Shown: piece by piece, positions 1 through 64,000 of the stretch
How the letters are laid out: every line of letters starts with the position of its first letter
How positions within the stretch are numbered: the stretch's first letter is position 1
Assembly (NCBI GenBank): GCA_001179505.1
Contig: CDMY01000433.1
Location: forward strand, 1-64,000
DNA from: Vitrella brassicaformis CCMP3155
Lineage: Eukaryota; Protista; Chromerida
Length of the DNA: 64,000 bases
Direction: 5' to 3'
Program-made: the position numbers and the translations under genes
Notes under the pieces: generated by a model
Databases searched by the model: none
What the model saw: only the letters and a program-made list of their open reading frames with translations
Told to the model about the DNA's origin: nothing

Positions 1-142
1 CCACAGACCTTACGTTGCATTGACTTAATCCTTTATCCGGGACTGACCGCCCGGCAGATCCTCTCTTCACCATTCTCCCCGACTCTCTCCCCCCTATTCT
101 TACACTTTCTTTGAGTGCGATGTGAGGGGCAGATCTGACAGA

Positions 143-1619
143 ATGAGGGCGGCAGCACGGGAGCTGCTGCACACGGCAACCATGCAGACCATGCGTCGTA
201 GACTGAAGCATGCCGAGGCGCTTGGGGGAGGCAGATGTTTCGGCACCACTGTGCTGGGAGCTGTGTCTGAAGACCTGCTGCTCTCGCTGTCGATGGCCCA
301 TCTGCAGCAGAAACCTACCAACCAAAGGAGCCTCGCAGCTGCCCTCCAAGGTGCGCTGCATTTTTTTGTGAGATGGGAAGGTGCGGTGTGTTGGACCATG
401 TGTGTCATTCATATGGCTGTGTGCAGGCAGCGGCCTTGTGAGTAACCGCTGCGTGTTGGGTGTGGTCGGCTTCCTCGACAGGCGGTGGTTCGTGCCCGAC
501 AGCGTGGCCGAGCGGCTGGGCCAGCAGCTCTATCACGACCAACCGGCCGGCATCTCCATCGACGGCTCTGCCAATCATCATGTGATGACGTCGGGTGTGA
601 TGCACGCGCAGTGCCTCGAGGCATTGAACGTGCCAGCTGGCCATCGGTGCCTCGACCTGGGCTCCGGCACCGGCTGGATGACCGTCGCCATGGCAATGCT
701 GGTACGTATGTGTCCAATCAAAGAGGGCGTGTGCAGCCGACAGACACAAGTGACGTTGTGGTGCGTGGGTGTTTTGTGGGTGTGTCCGTTCGTCAGGCAG
801 GCGGGCGGCGAAGGGGGGTCAGTGGGCATCGACATAGAGCCATCGCTGGTCGACTTTGCTGCCACCACGGCACTTGCGCGGTGTGCCGATGCGTGTCATC
901 AAGAGAGGAGGCTCAACGTGCGGTTTGCCGGTCAGTCAGCGTTGCCCCCTGCCTGCTACAAACGAGAGAGACCACACCGACCTGTGCGTGTATATGCAGT
1001 GGGTGACATCCGCGACCCAGCCACATGGACATCATCACACCACCCTCGTGCATTCGACCGCATTCACATCGGTGTTGCGCTGCCCCAACTCCCGGAGCAC
1101 ATCATCGAGCTTCTGGCGCCAAACGGTGGGTGGGCACACACGACGCCATTCAGTGGATCTTCCGAAATGCCGTACTGATCGTTTGCCCTGTCTGTCTGCA
1201 GGTCGCACGGTGGTTCCAATTGGGGAGCTTTCGAGTGAACAGTCGCTGATGCTCGTGACAAAGGGGGACGACGGACAGACGGTCGGTGTGCACACCACAC
1301 AGCAATCAATACACGTAGACACACAGACACACGATGATGGTATACGCAGGTCACGCATCAAGAGCTGCAGAAAGTGGTGTTCTCTCATGTCGACGCGCCC
1401 CCTGCCGCCGAGCCACCGGCGTCCAAAACGTCTCCTTCTGCGGACGAGCTGCGTGAGCGACGGCGTGTGCTAGAGGAGAGGGTGGCTGAGTTGTGGCGGC
1501 GGGGGAGGGAAGGCAGGGCCAGCCTGAGTGACGCCCTCAAGGGCAGCAATGGCGCTGAGCTGTCGCGTGTGTTGGACGAGCTCAGACGAGTCAAGAGACT
1601 GTGCGAAGGGAAGCTGTGA
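143..1619 (+). CDS. PCMT1: Protein-L-isoaspartate O-methyltransferase (PIMT/PCMT family), multi-exon, with a C-terminal helical extension
   Basis: Spliced exons give the SAM-binding motif CLDLGSGTGWMTVAMAML, then GIDIEPSLVDFA, VGDIRD and FDRIHIGVALPQLPEHIIELLAPNG/RTVVPIG, matching PIMT motifs I-III. The last exon ends ...CEGKL* at 1619. Confidence 0.85.
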
Positions 1620-1771
1620 CATGATGAAGTAAGGTACTCTCGGTGTTTGAAAGGCGATCGTTCAACAAGAATCTACACCCTAGCTATAATCACACACACA
1701 CACACACACATGCGATTGATGGACAGCGGCTGCCCGGCTGCCTGCTTTTCTTCCCATCACTCATCGATCAT

Positions 1772-3678
1772 TCACACCAGCCCTCTTCTGAGGCTCTCGG
1801 CGAGCTTCACATGCGACAAATACTGTTCCCCGCTCCCTCCTGCATCCAACACCAGCACCAGACTCCTGAACGAAGGCACACACACACACACAAAGACAAA
1901 CACACAGACAAATGGCCACACACACCGACAGAGATTGTGTGGAATGGTCTCACCCACCTAACCACCCAGAGAAAATAGGCCGTTAGAGGCAGGAACACGA
2001 GGCATAAGAGGACGGTTGTGAAGGTGAAGGCAATCCAGAGGTGCGTCGACAGCACCCCGTTGACCATGGCCTGTGTCTCGGAGTGGTGCTGCTCGCCCGC
2101 CTTGCCTTCCACCTCGCCCTTCTCAACCATCGATGCCACCACGGCTATGAGGACCAAAGGCAGCAGCAGCTCCACGAAGCTGCCACAGACGTACAGCCAG
2201 TAGAACACCTGACAGGCAAAGAAAAAGGACGATGGCCGGCCATCAAAACAGAGAAAACGCGCCTTCTCTCTCTCGGACCTTTGTCCCGAGCGTGTGTCTC
2301 TTGTAGCAGGCCCAGCATCCCATCACACCGGTGACGAGCAGTAGGGCTGCCAGGGGGGCGTACACATACAGCGGGTGTTGGAAGGCCTGCAGGAAGCCCC
2401 CCAGGGCGCATAGGCCCGCCACCACTGCCCCGCCCAAACGGAGATTGAAGACGCAGAACAGTTTGCCCACTGGATAGCGGGCGGCCAGCTGGACACACAC
2501 GCACGGGCACACACACATTCGGATACACAAGCAATTTGTCTCCCTCTCTGGACCTACCAGATGGACGGCGGCAAACAGGCCTCCAGTTGCCAGTGCAGCG
2601 ATGACGCTGACGAGTGTGGCCACTTTTGACGACAGCTCTCGCCCCTTGACAGCCGTGTCGGGCGGCGGTGCGGCACCCTTTGGCTCACTGCAGTCGATGG
2701 CACACAGCTCGCGGACCGTATCCTTCCACTCAGCCAGCACCAGGCTGCCAATCGCCTGTATGCAGACATACAGGCGACAAAGATGTGAGGAATGGCGTCT
2801 GACGAAAGTACGTCTTCGGTGCAGCAGCCCGCTGTGCTGAAGTAGTTTTCGGCCTCGCCCAGGAGCGCCCCTGACGGCGACACCTTCACGTTGACATGCG
2901 CACAGTAGCATGACGCCTCGGCACTGATGTTCTCTGAATCGTGAGAAGGCACATCCATACCCCAACAATTATGGCCCAACGAGCCACCGTGCGTGTGTGT
3001 GACACTGTGTGTGTTTGTCTCACGAGCGTGGACAGTGCAGTTGCGGTAATCGGCAGCCCCTTCATCGCCGATCCTATCCACCACAGCTGCACCAACACAA
3101 CACCCACACCATTATCATCTCCCATGCTTTACTTCTCGTTCCCTCTGACCCTTATGGAACTGGGGGATGCACTGCTCAATCAGCGGCGGCAACACCGTCC
3201 CGGCCGGCACCCCAGCAGCCATGACATCAGCCGGGCTCTGTTCCAGAAGAGACCTCCCAACACGCCCATGGTGACGATGGTGACGCCGGGCCTTGTGTGA
3301 GTGTGTCCCCTTCTGCCCCTGCACCCCCGTCGTCATGAGTGCAGTCAGCAGGGCGTGCACCGCCAAAGGGCTCGGTGAGATCTCCTCCTCTGGACGAGCA
3401 AGGGATGGCCGCGGCTCCATTTGTTGAATGAAGCCAGCCACAAGACGAAGAACGGGCGCATCGAGGATAGTGGGCAGGGTGATGGCGTCCGCCGTCAAGA
3501 CATGGCGCCATTTGAATGCTGCTGTGTGGGCATCCGGCGGCTGGATGAGCGGTGCGAGAGGTGCCTTGAAGGACGCGTCGAACACATCGGCTGCAATGAT
3601 GATTGAGCTGCTGTGGTGGCCTTGGGCAGCTGTAATGATGAGGGCGCTGGTGAACAACAGAAGCCGAAGATGGGGCAT
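1772..3678 (-). CDS. Orphan multi-pass membrane protein with signal peptide, Cys-rich luminal part and about 4-5 C-terminal TM helices
   Basis: N-terminus MPHLRLLLFTSALIITAAQG is signal-like. Hydrophobic exons include ATLVSVIAALATGGLFAAVHL, LGGAVVAGLCALGGFL/YVYAPLAALLLVTGVMGCWAC, FVELLLPLVLIAVVASMV and LWIAFTFTTVLLCLVFLPLTAYF. The last exon ends ...LRRGLV* at 1772. No family recognised. Confidence 0.6.
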
Positions 3679-3691
3679 TGCCGAGATCAGT

Positions 3692-3833
3692 CCTAAACCC
3701 TAAACCCTCGACGAAAGTAAATCGGGTGGGGTTTCAGGTACAGGGTTTCGGGTCTAGGGTTCTTAGGGTTAGGTCTAGGGTTGTAAACCCTGTAGGGTCT
3801 AGGGTTCAAAACCCTGAAACCCGAACCCTGAAC
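3692..3833. repeat. Interstitial degenerate telomere-like repeats in both orientations
   Basis: CCTAAACCCTAAACCCT (3692-3708), then G-strand units such as TTTCAGG, TACAGGG, TTTCGGG, TCTAGGG, CTTAGGG, then AAACCCT, TAGGGTCTAGGG, and C-strand AAAACCCTGAAACCCGAACCCTGAAC. Confidence 0.85.
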
Positions 3834-3942
3834 TCTTTCCCTGCGACACTTTTGGACAACATCTGTGTAGTGTTCCGTCCTCTTTCGTCGCTCAAGTTGT
3901 CCTCCGTGGTTCCCCTGGCGGCGATCTTCCAAGATCTGCGAG

Positions 3943-6703
3943 ATGACTCCCGCAGCGATACTTGGGGTGCTCCTCGCTTGCGGCTTGGTGCATGGGTTCG
4001 ACATTCGAGAAGAGCGGGTGGTCTTTCCCGTTCCTGGGGCTGCTGTATCTGCTGAGGGGGAGGCCATCGAGCCACTCGAGGGATTTGTGGTGAGAACAAA
4101 TGTGCACACAGATCACCACCAAAGGTGTTGTTATTGTATGAGGTTGTGCTGCAGCTTTCGTCTATTCGTCTGTGTGTGTAGGCCTTTGACGCAGAGAATG
4201 AGCTGGGTGACAAACCAAGACCCACGATACTCATCATTCCTGACGCGTAAGCAATGCAGCACTGGCACACCAACCAACACACGCTCTTCTGTTTCTGCTT
4301 TGTCAGTGACGGGCTCACTGACTTTGAGGAGAACCGCGCCAGGATGCTGGCAATGCTGCCCGAAGGCTGGCTGGCCTTCGTCGCACCCATGTACAACGCG
4401 TCAGCGGTAGCAGACATCGATCGGCCGCAGAGGCGTGACGTCATGGCCACCGTATTCGCAGACAAGGAGGGCCTCATCAGCCGCATATCCGCTGCTGTCA
4501 GCTTCCTCGAGACGGTCCCAACGGTAAGCGAGACCTTGCAATGGGGATCGGATCACACCACGTTTCTGCCTCGTTCCTTGGTTTTCAAAGGCTGACACGT
4601 CGAAGATCGTGGCGACGGGGTACTGTTTCGGCGGATCCATCGTGGCTGACCTGGCGCGCGCCAATGTGAGCCTGGCAGGTGTCGTGTCGTACCATGGCGG
4701 TCTGTCGCGCATCCTGGAGAGAGAACAACAGCCCACAGACTTCGGCGACACACGAGTGAGATGAAATACATACATACAGGGGGCAGAGAGAGAGGTTCTG
4801 TGGATGTGGCTTCACTCTGTGTGTGTGCGTGTGTGTGCAGGTGTTGATGCTGAATGGTGCCGATGACCCTCTCATCCCCCGCGGTGACGTGGAGGAGTGG
4901 ATCGGCATCATGCAGGAGGGACAGGCAGGTCAGTCACCTCACCCACACACGTCACACCAGGACACGACACGTCAAGTGCTGCCCCGACCACGTGTGTGGC
5001 GCGCGTGTGTGCAGACTTTGAGTTCACTGACTTCTCTGACACGCTGCACTCGTTCACTCGACCAGACGCACAAGGGTCAGCTGGCTGCACAGCAAGGGGA
5101 CAGCCGGCGTGTCTGTGTCTGTGTCTGTGTCTGTCTGCTGATTCATATCATTATATGGCCCGTGTGTGTGTGTGTGATCAGCGACCGTTCCCGCTATGAT
5201 CTGTATGCGGATCAGCGCTCCTGGCTCGCCACACACCACTTCCTCAAGTCAGCCAGCAAGATGACCGTAGTAGCTGCATCTGCATAATGGCAACAAGTGC
5301 TGTGTTGTGTGGGGTCAGTTTGGTGTTTGGCTTCTCGACCCCCTGGAGCCTGCCCGAGTCGCCAGCGACACTTGTCAAGGAGGATGTCTCGTTCATGGCA
5401 CGCTCAGCACAGATCAGAACAAGGCTCCCGTCAATCATCGTACAATCGTGGGTGGATGTTGTGTATGTGTGTCTGTGTCAGGATGGGGATGAGGAGCTGA
5501 CGGGCTACATTGTCTACGACAGCGCCAAGGTGAAGGACAAGGCACCTGTTGTCATTGTCACCCAAGACTGGTCGGTCAGCCCACGCTGCACACATCAAGC
5601 AGGTGTGCAAGTGAGTCTGTCTGTCTGCCGTTGCCAGGGATGGCGTGAACGACTTTGAAAGGATGCGAGCAGATGCGACGGCATCGCTCGACCAGGGTAT
5701 GTGTATATGCGCAGATATGTGCACATGTGTATACGTAATGTGTATGCCCATTGTGTGCACACGTCAGGTTACCTGGTCTTTGCGTCGAGTGTCTACCCTG
5801 TCGGGTCGGTCTACGAGACCATCGAGCAGCGCATCGCACTCATTGGCGGCTTCTTCGGCGACCTCGACAATATTCGGTGACACACTGCTGTCCGCCATGC
5901 ATCCAACCACCATATTGTGTTGTGCGTTGACGGGCATGTGCGCAGTTCTCGCATGACGGCCATTGTCGAGTACATCAAGGAACACGAGCTCGCAGACCCT
6001 ACCAACATCATTGCCACCGGTCAGCTGCCACACACGCGTGTGCGCACGCTGTACTCATATCTCTCTTTGTGTGTGTGTGTCAGGGTATTGCTTTGGTGGG
6101 AGCAGTGTGCTCGAGCTGGCGCGTGCCGGCGTGGAGGGCGTGAAAGGTGTGGTGTCCTTCCACGGAGGGCTCGACAGCCTGGCCAACACCAACGTCACGT
6201 CGGACTTCGGCGACACAAAGGTACGCAAGATCCATCCACGAACGAGTGCACCTCGTGTCGTCCAATGCTTCCTTCCTTGTGTGTGCCGACCGACATCAGG
6301 TATTGATATTGACGGGCAACGATGACGACGGCATCAGCCGGTCCGCCGTCGAGACAGCCATTGCAACCATGAAGGCCGACAACGCATGTACAGACACACA
6401 CACACACACAGCGGGCAAACAGCATCCACGGCATTTTCCGCGCGCGTGTGTGTGTCTGTGTGTTCCTCTCTCTGTGCAGCATATGAGGTGACATCCTACG
6501 GCAACACTGTCCACAGCTTCACCGAGCCGACCGCCGACTCGTCCAACAGCCGATACAGCCCTTACGCCGACCAGCGCTCGTGGGAGAGCATGGTGGACTT
6601 TTTTGAGTCGACATTCGGCCTGGCTGAGAGCCCTTTGCCGTCGGTGGGCAAAGTCGGCGGCAACGGGGGAAGGCGCCGGCGGACCCTCAGAGCCGCTGAA
6701 TGA
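3943..6703 (+). CDS. Secreted protein with two tandem dienelactone hydrolase (DLH, alpha/beta-hydrolase) domains
   Basis: Signal peptide [18 protein letters not shown]. Domain 1 has [29 protein letters not shown] and YADQRSW. Domain 2 has GYCFGGS, VSFHGGL, LTGNDDD, TVHSFT and YADQRSW. The stop is at 6703. Confidence 0.88.
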
Positions 6704-7189
6704 ATGATGGAGGAGGATTGCTTTGTTTGTTCAATTCTCGGCCGTTGCGGCGCAATGCTCCTGCATGTGTCTCTCCTGGCTGTCTGTCTTTCTGGCGCCT
6801 GTGCGTGAGGGCATTTTGTAGTGCACATATGTCTGCAGGCCTATGTCTTTCTATCCACGCATTATGCAATTTTGGCCGTTCGTGTGTGATGTGGCTCGTG
6901 GCCGTTCCTCTGTGTCAGTCAGTCAGTCAGCCGCGGCTGCCCCTGCAGAGCGCTTCTTGCCGTGTGTAGATCGAGCCAATCGTTTTTCGTCTCTGTGCTG
7001 TGCTGTGCTGCTGGTTTGGTGTGTTGATTGGTGCATGGATGGCAGGTGTGCATGCGAGAGGCATGCAGGCTAGGCTGAGCGGACCGGGCGGCTGAGTTGA
7101 GCGGTTGTCGGAATGTGAATGGGAGACATGAGAGACGAATATGTAATGCATGGAGACATTACATCCCCAAACACCTTAGTGTGACGCAC

Positions 7190-9870
7190 ACACACCGAAT
7201 ATAAAATGCAGTCAGCGATCGATGCAGTGTCACCATGTGCCTGCTCCCTCCTCACGTACACCTTGGACTTGCCGCCCGTCTGGATCTGCTGCAGGTCCTC
7301 GTGGTGGCCGATGTATTTCCGCGTGTGTGTGCAGCAGCAAGCCCGCCACGCACCCTCCGTGTGTATGAGTGTGTGTGTGTGTGCAGATACGCGACAGCCA
7401 CGAACGCAAACATCGCGACAACGAGCACTCAGGATATAAAATGTAGGCAGCGATGTAATTTGGGCCCTCCCTCCCTGTCTCTGTCTGAACGCCCCCCTGA
7501 GCGCCCCCCTCACGTACACCTTGGGCTTGCCGCCCGTCTTGATCTGCCGCACTGCCGGGTCCTTGTGGCGGGCGATGTACTGCCGGGGCTGCTTCATGTT
7601 CATGTCGTCCAGGGCGGGGCTCGTCAGGGCACTCTGGGCTGCGGCCGCCGCTGCCGCCAGTCGCACGCTTGTCGTGGGCAGCGGGGCGGCGACGGCCGGC
7701 TGGTTGATGATGGGGGTCTGATGACACACAACGACAGACAGACAGACAGACAGACAGGAAGGGATGAAATGGATACGTTTGTATGGTCTGTCCTCTCCCT
7801 CATGGACGCACCTGTCTGGCAGCCGCGGCATTCTCCGACTTGGCCACGACGGCCTCGAGCTCCTGCAGCGACGGCAGCTCTATACGAGCATCTGTGTGGT
7901 GGAAGCCACACACACAGAGGAACAGAACAGATGGCAGAGTGTGAGCATGTGCAGGGATAGGGGTGCGGTGTCTGTGGGGGGGGGGGCGCTAGTAATGTAA
8001 TGTCTATCTCACGTCCAGATGCTCCTCGCCGCTGAATTCCCTGGCCTTGTCCAAGTCCTTCTCGTAGTTGACAGCCGTCTCGGCGGCCCTCAACCACACG
8101 ACTCCCTGAACGGACCACATGTAACACACAGCACACACAACACACAGCACACAACACACAGCCCGTATGATGGTGATGCCCCGCCGATATCCAGGGTGGC
8201 TCGGGAAGCCTTCATCATGGGCGTGGTCCCGTGACTTCCAGAGTGCCTCGGAACGCCTGCCCGAACCTGAGAAGAGAGACAAGGAAGGAAGATGAGACAG
8301 ACACATAAGTATGCTCTCTTCTCGTCCTCACTCTGCGGCGAAATGATGGTGCGTTTTGAATTTTTCTTCGTTGCTGGGGCTCTCTTCGGGGTCTTCACCT
8401 GCAAGCAACAGAGGCCCTTGACAGCGGTCTGCTGCTGTTCTTGGTGACGCATCTGCTGATGACTTGCCTGCACACATACGCATGGATGCGCGACAAATAG
8501 ATATACATAAACGCAAGAATGGTTTTCGCTGTATAGCGGTGCAGCGTGAGTGCGTGTCTCGCTTCCTGTCTGTTTCTTCAACCTTATCAACGATGTCCTC
8601 ATTTTACTGACCTGTACATGCGAGTGCCCGGACGGTCCGCCCTGTATATATATGGGGGGTGATTCGTGGTGTCCATGAAGAAGCACATGTCGAAATCGGT
8701 GAGCTTGACGGTGCCGTCAGCCGCAAACATCAAATTCTCGCCCTTGATGTCACGATGAATCAGCTGCAAACAGGAACACACCAAGAAGGGCCTCGCGTTC
8801 TGTCCGCGACCTGCTCTTCTCTCGCCGCTCACCCCAAGCTCTTCGTGCATCAATATATTGTCGTGCATATACTGGAGCGCGAAGAGCGCCTGCATGACAA
8901 TTCTCTTCACTTCACTCTCCTGGTTATGCAGCACATCAGGGCTCGGCAGCACGTCAAAGATGTTAGCGCCGGGCAGCTTCTCCATTGCCACGTAGAGGTG
9001 CTCGTTGTCCTCGAGCAGCTCGAAAATCTGGACAATGTGTGGATGATCGTTGCGGAGAAGCCTCTTGTAGATGTCCTTCAGATATGAAATGTCCACAAAT
9101 GGCCTGCATGCGTGGATGGACATTTGATCATGGACATTTGATCTGTGGATGGCCTACTCGAAGAGCTTCCTCTCGATGCGTTTGAGGGCACGGTCTTTGC
9201 CCTTCTTCCCCACCCATTCCCCTTCTCCTGTCACTCGAGCTCATCTTGCATCAGGCGTCTTATGATGTTTTCGATGCTCTCGTTGGAGGGCTGTCGCGCC
9301 TGTCCTGCGGCGACAGCCCCCAAATCTTGACTTTGATGCTGTTTGAGAGGCTCCCCTTGTTGAGGCTTGCCGTGCTTAGTCTTGCCCTTCTCGTTCTTGA
9401 TGAGCTCTCTAATGTACTTCTCGCCTGCGGTCTCACGATTTCGCTCGGCCTCGGCCACTTTGCCGCGGTTGACAATCTCTTGCAGCTCCTCGGCGAAGGC
9501 GGGGTCGGCTGAGGACATCGGCGTCGGCTCGGTGGCAACCGCCTTCGATCTCGTCTGGCTACTTTGATCTCGTCTGGCAACGTGCACAGCTTCTGGAGTG
9601 CCGCCTCGAATGCACTCTGCAACTGGCTGAGAGTTTCTCCAGGGGCCCCTCAAAGGCGCAGCTCTCTGACCAGGTCTTGGACAAGTACCTTGTTGCGAGG
9701 CAGGATGAACTCTCGCCCTCAATCTTGACGAAGAGGTCGAAGGTGTCAGGAATGTAGTAGATGTCCTCATGGCCATGTACAGAAGGAATTAGTCTGTCCA
9801 CTGAGGAGAACGGACTGAATCCTGGATTTTGCAGAAAAGAAAAGCCGTCGCCGTCTCAAATCTCGACGGA
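7190..9870 (-). pseudogene. Degenerate chimeric locus: unknown N-terminal part, partial CAMK/CDPK-like protein kinase, unrelated downstream exons; carries the shared leader and trailer motifs
   Basis: Kinase subdomains IV-VII are present (DHPHIVQIFELLEDNEHLYVAMEKL, LIHRDIKGENLMF, VKLTDFD, GTRMY). I see no Gly-loop or APE/C-lobe. A GKDRALKRIERK segment is out of frame with the upstream ORF and followed by TAG. Short tandem duplications lie at 9116-9143 (14 bp, perfect) and about 9543-9580 (19 bp, imperfect). Confidence 0.6.
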
Positions 9871-10072
9871 GCAGTCTCAGCTTGCAAAGTAAACTAGCTC
9901 AATCGCACAGGACCCACAGGCTTTAGGACTGGCGGCGTGCCACCAGTGCCTTAACGATTTCCGCATCCACACGTTCATGCTGCCAAACTGTGCCAATGTC
10001 TACTCGTCTGTCGCTACATATTGACACCCATTCATAGGCTCTCTCGCCACATGAGTGCAGCCAATCCGTCAG

Positions 10073-13000
10073 TCAGTCAGAGTCCTGTAAGGGTCTGCTG
10101 GGGTCGATGTTGTCCGGGGTTGTCTTGTGGAGTGTCATGAGGTGCGTCCACAAGGGGTGGATGAAGCTGTATCGGTGCAGCCGGTACTCCTTCAGACACG
10201 ACGCTATCACCGCCACTTGCAGCGAACGGAACAGGGTGATGAATCCCACAAATATGCACACTACCTCCTGCGCACATAGTAGGAGACACAGACAACACGC
10301 ATACACACAAGAAGTGTCGGCAGGGCGATGAGTGAGGCACGGCACTGTCTTACCACTAGCGTCAGGAAGCTGTGTTGCCGTAGAGATATCATGCCACGAC
10401 CTGAGCATACACACACACGTACGCATGCGACATGCTCTCCACCTGCCTCCAGGTAGACAGGCATGTATGCTCGTGTGTGTCCCTCCCTCACTTCTGTCCC
10501 ATAGAGTGGTCAGCAGCGTCAGCAGCCGGGATGCAAACGCCCCGTCGGCCCTGTGCTGCGACTGGTGCGTGTAGAATACGGCAGACGAGGCGATGACAAA
10601 ACCCGCCAACAGGATGATGGCCACGAGCAGCGGGGCACGCAGCTTGGCGACTGTCGACCGAAGGGCTTGCAGCTGCGAAAAGTAGAACAGACTGTATCGG
10701 ACCATCGCTCCCATGAACAGCAGCAAAAGGATGGAATCGGCGATGTGGGATGCCTACAGGCATGAGAGCAAAGCGGGAAGCAGCATGTACAGCATGGCAC
10801 ATCAATTGTGGGAAGGTGTCTCACATTTCGCAGCCGGTAAAAGTAGTCGAAGCTGTCATACGCCTCGAGACCATCCAGCACGCTATCCTGTGGGCGAGAG
10901 ACGCGGAGAGGTGCAGGCATATAGCCCAGAGTCTGCCGTTTCGTGTTTCTTACGTTGATGTGGTCGGCTGCCCATGTGGTTCGGATGGCAAACGACACAA
11001 TGATCATGATGGGGATCGACAGAAAGAGAAACGTCCACACAGACAGCCTGTAATGACATTTGTAGTATGTATGGATGCCAATGAGACTTGCCGTCCGTTC
11101 TTGTTACTTTTCTTTCTCTGTATCGTATCTCGGCCGCAGTATGCGGCGACCCTGACAGAAGACACGCCTGTGTGTGTATGTGTGTCTCTTTGTGTGTCTT
11201 ACCTCCATTGCGATGACCACGAGTGCCCACAAGATGGCGAAGGCAAAGAGCACGTGGTCCTGGGCCACGAGGATGTAGGAGCTGACCGCTATGGGCAGCA
11301 GCTGCACCTGGGTCACCGCCGAACCTGAGACAACAGCCATCTGTGGGCTGAGTTTATATGCATGGCTGTGTCGGGTGTTGGTTGAGGACCGGCGACATTG
11401 ATTTCTAGATTGACGTAGCAGCTGAGGATGGCGTCCACACTGCACAGAGAGACACACCGACGTGTACACCGCAGTGCGATCGGTCATTGACTGAGCACGC
11501 TCACCTTGGGTTGTAGAGTATGAAGGACACCTTTACTAGCCGCGTGTCGGCGGTCAGCCAGCCGGCCCTTAGTGACGCAAGATCGTTACGCAACGTCGCG
11601 CTGAAAGAGCAAAGAACCAACGGCGATCCTTCTCGTGTGTCCTGCATGGAATTGCTCACATGTCGTCGACAGCCACGTGTCTGGTGTCTCCATCGCCGCC
11701 CGAATCATATCTGCCCAGCAGACCATAGCTGTCACCACCAGCCGCAGGGAGGGCCCCGGCAGGGCCCTTCTTCCAGTCAGCAGCATCCCTGGCGGCACGA
11801 ATCTTGGGCTCGATGTTGATGCGATGCCAGCTGACAGTGGACACGCAGAAAATGAGGAGACAGGCATGTTTATGCCGTATGTGTGTGTGGTGTCCCATGC
11901 GAACAGGCTGGCTTACGTGTATGGTGGCTGACATGCTGGGAAGGCAGCTCCACCAAAGGCTGATGTGAATGATTTCTCCATCTCTGCTCGGCACACAGAA
12001 GGGCGACACAGTACAGCCAGGAGGTGACAGCACGTTCGGCTCTTCTCACTGGTATAGACGTCAGTGCACTCCTCTAGGTCCTCTAGTCGGTCTTGCACAG
12101 TGACTTCCTCAGTCGCCTTGCGGGCTATGTCAACCTTCCTTGCACACAAGACACAACGAGGGAGAGAATCAAACGACAAGCAGCACGCAGCGAGGCAGCT
12201 TTGGCCGCCTTACTGCCTGCAGCTGCAGCTGCCCCAGGAGGGCGAATGAAGCCCTGTTCAGCCGATTGGGCTCGGTGACCTCCTCAATGAATTGGACGAA
12301 CGGCCCCTCAAGCCACAAAAGGAACGTCTCATTGCTCCGGACGTCAAACATGGAGAGCGCGTCCGCATCTTGGCCCCTCTCTCTGCCCTCCATCAGGTAT
12401 GCCGGCGATGTGAGAGGCCTGTGGTCGTCCTGGTTGGCCATCGACGGCTCGGTGAAGTGTATCAGATGGCCGTCGCTTTCGATGCTCTCATACAGACGCC
12501 TCCTTCCTGGTGCCCCGTCTGATGTCTCGTTGGTAGGGTAAGGCCTCGTCAGGGTCTCATACACGTGGGAACGGAGTACACGCTCCTGCACAACACACAC
12601 ACAGCCTTACCCATCAGCCAGGGTGTGATAACGCTGCCAACTGACGTGGACAGTCCGTGCTCTGTTGGGGCCGACGGCGCTGGCCCAGAAGAAGATGGCA
12701 ACGACGAGGAATATGACTTCAATGACCCGCATGAGCATGTCAAAGTTGCGGACGGTGAGCTTCATCTTGGCGCGGTCGATGTAGTCGGACAGCCGGGGCA
12801 GCTTGAGCATCTCCTCGCTCTCTCGTTGCTGTGTGTCAAGCCGCTCCAGCATCATCTTGTCCACACCAGTCTTCCTCAGATTCTCGATGTTGACGGCCAT
12901 CTCGTCCCACACCGCAGGGCTGTCCTGCGGCGCCACTGCGTGCAGCACCGTCCTGCCTCTCACAAGAGTCAGTGGGTAAGGCCGCCCCTGCAGCGCGTAT

Positions 13001-14099
13001 CTGCTCGTCTTTGGGAGGGCAATGCTGCTTATCGACGCCTGCTTCGGCACAATGCGCCCATTTCTGTCCAGGAAGTAGACAGCGTCAGGGTCGAGACCCC
13101 AATAAAGAGAAGCCTGGTGGGCCACGTGCTCCACGGTCTTGGTGACATCCACGTCGATAAGGGCAGTTGTTGTGGCCCAGGGGTCACTTCGCGATGGGAC
13201 GCTGGCGCCTGTCCGTGCGTCGAGCTGGAAGAGCATTTTCGGGACAGGTGGCGGCTGGTGGTCATGGGCGCTGGATGGCCGCTCTGCGCCGCCCTCTGAG
13301 TCTTCCACTATCCTTCTCATGGCGGATGGGTCCATTCTATTCATCAGCACCTCCGTCGTCTGGTCAGCCTTTGCACCTGAGACACGATAAGAAAACGCGT
13401 ACAGATGGCCAGTGGGTCCAGAAGGGGTCGGTTCCCACCTGATGGGCTGGTGAGCACTTCGATGCGGATGGGTACAGTCTGTGCCGTCTGGACGGTGCTG
13501 AGAAGAGAAGTCCCACCAGCAATCACTGAAGCCACAGAGGCGTCCATCCGGCTCTCCGTCTTGGAAATATCATCCAATGAGCCAGAAAAGGCGGCATCGC
13601 GTCCAGCAGACTCCACAGCGCCGTCGCGGAAAAGGGGGGCCATGCTGAGGAACGAATCGAGGAGCCTTTGGCACTTGTCGTTGATTTGTATGATATCCTG
13701 CGACGTCAGATTGACTTCTTCGTCCGTCTTGATGGACGCAAGGCGGCTGCTGTACCGCTCCTTCTCGCGCGTGAGACGTTCCAGGCTCTCTGTAGTCTTG
13801 TGAATGCTGGCAAATCAACACCACCGAGTCAGAGAGTGCACCATGCGAGTCTGTCATCGATCGATGTGTGCTTACTCTCCGCGTACGGCATGCAGTTTGG
13901 ACTGCAGCTCCACGTTGGCATTGTGCAGCTCTGTTTGCAGCGCCCTCAGGTACTTGAGACTCCTGGCTTGGTAGACCCTGTCGAGGATCTCATCTCCGCC
14001 ATTGAGAGGGGCCGCCAGTGGGGGAGGAGAAGGGGCGGCCGGCTCGGGCTGAGGCTGGGGTGGCAGTGGGTCGATTGAGTCGGCGATGAGGCTGGTCAT
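10073..14099 (-). CDS. Polycystin (PKD2-like) cation-channel family membrane protein with an N-terminal coiled coil
   Basis: Coiled-coil exons are followed by TM1 (MLMRVIEVIFLVVAIFFWASAV), an extracellular segment with FALLGQLQLQAVR (cf. the polycystin LLGxPRLRQLR motif), and about 5 further hydrophobic helices (ILLLLFMGAMVRY, LLVAIILLAGFVIASSAVF, VVCIFVGFITLF..VAVI). Stop at 10073. The family call rests on topology and a partial motif. Confidence 0.5.
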
Positions 14100-14254
14100 T
14101 CGGGGAAAAGGATGCAATCAATGGGAGAGGGATCCTCCGACGCAGTCTCAGGGCCCCCACAGCAGATCCCTCGTGCGCGAATAGATGGGCGTCAAGGCAG
14201 TGGCGTGCCGGCCCTTTAAGCCATCACCTGGGGGAAAACCATTTTTGGAATTTG

Positions 14255-14275
14255 AAGCTCGCAGCTAAGCTCGCA
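14255..14275 (+). promoter_or_regulatory. Two tandem copies of candidate promoter motif AAGCTCGCA in a head-to-head gap
   Basis: AAGCTCGCA at 14255-14263 and 14267-14275, between the polycystin-like start (14099) and the oxidoreductase start (14400). Confidence 0.5.
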
Positions 14276-14399
14276 GTCCTTCCCAAATCGTTGGCCGTGT
14301 AACCTTCTCTTCTTCGCCGTGGACGCTTTCTGCAGATGATCTGCAAATGATCTAGGCTGCCGAATAACTTCCGCCACTGTTTGGGTCATCTGTCTATCT

Positions 14400-17213
14400 A
14401 TGGAGGCTGCAGGCGTTGGGAAGGGGCCGAGTGAGGGTGAGAGTGACGGCGGCGTCAAACGGGAGAGGAGTGAGAGCGGCAGGCACTGTCAGAACGCCGG
14501 ACTGCAGGTGGTCATTGTTGGGGGAGGCATTGTCGCCGCATCCATCGCATGGTAACGACCAACCAACACTCATGGCAGAGAGCAACCACAAGGCTGAGGT
14601 TTGCTTGGTCCCCCCACCGTTTGATTGTCTGTTCCGTTCGCAGGAATGTATCTTTGACGTGCAGCGTGATAGTCGTGCACGACACCCCGGTGGACTCTGT
14701 GCTGCCCGTCGCGTGTGAAGACCACGACACGGCCGACTCGCGACACCCACGAGCGCCACAACACTCTATCAGCCAGTTATCGATACCGGTTAGCACTCGC
14801 CGCAGAAAGATAGAGGTTTTGTCCGTCCGTTTGCTCAGTGTGGGAATGACGTGAATCAGGGCGGCAGCGATGCTCTGGAGAGTCCGTCGTGCTACCCCTT
14901 TGGCTGGATCAACAGCTACCCCCCCAACAGCCACGACTCGCGCACCAAATTCGGACACAACCTCCTCAGCAGACTCGCCACACGAATGTGGCCCAAGTAA
15001 CTTACAATCAGACAGGGCACTATTGATCAGCGTCAGCCCGTGGCAAAATGCTGTCTGTGTTTGCTTGTCAGGTTCTTGAGTCTGCTGAATCTGTCTGCCG
15101 GCGAATGCAGCTACAGATGTGGATCGTGCCTGTGGGCCACAGATGGTACGGCGACTTGATGCGTCCAGTATCTTTGACACGTCACACCGTGTGTGGGTGG
15201 GTGGATGTGCAGAGGACAGCGTCAAGCTCTTGGAGGAGTCGATAAGGCTGTGTCGCGACGTCGACTACCGGTCCACCCAGGTGTCGCCCGTCGACCTCAA
15301 GGACCGCATCGGCAGCAAGGTGCGGCTCAACTCGGCCCGCCTGTGTGTGCATAACCCCGACGAGGCCACGGTGGACGCCGACGTGGTGGCCAACCGGTGT
15401 TTCCAGAAGGCCAAGGAGTGCGGGGCGACCGTCGTGAGGGCCCGAGCGCTGCGCATCATCATCGACAGCGACGGGGCCGTCAAGGGCGTCGAGACCAGCA
15501 AACACGAGGTCATCACCGCTGATGTCGTCGTCATTGCATCGGGTAAGGGAGGGAGGGAGGGAGGGAGGGAGGCATCTCGATGAACAGATCGACAGATGAC
15601 ATGGCAATATGGCCGATGTGTCGACTGTGTGTGTGCAGGTGTAGGCTCTGAGGCGTCTCGGCTGGCTTTGACGGCGGGTATTCGGCACATTCCCTTGATG
15701 CCTTGCTCTGACGTCATAGTTCGGGCACAGAGCGAGGACCCCGTCAACAAACCACTGCCCAGGTTGCTCAAGGACTGTGGATGCCTACAGGTGCATACAC
15801 AACCACACACCTACACCTACACGATGGATGGATGGATGAATGGATGGATGGACGGCGGTTTTGCTGCTCGCTTGTGTTGATCAGAAATTCTGTCTTGGGA
15901 CCGACGACGGCAGGGACCACAGGATTGAAAACTACCACCTCAGACAGGTAGGGGTGCACAAGGACGAATCGGACGCACCAACACGCCCTCTTACACGCGC
16001 TGCATGTGTGTATGTGTCTGTGTGTGTATCAGAAAGCTGACGGGAGCATTGTGATGGCCAGGATAGGTCGTGGCATGGATCGCAGCAGTGAATTTTTGGA
16101 CGCCTCAATCGGCAGGCAGGACGGATCCGCCACATCCGCCAACATGGCACTCACACTTAGACGATCGTCCTCGGCCGGCGGCGGGGCGAGGATACGCTCT
16201 GCCATGAGCGCCACCTCGGTGCTGCCGCCCACAACGCCATCGCCAAAGCGGGCAGCCACCACCACGATGCAATCGGGCGGTTTCTCGCCACTGCAGCCAG
16301 GCTTCCGCCCCCTGGGTCCGTATTGCCGTCGTCACAGCACGTCAGGGGCCGGTTTCGGTCGGGGCGAGGCCAGGTGGGATGCGCCCAAGATGCAGCCACT
16401 GCACGAGGAGGAGGCGCAGGACTACTCGGTCAACGTCGTCTCGCCAAGCCTCCTGGTCAGCCAGCCAGTCAGCCTGTCAGTCAGCCTGGGTGGAGGTGTG
16501 GCTGCATGTATGTTGGCTCCGTGTGTCGTGTGTGTGTGTGTGCGCGCGTGTATCGAATGCAGGTTCATGATGAGCCCGAGATTCAGCACGTGGGGAGGCA
16601 CGTCCTCGACACATGGTCAGAGGTAAGCGATCCACATACGCTGCGCAAGTTAGCAGCCGGGTGGCTTTTCTCTGGAGGGAGGGTGGCTGCACGTGTCTGT
16701 CTGTCTGGCCCTTGTGTGTCCGTTAGGACATCCCGGAGCTAAATCGAGAGGACCTTGCCTTATCGACGTGGATATGGGATCGGCCGCTCGTCGAGGATGG
16801 TAATGTAATGCACATTGGACGGACGGCGCCCGTTGCAGACACTTCATGTAAACCGCTGGCCCGTCTGTCTGTCTGTCTGTGTGTGTGTCTGTCAGGTTTG
16901 CCGATCATTGGGTGGAGCTCACACGTGACGAATCTGTACCTGGCCATCACCCAATCAGGCGTCACGCTCGCACCGGTCAGCATAGCTGCGGTGGCAAAGT
17001 GTCTGTTGTGTATGTCCATGTCTTCTTGTGGTGCAGGTGATCGGCAAGCTGGCCGCTCCGGAGATCCTGAGCGGCAGCACGGTAAAAGAGAAAGAGACGG
17101 CGGCACCAACAGGCACAATGCCCACACACCGCTCCGCTGTCGGTTGTCCTTCTCAACAGAGCAACGAGTTGCTGAGCCCGTATCGCATGACGCGTTTCGC
17201 GCAGAAATCATGA
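14400..17213 (+). CDS. FAD-dependent oxidoreductase, DAO/glycine-oxidase family
   Basis: N-terminal dinucleotide-binding VVIVGGGIVAASIAW, middle VITADVVVIASGVGS, and C-terminal GLPIIGW..NLYLAITQSGVTLAPVIGKLAAPEILSG..LLSPYRMTRF, all typical of the DAO family. Stop at 17211-17213. Confidence 0.85.
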
Positions 17214-17685
17214 CAATCGAGCCCGTCTGTGCTGGCCAAGAGTGCGCATGGTGCATGGAGGTGGGCAGTTGAGGTGGGCAGTTGGAGGGAGAGGGGATGG
17301 AGAGGCAGACAGACAGACAGACAGGCATGGGACGAGGGGGGCGTGTCTTGTATATGATGATGTGATGGGTTGGGTTGGGTTGGGTGACGGGACGCACAAG
17401 TGACATGTATTTTTGCCTTTCTGGCACGATGGTGCGGATGAAAGCATTGCACCGGGATACCCAATTTGCCGTCTGCCGCGCAACACAAACCGATAGGCCG
17501 ACACCCCTGAACCTGGCCAGGAGGAGAACTGACAGGCAGGCAGCCGCTGTCATCACAATCACACTCCCTGTCCCTCAATGCAGCCACACAGACTATGGAT
17601 ACGTTATGATGCCTTACACTGTATAGCACACATCCTCAAGATACTTTCCAACCCTCCCAATGACCTACATTCTCCAGCGACAGAC

Positions 17686-20679
17686 TCACATAATCATACA
17701 GCAAGGCCCACACGCATGTTTGTGTTTCTTTATGATCTCTAGGATCTCAGGCATTTCAGCCGCCATGTCCTCTGCCGTCTTCCCCTGTCACATAAGCAAC
17801 CGTCGACAATCGACTCTGTGTGAATCTGTATGTGTGCACTTACAGCATTATTCTTCATCAACAAGAGAGACCTTCCACTCCACTCCAATCTGTCATGCAG
17901 AGAGAGACAGAGAGAGAGGGGGTGTGATCTTGAGCGTCGTTCCTGCATATCTCACAGCTTAGTCACAGCCGCAGCTTGGCCTCCTTCGACAGCCAAATGA
18001 AGTGCCGTGTTGCCATCCTGTGCATGTCATGCACAGGGAGAGCAACAAGCAGATGACAGGCATTCTGTGTGTACTGAAGTGTGTGTCTCTCACCTTGTCC
18101 ACCTGTGTGCCAAGGCCTCTTCCCCCTTTGGGATGCATGACGTTCATCACATCGACATGACCAGAGTGGGCAGCCAAATGGAGTGGCGTGTAGCCCTCCT
18201 GCAATCAGCACCAGCACACAATCCACGTTATACATGAGGCGTCAGAGACAGATCTTCAACTCTCTTACATTGGTGCGTACATCCAGCACTTCTCGACCAC
18301 CCCACTTCAACCTGTCATGCAGGGAGATAGAGGGAGAGAGGGTGTGCGTGGAATTCGTCCTTTCTGTCGTCCATCGGTGTTTCTCTCACAGCTGAGACAC
18401 AGCGGCAGTGCGACCATCCCGGGCAGCGAAATGGAGCGCCGTCCAGCCACCCTGTGCGCGTCATACACACAATCAAGGGAAAGACAAACAAACAGATCAG
18501 AGACGGTCCATGTATGTTCACATGTGTGTCTCTTACATCTGTTTGCTGCATCAGTATCTTATTCCCCCCTTTGGCATGCATGGCCTTCATCACATCAACT
18601 TGACCATGCCCGGCAGCATTTATGAATGGCGTGACGCCGTACTGCAATCAGCACATGCATACAATCCACACAACGAGGCGGCAAAGCTATTCTCCCTTTG
18701 TACGTTGCTTCGTGCATCGAGCAGCTCGCCGTCCCACTCCAGCCTGACTTAGAGAGAAAGACGATGTGTGTGAATTCAAGTCACTCATCTCTGTCTCTCA
18801 CAGCTGAGACACAGCGGCAGTGTGACCCCCCGGGGCAGCCATATGGAGTGCCGTGGAGCCACCCTGTGCGTGTCATACACACAATCAAGGGAAAGACAAA
18901 CAAACAGATCAGAGACGGTCCATGTATGTTCACACGATGTGTGTCTCTTACATCTGTTTGCTGCATCAGTATCTTATTCCCCCCTTTGGCATGCATGGCC
19001 TTCATCACATCAACTTGACCAAAGTTGGCAGCAATTATGAATGGTGTGGAACCAAGCTGCGATCAGCACAATGCAACGCACGATGAGGTGTCAGAGACAT
19101 ATGTGTCTCACTAATTTCGTGTACGTTGTTGCGTGCATCGAGCAGCTCACGGCCTCCCCAGTTCAGCCTGACCCATGAAGAGAGAAAGAGGACTCGTGAG
19201 ACGTTCACATGCGTCTCTCACAGCTGAGACACAGCGGATGTGTGACCCGTCTCAGCAGCCATATGGAGTGCCGTCCAGCCATTCTGTGCGTGTCATACAC
19301 ACAATCAAGGGAAAGACAAACAAACAGATCAGAGACGGTCCATGTATGTTCACATGATGTGTGTCTCTTTACATCCATTTGCTGCATCAGTATCTTATTT
19401 CCCCCTATGGCATGCATGGCCTTCATCACATCAACTCGACCATTCTGGGCAGCAATCATGAATGGCGTGTGGCCAGCCTGCGGTCAGCACATGAAGACAA
19501 TCCACACAACGAGGCGGCAAACACAAACAATTGACACCAACAGACATCGAAAGTATGTCTATTCCTTTACCTTGAGACGTGCATAGAGCAGCTCGCTGCC
19601 GTTCACTTCAGCAGTTGAGACACAGCGGCACTGTGACCATTCTCGGCAGCCAAATGGAGAGCCGTCCAGCCGTTCTGCATTTCCATGAAGCCAGGATATC
19701 TCTTCATCACCAGCAACAAAATTGTCCAGTTGTGTTAGTACATCTTTTGTTTGCTGCAGGATCGATGGCCCGTATCGATCATAGCATACCGACATGATGC
19801 CAACGCGACCTTCACGTGCAGCGCAGATGAAGGGTGTGTTCTGAGGGCCAAACAGAAGACTACTGACCGTCTTTCCCCTCCACCACTGCATACCTCGTTG
19901 TTGTCTCGTCTGTCGAGTACTTTGATGCCGTGCATCTCAATGAGCCGATTGACGGACTGCACATCATCCGTCCGCACGGCCTCAAAGATGAAGGATGCTG
20001 CACGCACACAAAAGGGTATAGAGGATTGTGTTTTGCCTCTGTTTGTGCCTACCCTGAGATGAACGCTGGTACTTCTGTATGGTCTTCATCACTTCAGACT
20101 TACCTGCCTGGGCTGCTACCTCGAACGGTGTCTTGTTGTACTGCAATCAACGCACATGAAATCGACGTAAGGATGTTTCACACATGCACATGTACAATCT
20201 TACCCATGGCGCTGCGGTGGTGTTACGTGCATCAAGCAGTTCAGGGCCCCACTTCAGCAGCTGATCGACAGCCCCAACCGCGCCAGTGAACGCAGCATGG
20301 TGCAGCGCAGTGTTAAAATTCTGCACCCCAAATGCAGGACATCTACTCATGTCAAGCCGTAGGCCTTCGGTTGTGCCGTACGATGTCTGATTGATGCAGA
20401 ATTGCTCGGCCACGTTACCCGCGTGTGCAGCCACGAGGAAGGGTGTTACCCTCGCCCCATCTTCAACAAGTTGCCCTTCTGTGTCAAGTATTTCTGGGCC
20501 ATGTTTGTCGATGAGGTCGCTGACAGTCTGCGCACCGTTCGCCTTCACAGCCTTGAATATGGGTAGCTGCAGACAAAACTCCAGCAATGACAACACACAC
20601 ATCGTCAGAGTCTCTGAGATTTTCCCACCATTGCTGCGCGCCGCAGAGAGAGTTACACCGGAACGCCACGCGCATGCAT
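17686..20679 (-). CDS. Ankyrin-repeat protein (about 12 repeats), predicted C-terminal CaaX, one apparent 1-nt frameshift
   Basis: Repeated exons TPFxxAAxxGxVDVMKAMHAKGG and GWTALHxAAxxGHxAAVSQLLxW. The spliced frame is consistent except at about 19604. The terminal exon reads GKTAEDMAAEMPEILEIIKKHKHACGPCCMIM*. The start codon is uncertain. Confidence 0.8.
17940..19700 (-). repeat. Five tandem ~390-430 bp exon-intron units within the ankyrin gene
   Basis: The anchor CAG(C/T)T(G/T)AG(A/T)CACAGC recurs at about 17956, 18389, 18801, 19221 and 19612. The intron text CATACACACAATCAAGGGAAAGACAAACAAACAGATCAGAGACGGTCCATGTATGTTCAC is identical in three units. Confidence 0.9.
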
Positions 20680-20728
20680 GCAGGGCCCGGGGGCGATCGA
20701 CTGCCGCCCCCACCCCGCAGCACCGAAG

Positions 20729-23700
20729 ATGTCTGTCACCTTGCCTGCTTGGGAGATATGGGGCGCCAAGGGGCGCATGACGTCATATGGAGGCCAGCAC
20801 TTTTGCTTCGCAGCCGAGGACTCATTGCTGTTTGCTGCTGGCAGTACCCTCTTCACACTCGACCTCGACAGCGGCGAAACCGAGCCTCTCATCACTAACC
20901 CGCGCGGCATTGCGGCCTTCGCCGGCAACCCCAGAAGGCGACTCGTGGCTTATGCTGACCAGGGACCCGAGCCAGCCATTCACGTGCTGCGTTCCACTGA
21001 CAAGACCCTTCAGTTCCGCTTTGAAGGGGCGGCGGAGTTGGACCTCGCTGACTTGACCTTCTCGCGATGCGGCACGCGGCTATATGCGGCATCGCGGTCG
21101 ACTCGGGTGCGGCTGACCATCTACAGCATGCAGACGGGGGGGCTGATCCAGGGTGGGGAGCTGGAGCTGCCGCAGCGCATCGACACCATCTCGGTGGACC
21201 CCCTCAACAAGGACTCGCTTGCACTGGTGTCGTTCAACAATGTCCGCATCCTCACCATCACGCCATCATTCGAGGCACACATCCTCACACTGAGACCTCC
21301 ATCTCTGCCACTAGAGGAGCAGCCGGGCGGCGCCAAGGGCGGGGAGGACAGTACGGGCCACACCAACCCCTTCGGCCGGGTGGGCGGCACGTGCTGGACG
21401 GCTACGCACAAGCTGCTGGTGTGGACAAAGGCGGCTGTACTCGTGACTATCGACGGCAACACAGGCGAGACACTCCACGCTTGCCGAGCCAATCACTTCG
21501 ACGCGTTCCACGGCCTCATAGTCACCCGGTCCCACCTCCTCACCTGCCACTCTGGGCAATGCCAGGAGCCCAAGCCAGCTCTTCTCTACCCGACAGAAGA
21601 GGACGAGAGCCCCCGAACTGTCGGTTCGAAGCGGAGCAACCAAGCCCCTGGTTTCTCGTCGAGCATGTCGCAGGGGGGCATGTCGCATCGCAGCGGGAGC
21701 GGGCAGGAGGGACAGCAGCCAGAGTACCCCGACGGGCCGTCCATCCAGTTCTGGAAGTATCACGAGGAGGCTTTGGCCACTAGTGGGGTCAGCATGGACG
21801 GCGTGACGATATCGGCGCTGTCAGCGATGGACCCTGAGCATGAGGAAGAGCAGAGGGGCGGCGCTGTGGACGGCGTCAGCACCATCGCAAGCCCACAAAT
21901 CGGAGGGCCCAAGATACTCCCCTCAGCCACAAGTAAGTCAATCAAGAGGAGAGAGACACGGCGTAACGAATCATGCCGTAATTCTTTGTTGCATTCATTC
22001 TGCTCAGCGATGCATCCTCTGTCTGGCGCAGCCCCCCCTCTCTATTCTCTGCGCCGCATCGGCTCCATCAGGGCCACCAATGCATTCGGCAGCAACACTG
22101 CCATGCTTAGCCAGGAGGAGGGAGCCGTTGAGCAGCCACAGGCCGCCGACGACATCTCCGGCTCCTTCTTGCTGCCCACCGCTGTGCGTTTGGTGGGCTG
22201 CGACCCGCGCTACTCGCATTGTCTCATCCTCACAACTGACGGGACACTCTGGCGTGGCGACCTGGGCATCCGGGGGGCGCATGAAGGCGGGGGATCGCCA
22301 ATGGTCAGTAGGGAGGGGCAGGGTATCGTGATGATGGATGCCATCCATGGATGTGGGGATGGTTGTATGTGTGTTTGCATTGCATAGGGCCGTGGTGAGT
22401 CGAGAATAGAGGACGAGGAGGACGAGGAGGAGGTGCGGTACGACGGCTACACACTGCGCATCTGCTCGGTCGGGCAGAGACACTACGTGGTGGGAGGCGG
22501 CTTCCTCACCGGCACACACAGGGCGGTCACTGTCGACCATGGAGGACATGTCAGGTGCTGATGAATGGATGGATGGTGTCACCGCACGAAAAAATACCCC
22601 TGAATCCCTCTCCGGTGTCTGTGTGTTTTGTTCAGGTTATGGGACGCACCTGTCCGCAACGGCTCCCATCACATCAGCGAATGTGAGAGGAACAGTCAGC
22701 AGAGCCTTCAATCTCACATCCACCCTTTTCTCTGTCTCTGTCTCTCTCTCTGTCTCTGTCTCTGTGTATCAGACCCACTGTGTCTAAGCCAGTTGATTCT
22801 GCCGACTATCCCCACGTGTGCCGTCCTCCGTCGGAAAGGTAGCTTCGCCTTCATTGGCTCCTCCGGCGGTGTGCTGAGATGGCTGGACCTCCGCGACCCG
22901 ATGGACCCACATGTGGCAACGGAAATCAAGTACGCTGCACATCATTGAGTATAGTGACATTTCTTAGTGAATGTGGTATCCTCTTTCAGAATAAGCGAGG
23001 GTGAGATATGCCAGTTGTCCGAGTGCCCCTTCCCTCCTGCTCCAGCCACCGCGGCAGCCGACTCACCACCACCCCCTGAGGAGGCCACCGAGCCCCCCAG
23101 TCAGTGGGCGGTGCTGCTGGCCACCCACCACCTGGGCTTCATCATCACGCCACCGCCACGCAGCCCTCCCGCATCCAAGAACGAGTCGAGCGGGGAGGAC
23201 GACCAGGAGGATGACGCAGAGGGGGGCGATGCTGAGTCCGGGGAAGGAGGTGAGAATGACGCCGATGTGGAGCTGACGTTCCAGGGGATGGTGGGTCTGC
23301 CGTGTGTGGGGGGCGAGCCGTCGGTGACGTGCGGGCCTGAGTGGGCTGTTGGGCCGGTGGGGGAGCGTGTGGTGTTACTTGGAGGAGTCATGAACCGCAA
23401 GGATGAGGGGCTGCAGGAGGGATACCTGCTCACCGTGCAGGTACATGGTGGGGGGGCGGGGACAACAGCGATCGGCCGTTCTGCATGCGTCTTGCCATCC
23501 TCCAATCAGGCTCCGGACTACCACTTCCTTCCCGCAGACAATCTGCTAGACAGAAAGGTACCCCACACCGCCACAAAGACATCCAAAAGGGGTGGGTGAG
23601 GCAATGTGTCTCTGTGTCTCACTCCAGAGTGTGGAACTGAGGAGTGGCGGCCTGCCCTTCCAGCCCATGTGTGTGTGCGTCAACAACGTCAACGCACCCG

Positions 23701-26700
23701 CACGAGATTGCGTCGTGGGCCTGCAATCGGGGGATGTCATCCTCTGCCAGCTCCCCGACCAACAGGCAAGAAATACATACACACGGACATCTCATTAATC
23801 TCTTTTTTCCCTCTTCTCATTGGTCCAGGGCGGACCGTCAGGTGCCTCCCCCTCTGTGTCCTACCAGTCCCTCTACCGCCACTCACACCCCGTCACCGCG
23901 CTGTGCATCACTGCCGGGCCAGTCGACTCACGGCTTCTCTGCTCGGCGTGCATGGGGGGCGAGATCACCGTCTCCGCGTTCCCACTCAAAGGCGATGTCA
24001 ATGCCTCCCAGTCGTCCACTCTGTCGGCTCCTCTGACGTTCTTCTCGTGTCTCTCGGGGGGCGTGGAGCTGCTCAGGCTGTCAGATTCGGGCGCCCTGGG
24101 GCTTTGCTCTAGTGGTACGGAGGGCCTGGTGTGGTGGGGGTGCCCCCTGAGGGAATACAAGCCGCCCGCCCAGGCAGACAGCAATGAGCCGCCACAGGTC
24201 ACCCTCGATGTGCCGCCGGTAAGCGTGAGGGGGCGAGCGAACGCACCATGCATCTTTGCCATCGTTGCCATGTGTCTCGTTCGATGTGCTGCGCTCGGTC
24301 GGTAGAAGTGCGGTTTGCCCGACTCTGAGGTGACTGTGTGGAGCCCTTTGCCGACCGAGGTGGTGCGCAGCCGCCTGCAGACTGCGGATGAGCAGGCAGA
24401 GGCCGAGAAAGTCAGGAAGACGATCATCGGTGAGATGGAGCTGCTCAGGAAGAAGCTCAGGACACTCATCGACAACAACGAGGTCAGCTAGACCACACAG
24501 ACGTAAATCATCTACCTCACTTCTCTCTGCTTGCGCATCTGTACAGGGCAGTGCTGACCTGGAGCGTCTGCATCGGCCGGTGTTTTGCGTCGACGAGGAG
24601 AAGGTGAACGCGCTGGAGAGTGCGGCCCAGGCGGAGTGCAATACCGTCAAGGCGCAGATCGAGTCTGAGAATGCGGGCCGTCGTCTGCTGCGTCAGCGGC
24701 TGATAGAGGAGTTCTGGGACACCATGCAGGTGCCGGGGCAGGCCATCGTCGGGTTCACGTCTGACCTCATGGGTAAGCCAGACATACAAACGAATCGACA
24801 CTGGCACTATGCAATGCTGGGCGTATTTGTGTCTCATCAGTCCACAACTTTCCGCTCCGTCGTCAGCAGCCGGCCGCAGAGGGACTCGAAAAGAAACTCA
24901 AATTCCTCAGGTCATGTCAGCCCAGTGCATGTCTGTCTTGTGGTGCACCCCTTGTCTCCATCTCCATCTGTTGTGTTATGCATCCATCCATCAGACATCT
25001 CGAGAAGAAGGAGGAGAAGTGGCTGTGTTCGCCCATGGACACGGCACTGCCTCACCTCAAGGACCAGGACATGCTCCTGGACCTGCACCTTGTCACGTCT
25101 CATGATGTCAGCCAGCTGCGGACGGCTGCATACACACAGTCAATGCATCCATCTGTGTCGCGTGCCCTGACTGACAGGAGAAGTATTTGGTCAACTGGCG
25201 GCCTCGTGACCTGATTGGCGCCCCCGAGGCGCAGGTGACCGATGCCGCCAAGGGAGAGTCGTCGCCCTCAGCCAAGACAGCCGAAGGGGAGGAGGAAGCA
25301 GAAGCCGACAGCAGCCCTGGTGAGCAATGACTGTTTGATTGCACCACACCCCAACACCCCACACCCCACGTGTTTCTATCTTTGCCTGGCAGTTGGTGCA
25401 TCTCGTGCCATGTCGACCAAGAGTCTGGCCACGACCGTGGCTGGTGGGGAGGGCGGCAAGGGAGACGACGACAAGCAGGTCCAGGGGTTCCTCTACGCAC
25501 CTTTCGAGCTGCTCACCGACACCAGGCGACGTCTGCAGTGCTACCTGCTGCAGACCAGGGCAAACGAGGTCCGGACATACACACAAACAGAGATTGGCGT
25601 CCTCCATTGTGTGCTCCGTGTTGTACTGGTCAGCTTCGTCGCGCCTTCAACCAGGAGTTTGCGTCTCTCCTGCAGCACAAGCACACCGTCCTCGACCACA
25701 TCCACGAGCGCCTCGACAAGCTCCGCAAGATCCTGCAGGAGCTCCAGACACCCACCCAAGACGCTGCCGCGACCGCTGACGACGCCCAGGCCACCCCCGC
25801 CCCTCCACCGGCCCCCCTGATAGAGCTGCCGACCCCGCAGCCGTCGAAGGAGGAGAGTCCCGAGTCGGTGCTCAAGGTGGAGGACAGCGAGGTGCAGATA
25901 GAGAAGTACGTGTCCAGGCAGGAGCAGGAGCGGCTCAGAAAGGAGAGGGAGGCGGCCGACGCGAAGCTCAAGGAGATGCAGAAGGACGACAGCGGGGCGA
26001 GGGCGCTCGGCCAGATGATGGGCGGCGTGCTCAAGACCAAGAAGGACCTCACCATACTCGAGATTCGCATCGAACGGTCGGTCGGTCGCGTGCCACACAA
26101 CAGATTGAGACACACATCCACCATTCATTCGATGGGTGTGTGTTTTTGTGATGTGCTTGTGCAGTGAGGACTGGATGGACACCGTGCCGTTTGACCAGAT
26201 GAGTGACGCGCAGAAGGCGGCGATGAAGGAGTTCGAGCAGAAGGAGAAGGACCTCCTGGAGGAACAAGACAAATACAGAAAACAACTCGACGTCGACCTC
26301 AAGAAAATCAAGTCAACCAGCCAACCAGCCAACCAGCCAACCAACCAACCAGCCAATACACACACTCGCCCCCTTACTCTCTCTCTGTGTGTCTGCAGGA
26401 CCGAGGTGACGGACCTGATGGTCCAGTTCGACTCCAAACTGAGAGAACTCCTGCACGCAAGGTACGTTGGCTTGGCTGGCAAATAGACAGACACATCAAG
26501 CGAGAGGCACAAGCCAAGTGGGTGTTTGTGATGGATGATGCATGTGCAGGCACCTGACAGAGCTGGAGATCTGCAAGCAGGAGCTGTACGCCTGCCGGCT
26601 GTATCTGTTCCTGCTGCAGCAGGAGCAGGACGCGCAGCTCACACACTCGCTCACCCAGCAGCTGCAGCACAAGACACACGACTACCACGCTGCCAAGAAA

Positions 26701-27211
26701 AGAGCCGAGGAGTTCCACGCACAAGTCAGCCAGCCACTGAGAAAACAGCGACACTCAGACAGCTGTGTCTCACACTCTCTCTGTGTCTCTGTGTGCCTGT
26801 GATAGGTGGAGGTTGCTGAACATGAGGCGTCTGAGCTGGTTCACGCGGAGAGGGAGCTGGGTGTGTCGTTCCGTCAGCACATGTACCCATTCGGCGTCGA
26901 CGGCGAACAGATGGCCGCACTCATCAAACTATTCAGACACAAGTCAGTCAGTCAGTCAGTCAGACAACTCAACCGACACAACAACATCACAAGGCCGAAA
27001 GATTCGTTGGTTGCCTCGTTCCCTCCCTCAGGGGTTTGCCTCCGTCCAAGGCCGAGCAGCAGGCGCCTCCCGCCGCAGGCGGGATCAAACGGACGTTCAG
27101 CCGGGCGGGCTCACAGGGACAGTTCTCACAGGACGGCGCTGAGGGAGCCACACTCGACCCATACAGTGAGCGACCGAGCGAATGCGAACACACATCACCA
27201 ATAGCAGGAAA

Positions 27212-27261
<50 letters not shown>

Positions 27262-28916
27262 TGTGTGGAGGCAGTTGAGACGGGTGATGATGTGGCTGCT
27301 GGTGGCCCCGCGCTGCGCAAGGCGCCGACCATGGCGTCCAAGGGCCCTTCAGAGAAATCCAAGACACAGCAGGAACAGGAATTCCACCACCTCATCTACC
27401 CCGACGTACCGACACACACATACACATACATTCATAGGAAATGACACCGCCCCCGAGTGTGCGTGTCCCATGCCACAGGACTGTCCGCATGGTGTGAGTG
27501 AGGAGGCCTTCGACAAGATGAACGAGCTCAGGGAGGAAAGGTATCGGCTGGAGCAGCTTCTCAACCAGGCCCATGCCAAGCTGGAACAGATGAGGGCCTA
27601 CGCACAACATCTGCACGAGGTGCGCCAAAGACAGATCTACTATATAGCTACTCCAACTCTCTATGTCCCTCCCTCTCTGTGTGTGCCAGCGTGTGTCTGC
27701 AAGCCACAAAGACATATACGAGACGGAGACGCGGCTGCACGACCACATGGATTCCATCCAAAACGAGCACTACGACCTGGAGCTGCTGCTGCAGCTGAAA
27801 CAGGGACAAGTGGAGGTGCCGCAGGCGCCTGTCGTGACGGACTACAGCGACGCCATTGTGGTGCCCAAACACACAGTCGAAGACAAGAACGCCATGGTCC
27901 TCGAGCTCGGCAAAGAGAAAACCAACACACTCAACGCCATCAAAGTCAGCTCACCCTCCACACAGGACAGCCAAACCCATGTACTCACCGCCTGTCTCTC
28001 AGGACTTCCGGCGTCGGCTGATATTGCTGGAGTGGGAGCACCGGCTGCTAGCCCTGCAGGCGTCAGACTTCGAGGAGCGCACCAAGGACGTCCACATGCT
28101 CAGAGTCACCAAAGACCTCCAGTCCGTCCTAGCACTCGCACTGAGGGGTCCATCCGGCGGTGGCGGCAGTGGCGGGACCGGCGAGACCATGGCGGTAGGA
28201 GACAGCCGGCAGGCGGCGGCAGCCGAGCTGCTGGAGAGGAAGATGGAGCATTTGGCGCAGTCACTCAAGGCCAAGACGCAAAACTTCAAGAGGCAATTCC
28301 AAAGCGTCAGGGCGCAAATCGCCACCAGGGTGAGGGATGGAGTGGAGACACAAACACCCTTGTGCACCTAACCTCACCGCATTGTCAGTCGTCCGAGAAT
28401 GCGCTCCTTGAAGAGAAGCTGCGGGACCTGCGGCAGGGGGTATGCAGAACAACAAGCCGATTGATCGCTCGAGAGACACCCCTGCATGTCTCTGTGTGCG
28501 TCTGCGCAGGTAAAGCAGCGTGAGCACATCCGTCGCATCAAGGCCACCACGTCTGCCCCGACCAAGCCCCAGGCGCCCCCCGCAGCAGCTGAGGGTGAGA
28601 AGCCGCAAGTCGGCGCCGGCAAGGCAGGGCGTGACGAGGGTGAGATTCGGTTCAAGGAGGTGCAGCAGCGGACGCACCTTCTGGAGCTCGTGAAGAGACA
28701 CACGAAGGAGATTGAACTGCTCAGAAAGGAACTTGATCGACTCAGGTGGGGTGGGTCAGCTTAAGGCAAACCCCCTCCCTCCCTACCGTCTCGCTCTCTT
28801 GTGCGCTGCGCTTCTGTGTGGTGAATGAAATTTGCAGGCAGAGGACGTTCCCGACGTTTGTGCATCTGTACCAGTCTCACCCTGCGAACCCTGATGCGTC
28901 ATCAGGCATGGCTTAA
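20729..28916 (+). CDS. CFAP43: Cilia- and flagella-associated protein 43 (WD40 N-terminus, long coiled-coil C-terminus)
   Basis: N-terminal beta-propeller (IAAFAGNPRRRLVAYADQGPEPAIHV...LTFSRCG). C-terminal CFAP43-like blocks ARALGQMMGGVLKTKK, KEFEQKEKDLLEEQDKYRKQLDVDLKKI, LEWEHRLLALQASDFEERTKDVHMLRVTKDLQ and terminal LRQRTFPTF. Stop TAA at 28914-28916. Confidence 0.85.
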
Positions 28917-29193
28917 GGTGCTGGTCAGTCAATTCAGGTATGTTGGTGCTCTTTGCTGGCAGAGCAGGTCGATTACAACTAACTGGTCCAGTGCAGTGCG
29001 TGTGTTTCGATGTCCTTATGCATGTGATGTCTGTCTGTATTCGGACGCATTTGTCCATCGGGATCGCTGTGTTTACACACAGCTGTCCTGTCTGGAACAC
29101 TCACCTCATAGACACCACTGACCTCTAAGTATACACACAAGCGTCTCACTGTACCACACCCCATCTATCTCTATCACACATAGACAAAGATGC

Positions 29194-30150
29194 TCACACT
29201 CGTCTTCTCTCTCTGGCTCTGGGCGGCCTGACTTTGGGCAGCCGTGGCATGTGCAGCAGGCCCGTCACGGTGAGGCCCTGTGCGTGGAACGTCTGCAGGC
29301 ACGTGTCCACCTTCATCACTCGCCGGAACTTGACGTCCACGTGTGTTATGCCCAGCCGCTTGCACTTGCGCGCTATGTTCTGTGCGATGCGCTCCGTGCA
29401 CGCCGGCGACTGGTGGGCGGCCCCCCGGTACCCCACGTTGCCGGCGTGAGACGTGAAGATAATGCGGTAGTTGCGCGACTTGTTCAGCACCTGCCGACAC
29501 ACACACACTTGACACACACTGGCTGGGGGATGGAGGGAGTCCCTCCCTCAGCCAGGCAGTACACGTACGTACGTTGATCCAGCAGTTGTTTTTGGATGAG
29601 GTGATGACGACTTGGAATTTGTCGGTTGGCTCGCAAATGTGGCCGTTCTTGTTGCGCTCGACGTTGTGGAACTCTGGACGGTCTCCTGACACACCCACAC
29701 ACACCGACAAGAGGGCAAATACACACACACGAACACACACACACACTCCACTGCCGCTGCCTGATGCCTGACGATGTCCATGCATGAGTGGCTGAACTGA
29801 CCTATGAGTCTGTACTTGCGCGGGTTGCCTTGCAGCTTTCGCAAGTCGGCCTTTGTAAGCTGCACCTTCTTGCGCGTCTTCTGCACTGACTCGCCAATGT
29901 CGTTCAGCGCCTCCTCTGCACAGCACACACATCACACACATCACATGCGATGACAACATCAATCACAGCCACAGAGGTCTTGACCGATGTCCCTGACGCA
30001 CCGACCCACCCCACCTGCAGCATCCGACAATCGTGTGGTGCCGGGCCCGAAAGCTTCACTGGTGCTGGTGCTGGCCGATGATGCATCAGCAGCAGCAGTA
30101 GCAGCCTCGGAGAAGGGGCGCCGCTGTCGCAGGAGGGCTGCACTCATCAT
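29194..30150 (-). CDS. MRPS11: Mitochondrial ribosomal protein uS11m
   Basis: Transit-like MMSAALLRQRRPFS, then VVITSSKNNCWIN, FTSHAGNVGYRGA, IARKCKRLGITHVDVKFR and C-terminal RPPRARERRRV*, matching the S11 pattern. Confidence 0.8.
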
Positions 30151-30254
30151 CCATGATCTCGTTCTTGCCAGATGGCCGTCAAGGCAGTGACATGCAGCCA
30201 CTCTGGGCCAAGGAAAGCCTCTCAAACACGCCATTCTGCCTTCCACTTGAGGGC

Positions 30255-30271
30255 AGCTCGCACTGCGAGCT
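30255..30271. promoter_or_regulatory. Palindromic pair of the AGCTCGCA motif in a bidirectional gap
   Basis: AGCTCGCA-C-TGCGAGCT, a perfect inverted repeat with a 1-nt spacer, lies between the uS11m and EF-hand start codons. Confidence 0.55.
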
Positions 30272-30315
30272 CAGTTTGCAGAGGGACACAGAAGCCTTGA
30301 GTGAAGGCCAGCAGG

Positions 30316-31385
30316 ATGAAGCGGCTTCTGGCCCGGATCCTTCCCGCCGCGCAGCACTCGGTGGCGAAGGCGCCTTCACTGGCGCCCAAGGGCAGCCAGG
30401 TGCTCACGAGGCGGACGTACCAGCAGATCCCGATCCAATCAGACACCTATTGGGGTACGGTACGCAGCCATCCAACGTGGACAGATGGACAGATGATGCA
30501 GTCCATCTATTGACTCACCTGGTGTCCTTGTGTGTGGTGCTTTGTGTGCAGCGACGAGTGGCGCTCTCAGGCTGGAGGTGGGCTGGGCCACGCACCCTTG
30601 TTGCACTCTGCAGTGCAGTGCACTGCGTCGTTGTCAGTCAGGCGCATTCGTGTGGGAGTGTGTTGTGTTGTTTGCTGCGTGTTGTGGTGCCCTCCTGGCT
30701 GCAGAAGAAGACGCCAAGCTACGACGATTCTGCCATTCAGGAGTGGAAGGACCAGTTCCCCCATCTCAAGGACTACAGCGCGGCTGACCTCATGGAGTGG
30801 AGGCGAGCGGTGAGCCACACCGCTACACACACACACACACACACACAGACACAGACACGCACTCAAGCGTGTGTTTGTAAATCAGTTCGATTCGTTTGAC
30901 GTGGACAACGACGGGTTCATAAGCCAGGCTGACCTGCAGAAGGACCCCTCCTTCACGGTGGAGAAGATCCACCTTCTCAAGGAGTACGACAGGGACAAGA
31001 ACGCTCTCATCGACTTCGGCGAGTTCGTAGAGGCCATGATGGCCATCGACATGACCTCACTCAGGGACTCATTCGCAGGATTCGACGTAAGCGCTTAAGC
31101 GAAGAGAGAGAGAGGTCGCACCCAACCCACACACGCATTCAGTGTCGTTGGTCGGTTTTCGTGCAGCCGTCTGATGTGATCCTTGAGTTTGACCGTTATT
31201 CGGTGACCCCTGACGGCTCCCAGCGAGGTCGGCGCATCACGCTGGACGGCGTGAAGCACGTGATGCGCGAGCACGACTTCTCGGTGGTGTGCGACCACGA
31301 CGCGAGGAAGCTGTTCAGCCACATGGACATCAACGGGGACAACGAGATTGACTTCGAGGACTTCAAACAATGGCTAAAACACTGA
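30316..31385 (+). CDS. EF-hand calcium-binding protein with a probable mitochondrial presequence
   Basis: EF loops DVDNDGFISQAD, DRDKNALIDFGE and DINGDNEIDFED plus one degenerate loop. The N-terminus MKRLLARILPAAQHSVAKAPSLAPKGSQVLTRRTY is basic and free of acidic residues. Confidence 0.8.
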
Positions 31386-31799
31386 GGAGGAATGAGAGAA
31401 TGGCGACAGGCTGTCGGCCGTGTGCTTGGTCGACTCCCTTATTATTTTTGGCGTGTCTGTCTGTCGAGAGAAAGGGGCGCCGCACTGATCTGAATGTGTG
31501 TGTGTGTGGGAGTGATATGTGGCCGTGCTACTTTTTGCTGGCACCCACAGATGGGACACATGCTGTGTCCGTTGTGAGTTGGTGTGTGTGTGTGTTTGTA
31601 TTTGCCGAGGGTGCGGTGCGTTGCGTTGCGTTGTTGGTGCATTTATTACATGTTGATGCATTGCAATCGAGAGAAGAGAAGAGAAGAGGTGCCTTCCCTT
31701 GGCTTCCAGCTTTATGACTGACACGTAGGGGTGCATGGGATGGAGGGGTTGGGTGGAACTGAACTGTCTGTCTGTCATGACATACGCCTGTGTGTGACG

Positions 31800-34700
31800 T
31801 GGACCATCCATTCATGCAAGCATGCAAGCAAGACATGCAATCAATGCATGCACTGGGGGTGAATAATGTCCATCCATCCATCCATCCGGCGCACACACAC
31901 ACGTATGTATGCGTAACAACCAACATCGATCAATCGAGTCGATGAGTGTCAACCAACCAACCAAGGAAGGAACCAATGAACCAATGAGTCAGCAATCGAT
32001 CACATCACATCACACGGCGGCCGACATGGGTGCACCACGCACCCAACGCACCAAGGGCTCTTGCAGGTGTGATAATAATGAGTATGTATGTAGGTATGTA
32101 TGTATGTAGGTATGGGTACCAATGCGCAGCACAGCGCTGCTCGCTCTCGCAGGCAGAACACACACGAGTGAGTCACTGAGTAAGCGGCTCTCACACCAAC
32201 CAGCCATCCAACCATCCATCCATATTTCCTGCCGGCAAGGCAAGACAGCAGACACACATACAAGCAGGGGAGGCACCACAGGCAGGCAGGCAGCCGAGCG
32301 AGCAAGCGAACAAGACAGCCAGACGTGAGAGCGAGGAGGTGAAAGGAAAGAGCCAGCCAGCCTGCCAGCCAGGCGTTCGATCGAAGCGTCCATCCGCAGC
32401 TATACAGACATACACACACAGAATGAGCGGGCAGCATGGCACGGCGCGGCATCTGTGGATGATGAAGTGGCGTGGATGGGGTGAATGGAAATAGATGCAC
32501 AGGTGGGTGTGGGTGTGGGTGGTGGGGGGTGAGAGTGACGGGGGAGAGAGCAGCCCCTTCGGGGACCAGACAGACAGACAGCAGCCAGTGAAAATCAATC
32601 AATCAATCAACCAACCAGCCATCCCATAATGTGGAGAGCACCAAAAAGTTCTACCAAGCCATAAATTGTGTGGATCCCCCTCCCCCTCTCTCTACCGGGG
32701 GTCTCCCTGCGTGTGTATGTGCGTGTGGTGTATGTTGGTACGAACGAGTGAATCAATGAGCCCCCAGAGACAACGAATGCATCCACACAGCTGGAGAGCG
32801 TGCTTGGGAAGGGAAGACAGAGATACGGAAAAAACGTCGGCAGCTGCTGCCACCCCAGTGAGTGCGTGGCCAGCCCGCCGACTCGTGTGGGTGCGGTGCG
32901 ATCGGTGTGTCCATCCATCCATTCATCCATCCACGCTGCGTATGCACTCGTTCGTACATGCATCCAACCAACCAACCGCCCAACCGAGGACGGGACGGAG
33001 GCTGTGCTGTGGGGATAAATATTACACGCACGCACGCACCAGACAGAATGCAAACGAAGCCATCCATCCATCCATCCATCCATCCATGAAGCAGACTATC
33101 GGTCATGCACACACGGACGCCGCTGCTTCCCCCCTCCCCCCCCTCCCTCCCTCCCCATGTGTGTGGGCATCCCATCCACCCACCCACCCACCCAGCCCCA
33201 CCACTAGGTGAAAAAACAGGAACTGATGAAAGCAAGACAGCGACAGATAGACAGCCAGGCAGCTGCAGACACGTGTACGTATGTATGCACGCATCTCACC
33301 CCACCCCAGTTTTCACGCAGCCTCCTCTGGCACTCCGACAGACTGACTGACTGACTGACGCGCGTGAGTGTGCGCGTGACGGTGCGTGTCGGTATGTATG
33401 GTTTGTAGGGCTCGCTCACTCACTCACTCACAAAACACAGCCGGCCGGCGATGCACACATGCCATGCATGGCCATCCGTGCAGGCATGTGCACATGGCAG
33501 CTTGGGAAAAATGACCGCTGGGCAGAGGAAGAGGAGATGAGCAAGCCAAGACAGACAGACACCCACGCGAGCAGATCGGTCGATCGGTCGGCCGGTCGGT
33601 CAGAAGAGGGAGCCGTGCTAATGACATAAAACGCCGCTTGTGGATGTGTGTATGGTGTGTATGTACGTGTGTGTGTGTGGTTGAACTAGCCATCACCAGG
33701 CCACTGAGCCAGGTCACGTCACGCCATGCCACGCAAGCAGACACAAGAACAAGGTCCGCCAATTCACTAGTTAGGCAGTCGGCCACCCAAGCAGTCAGTC
33801 AATCAGCCAATCGTTCAGGTAGTCAGTCAGTTAGTGGAACCACACACAGCAAGTGGGCCTCTCGCTCTCTCGCTCGCTCTCTTTCTCTTTCTCGCCCTCG
33901 CTCTCTCTCTCGTACGTCATCAGCGTTAGGGTCCGGACAACATGTACACATAGCACATAACACAGAGCGTCAACACCGGCAGGCAGGCAGGCAGCACACA
34001 TACACCGCACCACGGGCAGAAAAATGTGATGAAGCATCCAGGAAGGAACAACCAAGCAGCCATCCATCGGACCATCCATCCATCCATCCATCCAGAGAGG
34101 CGCCCCGTCCCGTCCCGTACGTAAAAAAGCCGTGTCAGCTAATGTCGGCAGGGCAGGAGGGCCACCCCACCAATCCACCCACCGTATGTGTGTGTATGAA
34201 TGTTATGTGTGCTGAGTGTGTGCCGAGAGACCGCTGTGTGGGCGGGGCGGCCGACAGCCATACAGACAGACAGGCGGACCAGAAATAGGCTATATATCGA
34301 TCAATGTGTATGTGTGTTGGGAGGGGGCCGGGCCAACGATTGAATGAATTGCCTCACTCTCTGATCGGCTGGCGGCTGGCTGATACAGAGGCAGGCAAGA
34401 GAAGCGAAGGAAAACGCAAAGGAACCTTCTGACTGACTGACTGACTGGTCGTCTCGCCATCCACGCCAAGCCGCAGCCACCACTCAAACCGCTCTGGAGC
34501 TCCCTCCCTCCCTCCCTCGCTTGCATGCTTGCTGTGTCTCTCTCTTGGCGCGCACAAACACACACACACATACATACACACGGACACTGTGACTGACGCC
34601 ATCCATGGATGTGATCTCAGCACACGGAACGTATAGGTGAAAAAGAGGCAGGCATGCAGCTGCCAACCCAACCGACCGATCAACCGATCGGCCGACAGTG

Positions 34701-37700
34701 AGTGCATTGTATAACATGGGGGGGTTGAGTCAGGCAGGCAGGCAGGCAGCGGTTGGTTGGGGGAGAGTTCAGTTGAGCCAGCAGAGCAGAGCAAGCCAGG
34801 ACATCACACACATTACTGACTGACTGACATTGATCGACAGACTGACTCACACGTCTCGTCTTGTCCCTGCCTGTGTGTCCTGGCTTGCTCGCTTGCTTGC
34901 TGCATCCGTTGAAGACAGACAGACAGACAGACACCCACACATACACCACACCCACACACGTGTGTATGTTATGTAGGTCATGAATGCCAACCGACCGACC
35001 GACCGATCGGTGGACCGATCCCCAATGTGGGCCGACAGACAGACAAACAGACAGACAGAGCAAGAAACAAACGACCCGACACACATCATGATGATGCAGG
35101 CATGTGCGTGAGTGAGCGGATCAAGCAAAGAAACAACAACAACAACCACGACAACAAGAGTCAGTGAGTGAGTCTGCCGGATCAGCCAGCAGCAAGACAG
35201 CAAGACAGTGAGTGAGTGAGCGTTGACGTGACGTAGCCGTACATATGATTTATATGGAAAAAGTTACGTGAGTGGACGGAGGCACGGACCAACCAACCGA
35301 CGAGCGAACGGACCGACATCAGCCTCCCAGTGCCTTCAAACCCAGTGGTCCCGCGGCCCGGATGCATCAGCACTGTGAGCCTGGATCAGTCAGTCCACAG
35401 CGCAGCTACACCGGCAACATGGAACACCCAGGCATGAAAACACGGCAGCCGTCACGACAACAACAATAGTCAGACTGGCATGGCATCGACCGTTGTCATT
35501 TACACGCACACTCACACGTGTGGACACAGACAGACAGACATAGCGATACGCGCGCATACACATGGCCGGCCGGCAATGGCATGGCAGACAAGACAGCAAG
35601 CCTGGGAGTCAGGTCAGTAACTTGTGGTGACTGGGTGGCTGGGCTGGGCGGGCGAAGTGCTCAGATTGTGTCCATTATCCGTCCATCAGGTCATTGTGTA
35701 TGTCTATCTGTCATTGTGTATGTTGGCCGGGTGGGGTGGCCGCTGGTCTTGCTCTGGGGTGCTACAGAGCCCCGTGCAAGCCTCACCGAATGCCCCTCTG
35801 CTGTAGGAACCCGGTGCGCCTCGCACGCAGCAATGACACATCCCAGAACACGACTAGCCAGCCAGTTGTACGTGAGAATCTCTGCCTGGCTACGCTGCGC
35901 TACGAGCTAGTCAAGTCATGTCAGTGAGTGAGGCCGAAGTGTATAATCCATCGGAGCCGCACTGGGTGGACGTGCTCATTTTAGTGTAGCGCAGCCACGC
36001 ACACATCGGTCAGACAGTCGGGCAGTCAGTCGGTCGAGTCGTCGCCCCTTGGTTCGTTGGTCTCACTCACCACACCGTCCCCACGTCACTTCACACCACC
36101 ACGCCCCGCCAGGCCACGCCACGCAGTCTTCTGCCTGTGTGTGTTGCTCTGCTCCCCTTTCCTTCCCCTGCGTGTGTGTGTGTGTATGGCGACAGACATT
36201 GGGAGTGCGAATACAGCGCGCGGACATTCACAGCGGAGAGAGAAACACAGCGATGGACACACGGACAGACACTGATGTGTGGTATGTGTGTATGTATTGT
36301 TAGGTATTGCTATGGTCTTACGACACGACGACAGACAAATCGGGGTCACAGACAGACAGACAGTCAGTCAGTCAGTGGGCCAGAGAGAGAGTGAGTGAGT
36401 GGAAAGGATAGGATAACACACATACACACATTACAAATACGCGTACGCACAGCCACACACAACAGCAAGTGGGTCTGGTCTGGTCTCATGAAGGAGGAAG
36501 GAATTAAGGCTCACACACATACACACACACATGCACATGCATGCACAACAGCATTGCACATCGTGGGTGGCACAATCAATGGTCAATCAATCAATCGATC
36601 GATCGGCCGATCGATCGAGTCGGTCATGCAGTCAGTGGCCGGCGAGTCAGATAGTGGACCTCACCCACACAGACAGACAAGACAGACAGACAGACAGACG
36701 GACCCCTCAGTGCGCTCCCCCCCCTCCCTCCCTCTCCCTCTTCCCCCCCGCCCCCCGGTCTCTCTATCTTTCCTCCTCCTTTTCCTCCTGTGTTCTGCTC
36801 CAGACAGCGTAGCTGTTGCTCGAGCAGAAAGCAGACATACATGCTTTCACGCACACACATCTCTCCCACGCTCTCGCTAGCTAACACACTCGCTCGTACC
36901 AATACACACATACCAACCAACCAACCGGCCCCACACAACAGAGACAGACAGAGCGAAAACAGCCCCGAGGTCGACCGAGGAGGCCCATAGAAGAAAGGAC
37001 AGAGACGGACAGACGGAGATGGATGGATGGATGGATGGGTTTGGGCGGAAAAGGAACCCAGAATGGATGGATGACGTCCAGTAAGACAAGAAAGATAGAT
37101 AGAACCGTTTTCTTCCTACCACACACCCCCTTGCTGCCTCCCTCCTCGATGGTTCGTTCACTCCTCACTGCTGCTCTGCTGTGCTCTCTTGTTCGTGCGT
37201 GCGTGGGTGTTGGTGTGGTGTGGTGTGGTGCGGCACCATGGATGGAATCAATCAATCATATCATTGCATGCATCTCAGTGCACTGCATGTCATGTACCAC
37301 TCATCATCACTCATTCATGGCAGCCTTGAACCGTCAGTAGTAGTCAGCCTCTTAAATTATCGCGTCACTCAGCAGATAGATGGCAGGCACATCGCTCCGC
37401 AAACAGACAGGGAGGGAGAAAGGGATCCGCACACCGCACCGCATCACACCGCACCGCACCGCACCGCATCGCATCGCACCACACCGCCCCGACAGCAGCC
37501 ATCCACTCGTCTGCACTCATTGCACACGGACACAAACGCCCCTGCGCAAAATGGGGAGAGGGCGCTGTGTGTGTGTGTGTCTGTGTGTGCCCTTCATTCG
37601 GTCATTACCCAGCCTGTCTGCCTGTCTGCCTGCCTGTCTTGTCTGTCTGCCCCTCTCTCTATGGTGCATTCCGTTGTCTGTCTGTTCTTCTCATTGCATA

Positions 37701-40389
37701 CGAATAGGGTCGATGATGAACGGAAAAACGAGAGAGGCGTATGGATCGCATCTATCGTATACATACACACGTACACGTGTGGTGTGGTGTGGTGTGTCCG
37801 TGTCTGTCCCGCAGGCAACGAACGAACGCATCATCGAGTGAATGGGATGCATGGGATGGGATTTTCGTTTGGCTCAGTCAGTCACATAATGGATATCGGT
37901 CAGTCGACAGGAGGGCGGGAGTGTTGCACTGCACGATAGTGCAAAGAAACAACCAGAGACACCCAGACGCACAGACACGCAGAGAGAGACAGAGAGAAAG
38001 AGATACAAAGAAAATCTCATCGCCACCACCACACAGGACAGCACACAACCACACAACCACAAGACAGACAGACAAGCAGGCAGGCAGGCAGGCGGGAAGC
38101 ACTAAGAAAGGGCGGGTGGGTGGGCAAGAGCACCAACCACACCAAAAATACAAAAATATACATACGAGAAAGGATGCGTTGTGTGCGAGTCTCCGTGTGT
38201 GTGTATGACAGACATAGGGATGGATGGATAGCCATCCCCCCCTCCCTCCCTCCCCTCTCCCCTGACAGTGCCCGCACCGTACCTATCTATCGTTAGTCCG
38301 TTCGTTGGTCAGCTCTGCTCTCTTATATGCACCCACCGCACTGCACCGCACCGAAGGCAGCTGGCTGGGACCACCGAGTCTCCCAGCCTCCCTCGGCGCC
38401 TTCTCTCTCTCTGTCTCCACGTACGTATGTCTGTATGGTTACACGTATGCAATGCATCATTCATTGGATCGTCGGGTCGCGCACTCAGTTAGTCTAGTGA
38501 GTGAGTCAGCCAGTGAGTGAGGGAGTCGTCAGCCGGGCAGACAGACAGCGCACTTAAAACGCATACACGCAGACACGCACGCACGCAAAGTGAGTGCGAG
38601 TCAGTCAGTGAGTGGGGCAAGGCACCACACCACACGACACGACGCACAGACAGGGGAGGCTCGGCTCGGCTGGGCGTGGGCAGGTGTGAAGGGGCAGAGA
38701 CAGATGGATGGATGGATGGATGGACAGAGAGGGGGCCAGCAACGCAACGGACGGACGGGCTATCCTCCTATGCCGCTGTGCTATGTGCGCGCCGCTCATC
38801 TGATTGACCACGACAAAAGACCCCACACACACATCCATCCATCCATCCCCCACCTGCTGCCCTGCCGGCCTGTGTGTCACCTCACCCTGCCTGTCCTGTA
38901 GTGCATATAATGCATTGGTTGGTAGTATTGCACAGAATGACGGACAGTGACTGAGTGAGATAGTGAGACAGTGAGTGTGTAGCATTATAAGCATGTATGT
39001 ATGTATGTGGCTGACATCCATCCATCCATCCGTCCATCCGAAGGGCGAACGGCCGAACGGATGGCAGGAGACAAATAGCACCCAGCGATAGGTAGGTAGT
39101 CGAATGCACCATAGCATACACATACACATACACGCACACGCAACACACCACACACACCAGTCGCGAGCAACAGCAGCGGCGAGCGGGCGTGGGTGTGGCG
39201 GACAGACTGAGGGAGGTGAGGGAGGAAGTCGGGCGACCCTGACTGTGGCTGTGGCTGTCATTTCTTTCTTTTGCCGGCGTGCCTGCCTGCCTCCATCTGA
39301 CTGACTGACGTGTCTGTCGCCTGGCCTGCAGCTCAATAGATGAGCGCCAAACAAACACTAGCCAGCCAGACAGACAGACACACACCGCCCGCACCCACAC
39401 CACAGCCAGCCAGACATGCCCTCCGCGCGCGCCCTCCCTCTTCCTCCCCCTCGCCCGCCCCAGCCTTTGGTTGCTCGCGTGGCAAAACGTAGGGAGTCAC
39501 ATCCATCGGTAGCGTTAGGGCACACAGACACTCACATCACAGACACACGGGGATGCACAGCACACACCGCACATGGACATACAAGCGAGTCGACAGACAG
39601 ACAGGCAGCCAGGCTGGACGATTGAGTGATGCAATTGACAATGGACTGACTGGCAACAATAGTTAGTCAGTGTGTGTATGCCCTGCAGACAGTCAGACAC
39701 TTAGGCAGAGGGGGTGAGGGAGTTGGTAGGGTAAGAGGCGGAACGCTTCCTGAGTCATGCAGCCAGCCAGCCAGCCAGCTTCCCAACCAGGCGTGCACAC
39801 CCACACACTCACACAGATAGATAGAGACCGCCACACACCCACCACACATTGACCAGCGACACAGCACCGACCACCGAGCACCCTATAGGAAATAAGACAG
39901 ACAGACGGACGGACGGACCACCACACACATACAAAGCACACACACACACACTCACACACACACACATGGATAGATGCCTGCAGTGCACTGCACTCCTCGA
40001 CGGATGCATACGTGCGTACCGTAGCACACACACCAGCAGACAGACAGCCAGGTGGGTGAACCCGACCCGACAAGGGGAGGGAGGGAGGGAGGGAGGGAGG
40101 GAGGGGGAAGGGAAGGAACCAGCCAGCCAGTCAGTCGGTCAGTCACTTAGTCAGTCAACGAGACGAACGGTACGGTGGGAGGGGAGGGGAGGGGGAAAAG
40201 GAATAAGGAACATCGATAGATACCAACGAAAACGTAGCTATGTACCTACGTATGCATCTGATCGGCACGGACGCACGCAGTGCAATGCATTGCAGGCACG
40301 TCCAGCCTCGCCCAAGAGCGTGACCGGCCCCCTGCTCCCGTGGCGTGCGTGTGTGTGTGTGTGTGGTCCGTCGTCAATCGATTGATTGA
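31800..40389. repeat. About 8.5 kb non-coding tract of mixed microsatellites
   Basis: Dense (CA)n, (GACA)n, (CATC)n/(GATG)n, (GGCA)n, (GTCA)n, (CCAA)n and (CACCG)n runs. All ORFs here are repeat translations and no protein motif was seen. Confidence 0.85.
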
Positions 40390-42970
40390 TTAGTCATCAT
40401 AGTGGTCGGGGCACGCCTTGATCAAATCTGCACAAACAGAGCGGGCGAGCGTCCTTGTCTTGGTGTGTGTGCATGGGCATGGGAAAGGTTGGTGTGTGGT
40501 CTGGCTGGTTTGTTTGTTCGCTGACCCTCGGCGGAAATGGTGGCAGCCCAAGTGGCCAGGACGTCAGACGCGCTCGTCGTGTGGTGAGAGGGGGTGCCGC
40601 ACGAACCAGACGGAGACAACTGATTCAAACACAACATAGAGACGTGAAAGTGGTCGACCAGCGGCATGGCTTAGGTCTGTATGTGCCTTTGTCTCCCCCA
40701 ACCCACCTGTGCCATGAAGGGCGGCATGCCACCCATGCCGTGCACCGCTGCCTGGTCCATGTAGGGGTAGTCTACCCCGCCCCCACACATGCCGCTCACG
40801 TCGCCTCCCATCATCATGACGCTCGAGAAGTCGGGGTGCGACGGGTGGCCCACACCCACACCCACACCGACGCCAATGTCGTCACTCGCGCCAACAGGGC
40901 GATGATGGGCGTGCGAGTGGTGCATCCCATACGAGCCGTCGTGCGAGTGGCCGCGGTGCAGCGGGGCATGGCCACCATTGCTGTCGCTGGACCCTGCTGG
41001 ACCACCGGTGCCACCGCCCATGGCCACCGGGAGGGGCACGCCATTGCCGGTGGTGAGACTCACCACCGACTCGAAGCACGGTCCACCGGCCGCAAAGGCG
41101 TGTGGGTGGCTGGGGATGGGCGCCGGCGGCGGCGCCCCCTGCCCCTGCTGCTCGTGGTTGATGAGGTGGTTGCGGATGCGTGTGGAGGGGTCCATTTCGC
41201 TCTCGCTGTCCGACCCGCCGCTCTGGGTGGGCGACTCCTCACTCGAGTAGCGGAAACTCACCGTGTCGCTCGACCCGCTGCGCTCGTGGTACACCGACCC
41301 CGCACCCAATGGCTCGGTGGGCACGTCGGTCGAGTCAACGCTGCCCGCCCCGCACGAGTCGGTGGTGCAGTGGCCCAGGTCGTCGTTGGAGGTCTGGTGG
41401 GGGATCTGGGTGTTGCTGTGGGTGTTGCTGTGGGGTGCGACGCCCAGCAGTGCGTGTAGGGGGTCGGCTGGGAGGGGAGGGGGCGGCGGCGGGGGCAGGT
41501 GGTGGGGCAGTGAAGGGGTTGTGGTGGTCGAACGCGACGGGGGAGACGAATCGCGAACGCTCAGCACCGTCGGCCTGGGGAAGGAAGCGAGACACACAAC
41601 ACCCACAACACAAGTAGCTCGGATGCGATGCTTGCCATGGCTGTGTCTGTGCGCGTCGTGTCCCGTCCCTTTGTTACATGTTTCGTTTGGGCGTGTATCG
41701 TCTGGCATGGTGTGGCTGGTGGTGCTGCGACGAGTGGTGGGGACGCAACACACGGGGACTGCTGCCATCTGATCCAACCAACACACACACACACACAGAC
41801 ACACACACAGGCAGGCAGAGGAAGGCAGCGATTATGTGATGCACACATGACGATATGCAGATAGACACAAACGGCACACACGTCTGTCTGTCTGCCTGTC
41901 TGTCTGTCTGTGTGTATGTGTGTATGTGTGTATGTGTGGTTGCGTTGGTTCAGACATCTAAGGAAGTCCTCATTTGACTCGCTGCGGCGCATCACAGCTC
42001 GTCATGAGAGTACACTGCGAATGTAGAGACGTTCCTTTGCTATCATCATCACTCACTCACTCACTCACTGACCAACCAACCGACTGCCTGCCTGCCCCTC
42101 CCTCCCTCACTGCCTGCCTGCCTGCCTGTCTGCCTGGCTGGCGCACCCGCGCCCCCATTAGCTCACCGTGTCCTATGTTGGCAGAGTTGTCCTTGGTGCG
42201 GTTGTGTGCAGTCGACTGGTCGGCCTCTTGGGTGGCTGCCTCGATAGGCATGGGGTGGTGTGGGTGGTGAGAGGGGCGGTGGTGGTGGGGCTGTCCATGG
42301 TGTCCACCGTGACCGTGACCATGGTGCGGGTGCCCGGTGTTGCCGATGCGCGCCACGTGCAAGTTGCTGCCTCCATACCCATGACCTGACCCGCCACCGC
42401 CATTGCCCCCGCCCACCCCGTTGCCGTCCTCGTCGAGACCGCACAGGGGATTCAGCTCACGCTGCCCATGGGCGAACTTGCACGATGGGTCGTTGCAGCG
42501 ACCCTTCAGCCACTGACCACACAACTTGGTCTGGTGGACACACACACAGAGGGACAGAGGGAGAGACACGACCATGTGTGTCGTGCTCGCTGATCCAGGC
42601 CTTGTGGTCCCCTCCTATGCGTGTTGGCGTACCTTTCGCAGGTCGGGGATGGACCGCATTTCCTCGGCTGAGTGCGCGTAGGTGCAGTTCTCGCGAGTAC
42701 ACCGACCCTCCTGCACACGCACACACCAAAATCAAAGTCACCACACAGATGGATGGAGCACCGGCGTCCCCCAGTGTCAGAGACGAGAGTACCTACCATA
42801 AAAAATTTGCAGAACTTAGTCTTCCAACACCTGTTGTTTGTCAATCAAGACACACAGAGAGCACACAGGCAGACAGCGAGCAGACAATGAATCACCCAGC
42901 AGCGACAGAGTGGCCTGACTGGCGGATCTGTGCCCAGGCACACGCGAGGTGCCACCACTCATCCCCCTGC
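40390..42970 (-). CDS. Tandem CCCH zinc-finger RNA-binding protein (TIS11/ZFP36-like fingers, C-x7-C-x4-C-x3-H)
   Basis: Spliced WKTKFCKFFMEGRCTRENCTYAH and RKTKLCGQWLKGRCNDPSCKFAH, a long Gly/His/Pro/Ser-rich tail, and terminal exon DLIKACPDHYDD* (stop at 40390). The 5' end was not resolved. Confidence 0.82.
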
Positions 42971-43512
42971 CCTCCGCAGTGCCCTCCCGTCGTGCCCTGC
43001 CCACTGCCCTCTCTGGCTGCTGAGTGCGCGTGCGCTGCTCCCCTGTGCGCACCTGGCTGAGAGGCGTGACGGCAACGCGTGATGGTTAGTCATCGTGGTC
43101 GTGTCGTTCATCTTATGCTCTCAGCAACTCCTCCGTCATATAATGGCAGGTCACCAGCGCCGCCTGAAGGAGATCGATCGACACAGATCTCCGCTGCAAC
43201 ACACTCTTCTACGACTAACGGTCTTCGGCAGAGCAAACGAGGGAGGAGGGAAAGCGCCAAAGAAATGCCGGCGTATGCGAGCTAAGCTGCCGATCGTTGG
43301 CTTTTATCGGCCTTTTTCTCTTCGTTTTCCACACCACACGTCCTTGCACCTTTCACCTGACTCACCTGCATTTGCGTGAGGCATTTTCTCCAGCAAAAAC
43401 CATCTCATCAGGTCGTAGGTCTATAGGGTTCCGTGGGTAGTATCCGTCCTTTAGTGTCTCCGTCAAACGGGGGGAGGGGGCGTGGGGGCAAGACTGGGAG
43501 TCTCCGTCGAAA

Positions 43513-45696
43513 ATGTCGTTTCTGGCGGAGACGGAACGCCGAATCGACAAGCTGCTCCACGAGTGAGAGACGAAGAAACTCGCGCCACTCTGTCATTGCA
43601 TGGCTGTGTTTGTCTGTCCTGCACTGCAGTCTTGAGGTTGATGAGGCCGTGCGCACGCCAGCCAGCGCCCCGCTGCCGCCCGTTCAGAAGGTGGCGAGGC
43701 GGCTGGCCGACATGGACGAGGAGGATGACTGGGCACTGCCGCCCAGAAGGGGCACACACCTCCACACACGCCCCGCGCCAATCGACACGAGCCCACACAC
43801 CAGACCACGTGCGTCAGTCGGGATGGATCCATGGATACATATGTGCAGACAGAGCCGCACAATGTTATGCACTCCAGGCCAGGCCTCATGCCTTGTGTGT
43901 GTTGCCGTCAGTGTGTGTGAGGGCGGTAGAGAGGAGCCAGGCCGAGGTGCAGAGCCTGCAGGACGAGTCGAGACGCCAAAAGAGACAAATTCTCATGCTC
44001 AGCGAGGTAAGTAGGTGCACTGACCATGCATCCACACAGGCCGAATGGATGGACGCCCCCAGGTTTCGTCAATTAATGTGTATGTGTAGGACTGTCGGCG
44101 GCACGCGTTGGAGGCTGAGCGGTCCCGAGCTCTGGCCGCCAAGCTGGAGGTGGCCCAGCGACAGAGCAGCGATGAGAGGGTCAAACTACTCAGCCAAATC
44201 GCTGAGGTCAGTCATTCGGCCGGCCAGCCAATCACACATAGACACAGACGTACAAGACCATGGGCATGAATTGCCTCGTGCAGCTTCGTGCTGACGTGGC
44301 GGCGTGTCGTCACGAGAATGAGACGCTGAGGCGGCGCAACGCGGCTGACGACCTCCGGGAGCAGGAGATCCGCGCGCAACTCGAACAGCACATGGACCAA
44401 AACACAACTCTCACACAACAATACCAGGTAGGCGCGGTTTGCCGGCCAGGTCAGGTCAGATGAGGCATTCATTTGTTTGGGCGTGGCGTGCGTGTTGTGG
44501 GGATCGTATCGGTTGCAGGATGCGTGTCTGGGTCAGCAGCGGCTGAGTGGCGAGCTGCTGGAGGCTGACAAGGTCGCCGCCGACATGAGACGGGCAGTGC
44601 AGCCCCTGCTCATCGACAGGTAGACCACCATCAGCCATTTCCCCATTGGCTGTCCGCCGCATGTAGGTCTGCGTTGATGGCGTTTGTGTCACGGCTCCTC
44701 TCCCTGACCGTCGACACCTTCTTCGACCCAACACCATTCTTCAAGGCAAGCAAGGCACGCACCGCACACACCCAGAGAGAGACAAGTATCGTATGTATGC
44801 CGGCCACTGTCCATCTCTTCCTGTCAGAATGATCGCACGGTGAGTGGGGAGGGCCGTGCGAGAAGTGCACCGCCCAAATACACCAGGGGAGTGCCCATGC
44901 GGCTCCAGAGACGAGTCGAGGTGCGTACCACCACATCCAAGAGTGTGTGAGTGCGATGGTGTGATGATGTGTGTGACGGCTGCCTGCCTGCCTGTCTGCG
45001 TGTAGGCCCGCCGGATGGGGGAGCTGTGGGAGCTGCTTGAGCGACGTGAGTGAAGGCGTGGACATTGCAGCCAGCTGGCGGGCCTGCGTCTCTCGATATG
45101 CATGTCTGTCTACGTGCTGTATGTATGTCTGTGTGTGCAGAGCGTCAGGAGCTCCGTCAGATGTCCAAGGACCTCCTGACAGTCGCAGCCCAAACCCTCG
45201 AGGAAAGCCAACGGACACAAGACGTACGCAATCCAATCCAATCCACACACAGACAGACAGGCAAAGCACATGCATGTACACAAATTGAATGCATTCACGT
45301 CTCGTGATCGATCCCCACGTGTGTGTGTGCTCTCGGTGTGTCATCCATTCATCTATCAATCAGGTTGCACTCAAGTGTCCGCTGGCCCCATTGGCCAGCG
45401 ACATTCCCGAGCTGCTGGACGAGCTGTCCCGGACGCTGCCGAGCCTCACCGGTGTGGATAAGGGGCCCATCGACATCCGAGAGGGGTCGGCCGGCAATGT
45501 GTGGCTGGGGCGGGAGAGGTACGTGCTGCGCCTCATGAAGGACATGACAGAGAAGTGCGCATACCTGGCAAAACTCGAGAAGGCCGCAGAGAAACAAAGG
45601 GGCGGGGCGGGGGTGTGCCGCGACATATGCTATGGCGTCAACCACTACGGTCAGAGGATCCACGGCAGGCCGGGGTGGTGCTCTCTGTGGCCCTGA
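43513..45696 (+). CDS. Coiled-coil protein of unknown function
   Basis: MSFLAETERRIDKLLH start. Heptad-rich exons (AVERSQAEVQSLQDESRRQKRQILMLSE, LRADVAACRHENETLRRRN, ERQELRQMSKDLL) have canonical splice sites. Stop at 45696. Confidence 0.65.
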
Positions 45697-45934
45697 ATGA
45701 GTGCCAGATGCGTGATTGATTGATGTATGGTCAGCTGATTGATGAGCTGGCGAGGCGAGCGATTGGCTAGAGTCAGCTAGGGAGGCAGGCGGTGTGGTGA
45801 ATGGGATGCCTGGATGGACGCGTGAGTGAGTGAGTGCTCCCACCAACCGATCGACGAGACACAGAGCTGATGGCATGGATGGCATGGTCTGCACGATTCG
45901 ATTCGTCCATTCAGTCAGCACATGTAATACCACT

Positions 45935-48235
45935 GACTGATATAAAATGCAGGCAGCGATATAAGTAAGTCACGCCACCCTCTCTGTCACGTGCACACAC
46001 CTGGGCCTACATGTCTTTCTCCCACCCACCAAAGTGCTACGACGAGCTAGACACGGAGTCGGCGTTCTGTGAGACAATCCTTGTCAACGAACGCAAACAT
46101 CGCGACAAGGTGCACCAAGGATATAAAATGTAGGCAGCGATGTTATTTAACGCCCTCTAAGGACGTGTCCAGCTCACGCACACCTTGGGCTTGCCGCCCG
46201 TCTTGATCTGCCGCACTGGCAATTCCCGGGGCCCTCCTCGCGGCTGCGGGCGTCGTCCAGCAGCTGACGCGCATACTCGACCACCTCGTGGTCACTCAAT
46301 GCACGATCTGATCCAGACAGACAGACAGACAGACAAGTGAGGGGAGGGCACCAATGCACAAACGAGACACGGGGGGGAAGGGTAGCCCCACCAGCGGTTG
46401 GCGGCGTGGGTGGCGGCTTCAATAAGGGGCGGCCAGTGGGGGTGCAGATGAGGCGGCGGCAGCCTGTTCCTCGGCTGTGAGTAAAAACAAGAAGGAGCTC
46501 CACCATGTAGCACCGATAGGCGTGCATCTTTATCCCTCCCTTCCTACCGGGCTTTGACTGAAATCCCTTCTCTTTGATGACACGGGTCATCTTCTCTCTG
46601 AGGGCACGATACCTCCGAACGTTCTCGATGCCTGCTGCCCTGAAACAGTGGCGGCCGGCCTAACCTCACACACGAAAGACAGAAGACAGCCCGCAGGTCA
46701 TGCTCCGCTTCCATCCATTCGGTTTGTCAATGCCGCCCCCTTCATGTACCTCGTTTGGAGCGTAAAGGAAGTCTTCGATGGCCTCCTCCACCTCCTTCTG
46801 GGACACGTTGGGGTCCTCGCCCAAAAAGGCCTCGCCCAGCTCGATCACCCGCCAAAAGAGGGCCAGCTCCTCCTCCGTGGGGTCGCGGGGAGGAGTCCGG
46901 CCCGCCCTGACGGCCAGCTCGGCGGCAAGGGCTCGCTCGGCGGCTGTTGGTGGGCGGGGGCGGGTGGAGGACTGCTGGGTGGAGGGCGGGGGAACAGAGG
47001 GCAGCATGGCGCACAGTGAGGGACCGTGGAGGGCACAGGGTGGGGGTTTGACAGAGGTATCTTCTGTAGGTGGGCACGAAATATCTTCTCTTCGACGGCA
47101 CGATACCTGTCAACGTCCTCCTCGGATGATACTCGGAAGAGGTGGCGGGCGGCCTGACCTCACGCACAAAAGACAGCAGACAGCCCGCAGGTCATGCTTC
47201 GTTTGCATCCATTCGGTTTGTCTAATGCCGCCCCCTTCATGTACCTTGTTTGGAGCGTAGACGAACTTCTCGTTGGCCTCCTCGACCTCCTTCCGGGGCA
47301 CGCTGGGGTCCTCGCTCAGCTCGATGACCCGCCAGAAGAGCGCCAGCTCCTCCTCGGTGGGGTCGCCGGGGGGAGTCCGGCCCGCCCTGATGGCCAGCCA
47401 GCTCAGCGGCTGTAGGTGGGCGGGGGCGGGTGGACTTCTGTTGGGTGGAGGGCGGGGGAACAATGGACAACATGGCACAGTGAGGGGGAGCGTGGAGGGC
47501 AAGGAAGGGCAGGGCGAGCAGCGAGCAGGGACGTCTCTCGTCAGCGAGGGAGAATCACCTCTCCTCGGCGAGCTCAGGCATGTCTGGCGGCTTCAGTGGG
47601 GGTGAGGGGCGGCCAGCGGGGGTGCGGTTGAGGCGGCAGCGGCAGCCATTTCCTGGGCTGTGAGTAAAAACAAGGAGGAGCGCCACCATGTACCACCGAT
47701 AGGCGTGCATCTTTATCCATCCTGTTCCTTCCTACCGTACAAGCGAGCATGCTCCATGTATTCCTCCTTCTTCCACGGGTCCGAGGCGGCGTGGAACCTG
47801 CAGATGTCCTCAAAGGAGGTTGCCCGGAAGACGTGGCGGGCGGCCTGACCTCACGCACAGAAGACAGCAGACAGCCCGCAGGTCATGCTCCGCTTCCATC
47901 CATTCGGTTTGTCAATGCCGCCCCTTCATGTACCTCGTCAGGAGCGTAGAGGAAGTCTTCGATGCCCTCCTCCACCTCCTCCCGAGCTCAGCTCGATCAC
48001 CCGCCGCATGATATGATGTATGATATGTGGCATATCCTCCTCTCAGGCGGGCGAGGCAAGCTGTCCAGTGGACAGGGCAGAACAGGGGGCATCCGAGGGC
48101 ATCTTGCAAGGGCAGTGGTGAGCAGCATGATAGCGAACGGGGCAACTAAAAGTTTAAAGGTTGTGCCGGCAGATAAAGGGTTATTGCTGCTTCAGGCCGT
48201 CTCGTCGAGAAAAAATCTCGACTGCGAGCTTGACG
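45935..48235 (-). repeat. Mosaic repeat locus: leader hairpin, three tandem exon-intron units (A, B, C), captured AP2-gene fragment, doubled trailer
   Basis: Units encode (R)DPTEEELALFWRVIEL..EDP.V...EVEEA.E.F.YAP.E followed by a conserved intron GTACATGAAG...GTCAG/GTTAG. Unit C (ATG 47007) splices to a short intact ORF; A and B are frameshifted. Homologous to 57057-59580 in inverted orientation. Confidence 0.8.
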
Positions 48236-48466
48236 ACTTTTCCCCTCGTCAAAGTCCCTGAGCAAACCTCTCGGCAGCGCCAACTATCAGGCCCTCCTGT
48301 GGACTCACAAGGCGAGCAACGCCGGAGTAGCGCCAGGCAAGGCTGCTCGTCCGGTGGCAAAGTTGTCCGGTGGTGACTCTGCGTGCGTGCTGATCAGGGT
48401 CTGTGAAGACAGCTGAGCAGTAGGCTGTGCTGTGCCTTGTGGTGTGCGTGCGTTGTGCACCACCCC

Positions 48467-51036
48467 ATGGCAGCTGCAGCTGTGAGTCATCGCGGGATGA
48501 AGCGTCCGGTGGATTTCTCTCAAGTTTGTGGGGAGGACGGGGACCACTGGCATGACGATCATGGCGTGGGGGGTGCGGTGTCGCCGCCGTCAGGTGGGGA
48601 GGGAAGGAGGGAGGGATGGAGAGAACGGGAGATGGGGAAGAGACCACCTGTCGTGCGTTGCGTTGGTTGCACCTGCTGTTGTTGGTGTGCAGGAGGGATG
48701 GACAAACGTCACCATTCCGATGGCGACTTGAGTGCGTGGGGTCACATGGGGCTGCCCGTCGGCGAGCAGATGGTCGGCGAGACCCCACGGTGTGCTGCGG
48801 GTGCGGCGTCCTCTTCACCCAGATACGACATGGGCTCGTCCGTCCCTCCCCCTCCCCCTCCCCCCCTTCCATCCCTGCCCCTCATGGCCGATGAGGGCGG
48901 CCACGGCCACCCTACACACCCAATGGCTGATGCGGCTGAGGACCACGAGCTGGCCATCCCGCCCAACATCATCGCTGAGGCCCTCCTGCGGTGTCTGCTG
49001 GACCACACCAAGCCGGGCAGCCCTCTGGGGATCCAGTGGATGCCCGCTGACACCGCCATGGGGGCGGCCGGCGGCTGCTTTGTCGTACAGATAGAACACG
49101 CCGACCAGCTCTATGACGGCGGGGTCTTCAAGCCACCCACACTCGCCAGATCAGACATCGAGGCATCCCTCAAACAGGTCAGCCAGTCAAGAGGCGGATG
49201 GCGGTCTCCACGGGGCTGGAATAGAATAAGACGTCTTGTGTGTTTGTGCGTGGTGTGTGTGCAGGCGTTGTCGAGTCGCAATCGGCTGTTCTCTGACGAG
49301 TCCCACTGGATCGACCCCTCCCGTGTTGGTGTGCGCAAGGACGGGATGCCGATCCCCTGGCCGATTGCGTCGCAGTGGACCCAGATGGCCACCAACAACT
49401 ACCACTCGATGCCCCCGGCCCTTCCCATGTCGCCCCCCCACGGCCAGCCGTGCATCCCTCTCCCTCCCCCCGCCCCCATGCACCACCTGCCGGTCATGTC
49501 GCCCACCCACCTCCCCCTCCCTCCCCTCCCCATCCCCCTGCCGATGCTGCCCGTCCTCCAGCGGCAGCAGGGGGGCATCGGCGGGGGCGGTGGGCCTCAC
49601 CACCCACAGATGCGCCGCATCATGCCGCTGGTGCCACCCAATCACAGCAACATGGGGCAGGGTGGGGGTGCACCCCCATGGCCATTCGACACACTCCCGG
49701 AACATATCAACAGTAAGCACAGCACCTACCTATCAGATCTGACACGCGTCTCGTTTGTGCATTGCATTGGTGCCCTCCCCTCACTTGTCTGTCTGTCTGT
49801 CTGTCTGGATCAGATCGTGCGTTGAGTGACGACGAGGTGGTCGAGTACGCGCGTCAGCTGCTGGACGACGCCCGCAGCCGCGAGGAGGGCCCCGGTTTGA
49901 ATGTGTCGTGGGACAAGCGGTCCAGGGCCTTCAAGCTGTCATTGAGGGACCCGAAGTTTCGACTCTTCCGTGAGTTCCGCCCGGCGGAGAAGACCGTCAA
50001 GGGCGTCTGTGAGGCGCTGGCCAAGGCACTCAAGCTGCGGGACGATGCCAGGGCCGGCAGGCTCACTAACCAGGCCGGAGGGCCACACATTCACTCACCC
50101 AGAGGCAACCCAAGCAGAGGTACGTACGTACGTATGCACGTACAAACGGCACCTACACACCACACCATACCAGACCGACGGGAACTTGTTTGTATGCTTG
50201 TGGGGCTTGTGGATGTCTGCCTCTCTGTCTTGTCTTTGTGGCGCACGTATACATCCATGCAGCGATGCCGCGGATGCCGCCAGCAGTGTGTGAGCCGCCT
50301 TCCATGGGGCCCCCGCCCATCCCGGTCGACGTATCCGCATTCGCAGACAGCACGCGGGAAGAAATCGCCGGTGGGTCGCTCAAGCGCCCACACTACACCC
50401 CTTTCAATGGCACACGCACCTAACCTGAAAAAATACCTGAACCGATGGATGTGTTGCTTGCAGCGAAATTTCCAGCGGCGTTTCGTCAGCTGACTCCATC
50501 CGACCTTCGTCAGGCGGCTCAGGTGCTGTTGAACCGGCTGCGTGCGCAGTGCTCGATGGAGGAGTGCGGCGTGGGAGAGGGCCGGAAGGGCGGGCTGGGG
50601 ATCAACCTGCAGACACAGACGACCAGTTTCGCCGTCAACATCCAGGTGGGCGGCAAGACCCACTACGGCGGCTCCCACCACCCCCCCTCACCGACCTTTG
50701 AGGGCATCGTCACGGCACTCAAGGCCGCCGTCGGATCCAGAAACAACCTCACACACTCCCTCGGGTAGGTAGGGTAGGGGACACACAACACACCCAACTC
50801 AGTCAGTGCTGACAGGAGCGGCCGGGCTGGGGGCATCGATACATCGCACAGTCTGTCTGACCAAAACACGTGTGTGTGTGTTTTTGTGTGTGTGTGTGTG
50901 TGTGTTCCTGTGTAGGATGCCGGGTTTCATCCCCATGGTGCGTGTGGATCAGGCGTGGATAGCGCTGCTCGAGGACAAACAGACCGTCGACCAACAACAC
51001 GACACACAGCCTCAAACAGAACGGGTCAGTGAGTGA
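48467..51036 (+). CDS. ApiAP2-like transcription factor with three divergent AP2-type domains
   Basis: Three segments share the pattern G-strand-F-strand-F/H-P-helix(AL..A...R): LGIQW..GCFVVQI..VFKPP..IEASLKQALSSRN, GLNVSWDKRSRAFKLSL..REFRP..VCEALAKALKLRD, and LGINLQ..SFAVNIQV..HHPP..IVTALKAAVGSRN. They are separated by Pro/Met-rich linkers. Start and end are approximate. Confidence 0.6.
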
Positions 51037-51346
51037 GTGAGGCCCACACCCAGGCGGACAGGCAGAGCAGGCAGCCACTATCAAATCGATGGACGATGGA
51101 TTGAGCAGCTCATCTGTATGGCGGGTGGTGTGTTGTGTTGCGTGTGTCGTGTTGTGTGTGTATGTCAGGCGGCTGGGCTGCCCCAGGCGTGACAGCCTCC
51201 TGGATGGATGGATAGCTGACTGAAGCCAGTCGGGTCCGCCACCAGGGAGGGCGCAACCAAGGGGCTTGCTTGGCGTGTCAGTGTTCTGTACAAAGGGCGA
51301 CGAGCGCCTACCTGCGCACGCTGGTTGGGTGGCTGGCTACTGTCTA

Positions 51347-51377
<31 letters not shown>

Positions 51378-52081
51378 TGAACAGCTGTGTGTTTTTCAGG
51401 ATAGATGTATTGGTTGCTGCTGGCTGGCACACAAGTAATACCCAACGTTTCCATCCAACCATCAGATGGATGGTGCCTATCTATCCTAGACAGATCCTAT
51501 CTATATAGTACTAATATAGAGAGAGAGGGTGATGTATGTGTCAGTCTCGGTGAGTCACTTTTCCAAACTAGGCAAGGCAAGGCCAGCTTACTAAGTAATT
51601 AAGCGGACGGACAAGAGGGCGAAGGCACGCATGTAAGTGGATGGATGCCTTCATGCCTGCCTGCGTGAGTGCCAGCACGTGTGAGCGGGTGTGGGGTGTG
51701 CAGGTAGGGCGATATATGGGTGAGAGAGAGATTGACGCTGACTCTGGTTTCTATGGAATAATGATGAGTCGTTCTCTACACATACGTTACGCAATGCAAT
51801 CCATACACGAAAAACGGTCAGATACACACACGCACAGTCGCCTACACAGCAGACATGCCATGCCATGGCCATGCCCGACGCTGGCCAGACACCACCTATC
51901 CGGCCATCAAGCCATCCATCCATCTCATCGTGCTTCTTTCTAGCTAGGCTCACAAGAAGCTCCCTCTCACCCACCTCAACTACCGATCTATCTGTCTGCC
52001 TGCGTGCCTGCCTCGGTGGAAGGAAGCACACCCCTGGTTGTTGCTGCTGCTGCCGCCGCTACAGATCGCCCGTCACACTCA

Positions 52082-54453
52082 CTATTCGTTCCACTGCTTC
52101 CGCTCCTGCCCTGCCGGCGGCTCGAGAGGCTCCTTCTCGTAATCCCTGCACACATGCATACGCCCACACAGTAAATGAGGGATGGATGGATGGTAGGATC
52201 GATGACAACAAACCAATTAGCACGCCCCAAATGCAGTGCAGTGTGTTGTGCTGTCAGGCTCCCTCCCTCCCTCACTTGTGGCTGACTTCGCCCCAGTTGG
52301 TGGACAATACCGTCCCGCCAGACGTTTGCTGCGCACACACACAGGGCAGACACACAGCAATCAATAGGTAGGGAGGGAGTTACCCATCAGTCAGTCAGTC
52401 GGTCAGTCACACTGGGTTACATTCATTCGGCTTACGAAGGACTTGACCATGGCCCGTCTGGTGTCTTCGTCGCCCTTGGCGTATATCTCCCTGAAGAGGG
52501 CGTTGAGCGCCGCCTCGCCCTCAGGCCTCTCGGCCTTCAACTCGTCCTCCAACTCCTGCACACACGCAGACGCACGCACACACACACACACATAGAAAAC
52601 ACACACACAAAGCGCGTGCAGGAGTGAGTGACCGACCGACCTTGTCGATTTGTTCCCAGTCTTTCTTCTGAGCCCGTGATGAGGGATACTGACGTGCCTC
52701 ACCTGCCAGTCACCGCATAAACACCACACGAACACACAACACGTACGTACGTCATCCGGGGGGGCATATATCTCTCTAGGTAACAAACATGTGTCCGTGT
52801 CCAGCTCATGTCAGTGTGTCAGTGCAGTGCAGTGACCCTTCTTGTTCTCTGCTGCCTTCTCCAGTGTGGGCCATACAGCACCTGCACACACGCAGAAAAA
52901 GAGACACACTCGCACAGACGAACGATCCCTGAAGCAGCTGATGTCTCGACACTCCACGCACTTCTCACCCTTCCGTCCCTGCCTAGCCTACCTACCGTAT
53001 GTTTTCTTTTTCATTTTGAGTTCGACTTTGAGTGGGGAGACGACCACAGTGGACATGTCGGGGACGATGTCGCCGTGCAGCTCGCCCACACGCAACACCC
53101 ACGGACAGACCTCACCCTCGCCTATCCACACAAACACATGGGGAACGAGCGGAGTGAGGCCGGTCGGTCGGCAGGCGGTACCTGGCAGCTGCAGAGTAAG
53201 CGAGAAGGACCTAAGGTCAGCCAACGGATGGCAACAAACAAGGGTGAGCCAGCTATCCATCCATCTCACCAGTCTCCGACTCGTTCGAGTACCTGTCAGC
53301 GAAAGTAGCGTTGCATTGTTTGTCGGTGAGGCCCTTGGCGTACACAGTCACCATCACGTGGCTCGACGTCTGCATCCACTCGTGCCTGCACCGTACATAT
53401 GTTGACAGACAGACAGACAGACAGACAGGCAGACAGACAGGCAGACAGACAGGCAGACAGACAGGCAGACAGACAGGGAGGGAGGGAGGGAGGGAAGAGG
53501 GAGCAATGCATGCCAAGTGTTTATATATTGTCCCTCTGCGTCTTGACCCGTTTACCTGATTTTGTGTGAGGCGGCATCATCCGAAGGTGGGGGCTGCGGC
53601 TGTTGCCTCTCCTTGGGCAGCACAGCGGGGGCCTCCTTCACTACTGGAGCCGCTGGCATGGGCCGCTCGGCCGAACGCGGCGGAACAACGCTGTGGCCGT
53701 TGACTGAGGCACTGCTCGTAGACAGCGGGTAGACAGAGCCTGACATACAGATAGGTCTGTCCATCCATCGACTGGCCCGGCTGGCGTGCCAGAGCACACA
53801 GACCGACCTGATATTTCGGCGTTGCATTTCCTGATCCATCTGTCCCATGGGACGGCGGGGGTGTCGGTGCCAGTGCCCATCTGGTGGTGCATGTCGGCCC
53901 CCTTCTGGAAACACGTTAGGGCGGCCTCGTACTCACGCTGACTGTACAAACACTCCCTGAGCAAACATTCAGCACACCACAGGACAGGAGGGTCTGCCTT
54001 CATTGATCTATCTATCTGTCTGCCGTGCGTGTGCGTACAGTACCCCTTCCTGAGGAATGCCATGAGTTTGGGTTTGGTCGGCCCCTCGCCGGCCTGACGC
54101 GACAAAACCTCGTTGCTGTCAGCTACGCCACCTGAACAAACCATCAGCCATCGAGACGATCTTGGTGCAGCAAGAATGAGGGAGTCTGACGTCGTCTACC
54201 TACCTGGGAAGTTTCCCGAGTGGATGTGTGCTGCCGCCCGGTTTGTGAGGCACTCGAGCACATCCTGGGGAGGAGATCCGACGTCTATGCCCTCCGAGTA
54301 AGCTGCACGCACACCAACAGATCTGCTGCTTGTGTGTTGTCCGCTGCCATCATTCATCGCCGTGTTTTGTGTGTGTTGACCTTCGATGGCCAGCGCATAG
54401 CTTCCGTCGACAAAGCGGCTGTTGCCGACACACAGCCACCTGTTCGCGTCCAT
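52082..54453 (-). CDS. SGT1: SGT1 co-chaperone (TPR-CS-SGS)
   Basis: TPR ([30 protein letters not shown]; [10 protein letters not shown]), CS ([19 protein letters not shown]; [10 protein letters not shown]) and SGS ([44 protein letters not shown]; [11 protein letters not shown]) domains. Confidence 0.93.
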
Positions 54454-54466
54454 GTTGCCTCTCTGT

Positions 54467-54475
54467 TGCGAGCTT
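54467..54475 (-). promoter_or_regulatory. AAGCTCGCA motif in the 61-bp SGT1/IFT43 bidirectional gap
   Basis: TGCGAGCTT on the + strand at 54467-54475, between ATGs at 54453 (-) and 54515 (+). Confidence 0.5.
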
Positions 54476-54514
54476 GGAGGATGTAAATGGAGCTCTTTTG
54501 GGGGCTGGACAGTA

Positions 54515-55500
54515 ATGAGTGAGCAGCGTCAGCAGGGCTGGAGTTCCGACGGCCCGCCTGTGCCGCGGGGGCCCGGGGGTGTGGCGAAGCGTGAGCCTGA
54601 CCTTGAGCCGATGGATTCGTCTGGTCAGGATGAGCCGCAGATCCCCACACTCGAGGAGGCCGACGATGACGACCACACACAACACCAGGTGGCAGCGCCA
54701 CCCGCATTCTTAAAGGTCAGGACGCCGAGAGGATGGCAGGGAGGAAGGAAGATAGTACATAGAGAAATTGGCCTGCCTGACAATGGGCCCGAGCCAGTGA
54801 CCTGTCTGTATGTTCATGTGTATGTCTGTGTGCAGGTGTTGAAGCCCGTGAGTATCAAGAAGGATTTCCGCTCCACCCTACTGCTCCACCCGGTGGGCGT
54901 GTACTGACGTGATGGTGCCTGACGCCGAAACGATAATGTCCTCCCTCTGGTGGCTGGTTGGTCATGTATGTCTGTGTGCAGGAGGAGGGGGTGGATTTAA
55001 GCATTCTCACGACCACACTGTGCTCCGAGAAAGCCGTACACATACACACACGACGAGAGAGAAATGGCTGAGGGGCATATGTGCGGTCGTATGGGTGGGT
55101 GGGTGGGTGGGTGGGTGGAAACTGTCTGCAGATCCGCGAAGCCGAGCAGGACGTGCTGTGGGACTACGATATACTCTTTTCGGAGGTGAGCAGGACACCC
55201 ATCAGTCAGCAGACACTGCACGTGGACGTATGTGATTCTCTCTGTCCGCTTGCCTTTCATCCTTCCATCCATCTGTTTGTCCCTCCCACAGATTGCCTCC
55301 TCGCTGCGGTCGCAGACATTCGAAGACACGGACACCCACTCCAAAACCAACATGGCCACTCAGGTCTGTGGGTATCATGATAACGATATACACGGACGGC
55401 TAGCCTAACCACTGAGTGCACTGGGTGGGGTGCTATGGATATGTGCGCCTCGCCTTGTCCGTGTGTGCAGGGCGGCGTGGCGTACGACTTGCCGTATTGA
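54515..55500 (+). CDS. IFT43: Intraflagellar transport protein 43
   Basis: The spliced product contains IPTLEEADDDDHTQHQVAAPP and EEGVDLSILTTTLCSEKAIREAEQDVLWDYDILFSEIASSL, matching the IFT43 IPDLEE..QVAAPP and IDLKLLT..L..E..V.E....WDWD.LFTEV blocks. Confidence 0.8.
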
Positions 55501-55933
55501 TTGGATTGCGTTTCGTCGTGTCGGGTGGACTGACTTTTCCCTCCGTCCGTCCGTATGTAGTCCCTCCCTCCCTGTCTGATGGTGTTTGTCTCGGTCTACG
55601 TGTGGGAGACCGACAGAGAGCACCCATCCATCCCATTGGTTTAAACCACAGATGGCCATGAATGAAGGTCTCGCATGCGGTCCCATTGCATCCATCCATC
55701 GCAGGACAGGTCATGGCACATGTAGCACATGATTCAGTCAGGCGGGTAGTGGGGTACGTACAGAGGGAAAATGGGGCGGGGGGGAGGGAGAGATAGGGAG
55801 AGAGATAGGCAACAAGCAGTGAGCTCCTCTGACTTGTTGCAATCATTCGACTGTCCGCAGTGTATCCATCCTGTAGATAGCAAGCACGGCTACACACAGA
55901 CAGCCAAGGCGAAGCTGTACACCAGTCAGTTCG

Positions 55934-56865
55934 TCATCTGAACTCGAAGCCTTGTTCCTGAGTGGCAGTTTGCGGCCGTTGAAGCCCGCCCGCCCCGGTG
56001 TCCTGCGCCTTCCTCTGCTTCATCATGTCCTCCATCATCTTGTTGCTCGCCGCCTGCTGAATGTACTGCCTGCACACACACACACACACACACACACAAA
56101 TCCATCCTCAAACGTAAAGTGTTGTGTAGTGTTCGGTGTATCTGTCTGTCTTACTGTCGGGGTGACTGTGCCCATTTCCGCTGCACGATCATGGACACGC
56201 CCTCGATGATGGTCAGCAGCACACCACCTATCATCGCATTCCGCATCGCAGAACGCCACCCACCTGAGCGAGTTGATGGATGCAGTACACCAACACATAC
56301 ACACCGCGGACATGAGCCCTGTCTATCGGGCTTAAGCAAGTCGGCGTGTGTTCGTGCCTCTGAGTGCGAGTGTGCCGCCTGTGAGGAAGCCCGACGCTAT
56401 CGCGTTCCAGTGGTCCTCCTTGCCACGCAGGTACTGAAAACTGCAATCAAACACCGAAAACGTGCCGCCCCACACCGCAAAATTGCCTGAAGAAGATCCA
56501 TAAGATGACAGAAATGGATAATAACCAGACAGGCAATGGGGATGGATGCACCAGTCTGGCTGTCTACCACACAGGTAGGTGCTGTGTTGAGCTCACCGCC
56601 CAGGCCGGGTGCTCTTGATTTGGCGCTGTAGAGAGCGCCCGACAGCACCTCTCCCCTGGGGGAGTTCCTGGCGCCCTTGACAAAGTGCCACAGGAAACCG
56701 CCCACACAGCCCATCCCAAATGCACCGCCCAAATCCTCCACTATGCGGTCGGGACATGGCTGCACACACGGAATCCATCCCACGTACACATCACGGATGG
56801 ACACATGGATGGATGCAGCAAGGTGTGCGTACCTCTCGGCCGAGGTCTGACGAGTGTTCTCCCAT
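55934..56865 (-). CDS. TIM17: Mitochondrial inner membrane translocase subunit Tim17
   Basis: [91 protein letters not shown]. Confidence 0.95.
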
Positions 56866-57056
56866 CTAGCTATGTGTCCACGGACCGCACTTGGACAGTC
56901 AGTGCCTTTCCCCTCTGCCCGCAAAGACAATCAAAAAGGCGAGGGGGAGATGGTCCATGACAATAAGTATTCCATGACCATCTTTCGTTGTGTGTTTCAT
57001 GCAGCCTTCCTACCTTGTGTGAATAATGGTGCAGGGGGAGGGAAGACAGGCAAGTG

Positions 57057-59580
57057 AAGCTCGCAGTCGAGATTTTTTCTCGACGAGAGACGGCTGGCGA
57101 CAACAGCAATTGTTATCTCCGCAACCGCGCTAAACTTTCAGTTGCTCCTTTCGTTACATTTATCATGCTGCAGGACCCGCCCGGACTTGAGGAGGAGATC
57201 TGAGGTTCTTCTTCTCCCAGCTTGTCAGCGCGCAGGGCGCATGGAACAACGCGTACGTTGAGAAACAGAAACAGCCACGCAGACGCAAAGCGGAAGAACG
57301 AACAGCATGCATCTGTTCTTCCTCCCTGTTCAGATCGAGAAACTGGACGCGGAGAGGGATGCACTGAAGAGTGAGCGATTGGGCGGGTCCCACTTGTCTG
57401 TCCCCCATGCGCCCATCTGTCTGGCTGGCTGGCTGAGTGAGACATCTGCGTGCTTTCTCTCGTGTGTACGCATGAATGTATGCAATGAATGCAGAGAGGC
57501 TCAAAGACACCACTGGTCAAGGTCAAGACGGATAGCTTTGCTACTTCCGCCTCGCCTCTTTCCTGACTGAGGATACGCATGCCTTCTTTTGCGCTGTACT
57601 CAAACACGCAGGTCAGGAGGCTGGAATCGGAGGTCAAGGATCTCAAAGGTCAGTCAGTCACGAGTTGTCAGTCATATCTAAGCATCTCCTTTTGCCACCT
57701 GCGTGCAGAGCGCCTCAAGACCAAGAGTGTGACGGCCAGCACTCACCCCAACAAGGTCAATGGACAAAGAAGCGAGGATCACGCCACGGAGTGACTGATG
57801 ACCGAGGCCTCGCCTCCTTTGTGAATCGATTGATGTTTAGATTGTCATGCTGCAGGACCCGTCCGGACTTGAGGAGGAGAGGACCCCAACTCATCAGGCC
57901 AGGAGCTGCAGCTGGACGAGGCCACCGCGCCTTCTCGCCGGCGCCTGACGAGGTACATGAAGGAAGACCCGGGGCAGCATTAGACAAACTGAATGGACGG
58001 TTGATGAAACGAAGCATCGCTGGCTGTCTGCTGTCTACCGCGCGCGTTCAGGCCTCCCGGCGCTGTTTCCCTCGGACGAAGGAGCTTAAGGAAAAGTTCG
58101 ATCACTTTGAGCGTTGCCTTCAAGCTAGACCACGAGAACAAGCGGCTTGTTTTTGTGGCGAACAAGCCGTTCGTGCGGCCTATTTCGATGGCGCCAAGCG
58201 GTGCGTGCTGACGGTGGATGGTGGACAGGGGGTGGAACCCTTCGTTGTCGCGATGGACTACCTCGGTAAGCAGGGGAGGCTTTCGACTCGCTGCTGGCTG
58301 TATGGATGCGTTCATGGTCAGGTGGTGAGTGGATGATGGTCACGGAATTTCAGAGGCTGTACAACATCCCCGACATGTGCGAGAGACTCAAGGGTGCGAG
58401 TGACGAGGACGGGGCTTGGAGTAGGGCACATACCGCCCTCCACCCAGCAGAAGTTCACTCGCGCCCGCCCACCTACAGCCGCGGAGCTGGCTGGCCATCA
58501 GGGCGGGACGGACTCCCCCCCGCGACCCCACGGAGGAGGAGCTGGCCCTTTTCTGGCGGGTGATCGAGCTGGGCGAGGACCCCAGTGTGTCCCGTAGGGA
58601 GGTCGAGGAGGCCAACGAGAATTTCGTCTACGCTCCTGACGAGGTACATGAAGGGGGCGGCATTGACAAACCGAATGGATGGAAGCGGAGCATTGCCTGC
58701 GGGCTGTCTGCTGTCTTTTGTGCGTGAGGTCAGGCCGTCCGCCACGTCTTCCGGGCAACCTCCTTTGAGGACATCTGCAGGTTCCACGCCGCCTCGGACC
58801 CGTGGAAGAAGGAGGAATACATGGAGCATGCTCGCTTATACGGTAGGAAGGGACAGGATGGATAAAGATGCACGCCTATCGGTGGTACATGGTGGCGCTC
58901 CTCCTTGTTTTACTCACAGCCCAGGAAATGGCTGCCGCCGCCGCCTCAACCGCACCCCCGCTGGCCGCCCCTCACCCCCCACTGAAGCCGCCAGCCACGC
59001 CGCCAACCGCTGGTGGGGTTACCCCTCCCCCCCGTGTCAACAGCCAGGCAGCCCCCGCATGTCATGCGGCCCGCATACGGGCACCCTTTGCCCACTCGCC
59101 CGCCCCCAACACCAGCACCACCACCACCACCAGCCCTGCCGAGGTACGAGCCAGTCCTAGGATTTCACGTGGGCGACCAGCGGAGCGCACGATGACGCTC
59201 GTGCGAGCCGTCCACCACCAGCCCCCCATCTTACTTACTGTCTGGCGGAGGACCAAGTAGACAGACAGACAGACAGAGAGATGATTGACTGAGTGTGCGT
59301 GACTGTGTGTGGGGGGAGCCGCATTCCAAGGAGGTAGCCAGGCGCCTTTCTCTTGGATTGGTGGGCGCTAAATTTCATCGCTGCCTGCATTTTATATCCT
59401 TAGTGCTCGTTGTCGCGTCCGTTGATACATGCTGTTATAAGCAAGACTTCCAATCTTCCCAATGACCGACTGTGTCTAGCTCGTCGTGGCAGTATGGCCT
59501 CGTGCAGGTGCGAGGATGATATGTAGGCCCACCTTGAGGGTTGGTGCCTTATGTCGCTGCCTGCCTTTTTATGCATTGTG
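57057..59580 (+). repeat. Mosaic repeat locus: leader hairpin, small coiled-coil exons, two exon-intron units (D, E), doubled trailer
   Basis: Leader AAGCTCGCAGTCGAGATTTTTTCTCGACGAGAGACGGC at 57057. A ~36-bp direct repeat lies at about 57165 and 57846. Unit E (about 58625-58995) differs from unit A (about 47585-47950, inverted) at only about a dozen positions. Trailer motifs at 59377 and about 59551. Confidence 0.8.
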
Positions 59581-59917
59581 TGAGGTGACACTCATTGGTG
59601 GTTTCCGTTGTGCTTTTTAAGGTCTGGTGCTTCCGTGTTTTAGGTTGGTGGTTGCGCGACCACTAACTCATTCACTCACCCGTCCGTCCGTCCATCCATC
59701 CATCCATCCGTCCAGCAATGCACCACACTCTTTGCTCTGCAAAGAGGCCACGGAGGAGCGACATAGTTCGGTCCATGCATCCACTCAAAAAGCATGCTAC
59801 TCTTGTCAGTCAGCAGGGAACGACATCTCAGTCATGATTGACGGCAGCCTCATCACGGCGTCCCTCCGTCCCTTTCTTCTCTGTCCGCCCTACACTACAC
59901 AGTGCCCCTTGGTTCAC

Positions 59918-60469
59918 TCACTGGCCGGCCCCGCCTGTCCCTCCCTGGTGCTGCTGGCCGCCGTGTACGTGGCCAGCCGGTCGGCCAGGGGACGCCTGTG
60001 GCGGAGGACGCTCTCGCGGAGGACGCTCTCCCGGCCGCATCGCAGCAGCATCAGGGGTCTCCTGCTGGCGCATGGCCGCTATGTCGGCCAGCAGCTCCTC
60101 GCGGTCGGCCGCCGTGAGCTGCTCCACCCTCTTGAGCGCCTCCACCTTTGCCCGCATCCCCACCAACTCGGCAATGAGAGCGGCCTGGTCGCTCTGAGGC
60201 AAAGCCAAACACGTGGTATGCATGTTGTGCCTCACTCAAAACTCGTAGTGCAGATCAACATTCACATACCAGCAGCGCCCTCCGCTGGATGGCGGCGGCC
60301 TCGACCGCGAGGGCCTCTATCTCGGCCCGCCACTTCGCAATTAAAGGCTGAAGGAAAACAAAGAACAAGTGACAAAGTGCTGTGTTGATGGGCGTCACTT
60401 GCATACCTCCCGGTGGCGCCTCACGTGCTCACGTATCTCCCTCAGGCGCTCCCCCTCCTCGGTTGACAT
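59918..60469 (-). CDS. Small coiled-coil protein of unknown function
   Basis: Three exons with canonical splice sites: MSTEEGERLREIREHVRRHRE / PLIAKWRAEIEALAVEAAAIQRRALL / SDQAALIAELVGMRAKVEALKRVEQ..., stop at 59918. The start could lie further upstream. Confidence 0.55.
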
Positions 60470-60712
60470 GGCGGCGATGAGGCGCTCGACTTCTTGCCCC
60501 TCGGACACACCCGGAGGAGGGTCGAGTGAGAGAGCGGTTTCACGGAATGTGCGAGCTTTGCGAGTCGGGCGAGAAGAAGGGAGCGAGGGCCCTTTCGCCC
60601 GTTGAATCACCCGTGAACTCGAGAAGGTTCCGTTGCTGCCCGAGATCTGGCAAGGTCGGACGTCCAGGGGCCTGTTGCGCAAGTGGTCGTCAGTTAATCA
60701 TCCTCACCCACG

Positions 60713-62033
60713 ATGAGAGGGCTGTGGCTGGCGGTGATGATGGCGTGCAGCGGCCAGCACGCATTCTCCGCAGCCGATGAATTCCCCGCAGCCTTCTTTC
60801 TGGCTGGGGTGCCCAGGAGGACAGATGCCGTCAATGCAGCCAGGTGGGACTGAATCTTGCTCGCGAGTTCCATACATACAAGGCTCGCTGTGTGTGTGCT
60901 TGGCTGGCGTCTGCTGGCTGGCTGGCTGGCTGGCTTATCTATGTGTCCATGTTTTCAGGTTGCCACGTCCATTCAAGGGTTGGCGTGGCGTGCGTGACCC
61001 TGTACACCTGCCGCTGTCCTCTGCTGTGACTGTGACGGCCACTGAGCCGGCTCCAGCGGTTGCGAGTGAGGCTGCCCCTGCAGCAGCCACCAAGCCGCCA
61101 CCGAAGAGGGCCAGGCGAGTCAAGAAGCAGCAAGGTGACCGGGGGAGGGAGGAGGGAAGGCCTGCCTGACGCTACGCTGCTGCCTGCACTTGCTTGGATG
61201 AACGCGTTGATGGGATGGCTGCTGTGCTGGTTACTTGACTTGATGCATGCCATGGCATGCAGTTGTGGATACCACGCCGAAGGAGCCGATTCCCAAATCG
61301 GACACGTACCAAACCACCAACCACACGAACAGTCTACCTACAGTGTTGGTGTATATCCCTGTGTGTGTGCAATTTTGTTTTTTCTATTGTCTGTCTGCAG
61401 TATGCCAGAGTCGAGCCCCCCCTATTGGTATGTGTTGATCCCCGAGCGCGTCTTCCTGTACGAGGAGCCAATGGAGGAGATATTCAGGGAACGATCACAG
61501 GTAGGTACACAGACAGACAGACAGACAGACAGGGCCGGCCATACATGTATGCATGGAGAGCCAGTCAACTCACGTACGGCCATGCTTGCGCGTGGGTGCA
61601 GGACAAGGCTCGTCTGAAACAGCCATATGACTTCTGGGTCACTTCCAACCCATACATACTCAGGTACGCTGGCTGACAACCAGACACTCAGCCTGCAACG
61701 GACGGAGGGATACTCCCGTGCTTATGTGTGTGTGTGTGTGGTGTGTGTGTTGTGTGTAGTTCTCTGCGGACTGCGGCTGACGTGAAGCTGTGTCAGAAGC
61801 TGAGCACCCTGGGCCAGCGGTGCTATGCTGTCATCACATCAGACTACTACTACGCAAGGTCGGGCGGACACTGAGTGATGACAGACATAGCCTGCCTCCC
61901 TGTCTGTGAGTGTTGTGGGTAAGTACGTCACTGCTTTCGTTCTCCCGTCCCTCTCTGTGTGTGCAGGTTCCTTCGTCTGCGGCTGCGTGACGGCATCATG
62001 GGCGGACCCCTCAGACTCAAGAGGAAAAAGTGA
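60713..62033 (+). CDS. ycf54: Ycf54 (auxiliary factor of the aerobic Mg-protoporphyrin IX monomethyl ester cyclase), plastid-targeted
   Basis: Spliced core YWYVLIPERVFLYEEPMEEIFRERSQDKARLKQPYDFWVTSNPYIL...YAVITSDYYYARFLRLRL matches the Ycf54 EEPxEExLxER / DFWLV / AxISTx / LKLRL blocks. The N-terminus MRGLWLAVMMACSGQHAFS.. is a signal peptide plus transit-like region. Confidence 0.85.
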
Positions 62034-62451
62034 CCATGCATGTGTATGAGTGAATGACGTGCGAAGGCTTTTACAGAGAGATGCATTTGGCGATGGCGGG
62101 GTGGAGGGGAGGGGGGGAGAGAGGGATGGGTGAGCCGTTCACGCGTGCCAAGACGCGATGCCAGGCAGCTAGACCCACTGGACTTTTTCCGTGTGTGGAT
62201 GGATGGATGGATTGGTTGATTTTTGGAGGGCGCGGTGCGGTGCATGATTGATTATTGAGATAAAGGACTGAGGGATGTCCAGACACTCACCACGCCACGT
62301 CCGTGTGTCATCATAATCAAGTGATCAATCAGTTGGGCGTGCAATCCATCCATCCATCTCACACTCTGTATGTACATACAGACAGCTACGGCCATGCAGC
62401 GATCACCGGACACCACAAGCACAGGCCGGCCGGTCCTGGTTGGCTGCCTGC

Positions 62452-62696
62452 CTAAGGCTCTAAGTTGATTTGTTGTCCGAATCTGGCGTACAGCGTGGCC
62501 TTGAGTTGGTCCATCTGCTCGCGTAGCCGGTCGCTCTCCGCCCTGAGGTGCTCCAGCTCGGCACTCAGCCTGCCCTTCTCACACTCTATGTGCTCGCTTA
62601 TCGCATCCTCGGGCAAACGAATGAAACACTCACCTACACGAAGCCTGAGGGGAGCACACAAGGACCTTCCTGATTTATGCTGTCATGAGTGTCGTG

Positions 62697-62727
<31 letters not shown>

Positions 62728-63086
62728 TCTGTACATGAGTGCGTCGGCCTCCATGGTGATCATGGCCTCTTCAGAGGCATCCTCCAGGTCCTGCAGCGAC
62801 TTCTACACTCACACGCAAACCCATCAATACACATGGCACGGCATATGGCTGCACTCGTGGGCGACTTCATTGCAGGTCGGGCAGCCCTCACCTTCTTGGC
62901 CTCAATTTTCGCCAGCAACTCGTTGTTCTGCCGACACACAGACGAAACACACAGATGACACCGACAGTATGCATGTGGTTTATCTGTCTGCAGACGTGTG
63001 ATTACATCCTTACTTACATGTATATTCGCTTTGTTGAAGGTGTTGATGCGGTCCTGGTCCTCGGCAGAAACCGCCTCTTCACTCAT
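62452..63086 (-). CDS. PFDN4: Prefoldin subunit 4
   Basis: MSEEAVSAEDQDRINTFNKAN..LQDLEDASEEAM..VGECFIRL..LKATLYARFGQQINLEP*. Confidence 0.92.
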
Positions 63087-63349
63087 CGTCAGGCTGCAGG
63101 GAGGGTGGGCTGAGTTCTGAAAAAGCATGCAACCACATTGCAGGGGGTGAGGGATATCTGTGTGGCAGCCATCTTGCCTCGCGCTGATTTCTCCCTTCGA
63201 TCCTTATTTTGCAATGCGAGCTTGGCTTGCAAAGGAAAGGCATTCATCCCCCCCCCTCCTGGCTTTGTCTTGGGGTTCCTGGACCAGGACAAGGTGTGTG
63301 GGCGAGCAGGATCTTGTTGTTCACGTGGTTGTTGGCCTGTCAGCTAGCC

Positions 63350-64000
63350 ATGGCACAGGAGGCCAAGGTGTCTGCTGCAGCTGCCTTGACGTCCAGCGTC
63401 TGCACCCAGGCAGCACTGCATCCGTTCGACCTCATTCGAACTCGAATGATGGGTACGTACGGCAACAAAGACAGCCAGGGCAGGGACCACAGACAAATCA
63501 CGTGCAGATCTCTGTCTGTGCAGTGTCGAAAGTGACAGGTGGTGCGGTTCCATCCCACCGGGGCACGATATCATCTGCGCGTGCAATCCTGAGGGCGGAG
63601 GGCATCCCCGGGCTGTACAAGGGCCTCACAGCCACCGTCATCGCGTCGGGGGTCTCATGGGGACTCTTCAGATACCTGTACGTATGTATGTATGCCTTAA
63701 CGCCCTCACGGAGGGTGGCCTAGTCGATTGAGGTGTTGTGCTCGCTGTGGACCCATGTGTGTATGCGTATGTGTGCAGCTTCGATGTGTGGAGGTATGAG
63801 ATAGGCCGATACCGCCAAGTGACCATGGCCGAGTGGCGGGGAGATGGCGGCCAGGAGGGAATACCAAGAAGCAGCCATGCGTCATTTAGTGATAACCTGG
63901 TGAGGCAGCCACGCAGTCAGAGAGTCATTCATGGGCCCCATGAGTGGTGCACGACGGGTGTGTGTGTGTGTGTTTGGTGTGCAGCTTGCGAGTATGGGTG
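63350..64000 (+). CDS. Mitochondrial carrier family (SLC25) protein, 3' end beyond the window
   Basis: Carrier signature PFDLIRTRM (Px[DE]xx[KR]x[RK]) and ILRAEGIPGLYKGLTATVIASGVSWGLF. It resembles folate/FAD-type carriers, but the substrate is not assigned. Confidence 0.88.

What the first reader, a model, noticed from the sequence alone, without database searches (positions are those of the whole stretch)
46175..46372. Three-way chimeric junction with a captured intron-exon piece of the neighbouring AP2 gene
Seen: 46226-46368 is the reverse complement of 49748-49895 (intron 3' end plus exon DRALSDDEVVEYARQLLDDARSREEGP), with a 5-nt deletion and about 3 substitutions, and it stops just before the second AP2-like domain. 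On one side it joins unit C through a short shared (C)G(T/C)GTC. On the other, after a few filler bases, it joins a 44-bp stretch matching 7511-7554 with 1 mismatch, 39 kb away. The retained intron shows DNA-level capture, not retroposition. Inference: template switching or microhomology-mediated repair, or capture by a rolling-circle/MULE-type element. Antisense or small RNA from the copy could affect the AP2 gene.
Basis: seen in the sequence. Interest (0 to 1): 0.75.

Follow-up and report, generated by a model that had tools for sequence, protein, structure and literature searches.

The report
Patchwork last exon from neighbouring genes
In the alga Vitrella brassicaformis, a 200-base patch copied at the DNA level from two nearby genes replaced the tail of a small local gene and is annotated as its last exon; this is a clear but ordinary product of error-prone DNA repair.

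Summary
Window 46226-46371 is an inverted copy of 49745-49895: 94% identical, three substitutions outside the joint, one 5-nt gap. It exists only twice in the 72.7-Mb Vitrella brassicaformis genome. After a 7-nt filler it joins 46173-46218, which equals 7509-7554 with one mismatch; that core occurs three times, all in this window.

New points:
- The patch lies in a publicly annotated minus-strand gene (P0002, 167 aa).
- The copied intron end supplies the acceptor of that gene's last intron.
- The copied exon is read in its original phase.
- The 46-bp piece comes from the exon-intron border of a kinase gene (P0003). It is read out of frame and supplies the stop codon.
- A paralogous unit at 58.4-59.5 kb matches on both sides but carries 324 unrelated bases instead.
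- The joints show 3-6 nt of microhomology or filler. There are no terminal repeats or target duplications.

Best reading: break or stalled-fork repair with template switching. A transposon is not supported. The antisense idea does not fit, because the copy is sense within P0002. The "AP2" label is unproven: no Pfam match, and the fold match is only compatible.

This scan noted similar gene-fragment patchworks beside the same 22-nt motif elsewhere in this genome. No read or RNA data could be reached.

The parts
46174..47007 (-). Annotated chimeric gene P0002 (167 aa, Vitrella brassicaformis CCMP3155). Exon 1 is 47007-46750, exon 2 is 46659-46548 and exon 3 is 46307-46174. All introns are GT-AG.
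   Evidence: Word search returned P0002; sequence. Exact three-exon mapping reproduces the protein and its stop.
46372..46547 (-). Unit-derived 5' part of P0002 intron 2. It still holds the family's native exon-3 acceptor (exon would start at 46474), whose reading frame stops after 18 codons.
   Evidence: Alignment of the four units. Acceptor scan. A 7-nt indel relative to the unit at 58.4-59.0 kb.
46308..46371 (-). Copied 3' end of the donor gene's intron, supplying polypyrimidine tract and AG for the annotated intron 2. 46366-46371 is the microhomology joint J1.
   Evidence: The paralogous unit diverges exactly after the shared CGTGTC.
46226..46307 (-). Copied first 82 nt of the donor exon, read in the donor's own phase (phase 1). 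It corresponds to P0002 residues 124-151, of which 26 of 28 match P0001 residues 344-371.
   Evidence: Of the three substitutions, two are synonymous and one changes Asp to His.
46219..46225 (-). 7-nt filler (GAATTGC on the sense strand) between the two copied pieces (joint J2).
   Evidence: No template for it near any of the loci involved.
46173..46218 (-). 46-bp copy of the end of the kinase gene's penultimate exon plus 9 nt of its intron. It is read one base out of the kinase frame and supplies the TGA stop of P0002 at 46174-46176.
46087..46172 (-). Downstream module holding the genome-wide 19-22-nt motif (core 46123-46141), 33 nt after the stop. It is closest to a copy on contig C33 (83-88%), not to the copy beside the kinase donor (70%). 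It was therefore not brought in with the 46-bp piece (joint J3).
49745..49895 (+). Donor 1: intron end plus exon start of P0001 (625 aa, + strand, 48497-51030).
7509..7554 (-). Donor 2: end of the penultimate exon plus donor site of the protein kinase gene P0003 (388 aa).
   Evidence: Pkinase domain at E 4e-20.
59039..59362 (+). The 324 bp that the paralogous unit carries in the position of the patch. It is flanked on both sides by sequence colinear with 46366-46989 and 46002-46155.
   Evidence: It is unique in the genome apart from low-complexity hits.

Best explanation
A DNA break or stalled replication fork in the 3' part of a small, lineage-specific gene ("unit C") was repaired by copying instead of simple rejoining.

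The proposed path is as follows. A free 3' end primed on 3-6 nt of microhomology in an intron of the divergent neighbour gene 3.4 kb away, in inverted orientation, and copied about 146 nt. It then left that template and gained 7 unexplained bases. Next it copied 46 nt from a kinase gene 38.7 kb away on the same contig. Finally it rejoined the original locus just upstream of its downstream motif module. About 324 bp of the original tail was lost.

By chance the copied intron end brought a working-looking acceptor, and the copied exon is in the same phase as the recipient's exon 2. The gene predictor therefore reads a chimeric last exon: 28 donor-derived residues, then 15 out-of-frame residues and a stop from the kinase piece.

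Shown: the pieces, their donors, the joints, the replacement and the annotated model. Inferred: the repair pathway, the single-event order, and whether the new exon is actually spliced.

I take the product to be a neutral or decaying by-product rather than a selected new function.
For: - Two short ectopic copies lie side by side. Their divergence is similar and low: 3 of about 140 positions and 0-1 of 46.
- Both donors are single-copy genes on the same contig, one inverted and one direct.
- Both pieces cross exon-intron borders, so DNA was the template.
- Joints: GTC / CGYGTC microhomology at J1. At J2 both donors share CCCGG at the break, with a 7-nt untemplated filler between the pieces.
- The recipient's flanks are colinear with a paralogous unit that has 324 unrelated bases instead.
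- Direction of copying. The exon piece encodes the N-terminal helix of a module repeated three times in P0001 and present in its only relative, P0005. The kinase piece is part of a longer exon that has an older tandem copy at its own locus.
- No terminal inverted repeats or target duplication were found.
- The same neighbourhood holds another recent inverted duplication, 405 bp at 95% identity.
[quoted passage not shown] Template switches between diverged sequences give complex rearrangements (PMC4215184, abstract).
Against: - No reads, long reads or second strain could be examined, so neither the assembly nor the single-event order is proven.
- J3 is ambiguous: about 15 nt between the kinase piece and the motif module match only a copy on another contig.
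- The module itself is closer to that contig's copy than to the paralogous unit. There may therefore be a fourth, older patch or more than one event.
- Other notes of this scan report many gene-fragment patchworks next to the same motif in this genome. This hints at something more systematic than a one-off repair accident.
Confidence: 0.6

Rival explanations
1. The patch is one instance of a genome-wide, motif-associated process in Vitrella. In this process DNA copies of gene pieces are assembled just upstream of a conserved 22-nt signal, giving cassettes with a conserved shell and variable cargo. The process could be an undescribed gene-fragment-copying element or a targeted recombination system.
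For: - The motif lies 33 nt after the chimeric exon's stop and has about 1300 copies genome-wide, against 0-1 for the control.
- Donor 2 also lies 56 nt upstream of a motif copy, in the same orientation.
- Earlier notes of this scan (s1-201680, s1-242742, s1-221653, s1-252824) describe fragment patchworks bounded by the same signal. Those notes are unchecked.
Against: - Only about 22 nt are conserved around the motif in 40 sampled loci, so there is no element body or termini.
- The motif module here belongs to the recipient's own flank and was not moved with the pieces.
- The unit's other variable segment (exon 2) has no outside donor.
- I ran no genome-wide association test.
Confidence: 0.15
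2. Two or more separate small insertions occurred at different times, for example the kinase piece first and the neighbour-gene piece later, each by ordinary end joining. They only look like one compound event.
For: - The 7-nt filler separates the pieces.
- The module next to the kinase piece has a different history.
- Divergence estimates rest on very few sites.
Against: - Both pieces show similarly low divergence.
- They abut within 7 nt at a site where a paralogue shows a single replaced block.
- Two independent hits at the same few bases are less parsimonious.
Confidence: 0.12
3. Capture by a transposon that picks up host gene fragments, of Pack-MULE, Helitron or similar type.
For: Gene fragments with retained intron sequence, stitched together, are typical cargo of such elements (my own knowledge).
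Against: - No terminal inverted repeats, target-site duplication or 3' hairpin at or near the patch borders.
- The patch is only about 200 bp.
- The composite and each piece are not multicopy.
- The flanks are the recipient gene's own paralogous sequence.
- The genome is reported to hold only 1.5 Mb of transposable elements (PMC4501334).
Confidence: 0.05
4. Assembly artefact: a chimeric contig that joins reads from the three loci.
For: The assembly is short-read based (PMC4501334), and I could not inspect reads.
Against: - The copy differs from its donor at three substitutions and a 5-nt indel.
- It carries a 7-nt filler found nowhere nearby.
- The pieces (146, 7 and 46 bp) are shorter than a read pair would need for a false join.
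- There are no N in the window.
Confidence: 0.03

Closest known systems
Templated insertions and complex rearrangements by microhomology-mediated template switching (MMBIR / FoSTeS; also synthesis-dependent end joining with "filler DNA")
   Same: Several short ectopic templates from the same chromosome region, in either orientation, are joined at 2-6 nt microhomologies or with a few untemplated bases. The event comes with loss of the original sequence. No transposon hallmarks are present (PMC8421209 and PMC4215184 for the mechanism).
   Different: This is seen only as a fixed germline product in one assembly. The pathway, the enzymes and the one-event order are inferred. One joint (J3) is not cleanly resolved.
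Chimeric genes and exon shuffling by DNA-level partial duplication (my own knowledge of the Drosophila and plant literature)
   Same: A partial copy of one gene, including its intron end and acceptor, is placed in sense orientation inside another gene and read in frame as a new terminal exon.
   Different: The captured piece is tiny: 28 codons, only the leading helix of a module. The recipient is an orphan gene with decayed paralogues. Expression and function are unknown.
Pack-MULE / Helitron gene-fragment capture
   Same: A mosaic of intron-bearing gene fragments from different genes.
   Different: No termini, no target duplication, single copy, and flanks that are the recipient's own sequence.
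Retrogene or retroposed fragment
   Same: A piece of a gene copied to a new place.
   Different: Intron sequence is kept in both pieces and there is no poly(A) trace, so RNA was not the intermediate.

Membership tests
Microhomology-mediated template-switch / templated-insertion repair product | Two or more ectopic template-derived segments inserted at one site | tested here: met
   146-nt and 46-nt copies of single-copy donors lie 7 nt apart.
Microhomology-mediated template-switch / templated-insertion repair product | Short microhomology or a few untemplated bases at each joint | tested here: met
   J1 has GTC exact, or 5 of 6 for CGYGTC. At J2 both donors share CCCGG and a 7-nt filler lies between the pieces. 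J3 is ambiguous, with a possible TGA/TGAG overlap.
Microhomology-mediated template-switch / templated-insertion repair product | Templates nearby in cis, in either orientation | tested here: met
   The donors are 3.4 kb away (inverted) and 38.7 kb away (direct) on the same contig.
Microhomology-mediated template-switch / templated-insertion repair product | Loss or replacement of the original sequence at the recipient site | tested here: met
   The paralogous unit is colinear on both sides and has 324 unrelated bp in that position. That the paralogue shows the ancestral state is inferred.
Microhomology-mediated template-switch / templated-insertion repair product | Made in a single repair event | not testable with these tools
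   Only the similar low divergence of the two pieces speaks for it.
Pack-MULE / Helitron capture | Terminal inverted repeats with target-site duplication, or TC...CTRR ends with a 3' hairpin | tested here: not met
   The repeat scan of 45700-46700 finds no repeats that flank the patch and no hairpin at its ends. An 8-nt direct repeat 316 bp apart is within chance expectation.
Pack-MULE / Helitron capture | Element present in several copies | tested here: not met
   The patch pieces exist only at donor and recipient.
Retroposed copy | Introns absent from the copy | tested here: not met
   58-64 nt of intron are retained in piece 1 and 9 nt in piece 2.
AP2 / ApiAP2 DNA-binding domain (PF00847) in the donor gene P0001 | Significant match to the AP2 profile | tested here: not met
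   No AP2 hit at E up to 10 for P0001 or its ORFs. No PDB sequence match.
AP2 / ApiAP2 DNA-binding domain (PF00847) in the donor gene P0001 | Three-stranded sheet packed on a helix, matching solved AP2 domains | tested here: inconclusive
   The model has pLDDT 84 and the order helix, three strands, helix. PfSIP2 AP2 matches at Z 6.1, rmsd 2.8 over 60 residues. Toxoplasma mitoribosome proteins match at Z 6.1-6.3. These are tied with frataxin and HPF folds at Z 5-6.
New chimeric gene (exon shuffling) | Captured exon joined in frame through canonical splice sites | tested here: met
   The public model P0002 maps exactly with GT-AG introns. The captured exon keeps phase 1.
New chimeric gene (exon shuffling) | The chimeric transcript exists | not testable with these tools
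The competing native acceptor at 46474 gives a stop after 18 codons. The public models are Augustus predictions with RNA-seq intron hints (PMC4501334).

The most novel reading that the evidence does not exclude
The junction is a dated, dissectable example of a Vitrella-wide process that builds and rebuilds the 3' ends of fast-evolving genes. In that process DNA copies of pieces of nearby genes are stitched in just upstream of a conserved 22-nt signal present about 1300 times. This would be a targeted gene-tail diversification or exon-shuffling system rather than a random repair scar.
Probability: 0.12. Interest if true: 0.7.

Novelty: new member of a known kind. Interest (0 to 1): 0.3.

Why it matters
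It is a clean, base-resolved example of how a few hundred bases copied during faulty repair can give a gene a new last exon. The intron end, reading phase and stop codon are all borrowed from two other genes. It comes from a free-living relative of apicomplexan parasites, where such events have hardly been described. On its own it changes no general picture. Its wider value depends on whether the many fragment patchworks beside the same 22-nt motif in this genome share one cause.

Tried and rejected
- Common-repeat origin of the fragment: rejected. There are two copies genome-wide.
- The 46-bp piece as part of the widespread motif module: rejected. Its core occurs only three times, all in the window. 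The adjacent module is closer to a copy on contig C33 than to the one beside the donor.
- Transposon hallmarks: none found.
- Known RNA families in 44-52 kb: none.
- A template for the 7-nt filler: none near any locus.
- An outside donor for the paralogue's 324 bp and for both versions of the unit's variable exon 2: none found. Recurrent capture in this gene family is therefore not shown.
- Relatives of the donor protein: the word search found only the protein itself. The full search of 1.84 billion representatives found only P0005 (E 3e-4), P0002 through the captured exon, and a low-complexity hit.
- Pfam and PDB sequence searches for AP2: negative.
It was redone by slicing database protein P0001.
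- No self-joined spliced model was sent to any search tool. The spliced proteins used (P0001-P0003) are database entries. Exons were concatenated only inside scripts, to check those entries against the window.

Full report
**Source and setting.** The window is contig C433 (positions 1-64000) of a 72.7-Mb assembly in 1064 contigs. Three database proteins encoded here are named as Vitrella brassicaformis CCMP3155. This matches the published assembly size and scaffold number (PMC4501334). GC content is 57.7% and there are no N.

**The observation.**
- BLAST of 45500-47000 against the window gives 46226-46371 against 49895-49745, reverse complement. It spans 151 columns at 94.0% identity, with 4 mismatches and one 5-nt gap, E about 1e-61.
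- The base-level alignment shows three substitutions in clearly donor-derived sequence. The fourth lies in the joint. The gap is one unit of a GCATT tandem pair.
- A whole-genome search finds only these two copies plus a microsatellite hit.
- 46173-46218 equals 7509-7554 with one mismatch. A 30-nt core of it occurs three times in the genome, all in this window, and never in the reversed control.

**What the donors are.**
- Donor 1 is P0001, 625 aa, on the + strand at 48497-51030.
- The copied stretch is the last 64-69 nt of its 101-nt intron (49713-49813) plus the first 82 nt of the next exon.
- P0001 has no Pfam domain even at E 10 and no PDB sequence match.
- In a search of 1.84 billion representatives it has only one weak true relative, P0005 (E 3e-4). 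The chimeric gene P0002 also appears, through the captured exon.
- P0001 contains three copies of an approximately 80-residue module, which P0005 shares.
- An AlphaFold model of module 2 (pLDDT 84) runs helix, three strands, helix.
- Its best structural neighbours are Toxoplasma mitoribosome proteins and the Plasmodium SIP2 AP2 repeat, at Z 6.1-6.3. These are tied with frataxin and HPF folds. "AP2-like" is therefore compatible but unproven.
- The captured exon encodes the leading helix of module 2 and stops just before the sheet.
- Donor 2 is P0003, a 388-aa protein kinase on the minus strand. The copied 46 nt are the last 37 nt of its penultimate exon plus 9 nt of intron.
- Both pieces cross exon-intron borders, so DNA was copied, not mRNA.

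**What the recipient is.**
- The patch lies in P0002, a 167-aa public gene model on the minus strand.
- Exact mapping gives exon 1 at 47007-46750, exon 2 at 46659-46548, intron 2 at 46547-46308 and exon 3 at 46307-46174. All introns are GT-AG.
- Intron 2 is therefore a hybrid: unit sequence followed by the donor's intron end.
- Exon 3 is the donor's exon piece read in its native phase 1. Of its 28 residues, 26 are identical to the donor's. It is followed by the 7-nt filler and then the kinase piece, read one base out of frame, whose GTGAG region supplies the TGA stop (46174-46176).
- P0002 belongs to a small family of "units" found only in this window: 46366-47035, 47083-47501 and 47577-47980 on the minus strand, and 58433-59038 on the plus strand.
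- The unit at 58.4-59.5 kb is colinear with the 46-kb locus on both sides of the patch: 46366-46989 with 59038-58433, and 46002-46155 with 59531-59363. Between these it carries 324 unrelated, genome-unique bases. The patch therefore replaced a block rather than being simply inserted.
- The family's native exon-3 acceptor survives at 46474, but its frame now stops after 18 codons because of a 7-nt indel.
- Whether the cell uses the native or the captured acceptor is unknown. The public models are Augustus predictions with RNA-seq intron hints (PMC4501334).

**The joints, read on the sense (minus) strand.**
- J1: the unit ends in CGTGTC and the donor reads CGCGTC before the common continuation. 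The crossover lies in GTC (46366-46368).
- J2: the donor-1 copy ends in CCCCGG, then comes GAATTGC, then the kinase piece. In the kinase gene the piece is preceded by CCCGG, so both donors share 5 nt at the break. No template for the filler lies nearby.
- J3: the kinase piece ends in GTGAG. The next 15 nt and the motif module match a copy on contig C33 at 83-88%. That is better than the module beside the kinase donor (70%) or the paralogous unit's module (68%).
- The module therefore did not travel with the kinase piece. It may itself be an older patch.

**Mechanism.**
- The evidence has four parts. There are two ectopic templates in cis, one inverted at 3.4 kb and one direct at 38.7 kb. The joints show microhomology or filler. 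The original sequence was lost. No terminal repeats, target duplication or extra copies were found.
- This is the signature of template switching during break or fork repair (MMBIR/FoSTeS, or synthesis-dependent end joining with filler DNA; PMC8421209, PMC4215184).
- The low and similar divergence of the two pieces fits one compound event but cannot prove it.
- A further recent inverted duplication lies nearby: 47577-47979 against 59001-58598, 95% identical. The region seems prone to such events.

**The antisense idea.** P0002 and P0001 are divergent neighbours whose start codons lie 1.5 kb apart. The inverted copy is therefore sense within P0002, and its RNA would not pair with the donor's mRNA. 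Antisense would need plus-strand transcription through 46173-46371, for which I have no evidence.

**The 22-nt motif.**
- The core ATCGCTGCCTRCATTTTAT lies 33 nt after the P0002 stop and 56 nt after the kinase donor piece, in the same orientation.
- It occurs about 1300 times in the genome at up to two mismatches, against 0-1 for the control.
- In 40 sampled loci only about 22 nt are conserved.
- In 14 of 40 loci a pyrimidine tract plus AG ends 0-15 nt upstream. Shifted control positions give 1-6 of 40 and the opposite strand gives 0 of 40.
- Earlier notes of this scan on other parts of this genome describe the same signal at the downstream end of gene-fragment patchworks and reject a Helitron end. 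I did not test that association genome-wide. It is the basis of the novel reading, to which I give 12%.

**Verdict.** The feature is real and well resolved. It is a three-source, possibly four-source, DNA patch that makes the annotated last exon of an orphan gene, most likely through template-switching repair. It is a new example of a known kind of event and of modest interest on its own.

**Limits.**
- No reads, RNA data or second strain could be reached.
- No self-joined spliced sequence was submitted to any search.

Noticed in passing
window 7436-7454, 45942-45960, 46123-46141 (sense on minus strand), 59377-59395 (sense on plus strand); genome-wide: The 19-22-nt motif ATCGCTGCCTRCATTTTAT(AT) has about 1300 copies in the genome against 0-1 for a reversed control, and only about 22 nt are conserved. 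A third of 40 sampled copies have an acceptor-like pyrimidine tract plus AG 0-15 nt upstream. Tandem arrays occur on contigs C416, C821 and C262. Its function is unknown. A resemblance to the dinoflagellate spliced leader is only my recollection and is untested.
   Followed up: partly
window 7160-7585: The kinase gene P0003 has a doubtful 3' end. Its annotated last intron (7517-7175) contains two motif copies and an older tandem copy (7243-7321, 81%) of the exon end. The terminal exon is about 15 nt and sits behind a weak acceptor.
   Followed up: partly
window 48497-51030: P0001 is an orphan protein with three copies of a module about 80 residues long (helix, three strands, helix). Its only detectable relative among 1.84 billion representatives is P0005. 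The fold is compatible with AP2-like domains, including those in Toxoplasma mitoribosome proteins, but the matches are not decisive.
   Followed up: partly
window 47577-47979 and 58598-59001: A 405-bp inverted duplication at 95% identity joins two units 10.6 kb apart. Exon 2 of the unit exists in two unrelated versions, one shared by the units at 46.6 and 47.1 kb and the other by those at 47.8 and 58.8 kb. No outside donor was found in the genome.
   Followed up: partly
window 46416-46474: The unit's native third-exon acceptor is intact in P0002's intron 2. A 7-nt indel relative to the paralogue makes its frame stop after 18 codons. The gene tail was therefore already damaged, or was damaged at the same time as the patch arose.
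   Followed up: yes
window 17875-19505: A tandem repeat of about 420 bp, in three to four copies at 69-75% identity. It was not examined.
   Followed up: no
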